Positions 1 to 40,871 of a stretch of 40,871 bases of DNA are shown piece after piece (position 1 is the first letter of the stretch; the number at the start of each line of letters is the position of its first letter). Origin of the DNA: a virus (Duplodnaviria; Caudoviricetes); the IMG/VR virus record IMGVR_UViG_3300010048_000021, positions 1-40,871 of that record. The stretch is one strand, 5' to 3'. The notes under the pieces are model-generated. The model saw only the letters and a program-made list of their open reading frames with translations. It was not told the DNA's origin and searched no databases. The translations under genes and the position numbers were made by a program.

Positions 1-123
1 AACTGCTGCATACGCGCGCCGCGCTGCGGTTGCTGAAGGCGCGGCTGTTGGCGGCGGGAGAGCCGGAGTGATGGAGCAGCAGGAGACCGCGCGGCCAGGT
101 CCGGCCCAGCCGCGCGGTCGATG
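1..123. repeat. Direct terminal repeat, copy 1 (assembly circularisation overlap)
   Basis: Bases 1-123 (aactgctgca...gcggtcgatg) are identical to 40749-40871. Confidence 0.97.
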
Positions 124-1323
124 AGCGCCTGCGGCCGGATGAGCCGTTTGATCTCGAGCGTCTGCTGGCCTGTATCGATGCCATCGAATGGAAGCTCCGA
201 TGGCTGGCGGTTGGAGAATCGGAATAATGTAACAGTACAACAAGGCCTTATGTTATGCTTCTTTATGCCTCATTTACAAGAATATGCCTTCGAGGAGCGG
301 GTGCGCCGGCTCATCGTAGGTGTTTATCACGAACTGATAGAGAATTACGGCACAGAGAAGCGTTCCATTCTTACGGACGGATTAGAAGAGATGGATGCAC
401 TGCAGGAAGTAATGGAAGCCGAGCGTCTACAGGGCCCGGACGAATACTGGGAGTGGCACATTGACGAAAAGGGCGCGATCGACTGGTGGGATGATTGCCG
501 GCCACCTGAGTTCTATGACGAGATCGATGCTGAATTTGGCGAGGATTTCGAACCGGACTTGGATGAGGATAAGGAGAAAGTAGCAAGGTACGAGGAAAGG
601 TGCGCGCAATATGACCGCGAACATCCAGAGATGGGCGTGGAAGAGCGTCGGCTGCGCCTGTTACGTAATAAATACGTGCATCTCTTCTTACGGCGTACTA
701 AAACGCAGGACGCCGCGAATTTACTACAGGCGATGAAAGAGTGCGCCTTTGCAAAAAAGGGCACCAAGAAATTTAATTGGGAAGTAACCGCTTCCGGCCA
801 TGTGGTTCTACCTGACCCTGTCATTGACGAGACGCAAGCAGCGTCTGTTTACGGCAGTTGGGGTGGCCGCGCCAAAGTGGCAAAGGGATTTGCCAAGAAG
901 ACGCCTGCGCAGCGTGCGGCGGCCGGTCATCGCGGCATGATTAAGCGGTGGGGCAGGCAGATAAATGTGCAGCTGGAAATCCTCTACTTGCCTAAGCACG
1001 AGGAGGCCATTATTGAGGCCGCCCGTCGCATAGATCCCGAGGTCGATTCTATTGACGGCGCTGTGGTCCGGATCATCAGCAGCAAACTAAGCAGGAGCGA
1101 ATTGGAGCTCCTCGGATTGATGCATCACGTAACGCGCGTTCTAAAAAATGACGCAGTGCCAGTGGGTGAAACCGCGGCGCCCATTTTGGATGCAATTACG
1201 AATGAAGGAACCAGCGACCGCGTGATGGCAGACCAGGCAATGGAAGACGTAGTGGCTGAACTGGAAAGGAAACATGGCACAACTGAAGACAAAGCAGGCG
1301 GCAGAAAGGATTGGCGTCAGTGA
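121..1323 (+). CDS. Hypothetical protein with acidic N-half and a basic GG-rich motif; true start probably near 250-266
   Basis: 400-aa ORF with AT-richer codons. The first ~45 codons look like shadow. Contains YGSWGGRAKVAKGF...AGHRGMIKRW. Confidence 0.6.
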   Translation: MSACGRMSRLISSVCWPVSMPSNGSSDGWRLENRNNVTVQQGLMLCFFMPHLQEYAFEERVRRLIVGVYHELIENYGTEKRSILTDGLEEMDALQEVMEAERLQGPDEYWEWHIDEKGAIDWWDDCRPPEFYDEIDAEFGEDFEPDLDEDKEKVARYEERCAQYDREHPEMGVEERRLRLLRNKYVHLFLRRTKTQDAANLLQAMKECAFAKKGTKKFNWEVTASGHVVLPDPVIDETQAASVYGSWGGRAKVAKGFAKKTPAQRAAAGHRGMIKRWGRQINVQLEILYLPKHEEAIIEAARRIDPEVDSIDGAVVRIISSKLSRSELELLGLMHHVTRVLKNDAVPVGETAAPILDAITNEGTSDRVMADQAMEDVVAELERKHGTTEDKAGGRKDWRQ

Positions 1324-1564
1324 GGCAACCTTGCGCGACTGGCGCTACCAGCACAAAGGTCCACCTTTCACCAGAACCGGGAGGCTTATCAGTTATCCCG
1401 AGGAAGGAATCGGGCAGTGGATTAAAGACCATACAACTGACCCTGAGCGACCGGAAGTACAAGGGCCTGCGCATCAAAAACGGAAAGTGGGCGCACCACT
1501 TCAAGCATCAAGGGAATCCCTATTGCGGCTCAAGCGGTTTGGCAGCCATCGACGAGAACGTTGA
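1274..1564 (+). CDS. xis: Excisionase-like HTH protein
   Basis: LKTKQAAERIGVSEATLRDWRYQHKGPPFTRTGRLISY is an HTH_17/AlpA-like pattern. RBS (aagga) present; lies directly upstream of the integrase. Confidence 0.8.
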   Translation: MAQLKTKQAAERIGVSEATLRDWRYQHKGPPFTRTGRLISYPEEGIGQWIKDHTTDPERPEVQGPAHQKRKVGAPLQASRESLLRLKRFGSHRRER

Positions 1565-2573
1565 GGCGGCCTATAAAATACGCGCCGATCACAAGCGCCG
1601 CGTCGAAAGTGGCGAGGTACAGCGCAACAAACGTGTTCCGCTGCGCGATGCCATCAGAGACTTCCTCGAATGGTATCGCGGCGAACACCCGAACGGGAAC
1701 CACAAATGGGCGGCCAGCCTGATGTCGTCGTTTGAAATGTACTTCCTGGTGGTAAATCCACGGGCTTTGCATCAAATGGAGCCAGCCGATATGGAAGACT
1801 TTAAAACCTGGCGGCGCGCAGAGCATAACATCCACGGCAATTCATTGCGTAAACAGTTGATCATGATCCGCCAATTCTTTGCGTTCGCGCGCAAGAAGGG
1901 TTGGCTGAACGGCGATCCGCTCTTTGAGGTGAAGATCCCGGCCGAACAGGGCACAGATGTGATGCATGTGCTTTCGCCGGCGGAAGAGAAGGCTTATTTT
2001 GCGGCTGCGGCTGAGGCCAGCCAGGACCTGTTCGATGTGGGCATGATCATGCTTGAGCAGGGTTGCCGGCCGGACGAAGTCATGTCGCTTGAGCAGGAGC
2101 AAGTCAATCTGGCAGAGCGGAAGTTCACGGTTTGGTTTTCCACGTCCGAAGGCAAAACCAAGAACGCCCACCGGACGCTCAAGATGACTAGCGTGACATA
2201 CCCGATTTTTGCCAGGCGGCTGTTCGTTCCGAACCGATGGCTGTTTCCGTCTCCAAAGAACGACGGCCCGCGCACCACGCTGCAAAAGAAACAGGAAGAG
2301 GTGCGGGAAGCCTGCGGCGTGGATTGCCGGCTCTACGATATGCGGCACACCTTCGCGACGCGATTCGCCTTACAGCATGGCCCCGGTTGCCTACCCAATC
2401 TCGCCAAGCTTCTCGGTCATGCTGATCTCAGCCTGCTGATGCGGTACATCCATCCCTCACAGGAAGATATGGATCGGGCGATGGAATATTTCGACAAAGG
2501 CCAGCGCAAAACCCGAAAGAAAGCCGCCCAGGCAACCGCCCAGAAGGAACAATTGGATGCCGTGGTTCAATAG
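1311..2573 (+). CDS. int: Tyrosine integrase (start uncertain)
   Basis: Catalytic motifs QGCRPDEV, KTK, YDMRHTFAT, LLGH, RYIH. Adjacent to attP. Confidence 0.95.
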   Translation: MASVRQPCATGATSTKVHLSPEPGGLSVIPRKESGSGLKTIQLTLSDRKYKGLRIKNGKWAHHFKHQGNPYCGSSGLAAIDENVEAAYKIRADHKRRVESGEVQRNKRVPLRDAIRDFLEWYRGEHPNGNHKWAASLMSSFEMYFLVVNPRALHQMEPADMEDFKTWRRAEHNIHGNSLRKQLIMIRQFFAFARKKGWLNGDPLFEVKIPAEQGTDVMHVLSPAEEKAYFAAAAEASQDLFDVGMIMLEQGCRPDEVMSLEQEQVNLAERKFTVWFSTSEGKTKNAHRTLKMTSVTYPIFARRLFVPNRWLFPSPKNDGPRTTLQKKQEEVREACGVDCRLYDMRHTFATRFALQHGPGCLPNLAKLLGHADLSLLMRYIHPSQEDMDRAMEYFDKGQRKTRKKAAQATAQKEQLDAVVQ

Positions 2574-2574
2574 A

Positions 2575-2854
2575 AAAGGTTGCCCATCGGTTGTACGGCC
2601 AGAAAAAACATGCGAAAACAATGGCTTTTTCATCCAAACTCATTGCCTCCGGAGCAAAAGGTCAGAGGTTCGAATCCTCTCGGGCGTACCATCAAAACCT
2701 CAGCAAACCAATTCAAACAAACAACTTAGCGTAGATACAGCCTGCTTTAGCAAGCGTGGGCTATGTCGCTTAAAAGCGGCTAAAACCAGCCTCAGGCAAC
2801 CTACAAAGTTGCCCAAAGGTTGCCCAGGCAACCCCCTCAGGCAACCTTTTGCCC
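2575..2854. repeat. Putative integrase arm-type sites (GTTGCC/GGCAAC repeats) flanking the attP core
   Basis: aaaggttgccca at ~2575; aaagttgcccaaaggttgccca at ~2805-2826; cctcaggcaacc at ~2790 and ~2835. Confidence 0.65.
2643..2691 (+). other. attP core: 3' half of tRNA-Arg(CCG)
   Basis: TTGC-CTCCGGA-GCAA anticodon arm (CCG), AGAGG-TTCGAAT-CCTCT T-arm, CGGGCGT-ACCA end. No 5' half or D-arm. About 70 bp after int. Confidence 0.9.
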
Positions 2855-2867
2855 TAGTGGTCTAGGC

Positions 2868-3158
2868 ATGAACTGCAAAGGCAAGGGCACACGCAACGAG
2901 CACCGCTCGATCCGTCTGCTTGAAGCGGCCGGCTATCTCTGTACCCGCGCCGCAGCGTCGCTCGGTGCCTGGGACATCATCGGCATCGGGTCGACGGACT
3001 TCGTCTTAGTCCAAACGAAGACGCGCGACTGGCCCGGCTCCGTCGAAATGGAAACGCTGAAAAGCTTTCCAGCGCCCGCCAATTGCCGCAAATTAATTCA
3101 TCGCTGGCGCGATCGCCAGCGGCAACCGGATGTCCGCGAACTCAGTAATGGCTGTTAA
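2868..3158 (+). CDS. Hjc-like Holliday junction resolvase (PD-(D/E)xK)
   Basis: KGTRNEH...LEAAGY...RAAASLGAWDIIGI...LVQTK. Confidence 0.75.
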   Translation: MNCKGKGTRNEHRSIRLLEAAGYLCTRAAASLGAWDIIGIGSTDFVLVQTKTRDWPGSVEMETLKSFPAPANCRKLIHRWRDRQRQPDVRELSNGC

Positions 3159-3163
3159 TTCAC

Positions 3164-3964
3164 ATGGGGAAAAAACCGGCTTTTCAAATGTATACAGGAG
3201 ACTGGTTGAAAGATCCGCAGCTCGGCCTATGCGATGCGCGCACCCGTGGCATTTGGGCCGATGTCATCTGCGCCATGTACGAGCAGGCCAACGGTGGAGA
3301 ACTCACCGGAACCTGCGAACAGCTCGCTCAAGTTTGTCGCACCACAGCCGAAAAAATGCGTGCTGCGATCGACGAACTGCGCGACACAAATGCCGCCACC
3401 GTAACGGAACGTAACGGAAAAATAACGCTGGTGTGCAGACGCATTAAGCGGGAGACCGAGGCAGCGCAAGATAATGCAAACAGGCAACATCGGCATCGAA
3501 AAAAACAGCGCGCTGCGAGCATAACGCGAGAGTCACACAAAAGTAACGCTCCTTCTTCATCTTCATCTTCATCTTCTACTTCGGTAAGTATAGAAACTGT
3601 ATCTGCTGCTGCTGCTGTTTCTAGTACAGAACAGGCACCGCAGCAGCAGCAGCCAGCACCGCTTGCGCGTTTTCCACAAACCCTCGAGACCATTCGCAGC
3701 CGCTTCCCAGCCACGGACGACCGAACCGCCAGCCGGATCGTCTCCGCAGCACTCACGGTCCAGCCGGCGATTACAGACAGCACGCTCTGTCAGGCACTCA
3801 CCAGCACGCACGATGGGCGGCAACGATCTGCCGCGCTATGGATTCAAACCGTCCCCACGTTCTTCCGCAACGGTTGCCCGGAACGTGCCGGACCCGAAGA
3901 CGCCTTCGACCGACGCCTTCACGAATTGCTGGTTCAGGAGAAGAAACATGCCCGTTCCCGCTGA
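3164..3964 (+). CDS. Phage replication initiator (YdaU/DUF1376-like)
   Basis: N-terminal KPAFQMYTGDWLKDP, NANRQHRHR segment and poly-Ser linker typical of phage Rep proteins. Confidence 0.7.
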   Translation: MGKKPAFQMYTGDWLKDPQLGLCDARTRGIWADVICAMYEQANGGELTGTCEQLAQVCRTTAEKMRAAIDELRDTNAATVTERNGKITLVCRRIKRETEAAQDNANRQHRHRKKQRAASITRESHKSNAPSSSSSSSSTSVSIETVSAAAAVSSTEQAPQQQQPAPLARFPQTLETIRSRFPATDDRTASRIVSAALTVQPAITDSTLCQALTSTHDGRQRSAALWIQTVPTFFRNGCPERAGPEDAFDRRLHELLVQEKKHARSR

Positions 3965-4604
3965 CTTTGCCGTCGAGAAGCTTCGCCGATTTGCGGCCTT
4001 TCCCGGCTTTCCCGCAAAACCGGACGCGCTGTTTGCCAGCGCCCGGTATCTTGCGGAAATGTCACGCTCGGAGGCTGATTGCGGCAGAATTACCGAGCGG
4101 CTGTTCGAATCCTGCCGAAGGTTTCCACTACCGATCGACATTCGCGCAGCCGCCCAGGACGAGCATGATCAGGCGACCTCCGAACGCTGCCATGAATGCC
4201 GCGATATGGGCTGGGTTGCGCGAGGCGATCGCTGGCTTCGCTGCCGTTGTACCGGCGAAGCGCAAAACACCCTGTCGCCGCCTGAGATCGAAGACGCTTA
4301 CGCACGCCAAAGCCGCGTTGCCGATCTGCCCGATCATCCCGAAGCAGCCATAGGCATCCCGAATGTCGTGATCACCGCCAAACCTGCGTTCAAAGAAAAA
4401 TACGCCAAGCAATGCCTGTACGACGGCCCACTCACACTACAGGCCGCGATCGACGCCGGACAAATCGCTTTCGCCGAAGCACAGCGCCTGGTGCGACGCT
4501 GGGAGATCGCGCATCGCGAGAAATTCCAACCCGAATTGCAGGAACCTGCCAAGCCGAAACCAGCCGCGTCGGAACCTGCAGCCGCCAGGAGTTTCGTGTC
4601 ATGA
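3948..4604 (+). CDS. Replication-associated protein (helicase-loader-like) with Zn motif
   Basis: RBS aggag; overlaps the initiator. RFPLPIDIR and CHECRDMGW...CRC. Confidence 0.5.
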   Translation: MPVPADFAVEKLRRFAAFPGFPAKPDALFASARYLAEMSRSEADCGRITERLFESCRRFPLPIDIRAAAQDEHDQATSERCHECRDMGWVARGDRWLRCRCTGEAQNTLSPPEIEDAYARQSRVADLPDHPEAAIGIPNVVITAKPAFKEKYAKQCLYDGPLTLQAAIDAGQIAFAEAQRLVRRWEIAHREKFQPELQEPAKPKPAASEPAAARSFVS

Positions 4605-4780
4605 AACGCCAACGCTCACTCGACTTCGGCGCACGCTCGGACTGGGCCGAGATCGTGGTGGCCGATCCGCGCATCTACCGCGGATTGCTCTACGAGCTGG
4701 CGCTGCGCTTTCTCCATCAGCACGGCAAACCGCATCCCACCGAACCCTGCCCGCTCTGTGCGAAGGAGCGAGCGGCATGA
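4601..4780 (+). CDS. Hypothetical protein
   Basis: ATGA-coupled; C-terminal CPLC. Confidence 0.55.
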   Translation: MKRQRSLDFGARSDWAEIVVADPRIYRGLLYELALRFLHQHGKPHPTEPCPLCAKERAA

Positions 4781-5013
4781 GACCGGAACTGCGCGCTGCT
4801 CTCGTGCGCTGCCGCCAGATCCGCGGCTCGCTCTACGGCTACCGGGACGAACGCTATTCGGATCTCTACCGGCTCACGCTCTGGAGCCGTTCGGAACGCG
4901 AATACGCCGAATACGTGCTCTCGGGGCCGGAATATCTCGAAGCGTTCACGCTCTGGGAGCAGTTGCTGACACCCAGCGATCGCAAGCGCTATACGCGCCG
5001 GAGCGCCGCATGA
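4777..5013 (+). CDS. Hypothetical protein
   Basis: ATGA overlaps at both ends. Confidence 0.6.
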   Translation: MRPELRAALVRCRQIRGSLYGYRDERYSDLYRLTLWSRSEREYAEYVLSGPEYLEAFTLWEQLLTPSDRKRYTRRSAA

Positions 5014-5366
5014 AGCACGCTGTGCGTATTGCGATCGCCCGGTCACGCGCGCTCTACGCACAACCAGAAGGCGTGACGTGCAAGCTTTGCGGCCGGAGCA
5101 TTCGCCTGGGCAGGGAGTGCTGGATTCACGCCAGCGGGGATGGAGAGGCGCTGGATGTCAGGACTTGCAGGCGTGATGAGTGTGGATGGCTTGCCTTCAT
5201 GGCGCTTGAAAGCGAAGCAGCCAGACGGTATTTGCGTAAAAGATTGAGTTCAGACGAAAGGATTGTATGGACAAAAAAGCTAAGACGAAAACTGGCGCGG
5301 ATGTATCTCCTCGACGGCAAGCTGCGGTTAAAGGAAATCCGAACGATGCTAAGGGCGCAGTTGTGA
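5010..5366 (+). CDS. Hypothetical Cys-containing protein
   Basis: ATGA-coupled start; CKLC...C motifs. Confidence 0.5.
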   Translation: MKHAVRIAIARSRALYAQPEGVTCKLCGRSIRLGRECWIHASGDGEALDVRTCRRDECGWLAFMALESEAARRYLRKRLSSDERIVWTKKLRRKLARMYLLDGKLRLKEIRTMLRAQL

Positions 5367-5638
5367 GCGGTGCGCCGAGAAGCCTCTTCTACGCCGAAAA
5401 GGGAGTGAAAACTTCCCGTGACTTTGCGAACCTGATGAGCGCCGTGATGAGCGACCTGATCGAGGGACGCATGTCGCCTGCGGTCGGCAATGCCACCTGC
5501 AACGCGGGCGGCAAGCTCCTGAAGATGGTCGAAATGCAGTACCGCTATGGCGCTCCCGGCTCTGCCGCTGGGGAAGCAGGTAAGAACAAAGTGCTGCACT
5601 TGGTTAGCGGCGAAGTGGTCGCGGAGAAGGTCAATTGA
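5267..5638 (+). CDS. Hypothetical phage protein
   Basis: RBS aagga; core DFANLMSAVMSDLIEGRMSPAVGNA. Confidence 0.65.
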   Translation: MDKKAKTKTGADVSPRRQAAVKGNPNDAKGAVVSGAPRSLFYAEKGVKTSRDFANLMSAVMSDLIEGRMSPAVGNATCNAGGKLLKMVEMQYRYGAPGSAAGEAGKNKVLHLVSGEVVAEKVN

Positions 5639-5960
5639 TCACGGGTTTTATTCGAGCGAAAGGAGGTGGTGTCTTAGCAAATGCTAACTTAGCCGCAAAT
5701 CAAAATATCGAGACGTTTTTGCGCGTTTTTCGGAGCGGTGCGGTCTCCGACTTTTGCCGCACCGCCCTTTTTCGCCATTCTGTCCGCAAGCGCAAAATCC
5801 GCGCTACTCGCAGAAATTACACGGGATTAGTTCCTATGCTCACCAATATCGGCTATACTGCTGATAATCCAGCGGCGATCGCGAGCCGCTTTACCAACTC
5901 CGCGCGGTTTCTGCCGGAAACGCTTCCGGTATCCCACCTGGGCCGCATGCCCGAACCGTC

Positions 5961-6107
5961 TCAAAACTGCTGGCGTTCGCGAAATCGCTGCACAGCTGCG
6001 CGGTTCTTGCACTTCGCGCATTCGCCGCAGATGCAGCTGGGCTTCTTGCCGCCGCGCTTGTGCCTGCGCAGCGCGGCCAGGGCGCGGGCAATCTTTGAGT
6101 TATTCAT
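5961..6107 (-). CDS. Small basic Cys-rich protein
   Basis: MNNSKIARALAALRRHKRGGKKPSCICGECAKC; coupled to the upstream minus-strand gene. Confidence 0.5.
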   Translation of the reverse strand: MNNSKIARALAALRRHKRGGKKPSCICGECAKCKNRAAVQRFRERQQF

Positions 6108-6369
6108 TAATCGTGTACTCTCCAAGCAGAACGTCTTCGACTGCATTCATCGCGTCCGCTTTGACAAAATCGTGAGCATGCCAGACTTCGCCGTCCCGCG
6201 TCTTGATTTTGGAAACAGTACCGATGCGTTTCTCCGGCGTGTTGATCTGTATATCGTCAGCACTAAAGCTAGCCGCTGCGTAGTACATGCGAGTTTTCTC
6301 GTTTGATCGGAAATAACTGTTGATTTCAGCCTGTAGCTTCTCGATGCTTTTCTCGTTCATCATCTTCAT
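6100..6369 (-). CDS. Hypothetical protein (moron)
   Basis: RBS aggag then ATG at 6369; own promoter. Confidence 0.6.
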   Translation of the reverse strand: MKMMNEKSIEKLQAEINSYFRSNEKTRMYYAAASFSADDIQINTPEKRIGTVSKIKTRDGEVWHAHDFVKADAMNAVEDVLLGEYTINE

Positions 6370-6388
6370 GCTGCTGTCTCCTGATCTA

Positions 6389-6416
6389 ATATTACCACAG
6401 CGCGGTTGTAATGCAA
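6389..6416 (-). promoter_or_regulatory. Sigma70-like promoter with overlapping inverted repeat
   Basis: TTGCAT-16 nt-TAATAT with extended TG; attac...gtaat inverted repeat across the spacer. Confidence 0.55.
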
Positions 6417-6464
6417 GGGGATGCTCATAAAAAAGCAAAGATTTTTAAAGAGAAGGCGAAAATC

Positions 6465-6740
6465 ATGCTTATCAAAATCCTGAATCCTGCGCCTGGCACC
6501 GCCACCCATCTCGGCTACAAACACGCCCTGCGCTATGTCAAGCAGAAACGCGCCGAATGGGCTGGTTCGCACGCCATACGCTTTCTGCCGGAAAGCCATC
6601 GGCATCAAAGCGCGCTCAAGCAATCCGCTATCGGCTACGATGCCGACCATCGCATCCGCACACGCTCGGAATTGAAGCATGTGCCTGTCGCCGGCGATCT
6701 CGACCGGCTGTTCATCGTGAGGAAACGATGCGCCGCGTGA
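6465..6740 (+). CDS. Hypothetical protein
   Basis: ORF MLIKILNPAPG... with a purine-rich upstream region. Confidence 0.55.
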   Translation: MLIKILNPAPGTATHLGYKHALRYVKQKRAEWAGSHAIRFLPESHRHQSALKQSAIGYDADHRIRTRSELKHVPVAGDLDRLFIVRKRCAA

Positions 6741-7058
6741 CGAAGGCCCAGCGTATCCGAGCTACTGGCGCTGGAACTGGCGGAATTGAAAGAGCTCGAT
6801 TACAACCTGGATCTGACCGGCTTCGACGAGGCGGAATTGTCCGAGCTCCTGGCCGAGAAAACGGTCGGACTGACGGATGAAGACGAAGTACCGGAAGCGC
6901 CGACGGAGCCCGTCACGCAACCGGGCGACCTGTGGGTGCCCGCCTACTGCGACGTGATCCTCACCCGCTGGCAGAACTTCACCGGACACGAGGCCGTGCT
7001 CGATGGCACGAAACACACCTTTGCCGAAATCATCGAACAACGCAAAGCCGCGGCCTAG
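6728..7058 (+). pseudogene. Remnant of a ParB-DNA methyltransferase fusion gene
   Basis: ELLALELAELKELDYNLDLTGFD...PVTQPGDLW is joined directly to PAYCDVILTRWQNFTG; the catalytic domain is absent. Confidence 0.75.
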
Positions 7059-7062
7059 TGGC

Positions 7063-7572
7063 GTGGATTGGCCAGCGGCTAAGTTAGATTACGTGAACAA
7101 TGCGGCCATGACCTATAGCGACATCGCCGCCAAATACGGCGCAACGGATGAAGCCGTGAGACAGCGCTCGGTGCGCGAGAACTGGCCGGATGAGCGGAGT
7201 AAGCGAAGTCACGCTCTGTCACTGGCAGTCACGCAGAAATCCATCCTGAACTCTGTCGATGAGCTCGCCAAGTACAACGAGCAGGACATCGTTATCGCGA
7301 AGAACCTGCGAACGGTCGCAGGTCGCATTATCCAGAGCCGGCACGATACGCTCGACCCGAACGAGCTGCGCTCGCTCTCAACTGCCATTGTGAACGCGCA
7401 GCGCGTGGCACGCCTGGCGCTGGGCGCCTCCACCGAAAACAGCAACGTGCGCGAGGAGGGTGTGTTTGACTTCTCTGACTTCTCTGACCCCGAGCTCGAA
7501 CAATTGGTTAGCCGAGCACTTCGTTCGCGAGGCGCAGCAAGAACTGCTCCGCCGGAAACAAAGCCGAATTGA
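7063..7572 (+). CDS. terS: Terminase small subunit
   Basis: DW...Y...TYSDIAAKYG HTH, ENW motif, C-terminal DFSDPELEQL; immediately before TerL. Confidence 0.7.
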   Translation: MDWPAAKLDYVNNAAMTYSDIAAKYGATDEAVRQRSVRENWPDERSKRSHALSLAVTQKSILNSVDELAKYNEQDIVIAKNLRTVAGRIIQSRHDTLDPNELRSLSTAIVNAQRVARLALGASTENSNVREEGVFDFSDFSDPELEQLVSRALRSRGAARTAPPETKPN

Positions 7573-8227
7573 GGTGTACTATCCCGATGACGGCCCGCTG
7601 CGCCGTGAGCTCTACCCGAAGCATCTCGAGTTCTTCGCATTGGGCAAGCAATACCGCGAGCGTATGATGATGGCCGGCAACCGCACAGGCAAAACCACGG
7701 TCGGCTGCTTCGAGTGCGTGCTGCATGCCACCGGAAGGTATAGCAAATATGCGCCCTGGTGGGAAGGCAAGCGCTTCGCGCATCCGGTCAGTTGCATCGT
7801 GGCCGGCGACACCAACCTCACCACGCGCGACATTCTGCAGTCGAAGCTGTTCGGCAAGCTTGAGCGCCAGCCAGGCGACAATTTGCGGGAAGCCATCGGT
7901 CTCGGCACCGGCATGATGCCGCGCGATGCCATCCTGCAGGCTACGCCGCGGCGCGGAGCGGAGAACGCTTATGAGGAAGTGACGGTGCGCCACATATCCG
8001 GCGGCGTTTCGGTGATCAAGCTGCGCTCGTTCGAGCAAGGCGCCGAAGCCTTCCAGGGCACTGAAGAGGATTTGATCTGGCTCGACGAGAATTTCCCGCA
8101 GTCGGTCTATTCGGAATCGATCACACGGTTGATGACAACTGAAGGGCACCTGCTCATGACGTTCACGCCGATCAATGGCGTGACGCCGATTATTCGCGAA
8201 TTCATGGACAAGGCGTACCGGGCATGA
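7466..8227 (+). CDS. terL: Terminase large subunit, ATPase part
   Basis: Walker A AGNRTGKT, Walker B LIWLDE, motif III TFTP. SD GAGGAGG 6 nt before a TTG. Confidence 0.9.
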   Translation: MTSLTSLTPSSNNWLAEHFVREAQQELLRRKQSRIEVYYPDDGPLRRELYPKHLEFFALGKQYRERMMMAGNRTGKTTVGCFECVLHATGRYSKYAPWWEGKRFAHPVSCIVAGDTNLTTRDILQSKLFGKLERQPGDNLREAIGLGTGMMPRDAILQATPRRGAENAYEEVTVRHISGGVSVIKLRSFEQGAEAFQGTEEDLIWLDENFPQSVYSESITRLMTTEGHLLMTFTPINGVTPIIREFMDKAYRA

Positions 8228-8952
8228 CCACCACGCGAGCTTTGGTAACTGCAACGTGGAGTGACGTGCCGCATCTGTCCGAGCAGATGAAGGCCGAACT
8301 CACGGCCAGCTATCTGCCGCATGAACTGGAAGCGCGCACGCTCGGCGTTCCGTCGCTCGGCCGCGGCGCGGTGTATCCGCTGGCGCAATCGAGTTACACC
8401 TGCGACCCGTTCCCGATTCCGGCGCATTTTCCGCGCGCATATGGCCTCGATGTCGGTTGGAACTGGACCGCATGCACGTGGTGGTGCTGGGACCGCGAGA
8501 ACGATCAGGACTGGATCTACCGGGAGTATCTGCGCGAGCAGGCGCCGCCGGATATTCACGTGATGGCGATTAAGAATGCGGGCGAGTGGATACCGGGCTG
8601 TGTCGATCCCAGCGCCAAGGCCAGATCTCAGGTCGACGGTCGCAACTTACTGGCGGAATACGACGCGCTCGGCTTGAAGATGGCCTTGGCTGATAACAGT
8701 GTAGACGCCGGCGTGCTGCGCGTCTATCAGCGGCTGGCCGCCGGCAAACTGAAGATCTTCCGCACCTGCACGAAACTCTTAGAGGATCTGCGCTTCTATC
8801 ATCGGGATGATTCGGGCCGCATTGTGAAAGAGGGCGATCACTTGCCGGACGCGCTGCGCTATGTGGCGATGACCGGGCCGTCGATCGCGAAGGTCAAGAT
8901 GCTGCCGAAGCTGAACGGGCACGAGGCGCGCCCGCAGTGGGCGTGGGGCTAA
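8224..8952 (+). CDS. terL: Terminase large subunit, nuclease part
   Basis: TWSDVPHL, GLDVGWN, VDPSA, DHLPDALRY (RNase H-fold acidic motifs). ATGA overlap with the ATPase ORF. Confidence 0.9.
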   Translation: MTTTRALVTATWSDVPHLSEQMKAELTASYLPHELEARTLGVPSLGRGAVYPLAQSSYTCDPFPIPAHFPRAYGLDVGWNWTACTWWCWDRENDQDWIYREYLREQAPPDIHVMAIKNAGEWIPGCVDPSAKARSQVDGRNLLAEYDALGLKMALADNSVDAGVLRVYQRLAAGKLKIFRTCTKLLEDLRFYHRDDSGRIVKEGDHLPDALRYVAMTGPSIAKVKMLPKLNGHEARPQWAWG

Positions 8953-9005
8953 TGTGGCTGCCGGCGCGCGCGAATCATCCGAGCTTATCGAAATGGAGGA
9001 GGCCG

Positions 9006-9200
9006 ATGCCTGAGAAACCAACGATGACCGATGCCGAGATCGACGCCTTCGATCAGCACGCGAAGGAGAACTTCGAGCAGACCTTGAAGATGACGCAGGC
9101 GCTGCGCGAAGCCTGGAGGCCGCAGGACGCGGAGCCGAAGCCGGGCACGCCGGAGGCGGAAGCGGCGCTGAAGGACGCGATCAAGCAGGGAGCGGAGTGA
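9006..9200 (+). CDS. Hypothetical protein
   Basis: Strong SD ggagg before ATG (MPEKPTMT...). Confidence 0.6.
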   Translation: MPEKPTMTDAEIDAFDQHAKENFEQTLKMTQALREAWRPQDAEPKPGTPEAEAALKDAIKQGAE

Positions 9201-9337
9201 TGCCGTTACTGCATTTAGTGTTGCTGGCGTTCGCGTTCGTCTTGTTCGTGCTGGCCGCAGTCGGCGTGACGCATGCGCGCGTGAACCTGATGGCGCTCGG
9301 CCTCGCGTTTCTGACGCTGGCGCTTTGGCTGCACTGA
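9200..9337 (+). CDS. 45-aa two-TM membrane protein (holin candidate), absent from the ORF track
   Basis: MPLLHLVLLAFAFVLFVLAAVGVTHARVNLMALGLAFLTLALWLH; TGATG overlaps at both ends. Confidence 0.65.
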   Translation: MPLLHLVLLAFAFVLFVLAAVGVTHARVNLMALGLAFLTLALWLH

Positions 9338-10086
9338 TGACGGAAGTCTGGAGTTGCGGTGGCGGCACGCAGTCAGGTGCGATTGCGGTGCTCATCGCGC
9401 AAGGGAAGCTGCCGAAACCGGATCTGTGCTTCATGACGGACACAGGCAGAGAAAAAGCCTCGACCTGGCCGTTTGTCCAAGGATTCATCCGTCCGAATTT
9501 GCAGCGCGTCGGCCTAGATCTGACGATTATCAAGGCGACTGACTTCGCGAGCACGGACATCTTTTTTGACAACACGGTTCTGTTGCCGGGATTTACTACG
9601 CAAAGCGGTAGCGTCGGCAAACTTTCCCCCTTCTGTTCTGGGAAATGGAAGCGCGACGTTGGCGAGCGTTACATGCGCTCTATCGGAATCGAGAAGGCTC
9701 GCAACTGGATCGGCATTTCGCTCGACGAGGCGCGCCGGATACGCAACCAACACCGCCAATGGCTGCAACTCTGGTATCCGCTCATCTTCGAGGTGCCGAT
9801 GCGGCGCCACCAGTGCGTGGAACTGATTCGCGCGACCGGCTGGACGGACCACATTCCCCACTCTGCTTGCTACATGTGCCCGAACCTGGGCGATGCCGAG
9901 TGGATCGACATGCAGCGCAACTGGCCGGAAGATTTTCAGCGCGCCTGCGAGCTGGAAGCGGATGTACGCGAGAAGGATGCGCACTTCTACCTGCATCCGA
10001 GTTGCACGCCGCTAGCGCAAGTGGATTTCTATCAGCAGCACACGATGTTTGCCGAGCGCGGCTGCACGGGCGGATGCTTTACGTGA
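9337..10086 (+). CDS. PAPS reductase-like / PP-loop protein
   Basis: SCGGGTQS, DTGRE, CSGKWK, WIGISLDE, YPL, SACYMCP. Confidence 0.8.
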   Translation: MTEVWSCGGGTQSGAIAVLIAQGKLPKPDLCFMTDTGREKASTWPFVQGFIRPNLQRVGLDLTIIKATDFASTDIFFDNTVLLPGFTTQSGSVGKLSPFCSGKWKRDVGERYMRSIGIEKARNWIGISLDEARRIRNQHRQWLQLWYPLIFEVPMRRHQCVELIRATGWTDHIPHSACYMCPNLGDAEWIDMQRNWPEDFQRACELEADVREKDAHFYLHPSCTPLAQVDFYQQHTMFAERGCTGGCFT

Positions 10087-10087
10087 T

Positions 10088-10242
10088 GTGGCTGCATTGA
10101 TCTTCACCGGCGTCGTGATCTTTCTGTTCTGCGTGTGGATGCTCTACTGCCTCTCGAAGCTGTGATGCTGATCTGGATTCTCACGGGCGCGGTAGTGGCG
10201 GTGATCCTGGCCTGGTGGCTGTGGATGGTGGTGCGGTGGTGA
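10088..10242 (+). CDS. Two coupled 25-aa hydrophobic micropeptides (10088-10165, 10165-10242)
   Basis: MAALIFTGVVIFLFCVWMLYCLSKL and MLIWILTGAVVAVILAWWLWMVVRW, joined by TGATG. Confidence 0.45.
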
Positions 10243-10268
10243 AGCCCGCAAAAGAAGAAGGAAGCCCG

Positions 10269-10514
10269 CTATTTTTCCAGAAATCCCGCTACGGAGAGGT
10301 CCTCATCAATTTGCGGCCAATGAATTCCGATGCCACCGCCGATGAACTCATAGTCCTGCAGTTCTTCGGGAGTAGCGCCTGCCAGGCGCGGGAACCAGGC
10401 GAGCGGAACGGAAATTCGGCGGCCGTCCGCCAAATCGACCACGAGGGTTTCGGCGTCTTCTGGAAATTGAACGCCTATCGCCACTGGTTCCGGCTTAACC
10501 GGCAAAGTACTCAT
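10269..10514 (-). CDS. DUF2442-family protein (putative antitoxin partner)
   Basis: LADGRRISVPLAWFPRL...GIHWPQIDEDLS. Confidence 0.88.
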   Translation of the reverse strand: MSTLPVKPEPVAIGVQFPEDAETLVVDLADGRRISVPLAWFPRLAGATPEELQDYEFIGGGIGIHWPQIDEDLSVAGFLEK

Positions 10515-10731
10515 TCCACCTCTTTAAAAACGTCGGCTCGTTCTCGACAACCAGCTTGCGCAGGTTGTTTTGCGCGGCTGCGTTATAGCCTTTGCTCTGC
10601 GCAACGCGGACCGGGCGCAGCCAAAACTTCGCATATCCGCCGTACCCTTCCACGTGAATGTGTGGCGCTTCCTGTCCCTCATTGCTGAAGAAAAAGAACC
10701 GATATCCATTGATGCGTAGAACGGTGGGCAA
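10495..10731 (-). CDS. DUF4160-family protein (putative toxin partner)
   Basis: PTVLRINGYRFFFFSNEGQEAPHIHV...AKFWL...WNEYF; TTG start. Confidence 0.88.
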   Translation of the reverse strand: MPTVLRINGYRFFFFSNEGQEAPHIHVEGYGGYAKFWLRPVRVAQSKGYNAAAQNNLRKLVVENEPTFLKRWNEYFAG

Positions 10732-10867
10732 GGACTTACTTTTTTTACAGCACGGCACCGGCCAAAAGGAGAGCCCGCTCCCGGTGCGGTTCAGTGATAG
10801 CAAAGCGAGGCAGTGTCTTCTACACTGAACGCTTTCATGATAGATCAGTCGGTTTCAGAGAAATGAC

Positions 10868-11095
10868 ATGCTGCGCCGGCTGTTCCTGTTCGCTGCGCCG
10901 GCCGGATGGTTCGGATGGCGTTGGCACCTGCTAGCAAAGCACGAATGCGCGCGCGGCGGAACATTGTTGTTTTTCCTGCAAGGCGAACCGTGGAAACTGA
11001 CGGAGCGCGAGCGGGAGTTGATCGACGAGATGGCCGAGAAGATGCGGGCGCTCGAGCCGCAGAGCCTGCAGAATCGATTGCCGAAGAATCTCTAG
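10868..11095 (+). CDS. Hypothetical protein
   Basis: ORF coupled to the next small gene. Confidence 0.45.
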   Translation: MLRRLFLFAAPAGWFGWRWHLLAKHECARGGTLLFFLQGEPWKLTERERELIDEMAEKMRALEPQSLQNRLPKNL

Positions 11096-11184
11096 TGTAC
11101 GGAGACGACGCACTGTATATCGTGCTCGGCGTATTGGGCGGCCTGCTGGTGCTGCTACTGGCCGTGCTGTTGGGGATGAAGTGA
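11095..11184 (+). CDS. 29-aa single-TM micropeptide
   Basis: MYGDDALYIVLGVLGGLLVLLLAVLLGMK; coupled at both ends. Confidence 0.4.
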   Translation: MYGDDALYIVLGVLGGLLVLLLAVLLGMK

Positions 11185-12163
11185 CGAATTACGCACTGCT
11201 GTTTCACCTGGACGGCAAACTGCCGAACCTCGCAATGATGCGTCTCTCCGCGCATCTGAAGGCGCAGGGAACCGACGTTGTCTTCCGCCGCGGCGGTGAT
11301 CCGGAGCGCACGTTTTGGGAACTGGGCAACGAACCGTCAGCCGTCTATGCCTCAGCCATCTTCCAAAGCACACGGCCTGTAGCCGAGCGCTTGGCGTGCG
11401 TCTATCCGCAGGCGGTGATCGGCGGAACGGGTTACGATCTCGCGCTCACACTGGAAAGTCTTGGAGTTCAGAGTAAGACACTGGATTACTCGCTCTATCC
11501 AGACTTTCGGTTCTCACACAGCGAGGCTGCCGCCTGAAATGCTCGTTTTGTGTCGTGCCTCGAAAAGAGGGTAAGGTGCGTCAGGAAATGACTATCGCGG
11601 AGATCTGGCGCGGGGAGCCGTATCCGCGCAGTGTACTCCTGCTTGACAACGACTTCTTCGGGCAGCCTGCCTGGCGCGAGCGCATTTGCGAACTGATAGA
11701 CGGAAACTTCAAGGTTTCCTTCAACCAGGGCATCAACGCGCGATGCCTGACCGAAGAAGCCGCAGAAGCAATTGCCGCCGTCGATTATCGCGATGACTCG
11801 ATGGAGACGAAGCGCATTTACACAGCTTGGGACAATCGCGCGGATGAAGAGCGGTTGTTCGCGGGCCTGAAGCGTCTTGTCAAGTACGGCGTGAAACCGG
11901 ATCACATTATGGTCTACATGCTGGTCGGCTATTGGCCCGGTGAAACGGATGAGGACCGGCTGTACCGCCAGCAGCGCTTGCGTGATTTTGGTTGCCGTCC
12001 GTATCCGATGCCGTATGTGCGGACGCCGGAACTGGTCGGCTTTCAGCGCTGGGTGATCGGCGCTTATGACAAGCGCATTGATTGGGATGAGTTTAAGCAG
12101 GCGTCGTGGGAGCCGCGCAATCTGCCGGACTCGGCGCAATTGTCGCTCATGGCGACCGCATGA
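11181..12163 (+). pseudogene. Radical SAM protein, frameshifted near 11515
   Basis: DGKLPNLAMM...IGGTG...DYSLYP in one frame; TQRGCRLKCSFCVVPRKEG (CxxxCxxC), LLDNDF, FNQG continue in the -1 frame. Confidence 0.8.
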
Positions 12164-12173
12164 AAGGAGACCT

Positions 12174-12746
12174 ATGGCTGTATTGACTACCGATGCTCGC
12201 AACAAACTCAAGTCGAGCACCTTCGCGCTGCCTGGCTGGCGCTTCCCGATTCCGGATCGGGCGCATGCGGCGAACGCAAAGGCACGCGCCACGCAAGGCG
12301 TGAAAGCCGGTACGCTCTCGCCGGCGCAGGCTGCTACCGTGCGGCGCAAGGCCAATGCAAAGTTGGGCAATCCGGGCGTGACGCAGGATCTGAATGCGCC
12401 CGGCAACCGCAGTCCGCAGACGCCGAATCAGGAAGACATCAACAATTGGAAGTCACGACCCGTGACCACAAGGAGCAAATGGATGAGCAATTCACAAGGC
12501 AAGGGCCAGGCCGACGAGTCCGGCAACGGCAAGACCTTCAAATCGCAGCCGAAGTTCGGCGGCACCGAAGCGCCCAGCGCTTCAAAGAAGGGGCAGGTGA
12601 AGACCGGCGGCACGGTCGCGCCGGGCAAGAACTACAAAGGCATGGAGAAGCTGGGCGGCACCGGCATGGGCAACGGCGGCGGGAAGCGCTACGCCAACGG
12701 CTCGAGTTCGCACGACAACATGCGCACGATGGTGCGCGACCATTAA
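12174..12746 (+). CDS. Basic phage protein with Gly/Lys-rich tail
   Basis: RBS aaggag; RNKLKSSTFALP..RFPIPDRAHAANAKAR motif. Confidence 0.7.
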   Translation: MAVLTTDARNKLKSSTFALPGWRFPIPDRAHAANAKARATQGVKAGTLSPAQAATVRRKANAKLGNPGVTQDLNAPGNRSPQTPNQEDINNWKSRPVTTRSKWMSNSQGKGQADESGNGKTFKSQPKFGGTEAPSASKKGQVKTGGTVAPGKNYKGMEKLGGTGMGNGGGKRYANGSSSHDNMRTMVRDH

Positions 12747-12961
12747 TGCCGGCGACGTCCAAGGCGCAGCGCCGCCTCATGGCGATCGCGGAGCATGATC
12801 CGTCTGCTGTGTACGCCCGCAACAAAGGCGTGCTCGATATGACAAAAGACCAGCTCCATGATTTTGCTGCTACCAAAGAAAAGAAACTGCCGCAGAAAGT
12901 GAAGAAGAAGCCGCACGCCGCCGTTCTGGTCATTCGCAATCATGGGCGAGACAACGACTGA
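12746..12961 (+). CDS. DUF3008-like small basic protein
   Basis: MPATSKAQRRLMAIA...QLHDFAATKEKKLP. Confidence 0.7.
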   Translation: MPATSKAQRRLMAIAEHDPSAVYARNKGVLDMTKDQLHDFAATKEKKLPQKVKKKPHAAVLVIRNHGRDND

Positions 12962-13130
12962 CTGGAACGCGCTCGGCAACGCCGCCTATGATGTCTACGG
13001 CGAGATTCTCAACCACAAGACGCGGGAGCCGCTGCCCCTGCCCGAGTGGGAGGAGCTGCCGCCGCGCTATCAGGAAGCCTGGCGCGAGGTCGCCAAGGAA
13101 GTGTGCCGGCTCTATGAGGCGCAGGAATGA
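12942..13130 (+). CDS. Hypothetical protein
   Basis: AYDVY...LPEWEELP..QEAW. Confidence 0.6.
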   Translation: MGETTTDWNALGNAAYDVYGEILNHKTREPLPLPEWEELPPRYQEAWREVAKEVCRLYEAQE

Positions 13131-13309
13131 AGTCGCTCTATGCGGTGTGCGCCTGTTGCCGGCGGCTCATCCCGCTCTCCGGCTGGCGGGAAAACGGCAA
13201 TTGGTTGCTGGCGGCGCACTACGATGAGGACGGCAAGGCTTGCAGTGGTTCGCGGAAGCCGGTCGAAGGGAAAACCTTTACTCCCTACTCGCGGCGGCCG
13301 CCGCCGTAG
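13127..13309 (+). CDS. Small Zn-binding hypothetical protein
   Basis: ATGA-coupled; CACC...H...CSGS. Confidence 0.55.
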   Translation: MKSLYAVCACCRRLIPLSGWRENGNWLLAAHYDEDGKACSGSRKPVEGKTFTPYSRRPPP

Positions 13310-13325
13310 GTAACATAATGGACAG

Positions 13326-13574
13326 TTATCGGACGTAGCCTTTGTATCCAGTCGATTGCGGATGGACATTTTCCTGTGGCGTGGCTTCAGGAGTTTCTTC
13401 GAGCTTGACTAGCGTATCGCGTGCTACAAAGCCCTCAGCCGGATTCTGCGAGTCTGCCGTAGCGTAGAAACGCAGAGCCTGGATCGCAAGTTTCAGCTTG
13501 GCCTCAGAGACGGACAGTTCATATTCCAACTGCCGCATGGTCGCAGCGTAGGTCAGTCGCTTGAGATTACGCAT
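13326..13574 (-). CDS. Hypothetical protein (counter-oriented moron)
   Basis: Coiled-coil and ALRFYA motif. Confidence 0.5.
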   Translation of the reverse strand: MRNLKRLTYAATMRQLEYELSVSEAKLKLAIQALRFYATADSQNPAEGFVARDTLVKLEETPEATPQENVHPQSTGYKGYVR

Positions 13575-13765
13575 ACAGGGGCATTTCTCTCCGTTCCTAT
13601 GAAGGCTTTGGCTTCTAACCGTCTAACCCGTATTGCCAGATCGACCAGCCAGGAGGCAACATCTCCGGTGATGCCGTTGACCTGTAGCGCGCGAAATATC
13701 TCATCGCCTCGTGAGAGTTCCTCTTCGCGGGTCCACGGCTGCTCATTTTCCGTATCAGGGGGCAT
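13553..13765 (-). CDS. Hypothetical protein (counter-oriented moron)
   Basis: RBS aggag before ATG (MPPDTENEQ). Confidence 0.5.
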   Translation of the reverse strand: MPPDTENEQPWTREEELSRGDEIFRALQVNGITGDVASWLVDLAIRVRRLEAKAFIGTERNAPVCVISSD

Positions 13766-13805
13766 TTCTCCTATTCTGACTCCTGGCTCCTGACTTCTCT
13801 TCTCC

Positions 13806-15959
13806 ATGCCTGACGTAGACGATTACACCACGCTCGACATACCGGAGCAGGCGCGCCACTGCTGGCATCAGGCGATCACGGCCGAGTCGAAACTGCGCGA
13901 AGAGTTCGACAGGCGCATGCGCTTCCGCGCCGGCGACCAGTGGGAATCGAAAGACGTCAACGCGCGCGGCAAGGACCGACCGGCCATCACCGTCAACCTG
14001 CTCGAGCAGCCGGTCACCCAGGTCGTCAATTCCATGCTGCACAACCGGCCCGGCGGCAAGGTGAGTCCTGCAGACGACGATGCGACATCGGACGTGGCCG
14101 AATTCTGGCAGGGGCGCATCCGACATATTGAATATGCGTCTGACTCGCAGGTCGCTTACGGGACGTGTATCGGCTATGTGGCGGCCGGCGGACGCGGCCT
14201 GGTCGGACTCACTATAGATTATGTAGCGCCGGACTCGTTCGAACAGGAACCAAGAATCCGCACCATCGAAGACCCGGCCTGCTGGGCGCTCGATCCCAGT
14301 GCGCGCGAACCGGACGGGCGCGACATGCGCTGGGCGATCGGCAGGCAGAAATTCAGCAAGGAAGAGTTTAAACGTCGCTGGCCCGATGCTGAAGTGGCGG
14401 ATGCGTCGTTCTATACCACCGGCAACTACGACGAATGGTTCGAATCCGAAGCCGTCTGGGTGGGCGAATACTGGCGCTTGGATTATCGCAAGCGGAAGCT
14501 ACAGCGATATGCCGATGGCTCAACCGGCTTCGCGGATGATAAAGACAACCAGGGCAAGCAGGCCAGCGGAGAGTCGCGGGAAGTCGAGTATCCCTATGTC
14601 ACGCAGTACCTGATCTCAGGCATCGAAGTGCTGGACGAGACGCCCTGGCCCGGCACCCGCATTCCGATTTACGAAGTCATTGCGACGGAGTTCTATTCGG
14701 AAGGCAAGCGCGTCATCAAGTCGCTCATCTCCGACAGTATCCCGAGCCAGCAAACGTACAACTTCTCCGAGTCGTTGAAATTAGAAGCCGTCGCGCTCGC
14801 GCCGAAACCGAAATGGATCGTCACGTCGGAGCAGATTGCCGGTCATGAACAGCAATGGCGCACCGCCAATACATCGACCGATGCCACCCTGTTCTACAAC
14901 GGCATGACGGACTCGCGCGGCAATCCGGTGCCGGCGCCGACGTGGCAGGTGTTCGTGCCGCCCGTGCAGGAATTTGCGGTCGTGAGCAATGCGGCGAAAG
15001 AAGACGTAAAAAGTACCACCGGCTTCTTCGATCCGGCGCTCGGCGCACTTGATCCGCAGCGCCAGTCCGGCAAAGCGATTCTCGCATTGCAGCAGCAGAC
15101 CGGTGTCGGCGTGATTCATTTCACCGAGAACCTGGGCCGCGCGCTGAAGGCGCTCTATCAGGACGTGATCGACATTGACCGCAAGCTGCACATGAAGTTT
15201 ATCGGCAAACTGCGCTCGATTTTACCCGACGGAAAGCATGAGTTAGTCGGCGTCAACGATCAGGGTGCGCAGAAGCCGCTGCTGCTGGGCAAGGGGCGCT
15301 ATGAAGTCGTGATCTCGGTAGGACCGTCTTATCAGACGCAGCGCCAGGCCGCCGGCGACTTCATCGATACGGTGGCGAGTAACGATCCGCAGGGTTGGAT
15401 GCTGATTCGGGATATTGCCGCGAAGCTGAAGGAACCAGAGTTAGGGCACTTCGCCGATGAGATTGCCACGCGCTGGACGCCGCCTCAATTTGCGCAGCAA
15501 GACCCGAATGCGCCGCCATTGCCGCCGCAGGTGCAGCAGCAGATGGCGCTCTTGCCACAGCTCACGCAGCGCGTCAACGAACTGACGCAGGTGATACAGC
15601 AGAAGCAGGTGGAAGAGCAGGGCAAATTCGAACGCGAGATGGCCGTCGAAAAACAGAAGTACGCGACCGAAGAACTGAAGGCCGCCACGCAGATTCAGGT
15701 TGCGGAGCTCAACGCAAAGAACGATTTCTTATTGACCACGACGGAAGCCAGAGTGAAAGCGATGCTGGCCGACTTCGAAGGCGCGATCAAGTCGAGCCTG
15801 CAAGGACACAAGCAGGCGCACGAAGCAGCGATGGCAGCGCAGCAACATGCGCACGCTATGCATCAGCAGCAGGCTGCGAATGAAAACCAAATGGCACTCG
15901 CCGAAGCCGCTCCGCAAAGCCAAAACGGAGACGGCGGCGGCACCGAAGCCGAAGCCTGA
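13806..15959 (+). CDS. P22-like portal protein
   Basis: FRAGDQW, RPAITVN, DPSA..PDGRDMRW, PGTRIP, SGKAI, GRYEV...GPSYQTQR, Q-rich C-terminal barrel. Confidence 0.93.
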   Translation: MPDVDDYTTLDIPEQARHCWHQAITAESKLREEFDRRMRFRAGDQWESKDVNARGKDRPAITVNLLEQPVTQVVNSMLHNRPGGKVSPADDDATSDVAEFWQGRIRHIEYASDSQVAYGTCIGYVAAGGRGLVGLTIDYVAPDSFEQEPRIRTIEDPACWALDPSAREPDGRDMRWAIGRQKFSKEEFKRRWPDAEVADASFYTTGNYDEWFESEAVWVGEYWRLDYRKRKLQRYADGSTGFADDKDNQGKQASGESREVEYPYVTQYLISGIEVLDETPWPGTRIPIYEVIATEFYSEGKRVIKSLISDSIPSQQTYNFSESLKLEAVALAPKPKWIVTSEQIAGHEQQWRTANTSTDATLFYNGMTDSRGNPVPAPTWQVFVPPVQEFAVVSNAAKEDVKSTTGFFDPALGALDPQRQSGKAILALQQQTGVGVIHFTENLGRALKALYQDVIDIDRKLHMKFIGKLRSILPDGKHELVGVNDQGAQKPLLLGKGRYEVVISVGPSYQTQRQAAGDFIDTVASNDPQGWMLIRDIAAKLKEPELGHFADEIATRWTPPQFAQQDPNAPPLPPQVQQQMALLPQLTQRVNELTQVIQQKQVEEQGKFEREMAVEKQKYATEELKAATQIQVAELNAKNDFLLTTTEARVKAMLADFEGAIKSSLQGHKQAHEAAMAAQQHAHAMHQQQAANENQMALAEAAPQSQNGDGGGTEAEA

Positions 15960-16056
15960 GAACGGCAGCAAGGCGGTGCTGACGGCGCGCATCCACGCGC
16001 TCGTCGAACAGATTCATCACCTCAAACAGCAATTAGAAAGGAAGGAAACAAGAACT

Positions 16057-16359
16057 ATGGCAACAGCACCATTCGCATTAGGAGACATCGTGCAGTATCA
16101 ACCAGGCGACGCCATCGGAGGCGGACCGGTCGCAGCGCTTGTGATCACGGTACACGACGATCCGGCCACGCCCACCGCCGATCTGCGCGTGTTCCCCGGT
16201 TACTGCCAGGGCACGACCGATCTGCAGAAGGCGACCTATTCGGCGGACGGGCAGCCGGGCACCTTTAGCCCGAAAGGCACCGTGCCGGCGGCGGCCAAAG
16301 AGAAAGAGAAGCAGGCCAAGGCAGAAGCGAAGCACGACGTAAAACATGGCAGAGAGTAG
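16057..16359 (+). CDS. Hypothetical protein
   Basis: RBS; GDIVQY...AALVITV...DLRVF. Confidence 0.65.
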   Translation: MATAPFALGDIVQYQPGDAIGGGPVAALVITVHDDPATPTADLRVFPGYCQGTTDLQKATYSADGQPGTFSPKGTVPAAAKEKEKQAKAEAKHDVKHGRE

Positions 16360-17275
16360 TACACCCACCATCACCAACTTCGCGGAGTTCGAGGCGGCGG
16401 GCGGCCGGCTACCGCCGGAAGGCCAAGCGAAAACGGTAGAGCCCGCTACACCTGCCGAAGAAGCGCCTGCCGAGCCTGCGGAAGCGGAGCCTACCGAGCC
16501 TACAGAAGAGAAGCCGCCCGAGAAGAAAGCGAAGGCGAAGCCCAAGCTTACGCTCTCGGAAGAGCACGCGCGGCTCTTGAAGGAGGTGACGGAGCTCCGG
16601 CGCGAGCGGCGGGAGTTGCAACAACCGCCTGCGCACACTCCGCAACCACCGGCCGCCACGCCTGCTGCGGCTGACGGCGCAGCACCTATTCGTCCGAAGC
16701 TTTCGACCTTTCCCGGCACGCTCGAGGAGTACGAAGCCGAAGTCGAGAAGTACGAAACGAAGCAGCGCGCCTGGATCGAGCAGCAGTGGGAGCGCAAGCA
16801 GCAGGAGCAGCAATCGAAAGCCGAACAGCAGCGTGTCGCGAAGGAGTACGGCCAGAAGCTGCAGGAGCATCTCAAAGCGCACCCGGACTATGACCAGGAG
16901 ATCGGGCAGACGCCGCTCTCGCCGCTCATGGTCGACCTCGTACTGCAGGAAGGTCCGGCGCTCGGCCAGGCGCTCATCGACAACAAAGAGGAAGCGCAGC
17001 GTATTGCGAACCTGGCACCCGGCTACCAGATTCTCGAGATGGGGAAACTCATCGGACGCCTGAACGGCCACGGTAAAGCGCAGCAGGCCGAGCCGGAAGC
17101 AGAACCGGAGCCGGAACCGGAGCGCGTGAAGGTGCCGGCGCAACTGCGCGCGACCGGCGGATCGACGCCCTACTCGGCCTCGAAGCCCGGCTTCGGCGCG
17201 CGGAATTTCGCGGAGTATGAGAAGCTCGCCCAGAAGTACGAGCAGAAGCGACCAGGATTCAGCAGCAGGAAGTAA
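16346..17275 (+). CDS. Scaffolding protein
   Basis: Acidic/Pro-rich N-terminus, coiled-coil, HPDY, C-terminal FAEYEK; between portal and coat. Confidence 0.8.
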   Translation: MAESSTPTITNFAEFEAAGGRLPPEGQAKTVEPATPAEEAPAEPAEAEPTEPTEEKPPEKKAKAKPKLTLSEEHARLLKEVTELRRERRELQQPPAHTPQPPAATPAAADGAAPIRPKLSTFPGTLEEYEAEVEKYETKQRAWIEQQWERKQQEQQSKAEQQRVAKEYGQKLQEHLKAHPDYDQEIGQTPLSPLMVDLVLQEGPALGQALIDNKEEAQRIANLAPGYQILEMGKLIGRLNGHGKAQQAEPEAEPEPEPERVKVPAQLRATGGSTPYSASKPGFGARNFAEYEKLAQKYEQKRPGFSSRK

Positions 17276-17285
17276 GATTGCAGGG

Positions 17286-17374
17286 TAAAATGGAAGCAGA
17301 GCCACAAGTGTTGGACGCACTTATGGCCCCTGACCAAAGCAACCGCAGGAGGGTTGCATATGGCTACTCCCATT
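17286..17374 (+). promoter_or_regulatory. Nuclease-gene leader, copy 1 (-10 box, hairpin, RBS-occluding hairpin)
   Basis: TAAAAT; gccacaagtg/cacttatggc; gcaacc-gcaggag-ggttgc; ATG at 17360. 17318-17374 is identical to the reverse complement of 22123-22179. Confidence 0.85.
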
Positions 17375-17884
17375 ATCAGTCGCGGGCAGGCGATTCAGGC
17401 AGGACTGAAGCGCTACTTTACGGGCAAGCCCTGCAAGCATGGACATATTGCAGAGCGCCTCGTCAACGGTGGCTGCACAGATTGTTTCCGCGAAGCGAAT
17501 CGACGGGCCGACACGAAAGCCTACTACAAGCAGTGGGCCAAGGTAAACGCCGAAGCGCAAAAGTTATATCACGCAAATTATCGCAGCGAGAATGCTGAAA
17601 CCATTAAGCGACAGATTCGCGAATGGAAGAAAGCGCATCCTGAGCACATCACCCGACAGACAGAGAGCCGTCGAAAGCGCCTCATTAAAGATGCGGGAAG
17701 ACCGAAGCCCGATGCCTGCGAAGTCTGCGAGAAGGTTACGCCGAAGCTCTGTTATGACCATTGCCACGTCTCGGAGGAATTTCGAGGATGGCTCTGCCAG
17801 CAGTGCAATTCGGCACTCGGCATGGTGCAGGATTCACCAGAGATCTTGCGCCGCCTTGCCGCATATCTGGAACGTAAGCTATAG
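17360..17884 (+). CDS. Free-standing endonuclease VII-type HNH nuclease 1
   Basis: N-terminal RYFTGKPCKHGHIAER...CTDC; C-terminal CEVC...DHCH...FRGWLCQQCNSALG. Confidence 0.88.
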   Translation: MATPIISRGQAIQAGLKRYFTGKPCKHGHIAERLVNGGCTDCFREANRRADTKAYYKQWAKVNAEAQKLYHANYRSENAETIKRQIREWKKAHPEHITRQTESRRKRLIKDAGRPKPDACEVCEKVTPKLCYDHCHVSEEFRGWLCQQCNSALGMVQDSPEILRRLAAYLERKL

Positions 17885-18073
17885 TTGTTTCTTCAGTTTT
17901 GGCGACACTGTCAAATCGCCTCCATCCGTCAATTGTCCGCTCTCGGAAAGCGGTTCGACGGCAGTGATGACTGCCTGAACCCATTCACCCCTTAAACGTC
18001 ACAAACGGAGACATCTCAATGCTTAATCATCAAGGAGAACACCGCGGGCTGACGTCTTCTGAGGAGCGGAACA

Positions 18074-19348
18074 ATGCCTAACACATTCGTTAACACTAGT
18101 CCCGTCCTATGGAAGACGTTGGCCCGTTGGTGAACGCTCCCCTTCGGCTTAGTCTGAGGGGGAGACACCAACTGGAAAAATAATTTAAAATTCGCCCGCA
18201 ACGTCGATCACTCGTACAGTGAAGAGTTCGGGCGTATCGTCGGCTCGCACAATAAAGCCGGGCAGACCATTCAGGTGCCCAAGCCGCAACGCTTCACGGT
18301 AGCCGCGCAACAGGCCGCCAGTTTTCAGGGAATTACGAACCTGACGACGCCGCTCACTATGAGCATTCAGGCGAACGTAGCGTACCAACTGAGCTCGGTC
18401 GAGCGCAGCTTGAATGCGGACCATATGTACGAACGCTACGGCAAGCCCGCGGCGGACGCGCTGAGTAACTATGTAGACTACTCGGCGTTTCTGTTCGCGA
18501 CCCAGACCAGCCCGAACTTTGTCGGGACGCCCGGCGTGGCGCCGACCGACAACAGTATGTATCTGAATGCCGGCGTAGCGATGGACAACTTCGATTGCCC
18601 CATGAACACGGCGGATCGCATGGTGATTGTCTCGCCGCAGCAAATGGCGAAGGCCGTCTTGCTGGACCAGACGCTCTTTCACGCGGGCCAGGAGATCGAG
18701 CAGCAGTACCGCACCGGGAGTGTCGGTGAGGCGCATGGTCTCCAGTGGTTTAAATCGCAGAACACCCCCACGACCGTGGCTCCCACCTATGCCGGCACGC
18801 CGGTCGTGTCAGGCGCAGGCCAGTCCGGCTCAACGCTGACCATCAGCGGTTTTACTTCCGGCAGTCTGCCGGTCGGCACACGCTTCACGATCGGCAGTGG
18901 CGGCACGGCGGTCAACTCCGTGAACGCGCAGTCGCGCCAGAGTATCGGCGTGCTGCAGTCGTTCGTCGTGACGCAGACCACCGCACTCACCGCTACGACC
19001 AATCTGCCGATTTACCCGGCCATGACCTCGACCGGGCAATATCAAAATATTTCGCAGGCACCGCCCGCCGGCGCGGCCATCAATATCTGGGTCGCAAGCG
19101 GCGGCACCAATACCATCACGACCGGCTTGGCATTTCATGAGAAATCGTTTGCGGTCGTCTACGGCCAGCTCGACGTGCCCACGCAGGGCGTGCTCGAAGC
19201 CTACGGCGACACTGATCCGGAGACCGGATGCTTCATGAGGTACATGAGTTATCTCGACGGTGATAACGATCAATGGAAGGTGAGGTGGGATATTCTTTTT
19301 GGAATGGGCGCCTTATATCCAGAGTGGTCCTGTGTTGTGGCAAGCTGA
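18074..19348 (+). CDS. P22-like major capsid protein, interrupted by a 45-nt coding gap (predicted 409 aa if the gap is skipped)
   Basis: SD GAGGAG plus ATG 18074 gives MPNTFVNTSPVLWKTLARW-stop. The same frame resumes KNNLKFARNVDHSYSEEF...GQTIQVPKPQRF and ends RWDILFGMGALYPEW, a P22-coat-like pattern. Confidence 0.88.
18128..18175 (+). other. Putative translational bypass (hop) element
   Basis: TGG-TGA...TGG matched codons 45 nt apart; 7-bp plus 11-bp stem-loop; GGAG 8 nt before the second TGG. Confidence 0.7.
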
Positions 19349-19427
19349 TTGTACTCAGTCATTTACGGTAAGCCTGAATGGAGTAATACAGGTACGCTGG
19401 GACAATCAATGCGGATAACATTTGGTG

Positions 19428-19507
19428 TATAATAGGTTCAGGGCAAAGAGGTGTAACAGACCTCCTTGCCCTATACCAAGGCAACCGATGGAGGGTTGCA
19501 CATGGCT
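19428..19507 (+). promoter_or_regulatory. Nuclease-gene leader, copy 2 (diverged sequence, same structure)
   Basis: TATAAT; agggcaa-a-gaggt/acctc-c-ttgccct; ACCAAG; gcaacc-gatggag-ggttgc; ATG at 19502. Confidence 0.8.
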
Positions 19508-20140
19508 AAACCTATTCCACCTCAAGCCGCGCTCGATTTTCTGGGCGCTCTCTCGAAAGAAGAAGCAATTGCCGCCGGAAAGAAACGTTACCGTTCTGGC
19601 GAGCCTTGCAAGTATGGGCACGTAAGTGAACGCTGGGTATCCGATGACGCTTGCGTCGAATGCCACCTGCTGCATCGCAAGGAGCGCTACAAGCAAGACG
19701 CAGAGAACTTTGCGGCCAATTCCCGTAAGTGGAGAAAGACGGAGGAGGGCAAGGCCTACAGTCTTGCTTATAACCGCAAGTGGGCGGCAGACAATCCCAA
19801 AAGGATCGCCGTTAATCGGGAACGGGCCAAGGAACGGCACAAGCGCCGAATGCAGGAAGATCCGGTTTATGCGGCAAAGTACAGAGCGGCCAACCTTATC
19901 AAAAACACGCGAGCAAAGGAACGCCGCGATTTAAAGCGTGCCGGAGGGCCACCATCAGATCGTTGCGAAATATGCGGGGCGACCGCCGACGAAATCTGCT
20001 TCGATCACGATCACGCGACCGGCAAGTTTCGCGGCTGGTTGTGCCATACCTGCAATCGTGTATTGGGTTTAATCGGTGATTCACGAAAACGGCTCCGTGC
20101 GATGGATGAATTTCTAGAGCGCCACGGAGTGGCAATCTAA
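19502..20140 (+). CDS. Free-standing endonuclease VII-type HNH nuclease 2
   Basis: RYRSGEPCKYGHVSER...CVEC; CEICG...FDHDHATGKFRGWLCHTCNRVLG. Confidence 0.9.
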   Translation: MAKPIPPQAALDFLGALSKEEAIAAGKKRYRSGEPCKYGHVSERWVSDDACVECHLLHRKERYKQDAENFAANSRKWRKTEEGKAYSLAYNRKWAADNPKRIAVNRERAKERHKRRMQEDPVYAAKYRAANLIKNTRAKERRDLKRAGGPPSDRCEICGATADEICFDHDHATGKFRGWLCHTCNRVLGLIGDSRKRLRAMDEFLERHGVAI

Positions 20141-20167
20141 AGCAGTCTTCGAGCGATTTGTTTCGCA

Positions 20168-20229
20168 CGGGAGCGGGTTCCACCAGGAACTGCTTACTCC
20201 ACGCAGTCATGCCCGCTCCCGACTTTTAC
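20168..20229 (+). terminator. Branched GC-rich stem followed by a U-rich tract (probable terminator after the coat region)
   Basis: cgggagcggg/cccgctcccg 10-bp stem enclosing two small hairpins, then acttttac. Confidence 0.5.
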
Positions 20230-20248
20230 TTCTGAAAGGAATCAGTAC

Positions 20249-20611
20249 ATGCCAGACCTGCAATTCCGGCGTAACGGCTCGGTCAATCTGGCCGTGCAGG
20301 AGTTCTTTGCCACAGCGCGCCGCAACAACGAAAAGGAACAGAAGCACGAACTGGGCTTGTCCGAAGACGACGAGCTGCCGCAATACGTGTTCAAGGCGTA
20401 CCCGAAGGCGATCTTTACCATCGGCGGCGAAGACTCGATCGTGGTGAAAGACGCCCAGGAAGAGCAGGCGCGCTTGCGGGAAGGCTGGTATTCGACGCTG
20501 GCCGAAGCGCTCGAAGCCGCGATGGCAGAAGAGCCGGAACAAGAGTATGTGACTGCGGCGCAGCCGCCCAAGAGAGGCGCCGGCGGGCGCTTTCTGCCGA
20601 AAGAGGACTGA
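20249..20611 (+). CDS. Hypothetical virion-region protein
   Basis: RBS aagga; YPK...IVVKDAQEE..L..GW motif. Confidence 0.7.
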   Translation: MPDLQFRRNGSVNLAVQEFFATARRNNEKEQKHELGLSEDDELPQYVFKAYPKAIFTIGGEDSIVVKDAQEEQARLREGWYSTLAEALEAAMAEEPEQEYVTAAQPPKRGAGGRFLPKED

Positions 20612-21568
20612 GTGCCGGGCCAGACCTATCTGGATTTATTAACTCAGGCCGCGGGCGAGTTAAATATTGTTGCGCTCGGCGATGCGCTCACCGACAACGC
20701 AGCGCTGGCACAGCGTCTGCTGGATCGTCTGTACTGGATGGTGGACAGCTGGAATTTGGACCCGACTTTTGTACCTTGGTACCAACAGCAGGTCTTTTCG
20801 CTCATTCCCGGCCAGCAGACCTATTTAATCGGAATCAACTCGCCGGACTGGAACGCGCCCATGCCGGTGCGCCTCTCAGAGAACGCGACTAACGTATTGC
20901 TCACGAATCCGTCCAACGTCGGCGCTCCGCAGTCGGTCGGCTATCTGGTGAACGATGTGCGCGTCAACCAGATCGAGTCTGTGCCGCCGCCGTACAACAG
21001 CTTCAACGTGAACGGAGTCGCTGCCGGATTGTATCCGGTGCAGGCGTACGTGAACAACGGGCCGAATCTGCCGCTCGCGGCCGGTTCGACGCCGCTACGC
21101 ATTCCAATCGAAGTTCTCAGTGTGCAGGGCTGGGCGAACATTTCGCTGCCGCTGCTGCCGATCACCTTTCCGCAGTACTGCTATCTGGACCGCAGCGTGG
21201 TCACCGGCATCAATTCCACGACGGGACTTCCCTACACCGCGACACGCTTCTCGGTCTGGGGCATTCCGACCGTGGTGAATCAGGTTGAACTGTTCTACTG
21301 GTACGCGCTCACGGTCGGCAATTTGACCGATCCGGTCAACGTGTCAACCGGCTATTTCCGTGCGATGTTTCTGAACCTGGCGGTCGAGATTGCTTCCAGT
21401 TTCGGCGTCACGCCGAGCGCGCTCACCATGCGCAACGCCGCGGATGCGCTGGCGCTGATCAAAGAAATTTCCGCGCCGGATATGGCGATGGCGTATGCGC
21501 CCGGCGTGCCGACGCGCACCGGCGGCGGCTACATTACGCGGTCGCAGTTCTTGAGTGGTGTGTTCTAG
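20612..21568 (+). CDS. Head-to-tail adaptor (P22 gp4-like position)
   Basis: DLLTQAAGELNI...L..MVDSWN...GYFRAMFLNLAVEIASSFG. Confidence 0.7.
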   Translation: MPGQTYLDLLTQAAGELNIVALGDALTDNAALAQRLLDRLYWMVDSWNLDPTFVPWYQQQVFSLIPGQQTYLIGINSPDWNAPMPVRLSENATNVLLTNPSNVGAPQSVGYLVNDVRVNQIESVPPPYNSFNVNGVAAGLYPVQAYVNNGPNLPLAAGSTPLRIPIEVLSVQGWANISLPLLPITFPQYCYLDRSVVTGINSTTGLPYTATRFSVWGIPTVVNQVELFYWYALTVGNLTDPVNVSTGYFRAMFLNLAVEIASSFGVTPSALTMRNAADALALIKEISAPDMAMAYAPGVPTRTGGGYITRSQFLSGVF

Positions 21569-22137
21569 GAAAAAAGCCGATGGTAGAGCTTGTAGACCAT
21601 CTCCTTGGAGACGCTTCCTTTGGCTACGTTGCACGGTCGACAACTAGTCACACAATTGTCTGATGTGTATCCAAGATCATTATCAACGCGGTCAATCCCG
21701 TTATAGAGAAAAGACCCAGTGTCGTATCTTTTGTCCCGGCACTCCTGGAAAGGAGCCTTCCCGCAGTAAAAGCAAGACTGAGAGATGAGTTGCCTGAAGT
21801 GTTCGCGGGTGATGGTGTAAATAACGCCGCGCGTTTTTGCATGCCTTTTATACTTATCTACCAAGTAATTAAACGCTGCTTCTCCGTGTGCGAGTCTATT
21901 GGGGGACGGTCTGTGGCGAAGACATCCACAGGACTTGGTTTCTCCTACCGCCGCTTCATAAATCTGTACAGGTTTGATTGTTCCGCAGTCGCACCGGCAA
22001 ACGAAATGATGCCGATTGATAGGCACGGTGTGGGAATACGACAGTACCGTCCAAAGTCCGTACTTCTGGCCGATATGTGTATCAATGGTGCTTTGCCGAA
22101 TACCCCGTTGACGGCGTGGTGGAATGGGAGTAGCCAT
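21565..22137 (-). CDS. Free-standing HNH nuclease 3 (different family, opposite strand)
   Basis: GQKYGLWTV...CRCDCG...KSCGC; CFYCG...NGIDRVDNDLGY..DNCVTSCRPCNVAK. Confidence 0.88.
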   Translation of the reverse strand: MATPIPPRRQRGIRQSTIDTHIGQKYGLWTVLSYSHTVPINRHHFVCRCDCGTIKPVQIYEAAVGETKSCGCLRHRPSPNRLAHGEAAFNYLVDKYKRHAKTRGVIYTITREHFRQLISQSCFYCGKAPFQECRDKRYDTGSFLYNGIDRVDNDLGYTSDNCVTSCRPCNVAKGSVSKEMVYKLYHRLFS

Positions 22138-22210
22138 ATGCAACCCTCCTGCGGTTGCTTTGGTCAGGGGCCATAAGTGTTAGCGCACTTGTGGTCCTGC
22201 TTCTATTTTA
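22123..22210 (-). promoter_or_regulatory. Nuclease-gene leader, copy 3
   Basis: TAAAAT; ccacaagtg-cgctaa-cacttatgg; 57 bp identical to copy 1. Confidence 0.85.
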
Positions 22211-22220
22211 ACAGATCTTT

Positions 22221-23807
22221 GTGCCTTTAATCGATTTACAAGGGGCGATAGGCCCAACTTACTTGGGAGTTTCACCGGCAGCAGACGGCGAGCGCTGCGT
22301 GAACCTGATCCCTGAGCAGGTGCAGGCGCAGGGCAAGACGAATTTTTACTACACGAAGGTGCCGGGCCTGTTCGCGGCCGCCACCATCGCCGGCGTGGGT
22401 CTGTCCATCTCCGTCAATAGCGTCGTGGTGGGCATCGGCATCTCGGTGAACGGCGTGGCGATCGATCCGTCCGGCGCATCCGGCATTTCGGTCAACGGCG
22501 TCATGCTGGTGCTTCCGACACCGGGACCGGGCATCGGTGCGGGCGTCTATATCAATGGCAGAAGGTTTTTCATTGCTGCCGATGAACTCTACGAGCTCAC
22601 CGGCTCAGCGCCGCCGTTCTCTGCGACCGCATTAGGCCCGACTGGGCCGTGCGTCGGGCAGTATGTGCGGTATAGCTTCGGCGTGAACATCCGCGGCAAC
22701 CAGCTCTGCATCGCTTCGAACAACGTCACCAGCCTGTTCGACTTAACGACCAATACCTATCATTCGTCTGTCACCACGCCCGAAACGATCCTTGAGGTGG
22801 ACGAGTGCGATGGTTATTTCATTGGCCTGGCGGCGTCAGGGAATTTTTACATCAGCAACTTCCAAGACGGTACGACGTGGAATCCGCTGGACTTCGCGTT
22901 CGAAGAAACGCCGGACCTGACGATGGGTTTTCGCGTCTGCAACCGGCGCGTGACCATGTTCGGAAGCAATCATATTGAAAGCTACGTCGATTCGGGCGAT
23001 GCGAATTTCCCGTTTACGCGTGATCAGTCCGTCTATGTCGAATCGGGTGCTTACCGGAATTCGTTGATCATTGCCGACAACATGATCTTCGGGATCGCGG
23101 TGAATTCTTCGGGCGCCGGCTGGGCCTTTCGCCTCGATGCCGTGACACCGGTCCGCATTTCGACGCATGCGGTCGAGACGAGCTGGCAGAGTTACCCGAC
23201 CGTGCGCGACGTCGTGCCGCGGGTCTATCAGGAGAACGGGCACGCCATCATCGTCTGGAATTTTCCGAGCGCGAACAAAAGCTGGGCCTATGACATCGCG
23301 ACCGGATTGTGGATGGAGCGCGGCGTGTGGAACGCAACCACGCAGACCTGGGACCGCGATTGGGCCGAGGTGCATATTTACGATGCGAACCTGCAGTTGC
23401 ACATCGTGGGCGATTACCGGAACTCCACGATCTACTTGCAGAGCCAGAAGTATTACGACTTCAACGGCACGCCGATCTACTGGATGCGCAGGTTTCCGCA
23501 TGTGAATGCCGACCAGATGGGCGTCATGTATGACTTAGTGCGGCTGATCTGCCAGACGGGCGTGTCGGGCAGCCTGTCGGCGGCGACACCTGCGACCATC
23601 ACGCTTTCGAAATCGGATGATGGCGGCTATACCTGGACGCAGCCGCTGCGCCCGGCCTCCATCGGCGCACTGGGCGCGTTCAATAAACGCATCGACTGGC
23701 GTGCCTTGGGACGTGCGACCGATCGCGTGTTCCAGATCTCGGGCAACGATCCGATTCCGCTCGCGCTGATTGCACTCAAGGGCGACGTGCGGCCCTGCTT
23801 TAACTAA
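22221..23807 (+). CDS. Packaged DNA stabilisation / tail hub protein (P22 gp10-like)
   Basis: ERCVNLIPE, DGYFI, FYIS, PVRISTHAVE, WAYDIATGLWMER, SDDGGYTW, W.ALGR..DRVF. Confidence 0.85.
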   Translation: MPLIDLQGAIGPTYLGVSPAADGERCVNLIPEQVQAQGKTNFYYTKVPGLFAAATIAGVGLSISVNSVVVGIGISVNGVAIDPSGASGISVNGVMLVLPTPGPGIGAGVYINGRRFFIAADELYELTGSAPPFSATALGPTGPCVGQYVRYSFGVNIRGNQLCIASNNVTSLFDLTTNTYHSSVTTPETILEVDECDGYFIGLAASGNFYISNFQDGTTWNPLDFAFEETPDLTMGFRVCNRRVTMFGSNHIESYVDSGDANFPFTRDQSVYVESGAYRNSLIIADNMIFGIAVNSSGAGWAFRLDAVTPVRISTHAVETSWQSYPTVRDVVPRVYQENGHAIIVWNFPSANKSWAYDIATGLWMERGVWNATTQTWDRDWAEVHIYDANLQLHIVGDYRNSTIYLQSQKYYDFNGTPIYWMRRFPHVNADQMGVMYDLVRLICQTGVSGSLSAATPATITLSKSDDGGYTWTQPLRPASIGALGAFNKRIDWRALGRATDRVFQISGNDPIPLALIALKGDVRPCFN

Positions 23808-23857
23808 TGCTTACGTCTTCGCCTCGCTGATAGAACGCGGGCTCATCCAAACCTCTC

Positions 23858-24373
23858 GTGGCGATCAAAAAATTCTGGAACTACCAGTCGGCCTATCCGT
23901 GGTCGCAGACCACGAACGGCATGCTGACGGACCAGAGCCGCATCTGGCTGCAGACCTTATATCGCACCGTTGTCAATATCGACACCGGCGGCATTTTCAG
24001 CGCCGGCGGCGATTTGAGCGGCACCAATACGAATCAGACCGTGATCGGTTTGCAGACCCGGCATATCTCGACCACCGCACCCACCAACGGACAGGTCTTG
24101 ACGTGGGTCAGTGTCAACAACGATTGGGAGCCGGTAACGCCGTCTGCCGGCGGCACCGTCAACTTTGTTCAGGAAGTGCCGGCGGGCACGATGAACTCGA
24201 CCAACCTGGTCTTTACGTTGAGCTTCACGCCGAATCCGGCGGCTTCGCTCGTGGTCTATCTGAACGGCGTTGAGCAAGTACCGGCCACCGACATCACGGT
24301 CAGCAGCGCGATGATCACGTACGCCGTGGCGCCGAAATCGAATGACCTCATGATCGCCGAGTACTGTCACTGA
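23858..24373 (+). CDS. Tail-associated protein
   Basis: GDLSGT...GQVLTW..WEP module; C-terminal EVPAG..N.TN..FTL...VYLNGVEQ domain. Confidence 0.65.
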   Translation: MAIKKFWNYQSAYPWSQTTNGMLTDQSRIWLQTLYRTVVNIDTGGIFSAGGDLSGTNTNQTVIGLQTRHISTTAPTNGQVLTWVSVNNDWEPVTPSAGGTVNFVQEVPAGTMNSTNLVFTLSFTPNPAASLVVYLNGVEQVPATDITVSSAMITYAVAPKSNDLMIAEYCH

Positions 24374-25833
24374 TGGCCCTGCAGCGTCCGATCACGATCG
24401 ATCACACGCAGGTAGTGGGCGGAACGGCCCTCTCAGCCTACCCGTTTCTGTTCGCCGGTACGTACACCTGGCTGAAGACGACCGCTAACGGCGGCAACGT
24501 CCTAAACAACAGCGGCATTGACATCTACTTCTCGGCAGATACTGGTACCCGGCAGATCCTCGCCTATGAGCGCGTGCAATACAACCCAGTCAGCGGCAAG
24601 GTTGAATTCTGGGTGCGTATTCCGAGTGTCTCCATCGCCGCGAATACGGTCATCTATATCAACTACGGCGATTCGAACATCACCTATGACCTTGCCAACC
24701 CGACCGGCGTCTGGGATGGCAATTACATGTGCGTCTACCATTTCGGCGACGGCACGACCTTGAATCTGGCGGATTCAACCGCAAACGCGCATGTCTCGAC
24801 GAACTACGGCACGACAGCCACAACGGGCGATTGGGGCGGAGCAGCGCAGTTCAACGGAGGGGGCGACCACGGCAACCCGACCGGCGCGGCCTACATCGAT
24901 CTGGGCGCAACCTTTAATAGCATTCCGCTCACCATTGAGTCCTGGGGCGCACCCGCTACTTCTATTGGTGGTCAGACGTGCGCTTCGAACAACGACCTGT
25001 CGAACCACGGCTATGCGCTTGCCATGCCGACCGGGAGCTGGGTCACGCAGGCGTACCTGAACAATACGGCATATGCCTTCACATTGGGCGGAGTGCCGTA
25101 TTGGTTGCACGCCGCGGCGTGGACCTATGACGGTACGACGGTGAACATGTACGACGGCGACACTCTGGGCAATGTGTACTCAGCAACGGCCTCAGCGCCT
25201 AGCGGCTTGTCGAATAGTTCGACAAATATGCTGCTTGGCAAACAGCCGACAGTCGGCGCGAATTTGTTTTACGGCGGAATCATCGAGGAGTTCCGGATTT
25301 CCAATATTGTGCGCACGTACGGTTACTGGGCCACCACGCGCAATAACGCTTATCAAAACGTGCCGTTTTACTCGATCGGCAGTCCAGGCACGATTCCCAA
25401 TTACGTCAAGAATCAGCGCGGCAATATCGACTATGACCAGATCCGCGCCGTGGCGCGGCAGGGGCCGGGCTCACTGATTCAGATGTTCGGCGGCGGTGCG
25501 ACCTCGAGCGGTCATGCGGCGGTCTATGATTCGGCCGGCAACGTGGTCGACTCTGGCACCGTGATTCCGGCACCGGTGACCTTCAGCGGCGATCTGAGCG
25601 GCACAAATACCGTGCAGACGGTCGTGAAGCTGCAGACGCGGACGGTGGCCGCCACGCCACCCACGGACGGACAGGTGCTGACGTGGGTGAATTCTGCCTC
25701 CGATTGGGAGCCGCGCACGCTGCCGCCGGCCACGATTGCCACACAAATCGTCAAGATCAATTCCGTGGGCGTGTCTGACGATTTGATCGTTACCTTCAAC
25801 GCACCGAAACCCTTTCTGATTAACGGCGCATGA
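24373..25833 (+). CDS. Tail/receptor-binding protein, DUF2341 plus LamG-like
   Basis: ITIDHTQV...DIYF...LAYE...EFWVRIP...IYINYG; TIESW...TYDG...IEEFRISN. Confidence 0.75.
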   Translation: MALQRPITIDHTQVVGGTALSAYPFLFAGTYTWLKTTANGGNVLNNSGIDIYFSADTGTRQILAYERVQYNPVSGKVEFWVRIPSVSIAANTVIYINYGDSNITYDLANPTGVWDGNYMCVYHFGDGTTLNLADSTANAHVSTNYGTTATTGDWGGAAQFNGGGDHGNPTGAAYIDLGATFNSIPLTIESWGAPATSIGGQTCASNNDLSNHGYALAMPTGSWVTQAYLNNTAYAFTLGGVPYWLHAAAWTYDGTTVNMYDGDTLGNVYSATASAPSGLSNSSTNMLLGKQPTVGANLFYGGIIEEFRISNIVRTYGYWATTRNNAYQNVPFYSIGSPGTIPNYVKNQRGNIDYDQIRAVARQGPGSLIQMFGGGATSSGHAAVYDSAGNVVDSGTVIPAPVTFSGDLSGTNTVQTVVKLQTRTVAATPPTDGQVLTWVNSASDWEPRTLPPATIATQIVKINSVGVSDDLIVTFNAPKPFLINGA

Positions 25834-26564
25834 GCATCAACTTCAACGACACCACGCCGGCAGCGCCCGGCGGCTCGACGAACGTCAAGTGGCAGAACGA
25901 CTCCTCAGGAAATGCATCGGCTTATGTGACGTCGACTTCTCTGCCGGCCTGGCTTGCGGCGTTACCGGATGCGCCGCCGTCGAGCGCAGGCACGCTGGAT
26001 GATGAGTTTCTCGGGGCGAGCCTCGACACCGTGCGCTGGACCTGGGTGAACCAGGGCAGCGTGACGGCATCGCAAAGCAATTCGATTCTGAAGCTGTTCT
26101 GCCCGCGAGCTAGCGGCGACAACAAGCACATGATCGTGCAGACGGTGCCCGCCACGCCGTGGGAAGTAACGTCAAAGATCTGGTTTTTTGCGCCGCCGTC
26201 GAACTATGCGCAGGGCGGAATCATCCTGCGCAATACCGCCGGACAACTGGTGCTCTTTCATTACCAGTACACGCAAGGGTTGTGCATGAGCTACTACAAC
26301 AGCCCGACCTCCTTCAATTCGACTCCGTTCACGTTCGGACAGACGGGCACACCTACTACGCCGCTCTATTTCCGCATTCGCGACGACGGGACCAACCTCA
26401 CCCTCTCAGCAGCACTGGACGGTGCGTCTTTCATGCAAATGAACCAGGTGGGGCGCGCCGCATTTTTGACGGGTGGCGCAACGCAGGCCGGCATCTTTCT
26501 CGATACGAACGAGACCAACTTCGACGTGACGCTCTCTTCCGACTGGTTCCGGCGAACGCTATGA
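25830..26564 (+). CDS. Concanavalin-like lectin-domain tail protein with NFNDTTPAAP adaptor
   Basis: DDEFLGASLD.RWTW...GGIILR...YFRIR...DWFR. Confidence 0.7.
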   Translation: MSINFNDTTPAAPGGSTNVKWQNDSSGNASAYVTSTSLPAWLAALPDAPPSSAGTLDDEFLGASLDTVRWTWVNQGSVTASQSNSILKLFCPRASGDNKHMIVQTVPATPWEVTSKIWFFAPPSNYAQGGIILRNTAGQLVLFHYQYTQGLCMSYYNSPTSFNSTPFTFGQTGTPTTPLYFRIRDDGTNLTLSAALDGASFMQMNQVGRAAFLTGGATQAGIFLDTNETNFDVTLSSDWFRRTL

Positions 26565-27553
26565 GCGAAGTGAATTTGCTCGGTCCGAATCTGATTCTGA
26601 GCGACTCGACACCGGCCGCACCGGGCGGATCGACGCTCGTCACCTGGCAGGGTAACGGGCAGAAAATCTCCGGCTATGTAGCCACCGGCACAGGCGGCAC
26701 GGTTACCTCCGTCGCGCTCACGATGCCTGCGGAGTTCAGTGTGGCGGGCTCGCCAGTGACAAGTGCCGGCACGCTCGCGGTCACGAAAGCGAATGAATCC
26801 GCGAACACCGTGTGGGCGGGTCCGGCTTCTGGCAGCGCTGCAGTACCGGCGTTTCGGGCGCTTACCTATCAGGATCTGCCGCCGGCTTCGCCGATCTCCT
26901 ATACGACCAGCGGCACCTATACGCTTTCGATGCTGCATTCGACCGTGAATGCCGATGCGACCGCAGGCTCGATCACGCTGAACCTGCCCAACCCGCACAG
27001 CACGGGCGACCAGTTTCTGATCAGCCGCGGCGACGTCACGACTGCGAATACAGTCACCGTGGCGGGCAACGGCTACAACATTTATTACCGCGCCGGCGGG
27101 ACGGCCACGACCGAAGTGCTGTACGGCGGCGAGGCGATTCAGCTCTATGCGATCGGCGGCCCCAGCTCGCTTGATTGGGTCATTCTGCGCCGTATGCCTT
27201 CGGCCTGGCTTCCCTGGACACCCACCTTGACCGGCAGCGGCAGTCTGACGATCTCGAGTCCTACGTTCTCGCCGGCTGAATATCAGGTATTCGGGGACAA
27301 CGTGACCTTTCGGCTGATTGCCTCGTTCACGGCGGCCGGCACCGGCGCAGGCCTGACCGCGACACTGCCCACGACCATCTTCGGTTCGCAGTACTTTTCC
27401 TTCAACGGCATGGCGAATGCGACTGGTGTCACAACCGAATTTCTCGCCGGGCTGGCCGTTTCGCCCAACATGACGATGTACCTGCGCGGGAACGCGATGT
27501 ACCCGGCCGGCACGGTCTCGATCTATGCCGGAGGCTGGTATCGGCGGCGATGA
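26561..27553 (+). CDS. Tail fibre protein
   Basis: DSTPAAP adaptor, GTVTSVAL...VWAGPASG...PAFRAL, DATAGSITLNLP, C-terminal WTPT domain. Confidence 0.75.
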   Translation: MSEVNLLGPNLILSDSTPAAPGGSTLVTWQGNGQKISGYVATGTGGTVTSVALTMPAEFSVAGSPVTSAGTLAVTKANESANTVWAGPASGSAAVPAFRALTYQDLPPASPISYTTSGTYTLSMLHSTVNADATAGSITLNLPNPHSTGDQFLISRGDVTTANTVTVAGNGYNIYYRAGGTATTEVLYGGEAIQLYAIGGPSSLDWVILRRMPSAWLPWTPTLTGSGSLTISSPTFSPAEYQVFGDNVTFRLIASFTAAGTGAGLTATLPTTIFGSQYFSFNGMANATGVTTEFLAGLAVSPNMTMYLRGNAMYPAGTVSIYAGGWYRRR

Positions 27554-27975
27554 TCCGGCAGGCCACAGCAGAGGACGTGCCGCGCCTGGTCGAGATGGGC
27601 CGGCGCTTCCGCTCGGAGACCGGCTATGCGAAGGTCTTAGCGGAGAACCCGGCGAAGATGGCAGAACTCGCGACGCAACTGGCTGCGAGCGGCGGGCTGC
27701 TGGTGAGTGAGCGCGAAGGGGAACTGGTCGGCATGCTGGGTTACGTGGTGTATCCGCACTTCATCTCCGGCGAATCGACGGCCGGTGAAGTGTTTTGGTG
27801 GGTGGAACCGGAGCACCGCGGCGAAGGTCTCAAGTTGCTGAAAGAAGCGGAGCGCCGCGCGAAAGCGGTGGGCGCGGAAAAAATGCAGATGATCGCACCG
27901 ACTGACCGGGTAGCCACGCTCTATCTGCGGCTCGGCTACGAGTTTGTCGAAGCCTCCTATCAGCGGGCGCTATGA
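27550..27975 (+). CDS. GNAT acetyltransferase
   Basis: MIRQAT.EDVP, WWVEPEHRG, LY.RLGY. Confidence 0.88.
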   Translation: MIRQATAEDVPRLVEMGRRFRSETGYAKVLAENPAKMAELATQLAASGGLLVSEREGELVGMLGYVVYPHFISGESTAGEVFWWVEPEHRGEGLKLLKEAERRAKAVGAEKMQMIAPTDRVATLYLRLGYEFVEASYQRAL

Positions 27976-28580
27976 ACATTCCCGGTCTCTGCGTCGAGAA
28001 CTTCGCGCCCGATGCGCTTCACGTGCGCGAGGCGGTGATCGCAGGACAATTCTCGACTGAGCAGGGGCCGGACGGAGGAACCTATACCGGCATCTCGCAG
28101 TATCCGGTGCCGCAGTGGTACGAGCGGATCGGAGAAGTGCTGGGCAGAAAAATCACGCCGCGGCTCTCCTGCTTCCGGCTGAACCTCAAGGGCGAGCTGC
28201 CGCATAGCTGGGTACACAGCGATGACATCTGCGCGAAATTCGCCAGCGTGCTCTATCTGAATCTGCCGGACCAGTGCATCGGCGGCACGGCCTTCTGGAA
28301 GCACCGGGCTCTCGGGATGAGCTACCTGTTATCGCGCGAAGAACTCGCTGCGCACGGCATGGACGCGGATGCCTTTTACCGGCTGATGAACCGCGAATGG
28401 AAAGATGCGAACGCCTGGGAGCAGGTCGGTCTCATGGGAATGCAGTTCAACCGCTTCCTCACGTATCCGACGCAGTTCTTCCATTCGCGCTGGCCGTGGG
28501 AAGGCTTCGGCTCTTCACCGCAGGACGGGCGATTGATCTGGGCCTGCTTCTATGACATCGAAGGGAGCAACGGAATATGA
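27972..28580 (+). CDS. 2OG-Fe(II) oxygenase-like protein (DUF6445-like)
   Basis: WVHSD, SVLYLN, GGTAFW, FNR...FHSR, R. Confidence 0.8.
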   Translation: MNIPGLCVENFAPDALHVREAVIAGQFSTEQGPDGGTYTGISQYPVPQWYERIGEVLGRKITPRLSCFRLNLKGELPHSWVHSDDICAKFASVLYLNLPDQCIGGTAFWKHRALGMSYLLSREELAAHGMDADAFYRLMNREWKDANAWEQVGLMGMQFNRFLTYPTQFFHSRWPWEGFGSSPQDGRLIWACFYDIEGSNGI

Positions 28581-29626
28581 GCGTAGCGACCAGTACAGCA
28601 ATCGGACTTGCGGCTGCGATCGGCGGCGCAACTTCCATCGGCAGCGCAGCCATCGGATCGCATGCTGCCGGACAAGCCGCTAAAACACAAGCGCAAGCAG
28701 CGCAGTCTGCCGAGCAACTGCAGGCGCAGGAGTTCGCACAGCAGCAGCAGAATCTGGCACCGTACCTTGCCGCGGGCAAAGGCGCGCTCTCGCAATTGCA
28801 AGCGGGGACGCAACCGGGCGGACAGTTCGCACAGACCAATTACCCGGCGTTCACGCCGACAGGCCTTGCGGCAACGGCTTTGCAACCCGGCACGTTTCAG
28901 GCACCGACCGCCGCGCAGGCCGCTGCCACGCCCGGTTATCAGTTCGCCTTCGATCAGGGACTGCAAGCGCTGCAACGAAGTCAGGCGGCAACGGGCATCA
29001 CTGGAGGCGGCGCCGCGAAAGCAGCGCAGCAGTATGGGCAGGGATTGGCATCGACCAACTATCAACAGGCGTACGCGAATGCGCTGAACAGCTACGGAAC
29101 GAACCAGGCCGCGGCGCAGGGCGCGCTCGGTGCGCAAAGCGGCGTGTACGGAACAAACTTCGGTGTCCAGCAACAGATGCTGCAGAATGCCTACAACCGC
29201 ATCGCCGGGATCGCGGGCATGGGTGCGGGTGCGGCCTCGCAGGCAAATCAGGCAGCGCAGAATTACGCCGCGCAGCAAGGCAACCTGCTCACCTCTGCGG
29301 GTGCCGCGCAAGCCGCAGGGACGATGGGCCAAGCGAATGCGTGGGCGCAGGGACTCGGCGGTGTCGGCAACGCCGCCATGAATGCGGCGATTCTCAGCAA
29401 ACTGTTCGGACAACCTAGCACGCCCTTCAATCCAGGTCAGGATACCGCCAGTGCCGCCCAGCAAGGGGATATCGCGATGGGCGTGCTGGGCGGACTGCCG
29501 CAGGCATCCGTTGGTGCCGCGCCCTTCGTATCCAGCGCATTGCCGGAACTCGGCAGTGCCTATACCGCTCAATTAGGCTCAGGCCTCAACAGCCTGCTGG
29601 TGCCGGGCAGTTCCTTCGGGAGTTAA
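28577..29626 (+). CDS. DNA ejection/pilot protein
   Basis: Ala/Gly/Gln-rich; APYLAAGKGAL, TPGYQF...G, YGQGLAS. Confidence 0.75.
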   Translation: MSVATSTAIGLAAAIGGATSIGSAAIGSHAAGQAAKTQAQAAQSAEQLQAQEFAQQQQNLAPYLAAGKGALSQLQAGTQPGGQFAQTNYPAFTPTGLAATALQPGTFQAPTAAQAAATPGYQFAFDQGLQALQRSQAATGITGGGAAKAAQQYGQGLASTNYQQAYANALNSYGTNQAAAQGALGAQSGVYGTNFGVQQQMLQNAYNRIAGIAGMGAGAASQANQAAQNYAAQQGNLLTSAGAAQAAGTMGQANAWAQGLGGVGNAAMNAAILSKLFGQPSTPFNPGQDTASAAQQGDIAMGVLGGLPQASVGAAPFVSSALPELGSAYTAQLGSGLNSLLVPGSSFGS

Positions 29627-29630
29627 TCCT

Positions 29631-31667
29631 ATGCCGCTCGACCCGAACATTTCACTCGCCTATCAGCCGCCGCAGATCGCGAATCCGCTCGCGACCATCG
29701 CGCAGGTCCAGGCGCTCAAGAACCAGCAGACGCAGGGCCAGCTCTCGCAACTGCAATTGCAGCAGGAGCAGCGCCAGATGGCCGCGCAACAGGCGCTGGG
29801 CGCGGCGCTTGCGGACAATTTCAAAGTCAACCAGGACGGCACGTCGGAGTATGACGTTGGAAAGATCTCGCAAAAGATGGCGGCCGGCGGTTTTGGGTAT
29901 GCTCTGCCGAACGTGATCCCCAGCCTGACTGCCGCAAATGAGTCCGCCGCCAAGTATCAGCAGACCAAAGTCGCTCTACAGGAAGCGCAGAATGACCTAG
30001 TGGGCCAGACGGCGTATGCGGTGAAGCAGCACTTCACGGCCGGATCGTTAATGACGGGCGTATACGGACTCACGAAGCAAGGCGTGATGAATTCGGATGC
30101 TGCCAATGCCGCCATACAGGATATCCAGGCGCACCAGGATGATTTGGGTTATCTGCATCAGCGCTATGACCCGATGATCGACAATGCCATCGGCAAGTCG
30201 CAAAAGGTCACGGCCATGATGTCGTCAGCCCAGCGTGGCGAGGCAGCGATGGGCGAATTGGGACTCAAGAAAGACGCGGCTGCCATCGCGGCTCTTTCTA
30301 GCGCACAGAACGCAGAAGATTTTCAGAAGATTCTTGCGGACCAGAAAGCCAGGGGTGCCAACGTCAGCGAGTTCGAAGGAAGGCCCTGGACGCCGGACCT
30401 GCAGTTTGACCTGCAAACGCGCAATGCGCCGGCGTCAGAGCGTGCCGGCATGGCAAACACTTATGCCAAAAACCAATTGCCTACGCTGATGCAAGCCGCA
30501 CAAAAGGGACCAGAAGCCTGGAAGGAAGCGCTCTCTGGTTTGCCGAAACCAGTGCAGGCGATATATTCCGGCCTGGGCGACAAGCCCACGCAAGCGGATG
30601 TACTGCATGCAACCTTTACGCCAGCCGAATGGGCCAGAGAAGTCGCACCTGTCGGTGCGGAAAACCAGTTCATCGCCGACTTTCTAAAGCGGAATCCAGG
30701 CAAGACAATTGCGGATGCAGTCCAGGCGTACTCGAATGTTACGTATCATCCGCCAATCGTGCTGGTGCCGAATGCCGCAGGCGGCGCAACGGCGCAGCCG
30801 ATTCGTCCCGGCGCTACCGTAGCGCCTGGCGCCCAAACGCTGAGCAACTACACCGCACAGCAGCCGTACATGCCGACTACAGGTGACACGCAGGGGCTGA
30901 CGGGAGAAGACTTTCTCAAGACACTACCGCCGGCGTCGCAAAATACGGTGCGGCAAATCGCAAATGGAGACATTCCACCACCGCCCGCCGGAAGCCGCTC
31001 GCCGGCTGCGCTGGCTTTGCTCTCTGCGGTTACGCAATACGACCACACCTTTAATGCGAACCGCTATACGGCAATGAAGGACTTCTCAGAAGGCGGAAAG
31101 AGCAAGCAGGTAAACGCCATCAATACGGCCATCGGTCACCTTGAACTTTTAGACCAGGCCGGGCAGGCGCTGAAGAACGGCACCTTTGTGCCGGGCAATG
31201 CGCTGTACAATCGTTTCGTCGCCACGTTCGGCGCACCGCAACAATCGAACGTAGCCAGCATCATCCAGCGCGTCTCGGGCGAATTAAACAAGGCGACCGG
31301 CTCGATTGGCGAAGGAGAGCAGGAAGCCATCAAGAAGAACCTCTCCGGTGACATGTCCCCAGAACAACTGCATGGGGCAGTTAAGACGAACATTGGATTG
31401 CTGGGAGAGGCGATGGACTCGCTCAAGCAGGACTATATGCGCGGCACCAACTTCACCGCTGATCATCCGAAAGTCAATGCGCTACTCACTCCACGCGCCA
31501 AAGAAGCGCTGACCAACATGGGCTTCGATCCGACCACGATGAAGCCGTCGGCGCAGGGTGCGGCCCCTACCGGAATTCCGACAGGTGCGATCATTCAGCG
31601 CAGCAAAGTAACCGGCAAATTCCGCTATTCCACTGACGGCGGGAAAACATGGCAAACCCAGCAATAG
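29631..31667 (+). CDS. Internal virion/ejection protein
   Basis: MPLDPNI start, Gln-rich helical, position after the pilot protein. Confidence 0.65.
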   Translation: MPLDPNISLAYQPPQIANPLATIAQVQALKNQQTQGQLSQLQLQQEQRQMAAQQALGAALADNFKVNQDGTSEYDVGKISQKMAAGGFGYALPNVIPSLTAANESAAKYQQTKVALQEAQNDLVGQTAYAVKQHFTAGSLMTGVYGLTKQGVMNSDAANAAIQDIQAHQDDLGYLHQRYDPMIDNAIGKSQKVTAMMSSAQRGEAAMGELGLKKDAAAIAALSSAQNAEDFQKILADQKARGANVSEFEGRPWTPDLQFDLQTRNAPASERAGMANTYAKNQLPTLMQAAQKGPEAWKEALSGLPKPVQAIYSGLGDKPTQADVLHATFTPAEWAREVAPVGAENQFIADFLKRNPGKTIADAVQAYSNVTYHPPIVLVPNAAGGATAQPIRPGATVAPGAQTLSNYTAQQPYMPTTGDTQGLTGEDFLKTLPPASQNTVRQIANGDIPPPPAGSRSPAALALLSAVTQYDHTFNANRYTAMKDFSEGGKSKQVNAINTAIGHLELLDQAGQALKNGTFVPGNALYNRFVATFGAPQQSNVASIIQRVSGELNKATGSIGEGEQEAIKKNLSGDMSPEQLHGAVKTNIGLLGEAMDSLKQDYMRGTNFTADHPKVNALLTPRAKEALTNMGFDPTTMKPSAQGAAPTGIPTGAIIQRSKVTGKFRYSTDGGKTWQTQQ

Positions 31668-33064
31668 ACAATGAGTGGGAAACCGTTCCCTCTCCCTCTG
31701 CTCCGACGAGCGCGACAGATAGCGAGTGGGAAACCGTGGCGACTCCACCGGAAGGGGCACTTGTCTCGCTTCTGCATGGAGCGGCAAAGAGTGCGGCGAC
31801 AATCCCTGCGTTCCTTGCCAGTTACGTCCCTGGTCCTATCGGGGAAAATGCGCGACAGGTTCTAGCCAGAGCGAACGCACCGGCCGCCAACGCCTATCAG
31901 GGGATTGGCAAGTTTGGCGAACAGGCTCTTGAGTTCGCTATTCCGGGCGGTGCGGCGAGCAAAGCAATGGAAGCGGCACCGTTCCTGGCTCGAGCCGCAA
32001 CGCAAGCCGGCATCGGCGCTGGCGTATCGGGGCTGCAGACGCGAGGTGATCCCAGGAGCATGGCAATTGGCGGCGTGCTGGGTGTCGGTGGAGAGGCTGC
32101 CGGTTCGGCAATAGGTCGTATTCGAGCGCTGGCACAATTGCCAAAGGCCGCTACCGTCGAGAATTTCCGCGATGCGTTTGCGGCGACCCCAATGCAACTG
32201 CCTGCGATCCAGAAGGCCATGCCCACATTGGCGAAGTACGGCATTACGCCGCAAGCAGGCGTGCAGGAGATGCAGGATGCCGTGCGCGGCCAACTGCAGG
32301 ATCTCAGCCAGCAGTATGCAACGCGGGAAGCGGCCGGTATCGGAGACAAAACGATGGCGGGCAACGATATCGTGCAAAAGCTGGAGCAACTCAAATCGCG
32401 GTTCACAACTTCTAGCGGAAAGGTGCCTAGCGCGAATAAAGAGATCGTCTCGCGCATTGAGGAACAGATCGCAGATGTAAAGGGCGAAATGGACACGGGC
32501 GGCAATGTCAAGTTCAGGGATCTGCGGACGCTACGTGATGCCTCGAATGGCAAGACCAATTGGGCCTCTCCGGAAGCGGACCAAAACTTATATCGTGATG
32601 TTGGCGACATCTATCGTGGCGGCTTGGATCAGATCGAGCCGGGAACCGCAGAGTTAAACCGCGATTGGGCAAACCTCACGGCTGCAGACAAGGTGGCTGA
32701 TAAGAACATCAGCTACGGGCGCGGCATAGTCCCATCCCGCTTTGAACAGGGATTGCAGAAAGCGACGCAACCAGCAGTTGGGATGATGTTGGGACGCGAA
32801 GGCAGCAGTTTAATCCCGGTCGATTTCCCCGGCAAGGCATTAGCTTTTGAAGCAGCGGGGGGCTATCTTTACCCGAAGCTTGCCGGACCAGTCGTGCAAG
32901 CACTAAAGAATGCTGCCGATAGCGGACAACTTGGAGCGCTACCCACTGCACAGAGGGCGGCGTTGTCGATGGCGGCAAAACTCGGCGACAATGCGGCTAT
33001 TCTGCGGATTCTCGGTCAGGGAGCGGCAACAACGGCGGTGGAGCAGAGACGGCCTGGACCTTAG
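31649..33064 (+). CDS. Internal virion/ejection protein
   Basis: Gly/Ala-rich; N-terminal EWETV repeats; last of the three. Confidence 0.6.
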   Translation: MANPAIDNEWETVPSPSAPTSATDSEWETVATPPEGALVSLLHGAAKSAATIPAFLASYVPGPIGENARQVLARANAPAANAYQGIGKFGEQALEFAIPGGAASKAMEAAPFLARAATQAGIGAGVSGLQTRGDPRSMAIGGVLGVGGEAAGSAIGRIRALAQLPKAATVENFRDAFAATPMQLPAIQKAMPTLAKYGITPQAGVQEMQDAVRGQLQDLSQQYATREAAGIGDKTMAGNDIVQKLEQLKSRFTTSSGKVPSANKEIVSRIEEQIADVKGEMDTGGNVKFRDLRTLRDASNGKTNWASPEADQNLYRDVGDIYRGGLDQIEPGTAELNRDWANLTAADKVADKNISYGRGIVPSRFEQGLQKATQPAVGMMLGREGSSLIPVDFPGKALAFEAAGGYLYPKLAGPVVQALKNAADSGQLGALPTAQRAALSMAAKLGDNAAILRILGQGAATTAVEQRRPGP

Positions 33065-33284
33065 AGCGCCGGGACGTTCCCGGCTTGTTGAGTTCGCGCC
33101 AAAAGTCACGGAACGGAAGCCCTGATGCGCGCCAGCAAATTTCCAAGACCGCCACGGTCAGTAGAAGGTAAAGCTCCAATCCCATCCAGATGCCGTCATG
33201 CGACCAATGCGTGACCAGCCCGATGATCAGGAAGGCTCCCACAGGCAGACACTCCAAACATCCTAGAAGCAAAGCTAATTTCAT
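32997..33284 (-). CDS. Small membrane protein (moron)
   Basis: Two hydrophobic segments; counter-oriented after the ejection genes. Confidence 0.5.
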   Translation of the reverse strand: MKLALLLGCLECLPVGAFLIIGLVTHWSHDGIWMGLELYLLLTVAVLEICWRASGLPFRDFWRELNKPGTSRRSKVQAVSAPPPLLPLPDRESAE

Positions 33285-33475
33285 AAAGGCCTCCGGACGA
33301 CTGAACCGAAGCGAACATAGCGGTACATCAGCCGGATGAACACGCCCAACAGGAACGGCCCGAACACGAGTACCGCATCGTACTGATCAAAGCTGAATCG
33401 CTCCCGCGTCGTGCAGTTCAAAAAGAACACTGCACCCCAAATCACGCAGAGCACAAACCACAATCTTGTTAACAA
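33281..33475 (-). CDS. Small two-TM membrane protein (moron)
   Basis: RLWFVLCVIWGAVFF...LVFGPFLLGVFIR. Confidence 0.55.
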   Translation of the reverse strand: MLTRLWFVLCVIWGAVFFLNCTTRERFSFDQYDAVLVFGPFLLGVFIRLMYRYVRFGSVVRRPL

Positions 33476-33500
33476 ATTACTTTCCTCCAGAAACTTTTCT

Positions 33501-33782
33501 TCACCGTAAATTCTCAGGCGGGATGCGCTCGATCAGTTTTCCGATGGCTTCCACCAACTTGTCGATGCGCTTGCCGCGCTCATCTTCGTTCGCTACCAGC
33601 CGGTCCATATTCGCCTGTAGCTTCGCCATGTTCTCATCAATCCGTTCCATATGATCCTGTGCCAGCACTTGCCACGTCCGCATGGCGCGGAACTCAGCTT
33701 CATGGTGGTCGATCATCTTGATGAGCGTGCGCTCGATCTTGTCAAAGCGCGTACCGTTCGGGTTTAGCTCTTCTTCGCTCAT
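33501..33782 (-). CDS. Coiled-coil hypothetical protein
   Basis: RIDKLVEAIGKLI; ATGA-coupled. Confidence 0.7.
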   Translation of the reverse strand: MSEEELNPNGTRFDKIERTLIKMIDHHEAEFRAMRTWQVLAQDHMERIDENMAKLQANMDRLVANEDERGKRIDKLVEAIGKLIERIPPENLR

Positions 33783-34012
33783 GGCTTCTTGTCCTGCTTG
33801 TTGTCTTCGACGCGCGTGATCCGCTCGGTGTGCTCGATAATCTTGCCGGTCAGCATATCCCGAATACCGCCGATCTCGCTGCGCAGCGAATCGCCCAGTG
33901 ATTTGATGTCCGTCTCGATGCGCGTGAAACGGCTGTTGATGTTGCTATTCAGCATAAAACCCAGCACCAATAGCACGATGCCCACGATGGCATTGCCGAT
34001 GTATTGCTCCAC
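33779..34012 (-). CDS. TM plus coiled-coil hypothetical protein
   Basis: RBS aaggag; N-terminal TM. Confidence 0.65.
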   Translation of the reverse strand: MEQYIGNAIVGIVLLVLGFMLNSNINSRFTRIETDIKSLGDSLRSEIGGIRDMLTGKIIEHTERITRVEDNKQDKKP

Positions 34013-34042
34013 TTTCTAACCTTCTCCTTCAAGTAAAACCTT

Positions 34043-34528
34043 ATGCCTGTTGCGAATTTCTCAAACACCACCCCTGCGGCCCCGATCGGAAACACCAATA
34101 TCACCTGGCAGTCGGATGGCAGCGGCAATATTTCCGGCTATCTCTCCACGCCCACGGCCGCCTGGCAGACCTACACGCCGACGCTCGGATCGGACGCCGG
34201 CACGTTCAGTGCGACTACCTGGCAGGATACCGGCTATCTGCAGACCGGCAACATCGTATTCTTCACGCTGCGCTTCGCTGCGAGTTTGTCCGCGACCGCG
34301 ACCTATCTGTATTTTGGTCTGCCGCCGACTTCGCAGAACCAGCCGGGCACGTTTTCCGTACTGAGCGCCATCATCGAAACCGGCCCCAGCGGGGCACCGT
34401 TTTCGACCTGCGCCTGTCACGTTCTGAACGTCGGCAACGGTGTCCTGCGCACGCCCAACGATCAGCCGGGCCAGTGGCCGGCGGGGGCGTATCAAATCAT
34501 GATCGCGGGCTTCTACCGCGCCGCCTGA
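34043..34528 (+). CDS. Stand-alone mini tail-tip/receptor-binding protein 1
   Basis: NFSNTTPAAP adaptor plus WQTYTPTL...GFYRAA domain, paralogous to the 26561 gene. Confidence 0.75.
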   Translation: MPVANFSNTTPAAPIGNTNITWQSDGSGNISGYLSTPTAAWQTYTPTLGSDAGTFSATTWQDTGYLQTGNIVFFTLRFAASLSATATYLYFGLPPTSQNQPGTFSVLSAIIETGPSGAPFSTCACHVLNVGNGVLRTPNDQPGQWPAGAYQIMIAGFYRAA

Positions 34529-34561
34529 TTTCACCAACTTCATACTAAGGAGGGTACTCCC

Positions 34562-35029
34562 ATTTCCACTGTCAACTTTAACGACACGACGCCCGCTGCG
34601 CCTGCAGGGGTAGTGAACCTCAAATGGCAGAGCGATGCATCCGGCAACATCAGTGCCTACGATCCAGTGGGGAGCTGGACGACCTGGACGCCCACCGTGA
34701 CCGGTGGTGGCTCGATGACGGTCAGTTCGCCGGTGTTCCAGCTCGCGCAATATCTGCGCGCCGGCCCGATTGTCTACATCTCGATGGAGTGGACCGCTAC
34801 GCTCGGCGGCACGGCGAGCAACAATGTCCAGTTGACCTTGCCCGTGGTGGTAGTGGGAAACCGTACCAACGGCGTTTCGATCAACGGCGTGAGCGGCACC
34901 GCGCTGCAGGCCGGTGTAGCGCTGTTCGGCAATCCGAGCGCCGGCATCATGAGCGTGTACCCCAGCACAACGAACTATACGCTCGGGGCCACGCAGTGGT
35001 TCATTACCGGCTGTTACCGCTGCGCCTAG
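34562..35029 (+). CDS. Stand-alone mini tail-tip/receptor-binding protein 2 (apparent ATT start)
   Basis: AAGGAGG SD, then ATT TCC ACT GTC AAC TTT AAC GAC ACG ACG CCC in frame with the 34613 ORF. Confidence 0.7.
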   Translation: MSTVNFNDTTPAAPAGVVNLKWQSDASGNISAYDPVGSWTTWTPTVTGGGSMTVSSPVFQLAQYLRAGPIVYISMEWTATLGGTASNNVQLTLPVVVVGNRTNGVSINGVSGTALQAGVALFGNPSAGIMSVYPSTTNYTLGATQWFITGCYRCA

Positions 35030-35775
35030 TAAAGACTGTTCCACGATGCGTCGATCTCGTCGTAACTGCGCCTGCGTGCGGCCTGCGTGTCGTAACCGAA
35101 GGTGTGGAACGCCGGCTGGTGGCGCGCTTCGATGGCTTGCGCAATGATCCGGTCGATCAGTTGCGTCCAGAGTCCCGGCTGGCCGCGCCAGAAGTGACGG
35201 TTCGGCGCCGTCGTGCGGGATTGCTCCAGCGTATGCGTGGCAAGAGCCTGCGCGATCGCCGCCTGATCCGGAGCGATGCCGTGGTCTTCGAGCAGGCGTA
35301 TCAGCCGCGGCGCCGGATCAGCGACCAGGTCTTCATAGGAAAGGCGATAGGTGTCGCGGCGCGTCCATTCGAGCGACAGGTTGAGCAGCGTTTCTGCGCG
35401 CATCGAGAAGCTGTACCCGACGAAGTCCGCGCTGCGCGGGCCTCTGCTGAGCAGTCGCGTTTCGTCACCCCATTCGCCGTTCAGCCAGTTCGCGGTCTGC
35501 GGTTCGAAATTCGAAAAGTGCAGGATCGAGACGAGCACGTCCAGCGGGTGCCGGTGCAGCACAAGCGGCGTGACCTGGTGGCGCTCGAGCAGGTTGAGCA
35601 GCTCCGGCGTGGGATGCCAGTGGATCTGGCCGATGAAGCTGGGCGGCAGCGATTCCCAATCGACATCGGACGGCCGATGAACCGCGAACTCGTGGCAGCC
35701 GAGCGTCGTCGCCAGCAGCCGCCGCAGATAGGTGTTGCCCGAGCGCGGCGTCGAGACGAGCAGGAAGCGGCTCAT
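35026..35775 (-). CDS. Sulfotransferase-family protein
   Basis: STPRSGNTYL (5'-PAPS loop), RHPLDVLVS, YEDL, FWRGQPG.W. Confidence 0.88.
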   Translation of the reverse strand: MSRFLLVSTPRSGNTYLRRLLATTLGCHEFAVHRPSDVDWESLPPSFIGQIHWHPTPELLNLLERHQVTPLVLHRHPLDVLVSILHFSNFEPQTANWLNGEWGDETRLLSRGPRSADFVGYSFSMRAETLLNLSLEWTRRDTYRLSYEDLVADPAPRLIRLLEDHGIAPDQAAIAQALATHTLEQSRTTAPNRHFWRGQPGLWTQLIDRIIAQAIEARHQPAFHTFGYDTQAARRRSYDEIDASWNSLY

Positions 35776-35806
35776 GGCTTCTTGTTTTCCAGATTCGTAA
35801 TGCGGC

Positions 35807-36133
35807 TCAAGGGATCTCCTCAATGCGAATGATAGGGGCGTACGATTCCAAACGATCACCGGCAAACTTGTCAAATTTGTATGCGTTCCCGTTTGGCACC
35901 AGCAGTACCCAGCCATCAGCATCACGGCGCACCCGCAGACAGTTTGCTGCCCATGCTCTGGCCCGCAGGTCATCGTAAGCATGTCCGTTTAGCCAAAGCC
36001 ACGGCCTGCGGTCTTTGTCCAGTTCAACAAGAGCCTCGCTGATGAACGCTGTTTCGCCGACAGGGAGGTCGCGTAGTTTGAGTGCAGGGTTCTTGATGAA
36101 TTTTTCGGCCAATCTCGGTTGCTCGTCAGGCAT
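35807..36133 (-). CDS. Hypothetical protein
   Basis: 108-aa ORF in the minus-strand operon. Confidence 0.55.
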   Translation of the reverse strand: MPDEQPRLAEKFIKNPALKLRDLPVGETAFISEALVELDKDRRPWLWLNGHAYDDLRARAWAANCLRVRRDADGWVLLVPNGNAYKFDKFAGDRLESYAPIIRIEEIP

Positions 36134-36135
36134 GG

Positions 36136-36408
36136 CTATTTGTGGTGCTCCAGTTCATGCACCTTGATAGCCATGCGGACTTCCTCTACCGCATGCCGGA
36201 CTTCCGTAAGCACTGAATGGACCTCGGTTTTGAGTGCCTGAATTTCGGCTTTGAGGACCTGGACCTCATTCACGATCTCCGTTTTCATCAATGCCATTTC
36301 TGCGCGCAGCGTCTCTTTGGCTTCATTGATCCGGCTGTTGCTGTATAGCACTGCGCAGGCCGGAAACACGATGGCGATCGCGAGGGTCAAGATCTGTAGA
36401 TCGGTCAT
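36136..36408 (-). CDS. TM plus coiled-coil hypothetical protein
   Basis: MTDLQILTLAIAIVFP...KETLRAEM. Confidence 0.7.
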   Translation of the reverse strand: MTDLQILTLAIAIVFPACAVLYSNSRINEAKETLRAEMALMKTEIVNEVQVLKAEIQALKTEVHSVLTEVRHAVEEVRMAIKVHELEHHK

Positions 36409-36564
36409 GGCTTAATGGCCTCTTCTTTCTGCTTCTGCCAGCGGGCCAGTATCGCCTTGCGCCCCTGCTCTGACAATTCTTTTGCGGTGAGCTTCTTTGC
36501 TCGAGCCTTGCCGCCCTTCTTTCCTAACGCCACCGCTGCCGGGTTCTTCCGTTTGCCAGCCATC
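36405..36564 (-). CDS. Small basic KGG-like protein, absent from the ORF track
   Basis: Reads MAGKRKNPAAVALGRKGGKARAKKLTAKELSEQGRKAILARW; ATGA-coupled to the next gene; start approximate. Confidence 0.7.
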
Positions 36565-36587
36565 ATTCATAGTCTACCCTTTCCTGA

Positions 36588-36645
36588 CGCTACGTAAATT
36601 TAGTTGATTAAATCCCTTGACCTTGTTCGTACCGCTACGTATAAT
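36588..36645 (+). promoter_or_regulatory. Sigma70 promoter with repeated operator-like boxes
   Basis: TTGACC (36617)-17 nt-TATAAT (36640); CGCTACGTA at 36588 and 36633. Confidence 0.75.
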
Positions 36646-36660
36646 CGTAACAGATAGGAA

Positions 36661-37356
36661 ATGGTTATGCAAGCCCAAACATCTTGCTTCGCGCACCGCG
36701 ATTCCGAATGCGAAGGACGCATCGTGGACTGCCCGCGCTGCGCAGACAAAGTCTGCGACCTGCACGGTGTGGACGGGTTGTGCATGACCTGCCAGGACGA
36801 TCTGGAGAAAGAGGAAGAAATGACGGTAGCCGAAGAAATCACAAGCTTGAACCGGCAGGCGGAAGCGATCCGCCGGGCACGCATCGAGATGGAAGCAGAG
36901 CTCGAAGAGATCGAGCGCACGTCGAAGCAGTTGCGCTGCGAATGTGACGGCGATTATGACTACGAGACCGGGCGCACGGTCGCCTGCCACAGCGTGATCT
37001 GCCCGATCCATGATGTCTGCCAGGACTGCGACGATGCGAAACCAACGGAGATCGTGGAGGGTCGCAAAGTGTGTGCCGATTGCGCAAAGGGATATGAACC
37101 GCTCAAAGGACGTTGGGCGAAGAGCAGCGGCGGCTGGTGCCTGGAGATTCAGAACGACGAGTTTCATTTCTGCGATCCGTTGGGCTGGCGCATCATCGGT
37201 TTCATCACGCCGAATGCGCGCCGCACAGGCTATCTGTTGCAGATTACGGGTGATGCTCTCGCTCTGGACTTCGGGCGCCTGCCGCGGCATTCGTTCGAGA
37301 CGCTCGCTGAAGCACAAGCGGCCGCCATCAAGGCGACCGGCGTGGAGGTGGCGTAA
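36661..37356 (+). CDS. Cys-rich hypothetical protein
   Basis: Several CxxC and CPIH motifs; downstream of a strong promoter. Confidence 0.65.
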   Translation: MVMQAQTSCFAHRDSECEGRIVDCPRCADKVCDLHGVDGLCMTCQDDLEKEEEMTVAEEITSLNRQAEAIRRARIEMEAELEEIERTSKQLRCECDGDYDYETGRTVACHSVICPIHDVCQDCDDAKPTEIVEGRKVCADCAKGYEPLKGRWAKSSGGWCLEIQNDEFHFCDPLGWRIIGFITPNARRTGYLLQITGDALALDFGRLPRHSFETLAEAQAAAIKATGVEVA

Positions 37357-37593
37357 ATGTCAGCCTGCGACTGCGATTTTGATTTCCGCTGGACCGAATA
37401 CCCGGACGGAGAGTATATCCGCACCAATCCCTCGACGCTCTGCCCGATCCATGATCAGTGTGACTGGTGCGACAAGCGTCTGGCCGTCGAAATCGCCGAA
37501 GGCGACAAGCTCTGCAAGGAGTGCCTGAAAGAACTAGCGGAAGAACGGCGCCAGGACGAGCTCCTGGTCCGGTCGCTGCGGTCGCGCGGATGA
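37357..37593 (+). CDS. Cys-rich hypothetical protein
   Basis: SD ggagg; CPIHDQCDWC...LCKEC resembles CPIHDVCQDC...VCADC in the previous gene. Confidence 0.65.
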   Translation: MSACDCDFDFRWTEYPDGEYIRTNPSTLCPIHDQCDWCDKRLAVEIAEGDKLCKECLKELAEERRQDELLVRSLRSRG

Positions 37594-37623
37594 AGTTGAA
37601 GAACGAACGGGAAGAGAAGGAAA

Positions 37624-38613
37624 ATGAATACAGCATTAGAAGTGAAGATGCCCGAGACGCGCGTCGCATTCTCGCGAGATCAGGTGGATCTGCTGAAGCA
37701 GACCGTTTGCAGGGGCGCGACCGACGATGAATTTAAACTGTTCCTGCAAGTCTGCCAGTCCAAGCGGTTGGACCCGTTTTCCAAGCAGATCTATGCCATC
37801 AAGCGCTGGGACGCCAAGCTGCAGCGGGACGTGATGTCATTCCAGACCGGAATCGACGGCTTCCGCGTACTGGCGGAACGCACCGGCAAGTACGCCGGAC
37901 AGGATGCGCCGCAATGGTGCGGCACAGATGGCGAATGGAAGGACGTGTGGCTGGACAGCAAGCCGCCGCTCGCGGCCAAGGTCTCGGTGTATCGTACGGA
38001 CTTCGCCAGGCCCATGACCCGGATCGCTCTGTATCGCGAATACGTGCAAACCAACAAGGACGGCAGTCCCAATAGTATGTGGACGAAGATGCCGTCGAAC
38101 CAGTTGGCGAAGTGCTCCGAAGCCCTGGCGATGCGCGCCGCCTTTCCAGAGGAACTCTCTGGACTGCACGCGCACGATGAGATGGGGCAGGCTGATAATC
38201 CTGACCTGGGGGGCGGCCCAAAGAAGCGCCCGGCTGCCGCCATTCGCCGGGCGCCCGCGGAACCCGTCAAGCCGGAGCCGATCGACGTCACGCCGATCTC
38301 GGAACCGGAACCCGAGACGCCCACCGTGACCGAAGAGACCGGAGCCTATCGCGTACCGGAAGAGCACGAACTGCGGAACGGGCTGCGCAAGGGACTGGAA
38401 ACGATCCCGGCCATCACCAAAGCCTGGAGCGACCTGATCCGCGATTACGAGTCTGCCGGCGTGCTCGACGTGCTCGAGGATATCAAGACGCGCTTCGAAC
38501 GGACGAAGGAAGGCAACCGCACGCCGCTCTCGCTGCGCACCGCCGTCTGTGTGGCGCGCAACTGGAAGGATGACAACATGCATCTCTGGTTAGTACCTGG
38601 GGAGGTGCAGTAA
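37624..38613 (+). CDS. bet: Phage recombination protein Bet (RecT/Red-beta family)
   Basis: LDPFSKQIYAIKR, QTGIDGFRVLAERTGKYAG, W.KMP..QLAKCSEALAMRAAFP. Confidence 0.93.
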   Translation: MNTALEVKMPETRVAFSRDQVDLLKQTVCRGATDDEFKLFLQVCQSKRLDPFSKQIYAIKRWDAKLQRDVMSFQTGIDGFRVLAERTGKYAGQDAPQWCGTDGEWKDVWLDSKPPLAAKVSVYRTDFARPMTRIALYREYVQTNKDGSPNSMWTKMPSNQLAKCSEALAMRAAFPEELSGLHAHDEMGQADNPDLGGGPKKRPAAAIRRAPAEPVKPEPIDVTPISEPEPETPTVTEETGAYRVPEEHELRNGLRKGLETIPAITKAWSDLIRDYESAGVLDVLEDIKTRFERTKEGNRTPLSLRTAVCVARNWKDDNMHLWLVPGEVQ

Positions 38614-39158
38614 TGGCGGCCGGACAGATGGCGATCGCGGAACAACGCACGGAAGGCGAGCTCAGTATCTCGTTGAGCGAGATGCTGGGCCTGCTCGGCA
38701 CGCTCGAGGCCGAGGAACAATCAGACAGCCTGGTGGCGTTCGAAGGCCACGTCCGCGACAACGTCAAAATGGCCGTTGCCGACAAACTCCGGCGCTACCA
38801 GGGCTTCTTCAGCTTCTGTGAGGCGCAGACTTCGCAATGCACGTCCGAGATCGAGCGGCTCCAGAACCGGAAGCGCGCCATCGAGAACGCCAAAGAACGG
38901 CTGCGCACCTATCTGGCGCGGGCGATGGACCTGCACGGTGTGAAGCGCCTGGACGCCGGGACGGTGGTGTTCAGTTTGCAGCCGGGACGGCCCAAGCTGC
39001 CATCTGATATCGATGAATCCAAGATACCGGGCGAGTACATCACCGAGGAGATCGTTTGCAAGATCGATCGCGCGGCGCTCAAGCGGGCACTCGAAGGTGG
39101 TGCGCAGATCGAAGGCATCGAGTTGACGGTCGGCGATCCGTTTGTGGTGGCGCGCTAA
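38613..39158 (+). CDS. Siphovirus Gp157-family protein
   Basis: EIERLQNRKRAIEN...IDESKIPGEY...KIDRAALKRAL..G.QIEG. Confidence 0.85.
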   Translation: MAAGQMAIAEQRTEGELSISLSEMLGLLGTLEAEEQSDSLVAFEGHVRDNVKMAVADKLRRYQGFFSFCEAQTSQCTSEIERLQNRKRAIENAKERLRTYLARAMDLHGVKRLDAGTVVFSLQPGRPKLPSDIDESKIPGEYITEEIVCKIDRAALKRALEGGAQIEGIELTVGDPFVVAR

Positions 39159-39315
39159 CGGCACTACACTGGATGGAATTACTCCGACAAAGAGCGGCGC
39201 GTGCCTGGGGCGGGAAAACTGGTTCGGGTGCGGGCCGCTCCGGGTTTATCCAGAATTTATCGAACGGCGCGTAACCTCTGGAACTTTTTCGCCGCCATTA
39301 GCCCCAATGGGGAGT

Positions 39316-39726
39316 CTAGGGTTTCGGCATGTACGGCGCAAGACACTCCTCGATAAAGTGCTTCAGCTTGGCCGATTCCCGCTTGTTTTTCAGCAGGTTC
39401 TCGAGCGCAATCGAGCGGCGGCTGGCGAGCGTCGTGGCGCCGCCCGTGACTCGGTCGCGCACCGCCTCCAGCACGAAATCCTTGACCTTCGTCCCACGCT
39501 GCCGCGCCACCACCGCCACCTTATCTCGAAACTCGGCCGTCGTCGTGCAGCACAGCTTCAGATCCCCCTTGATCGTCTTCAAAGGAAAGTGCTCCTCGAA
39601 AGTGGCTCGTCGGCGCATAGGATCTTCAACGGGTAGCAAAAGTACCGAAGTGCCAAAATAAAGTTCCCTGACACCAATTTTCTCACGCTGCCAACTAGGG
39701 AGATGGATAGCTTCAGTACTACCCAA
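39316..39726 (-). CDS. Putative ribbon-helix-helix regulator (start uncertain)
   Basis: LCCTTTAEFRDKVAVVARQRGTKVKDFVLEAV; divergent from the LuxR gene. Confidence 0.45.
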   Translation of the reverse strand: MGSTEAIHLPSWQREKIGVRELYFGTSVLLLPVEDPMRRRATFEEHFPLKTIKGDLKLCCTTTAEFRDKVAVVARQRGTKVKDFVLEAVRDRVTGGATTLASRRSIALENLLKNKRESAKLKHFIEECLAPYMPKP

Positions 39727-40024
39727 AAAAAACGGAGAATTTCGTAGTACTAAGTAACTTTCCTGATACGCCCATTTAGCTGACAGTTAAGTACTTCCGG
39801 TTTGTGTGGCGTCACGACAAATGTTACAACCTGGTGAAATCCCTAACGCAATCCGCGTGAAACTACTTGTCTTTGCATGCAGCTAGGCTCCATGCGGATC
39901 TCAAAATGTACTTGCGTATAAGTGCCGATTCCCGTATTCTAGAGTCCGTTCGGCTTTGGTGGTACTCTTCGCCCCCCGTACCAGAACCGACAGCAATTCA
40001 TCGCAGGAGAAAAACTAGCACGTC

Positions 40025-40573
40025 ATGGCTGCGCCCGCAGTGTGTCCAACCCCAGTCGATCTGGAAAGTCTGAAGCAGGAGATCGAATGCCTTGCTCAGT
40101 CCGAACAGGAGGAGTTGCTTTCGTGGCAGCGCGAACGCTTGCGGCAGCCGCTCGGCCCGATTGATCTGGACTTGACCGAGCGCCAATTCCAGGTGCTGCT
40201 GCTCGTCGGCGAAGCGCTTCAGTCGAAGGAGATCGCGGCGCGCCTGGGGGCGAGTCCGCGCACCATCGAATTCCACAAATACTGCATCATGGAACGGCTC
40301 AGACTTCGCACGACGCTGGAGCTGTGCCGCTTCGCGAATCAAAACGATCTGTGTGAGCAGCAGCAGGAAAGGGAGCCGGACATGCGCATGACCAGGAAGC
40401 CGAAGAGCGCCGAGGAACTGTCGCAGGAACTGAATGCGGTGAAGGAGCTCGAACGGATCAGTGAAGTTTGCGCTTCGCGCACGTTGAAAGCGCACCGGGA
40501 AGAACTGCAGGCGACCGAAAAGGAACTGGAGTCCGCACTGCGCGCACGCCGCCGGCACGGGAAGGAGTCCTAA
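40025..40573 (+). CDS. LuxR-type HTH regulator with coiled-coil tail
   Basis: LTERQFQVLLLVGEALQSKEIAARLGASPRTIEFHKYCIMERL. Confidence 0.8.
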   Translation: MAAPAVCPTPVDLESLKQEIECLAQSEQEELLSWQRERLRQPLGPIDLDLTERQFQVLLLVGEALQSKEIAARLGASPRTIEFHKYCIMERLRLRTTLELCRFANQNDLCEQQQEREPDMRMTRKPKSAEELSQELNAVKELERISEVCASRTLKAHREELQATEKELESALRARRRHGKES

Positions 40574-40819
40574 ATGGCGAGCATTTCCCGCACTCCGGTC
40601 ATCGATCCGCAAAGTTTTCTGGCGTTGCTGGCGGACCTGCGGCAGCTTGAACACAGCCAGGAAACCGCCGCGCATCACCTCTCGCTCGCGGTCGCTTCGC
40701 TCGATGACCTGGCGCAACTGGCGCCGGCGCTCGACGGGCTGACGAATGAACTGCTGCATACGCGCGCCGCGCTGCGGTTGCTGAAGGCGCGGCTGTTGGC
40801 GGCGGGAGAGCCGGAGTGA
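40574..40819 (+). CDS. Hypothetical helical protein
   Basis: RBS aaggag before ATG. Confidence 0.6.
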   Translation: MASISRTPVIDPQSFLALLADLRQLEHSQETAAHHLSLAVASLDDLAQLAPALDGLTNELLHTRAALRLLKARLLAAGEPE

Positions 40820-40871
40820 TGGAGCAGCAGGAGACCGCGCGGCCAGGTCCGGCCCAGCCGCGCGGTCGATG
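40749..40871. repeat. Direct terminal repeat, copy 2
   Basis: Identical to 1-123. Confidence 0.97.

Follow-up and report, generated by a model that had tools for sequence, protein, structure and literature searches.

Long-range programmed ribosomal bypassing has been studied in depth in a single gene and has so far been described mainly for that T4 enzyme gene. As set out in the cited account, bypassing in T4 gene 60 relies on a take-off codon and a landing codon that match, a stop codon or a rare one, a stem at take-off, a short Shine-Dalgarno (SD) motif (mini-SD) and a 5' stem, and its 50-nt gap travels with the homing nuclease MobA, whose nicking it blocks (10.1101/2022.08.31.505936). Pairing of the exiting mRNA was proposed by Wills et al. 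to drive the ribosome forward, and these mRNA-exit events are, in their description, arguably the main unsolved problem (10.1101/2024.12.09.627546). Shorter skips are described for the terminase gene of Streptomyces phage Hau3 (a 10-nt UUA bypass; PMC10732093) and for the byps of Magnusiomyces mitochondria (27-55 nt; 10.1101/2022.08.31.505936), and a tape-measure gene beside an HNH insertion has, in the source cited, been the subject of speculation only (PMC4351075). A different arrangement is reported for F-CphI, a free-standing nuclease with an Endo VII motif lying beside the intron-containing psbA gene of cyanophage S-PM2 and taking part in collaborative homing; the core of its family comprises CX2-4C, a DHDH-like motif whose second Asp is variable, an Arg and CX2C-Asn (PMC6083498).

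The locus described here has features of both arrangements at the major capsid gene of a temperate phage. An earlier note, made from the DNA letters of this phage, had proposed that ribosomes skip 45 nt near the start of the coat gene and knew of no such case in a capsid gene; a search of the open-access literature found none either. The upstream nuclease and the leader stem described below are new parts that go beyond that observation.

The coat gene and its gap

The stretch of DNA analysed (40,871 bases, hereafter the window) carries direct terminal repeats and represents the complete genome of the phage. It encodes P22-like portal, scaffold and coat genes together with an integrase and RecT (42 ORFs scanned against Pfam, 46 against PHROGs), and a single tblastn match showed that it has one coat gene. 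All coordinates given in the earlier note proved correct: an ATG at 18074 opens 19 codons ending in TGG (18128-30), TGA follows at 18131-33, and a second in-frame TGA lies in the gap. The matched landing TGG is likewise present 45 nt further on (18173-75), and whichever frame is read, neither the gap nor the 100 nt after it holds another TGG; the same stretch lacks a premature TGG in the three carriers of the gap that were checked. A structure search by sequence gave a match confined to the C-terminal part of a solved coat. The features of the locus are collected in Table 1.

Table 1. Features of the coat-gene locus (window coordinates)
Feature	Position	Strand	Evidence or remark
Gene for a free-standing homing endonuclease of Endo VII type (F-CphI-like), located between the scaffold and coat genes	17354..17884	+	PF02945, E 3.5e-16
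uORF of 20 codons, stop overlapping the coat start	18019..18081	+	SD GGAG 18007-10; frame and overlap shared by the window, L001 and L010
5' arm of leader stem	18039..18060	+	pairs with 18111-18133 (coat codons 13-19 and first gap bases)
Inner extension of leader stem, covering the coat SD	18062-72/18099-108	+	fold
Coat ORF1, codons 1-19, the last being the take-off codon TGG	18074..18130	+	ATG 18074; SD GAGGAG 18061-66
45-nt coding gap: stop TGA, hairpin, mini-SD, return arm, landing codon	18131..18175	+	sequence, fold
Gap hairpin	18137-64	+	fold
Arm pairing back on the take-off codon	18166-72	+	fold
Coat ORF2, P22-type major capsid protein, from resume codon K20 to stop	18176..19348	+	PF11651 from profile position 22, E 4e-34

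The gap is GC-rich. The two stems proposed for it (18126-32 with 18166-72, and 18137-47 with 18154-64) fold at -31.2 kcal/mol with z -4.6, none of 200 shuffles being as good, and the take-off codon lies in the 5' side of this stem-loop, for which z is -4.6 in the window and -3.2 in the carrier L001. The predicted GGAG was found at 18161-64, ending 8 nt before the landing codon; this spacing is also 8 nt in the carrier L010 and 7 nt in L001, with an A/C-rich spacer, and the landing site is preceded by a G-rich, SD-like GGGGGAG. A tetraloop stem in the A site right after the stop was not found, the C-UUCG-G at 18142-47 having a single closing pair and lying inside the 11-bp stem. Nor was a nascent-peptide signal recognized: the 19-residue chain is without a KKYK-type motif and is the same as in gap-less relatives. 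When a generic gap detector (matched codon, stop, hairpin, long frame devoid of a start) was run on both strands of the window, only the coat site was returned.

A split gene and accessory regions were also seen in the window. Its large terminase consists of two genes, an ATPase half (7460-8227) and a nuclease half (8224-8952). The break falls at the same place in all eight closest relatives (L159-L166), and in seven of them the nuclease half lies about 10-690 nt further on, often beyond other DNA. Recoding of this split terminase was rejected, terL being fractured family-wide. Accessory genes at 9325-12163, 27550-28580 and 35026-35982 encode PAPS-reductase-like, GNAT acetyltransferase, DUF6445 and sulfotransferase proteins, along with two radical-SAM-like pieces (11181-11537 and 11555-12163). 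Scans of genome contigs with the coat alignment and with the portal returned no relative.

Recurrence of the gap among relatives

The insert recurs in other phages: three of 14 related viral loci hold it, L009 and L010 with the same 45 nt and L001 with a 44-nt variant, while 11 are contiguous. Including the window there are thus four carriers, three of which are independent, and the TGG/TGG pair is kept in all of them although the gap length differs. The codon following take-off is TGA in the window, L009 and L010 but TGT in L001. TGT is the rarest sense codon of the window ORFs (0.8 per 1000); in L001 itself it is scarce (2 of 1271 codons) though not the rarest. The frame of L001 is also found in P0122, a second record of this type that possibly comes from the same sample. 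Between the window and L010 the gap is identical at 45/45 nt, against 77% identity for coat DNA and 68% for nuclease DNA.

Alignment of the joined protein to its homologues, which the earlier note had suggested as a check, is gapless across W19/K20 in 11 of the 14 loci, and residues 14-25 are free of indels in all but two of 103 aligned coats (101 of 103). Among 42 close coat proteins, 28 are contiguous at the gap site; the other 14 are N-terminally short or read through the gap frame. As regards misassembly, the insert occurs with 0 differences and at a depth of about 17 in a Logan contig of run X1, which may be the source sample of the window and is then not independent of it. The expectation of similar inserts with covarying stems was borne out in part: inserts and conserved structure were found, but the gap hairpin is invariant in both stem and loop among carriers and shows no covariation. 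Such constraint at the level of sequence is unexplained by bypassing and counts against it.

Wider searches added no carrier. A covariance model run over 94 sources gave strong matches, full or truncated, to the four carriers only, and weak matches to coat starts. Scanning of 31 of 64 metagenome parts with a 15-nt motif yielded at least 120 loci and, among the matches listed, all were due to chance save the window's own record; L017, L169 and L172 were among the chance matches rejected. The gap detector returned only unconvincing matches (L193-198, L202) from 85 further loci (79 from the nuclease search plus L153-L158), and window positions 18020-18180 compared with phage records gave nothing beyond a 40-nt chance match. 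Several N-terminally short coat calls (P0014, P0015, P0125, P0126, P0127, P0129), some on contigs of up to 39 kb, are possible further carriers.

Selection on both coat halves

Both halves of the coat gene are, judging from substitution patterns, under purifying selection. In ORF1, 17-18 of the 19 residues are kept among carriers, each pair having 4-7 differences that are silent and 1-2 that alter an amino acid. Ahead of any start codon, at codons 20-52, the window and L001 differ by 13 silent and 0 amino-acid changes; the other carrier pairs give 14 silent against 4 amino-acid differences and 6 against 4. The GTG start chosen by the ORF caller is codon 53 and is missing from L001 and L010, the first in-frame ATG common to carriers being codon 81. 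Silent codons are identical between the window and L010 at 134 of 244 positions, so that about half differ. The break point lies inside a predicted helix (residues 6-21) of the intact homologue P0124. Loci L006, L007 and L013 are near-copies of L005 and were left out of the counts of codon differences, uORFs and leader stems and of the trees.

TGA is an ordinary stop in this phage, terminating 6 of the 15 large window ORFs, coat and portal among them. Taken together with the 44-nt variant and the translation of both halves, this means that the gap must be skipped exactly, either on the ribosome or in the RNA.

A predicted carrier-specific leader stem

The coat gene is preceded by a short uORF (Table 1). 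Indels in it among the window, L001 and L010 are multiples of three, its length ranging from 20 to 24 codons, and it likely acts as a translational-coupling leader. A -1-frame uORF overlapping the coat start is also present in six of the eight empty (gap-less) types, which suggests that an older coupling leader was probably co-opted. Separately, six empty loci (L004, L005, L008, L011, L012, L014) have a small conserved hairpin around a GGAG SD, located 30-70 nt before the coat start, ahead of the uORF; carriers keep this GGAG SD without the hairpin, and it may be a regulatory site.

The uORF region is predicted to pair with the end of ORF1 in a 22-bp stem. This duplex is found in all three carriers with upstream DNA (-44 to -48 kcal/mol, z -6.1 to -7.8, 0/300 shuffles each; L009 comes without upstream DNA and was left out of the leader tests) and stands at background in all eight empty types (z -1.8 to +1.4). 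Across carriers 64 of 66 cells (98%) are paired and two broken, compared with 43-60% paired in sliding controls. Sixteen of the 22 pairs are unvarying, two changed on one side and four on both sides, and three of these last four coincide with third, silent codon positions, those of K14, T15 and R18. With three sequences, and 31/500 in the shuffle control for covariation, this covariation is suggestive only. Conserved G-U pairs indicate that the structure forms in RNA of the + (coding) strand.

Some bases are claimed by both the leader stem and the take-off stem, which compete for them; the two weigh about equally in the window and L010, and in L001 the leader dominates. An alternative duplex between the leader and the loop plus 3' arm of the gap hairpin may also form in L001 and L010 (4/500 and 7/500 shuffles) and gave 71/500 in the window. 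Similarity of the loop and 3' arm of that hairpin (18148-18164 in the window) to the end of ORF1 (18111-18133), and of its 5' arm to the leader, hints that it arose as a small copy of the leader stem. A downstream stem considered as a slippage barrier (z -2.8 in the window) is not carrier-specific, being also present in empty loci and weak in L010.

An Endo VII-type nuclease gene co-occurs with the gap

A nuclease gene lies just upstream of the coat gene in all three carriers with upstream DNA (window, L001, L010) and in none of 10 empty loci, L013 being left out of this count as it has 288 nt of upstream DNA. The motif CxxC...DHCH...R..CxxCN is recognizable and agrees with the catalytic pattern of F-CphI, and CxxC, DHCH, R and CQQCN occur in all three carrier nucleases, which are 54-63% identical to each other. 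In a search with a profile built from them, no clusters but their own three exceeded 46% identity with near-full coverage, a result that is partly circular and concerns word-sharing candidates only. Counting against a specific nuclease-gap association, other Endo VII genes occur downstream of coat genes regardless of the gap, one lies about 6 kb upstream of the coat in the empty genome L175, and related nucleases are found upstream of gap-less distant coat genes (L192, L239).

The L010 coat is 94.6% identical to the intact, gap-less P0124 but 84-87% identical to those of the other carriers, the window standing at 84%. The best trees need two changes; a single carrier clade is a borderline rejection with DNA (p-AU 0.049), and protein does not reject it (0.28). 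Coat identities and trees favour, short of proof, lateral spread of the gap. The gap, the leader stem and the neighbouring nuclease probably move as a single mobile homing cassette.

Additional genes were noted around the locus. A second Endo VII-type nuclease, about 40% identical to the upstream one, sits right after the coat gene (window 19466-20140) and is also present in L001, L003 and L012, independent of the gap. In L010, a small gene pair on the minus strand (1440-2040) is inserted between scaffold and nuclease, and we take it to resemble a bacterial toxin-antitoxin or DUF2442/BrnA-type module.

Alternative explanations

Read-through, downstream restart, a pseudogene and misassembly each fail when tested, and the main rival to bypassing is removal of the gap from the RNA, as a micro-intron cut and religated by a host or phage enzyme or by a ribozyme formed with the leader. 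We consider this unlikely. Long conserved structures at both ends of the gap, the invariant hairpin with its loop and the freedom from multiples of three seen in L001 would all suit an intron; yet no Rfam family reached its gathering score in 17250-18300, and folds inspected for exon-exon pairing or a bulge-helix-bulge showed neither. Group I introns have an exon-terminal U and an intron-terminal G. The gap could be cut in four equivalent registers, but in no case do both of these ends, or group II ends, result, and the scanned ORFs (42 against Pfam, 46 against PHROGs) include no RNA ligase or splicing nuclease. Whole-codon repeats, a stop or scarce codon and a mini-SD are moreover signals of translation. 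An unusual restart at or after the gap from the G-rich SD, with the 19-residue peptide dispensable or added in trans, is improbable: the strong GGGGGAG ahead of the landing site and an ATG there in L001 speak for it, but this ATG has CTG as its counterpart in the window and L010 and belongs to the -1 frame, no common in-frame start precedes codon 81, and ORF1 is conserved at the protein level with the break inside a predicted helix.

More remote still is a dead coat gene in defective or satellite carriers, the leader stem then being a mere repressor or RNase III site. Two in-frame stops and a 22-bp stem over the SD that could silence or cleave the message speak for it, but the complete genome holds just one coat gene, three lineages have many more silent than amino-acid changes on either side of the gap, and the gap is more conserved than its flanks. 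We attach equally little weight to excision of the gap from DNA, or its skipping by RNA polymerase, during lytic growth. A short direct repeat with a hairpin in a temperate phage equipped with integrase and RecT might invite either process; the repeat is just 3 nt, however, the conserved G-U pairs point to RNA, and the joint was absent from one DNA run, a weak argument as contigs drop rare variants. Least credible is read-through of TGA by an alternative code or suppressor, adding 15 residues. Although the window gap is 45 nt and in frame, the 44-nt gap of L001, whose frame P0122 keeps, excludes it unless both records share a 1-nt error, and it is at odds with both the ordinary use of TGA as a stop and the rarity of indels among the aligned coats.

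A proposed model of bypassing in a mobile cassette

We therefore favour programmed ribosomal bypassing in a mobile nuclease-plus-gap cassette, to which we assign a probability of roughly 0.7; the hop itself is predicted from the sequence features. In the proposed mechanism, a ribosome ending the uORF would open the leader stem and restart at the coat AUG. After 19 codons it would pause with peptidyl-tRNA-Trp on UGG and a stop (the rare UGU in L001) in the A site. The leader could then re-pair with the exiting codons 13-19 and zip through the take-off codon, pushing the ribosome forward, and the gap hairpin would refold behind it. The mini-SD would slow the ribosome, allowing the tRNA to re-pair at the sole other UGG and decoding to resume at K20. 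At the DNA level, the gap would interrupt the nuclease target near the conserved start of the coat gene and so protect the carrier, and the nuclease would cut gap-less alleles in mixed infections.

A sliding model gives results consistent with drive by exit pairing, short of proof. For the window, a 5' footprint of 12 nt gives a modelled folding energy of -55 at take-off, which drops to -87 by the landing codon and is lowest at +51. The curve has the same shape in all three carriers, a steep fall over the first 18-27 nt, as the leader would zip, then a flat part and a second fall where the gap hairpin would refold. The minimum lies 6 nt past the landing codon with this footprint and 12-18 nt past it with footprints of 18 or 24 nt, which speaks against the model.

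A fuller version of this model would be an independently evolved bypass machine that has co-opted a uORF leader as an antisense zipper, does without the A-site hairpin and nascent-peptide signal of T4, admits one ribosome at a time, works well enough to sustain production of a major capsid protein and is spread along with a homing nuclease of Endo VII type. We put its chances at about even. Because the gap sits in the gene of the most abundant virion protein, bypassing there would have to be highly efficient or its selfish cost tolerated, and virion proteomics could readily detect the junction. As a natural non-homologous system whose exit pairing is long, carrier-specific and tracked by compensatory changes, the cassette would make the exit-pairing question testable. 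A further implication is that gaps of this kind may go unnoticed behind metagenomic coat calls that are short at the N-terminus.

Comparison with known systems

Membership in the MobA/gene 60 element (Topo2L, HNH MobA, CTE/NTE) was rejected, the present locus comprising a P22 coat gene and a PF02945 nuclease with no recognizable shared sequence. As far as the cited descriptions of T4 go, the differences are numerous. The interrupted gene is a podovirus-type capsid gene instead of a myovirus topoisomerase; the matched codon is Trp and not the Gly or Asp of T4 homologues; and the nuclease is of Endo VII type and lies outside a coat gene that is not split. The gap is GC-rich and lacks the A-site tetraloop stem, and its nascent chain has 19 residues without KKYK, compared with 46 in T4. 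The T4 mini-SD sits 5-7 nt before landing with an AU-rich spacer, whereas here the distance is 7-8 nt and the spacer A/C-rich, not AU-rich. The 5' stem is 22 bp long, is formed by a leader in an untranslated frame and extends through the take-off codon; that of T4 is described as short, 9 nt upstream and poorly conserved. Bypassing in T4 is about 50% efficient, which would be costly for the most abundant virion protein and counts against bypassing here, as do the absence of the A-site tetraloop stem, the nascent chain of just 19 residues, the mini-SD spacer and the standing of UGU in L001 as a scarce but not the rarest codon.

Among other systems, F-CphI offers the closest parallel for the nuclease: a free-standing Endo VII-motif enzyme beside a conserved gene whose insert would block self-cleavage. 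In the F-CphI account, however, protection comes from a self-splicing group I intron, whereas the present insert has 45 nt and no ribozyme core. Hau3 and the byps resemble the present case in being short non-coding blocks within essential genes, skipped between matched codons. They differ, in the sources cited, by relying on an unavailable tRNA, by belonging to other genes and hosts, and by having neither a nuclease cassette nor a leader stem described.

The likeness to T4 gene 60 is broader, on the published description of that gene. Both have matched take-off and landing codons with no premature landing codon, a stop after take-off with a scarce codon in a variant, a take-off codon held in a stem, a mini-SD before landing and a 5' stem behind the ribosome. 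As with gene 60 and MobA, a homing nuclease is adjacent and presence among close relatives is patchy. Since the A-site tetraloop stem and nascent-peptide signal of T4 are missing, the coat-gene cassette would work like gene 60 without being a member of the MobA family.
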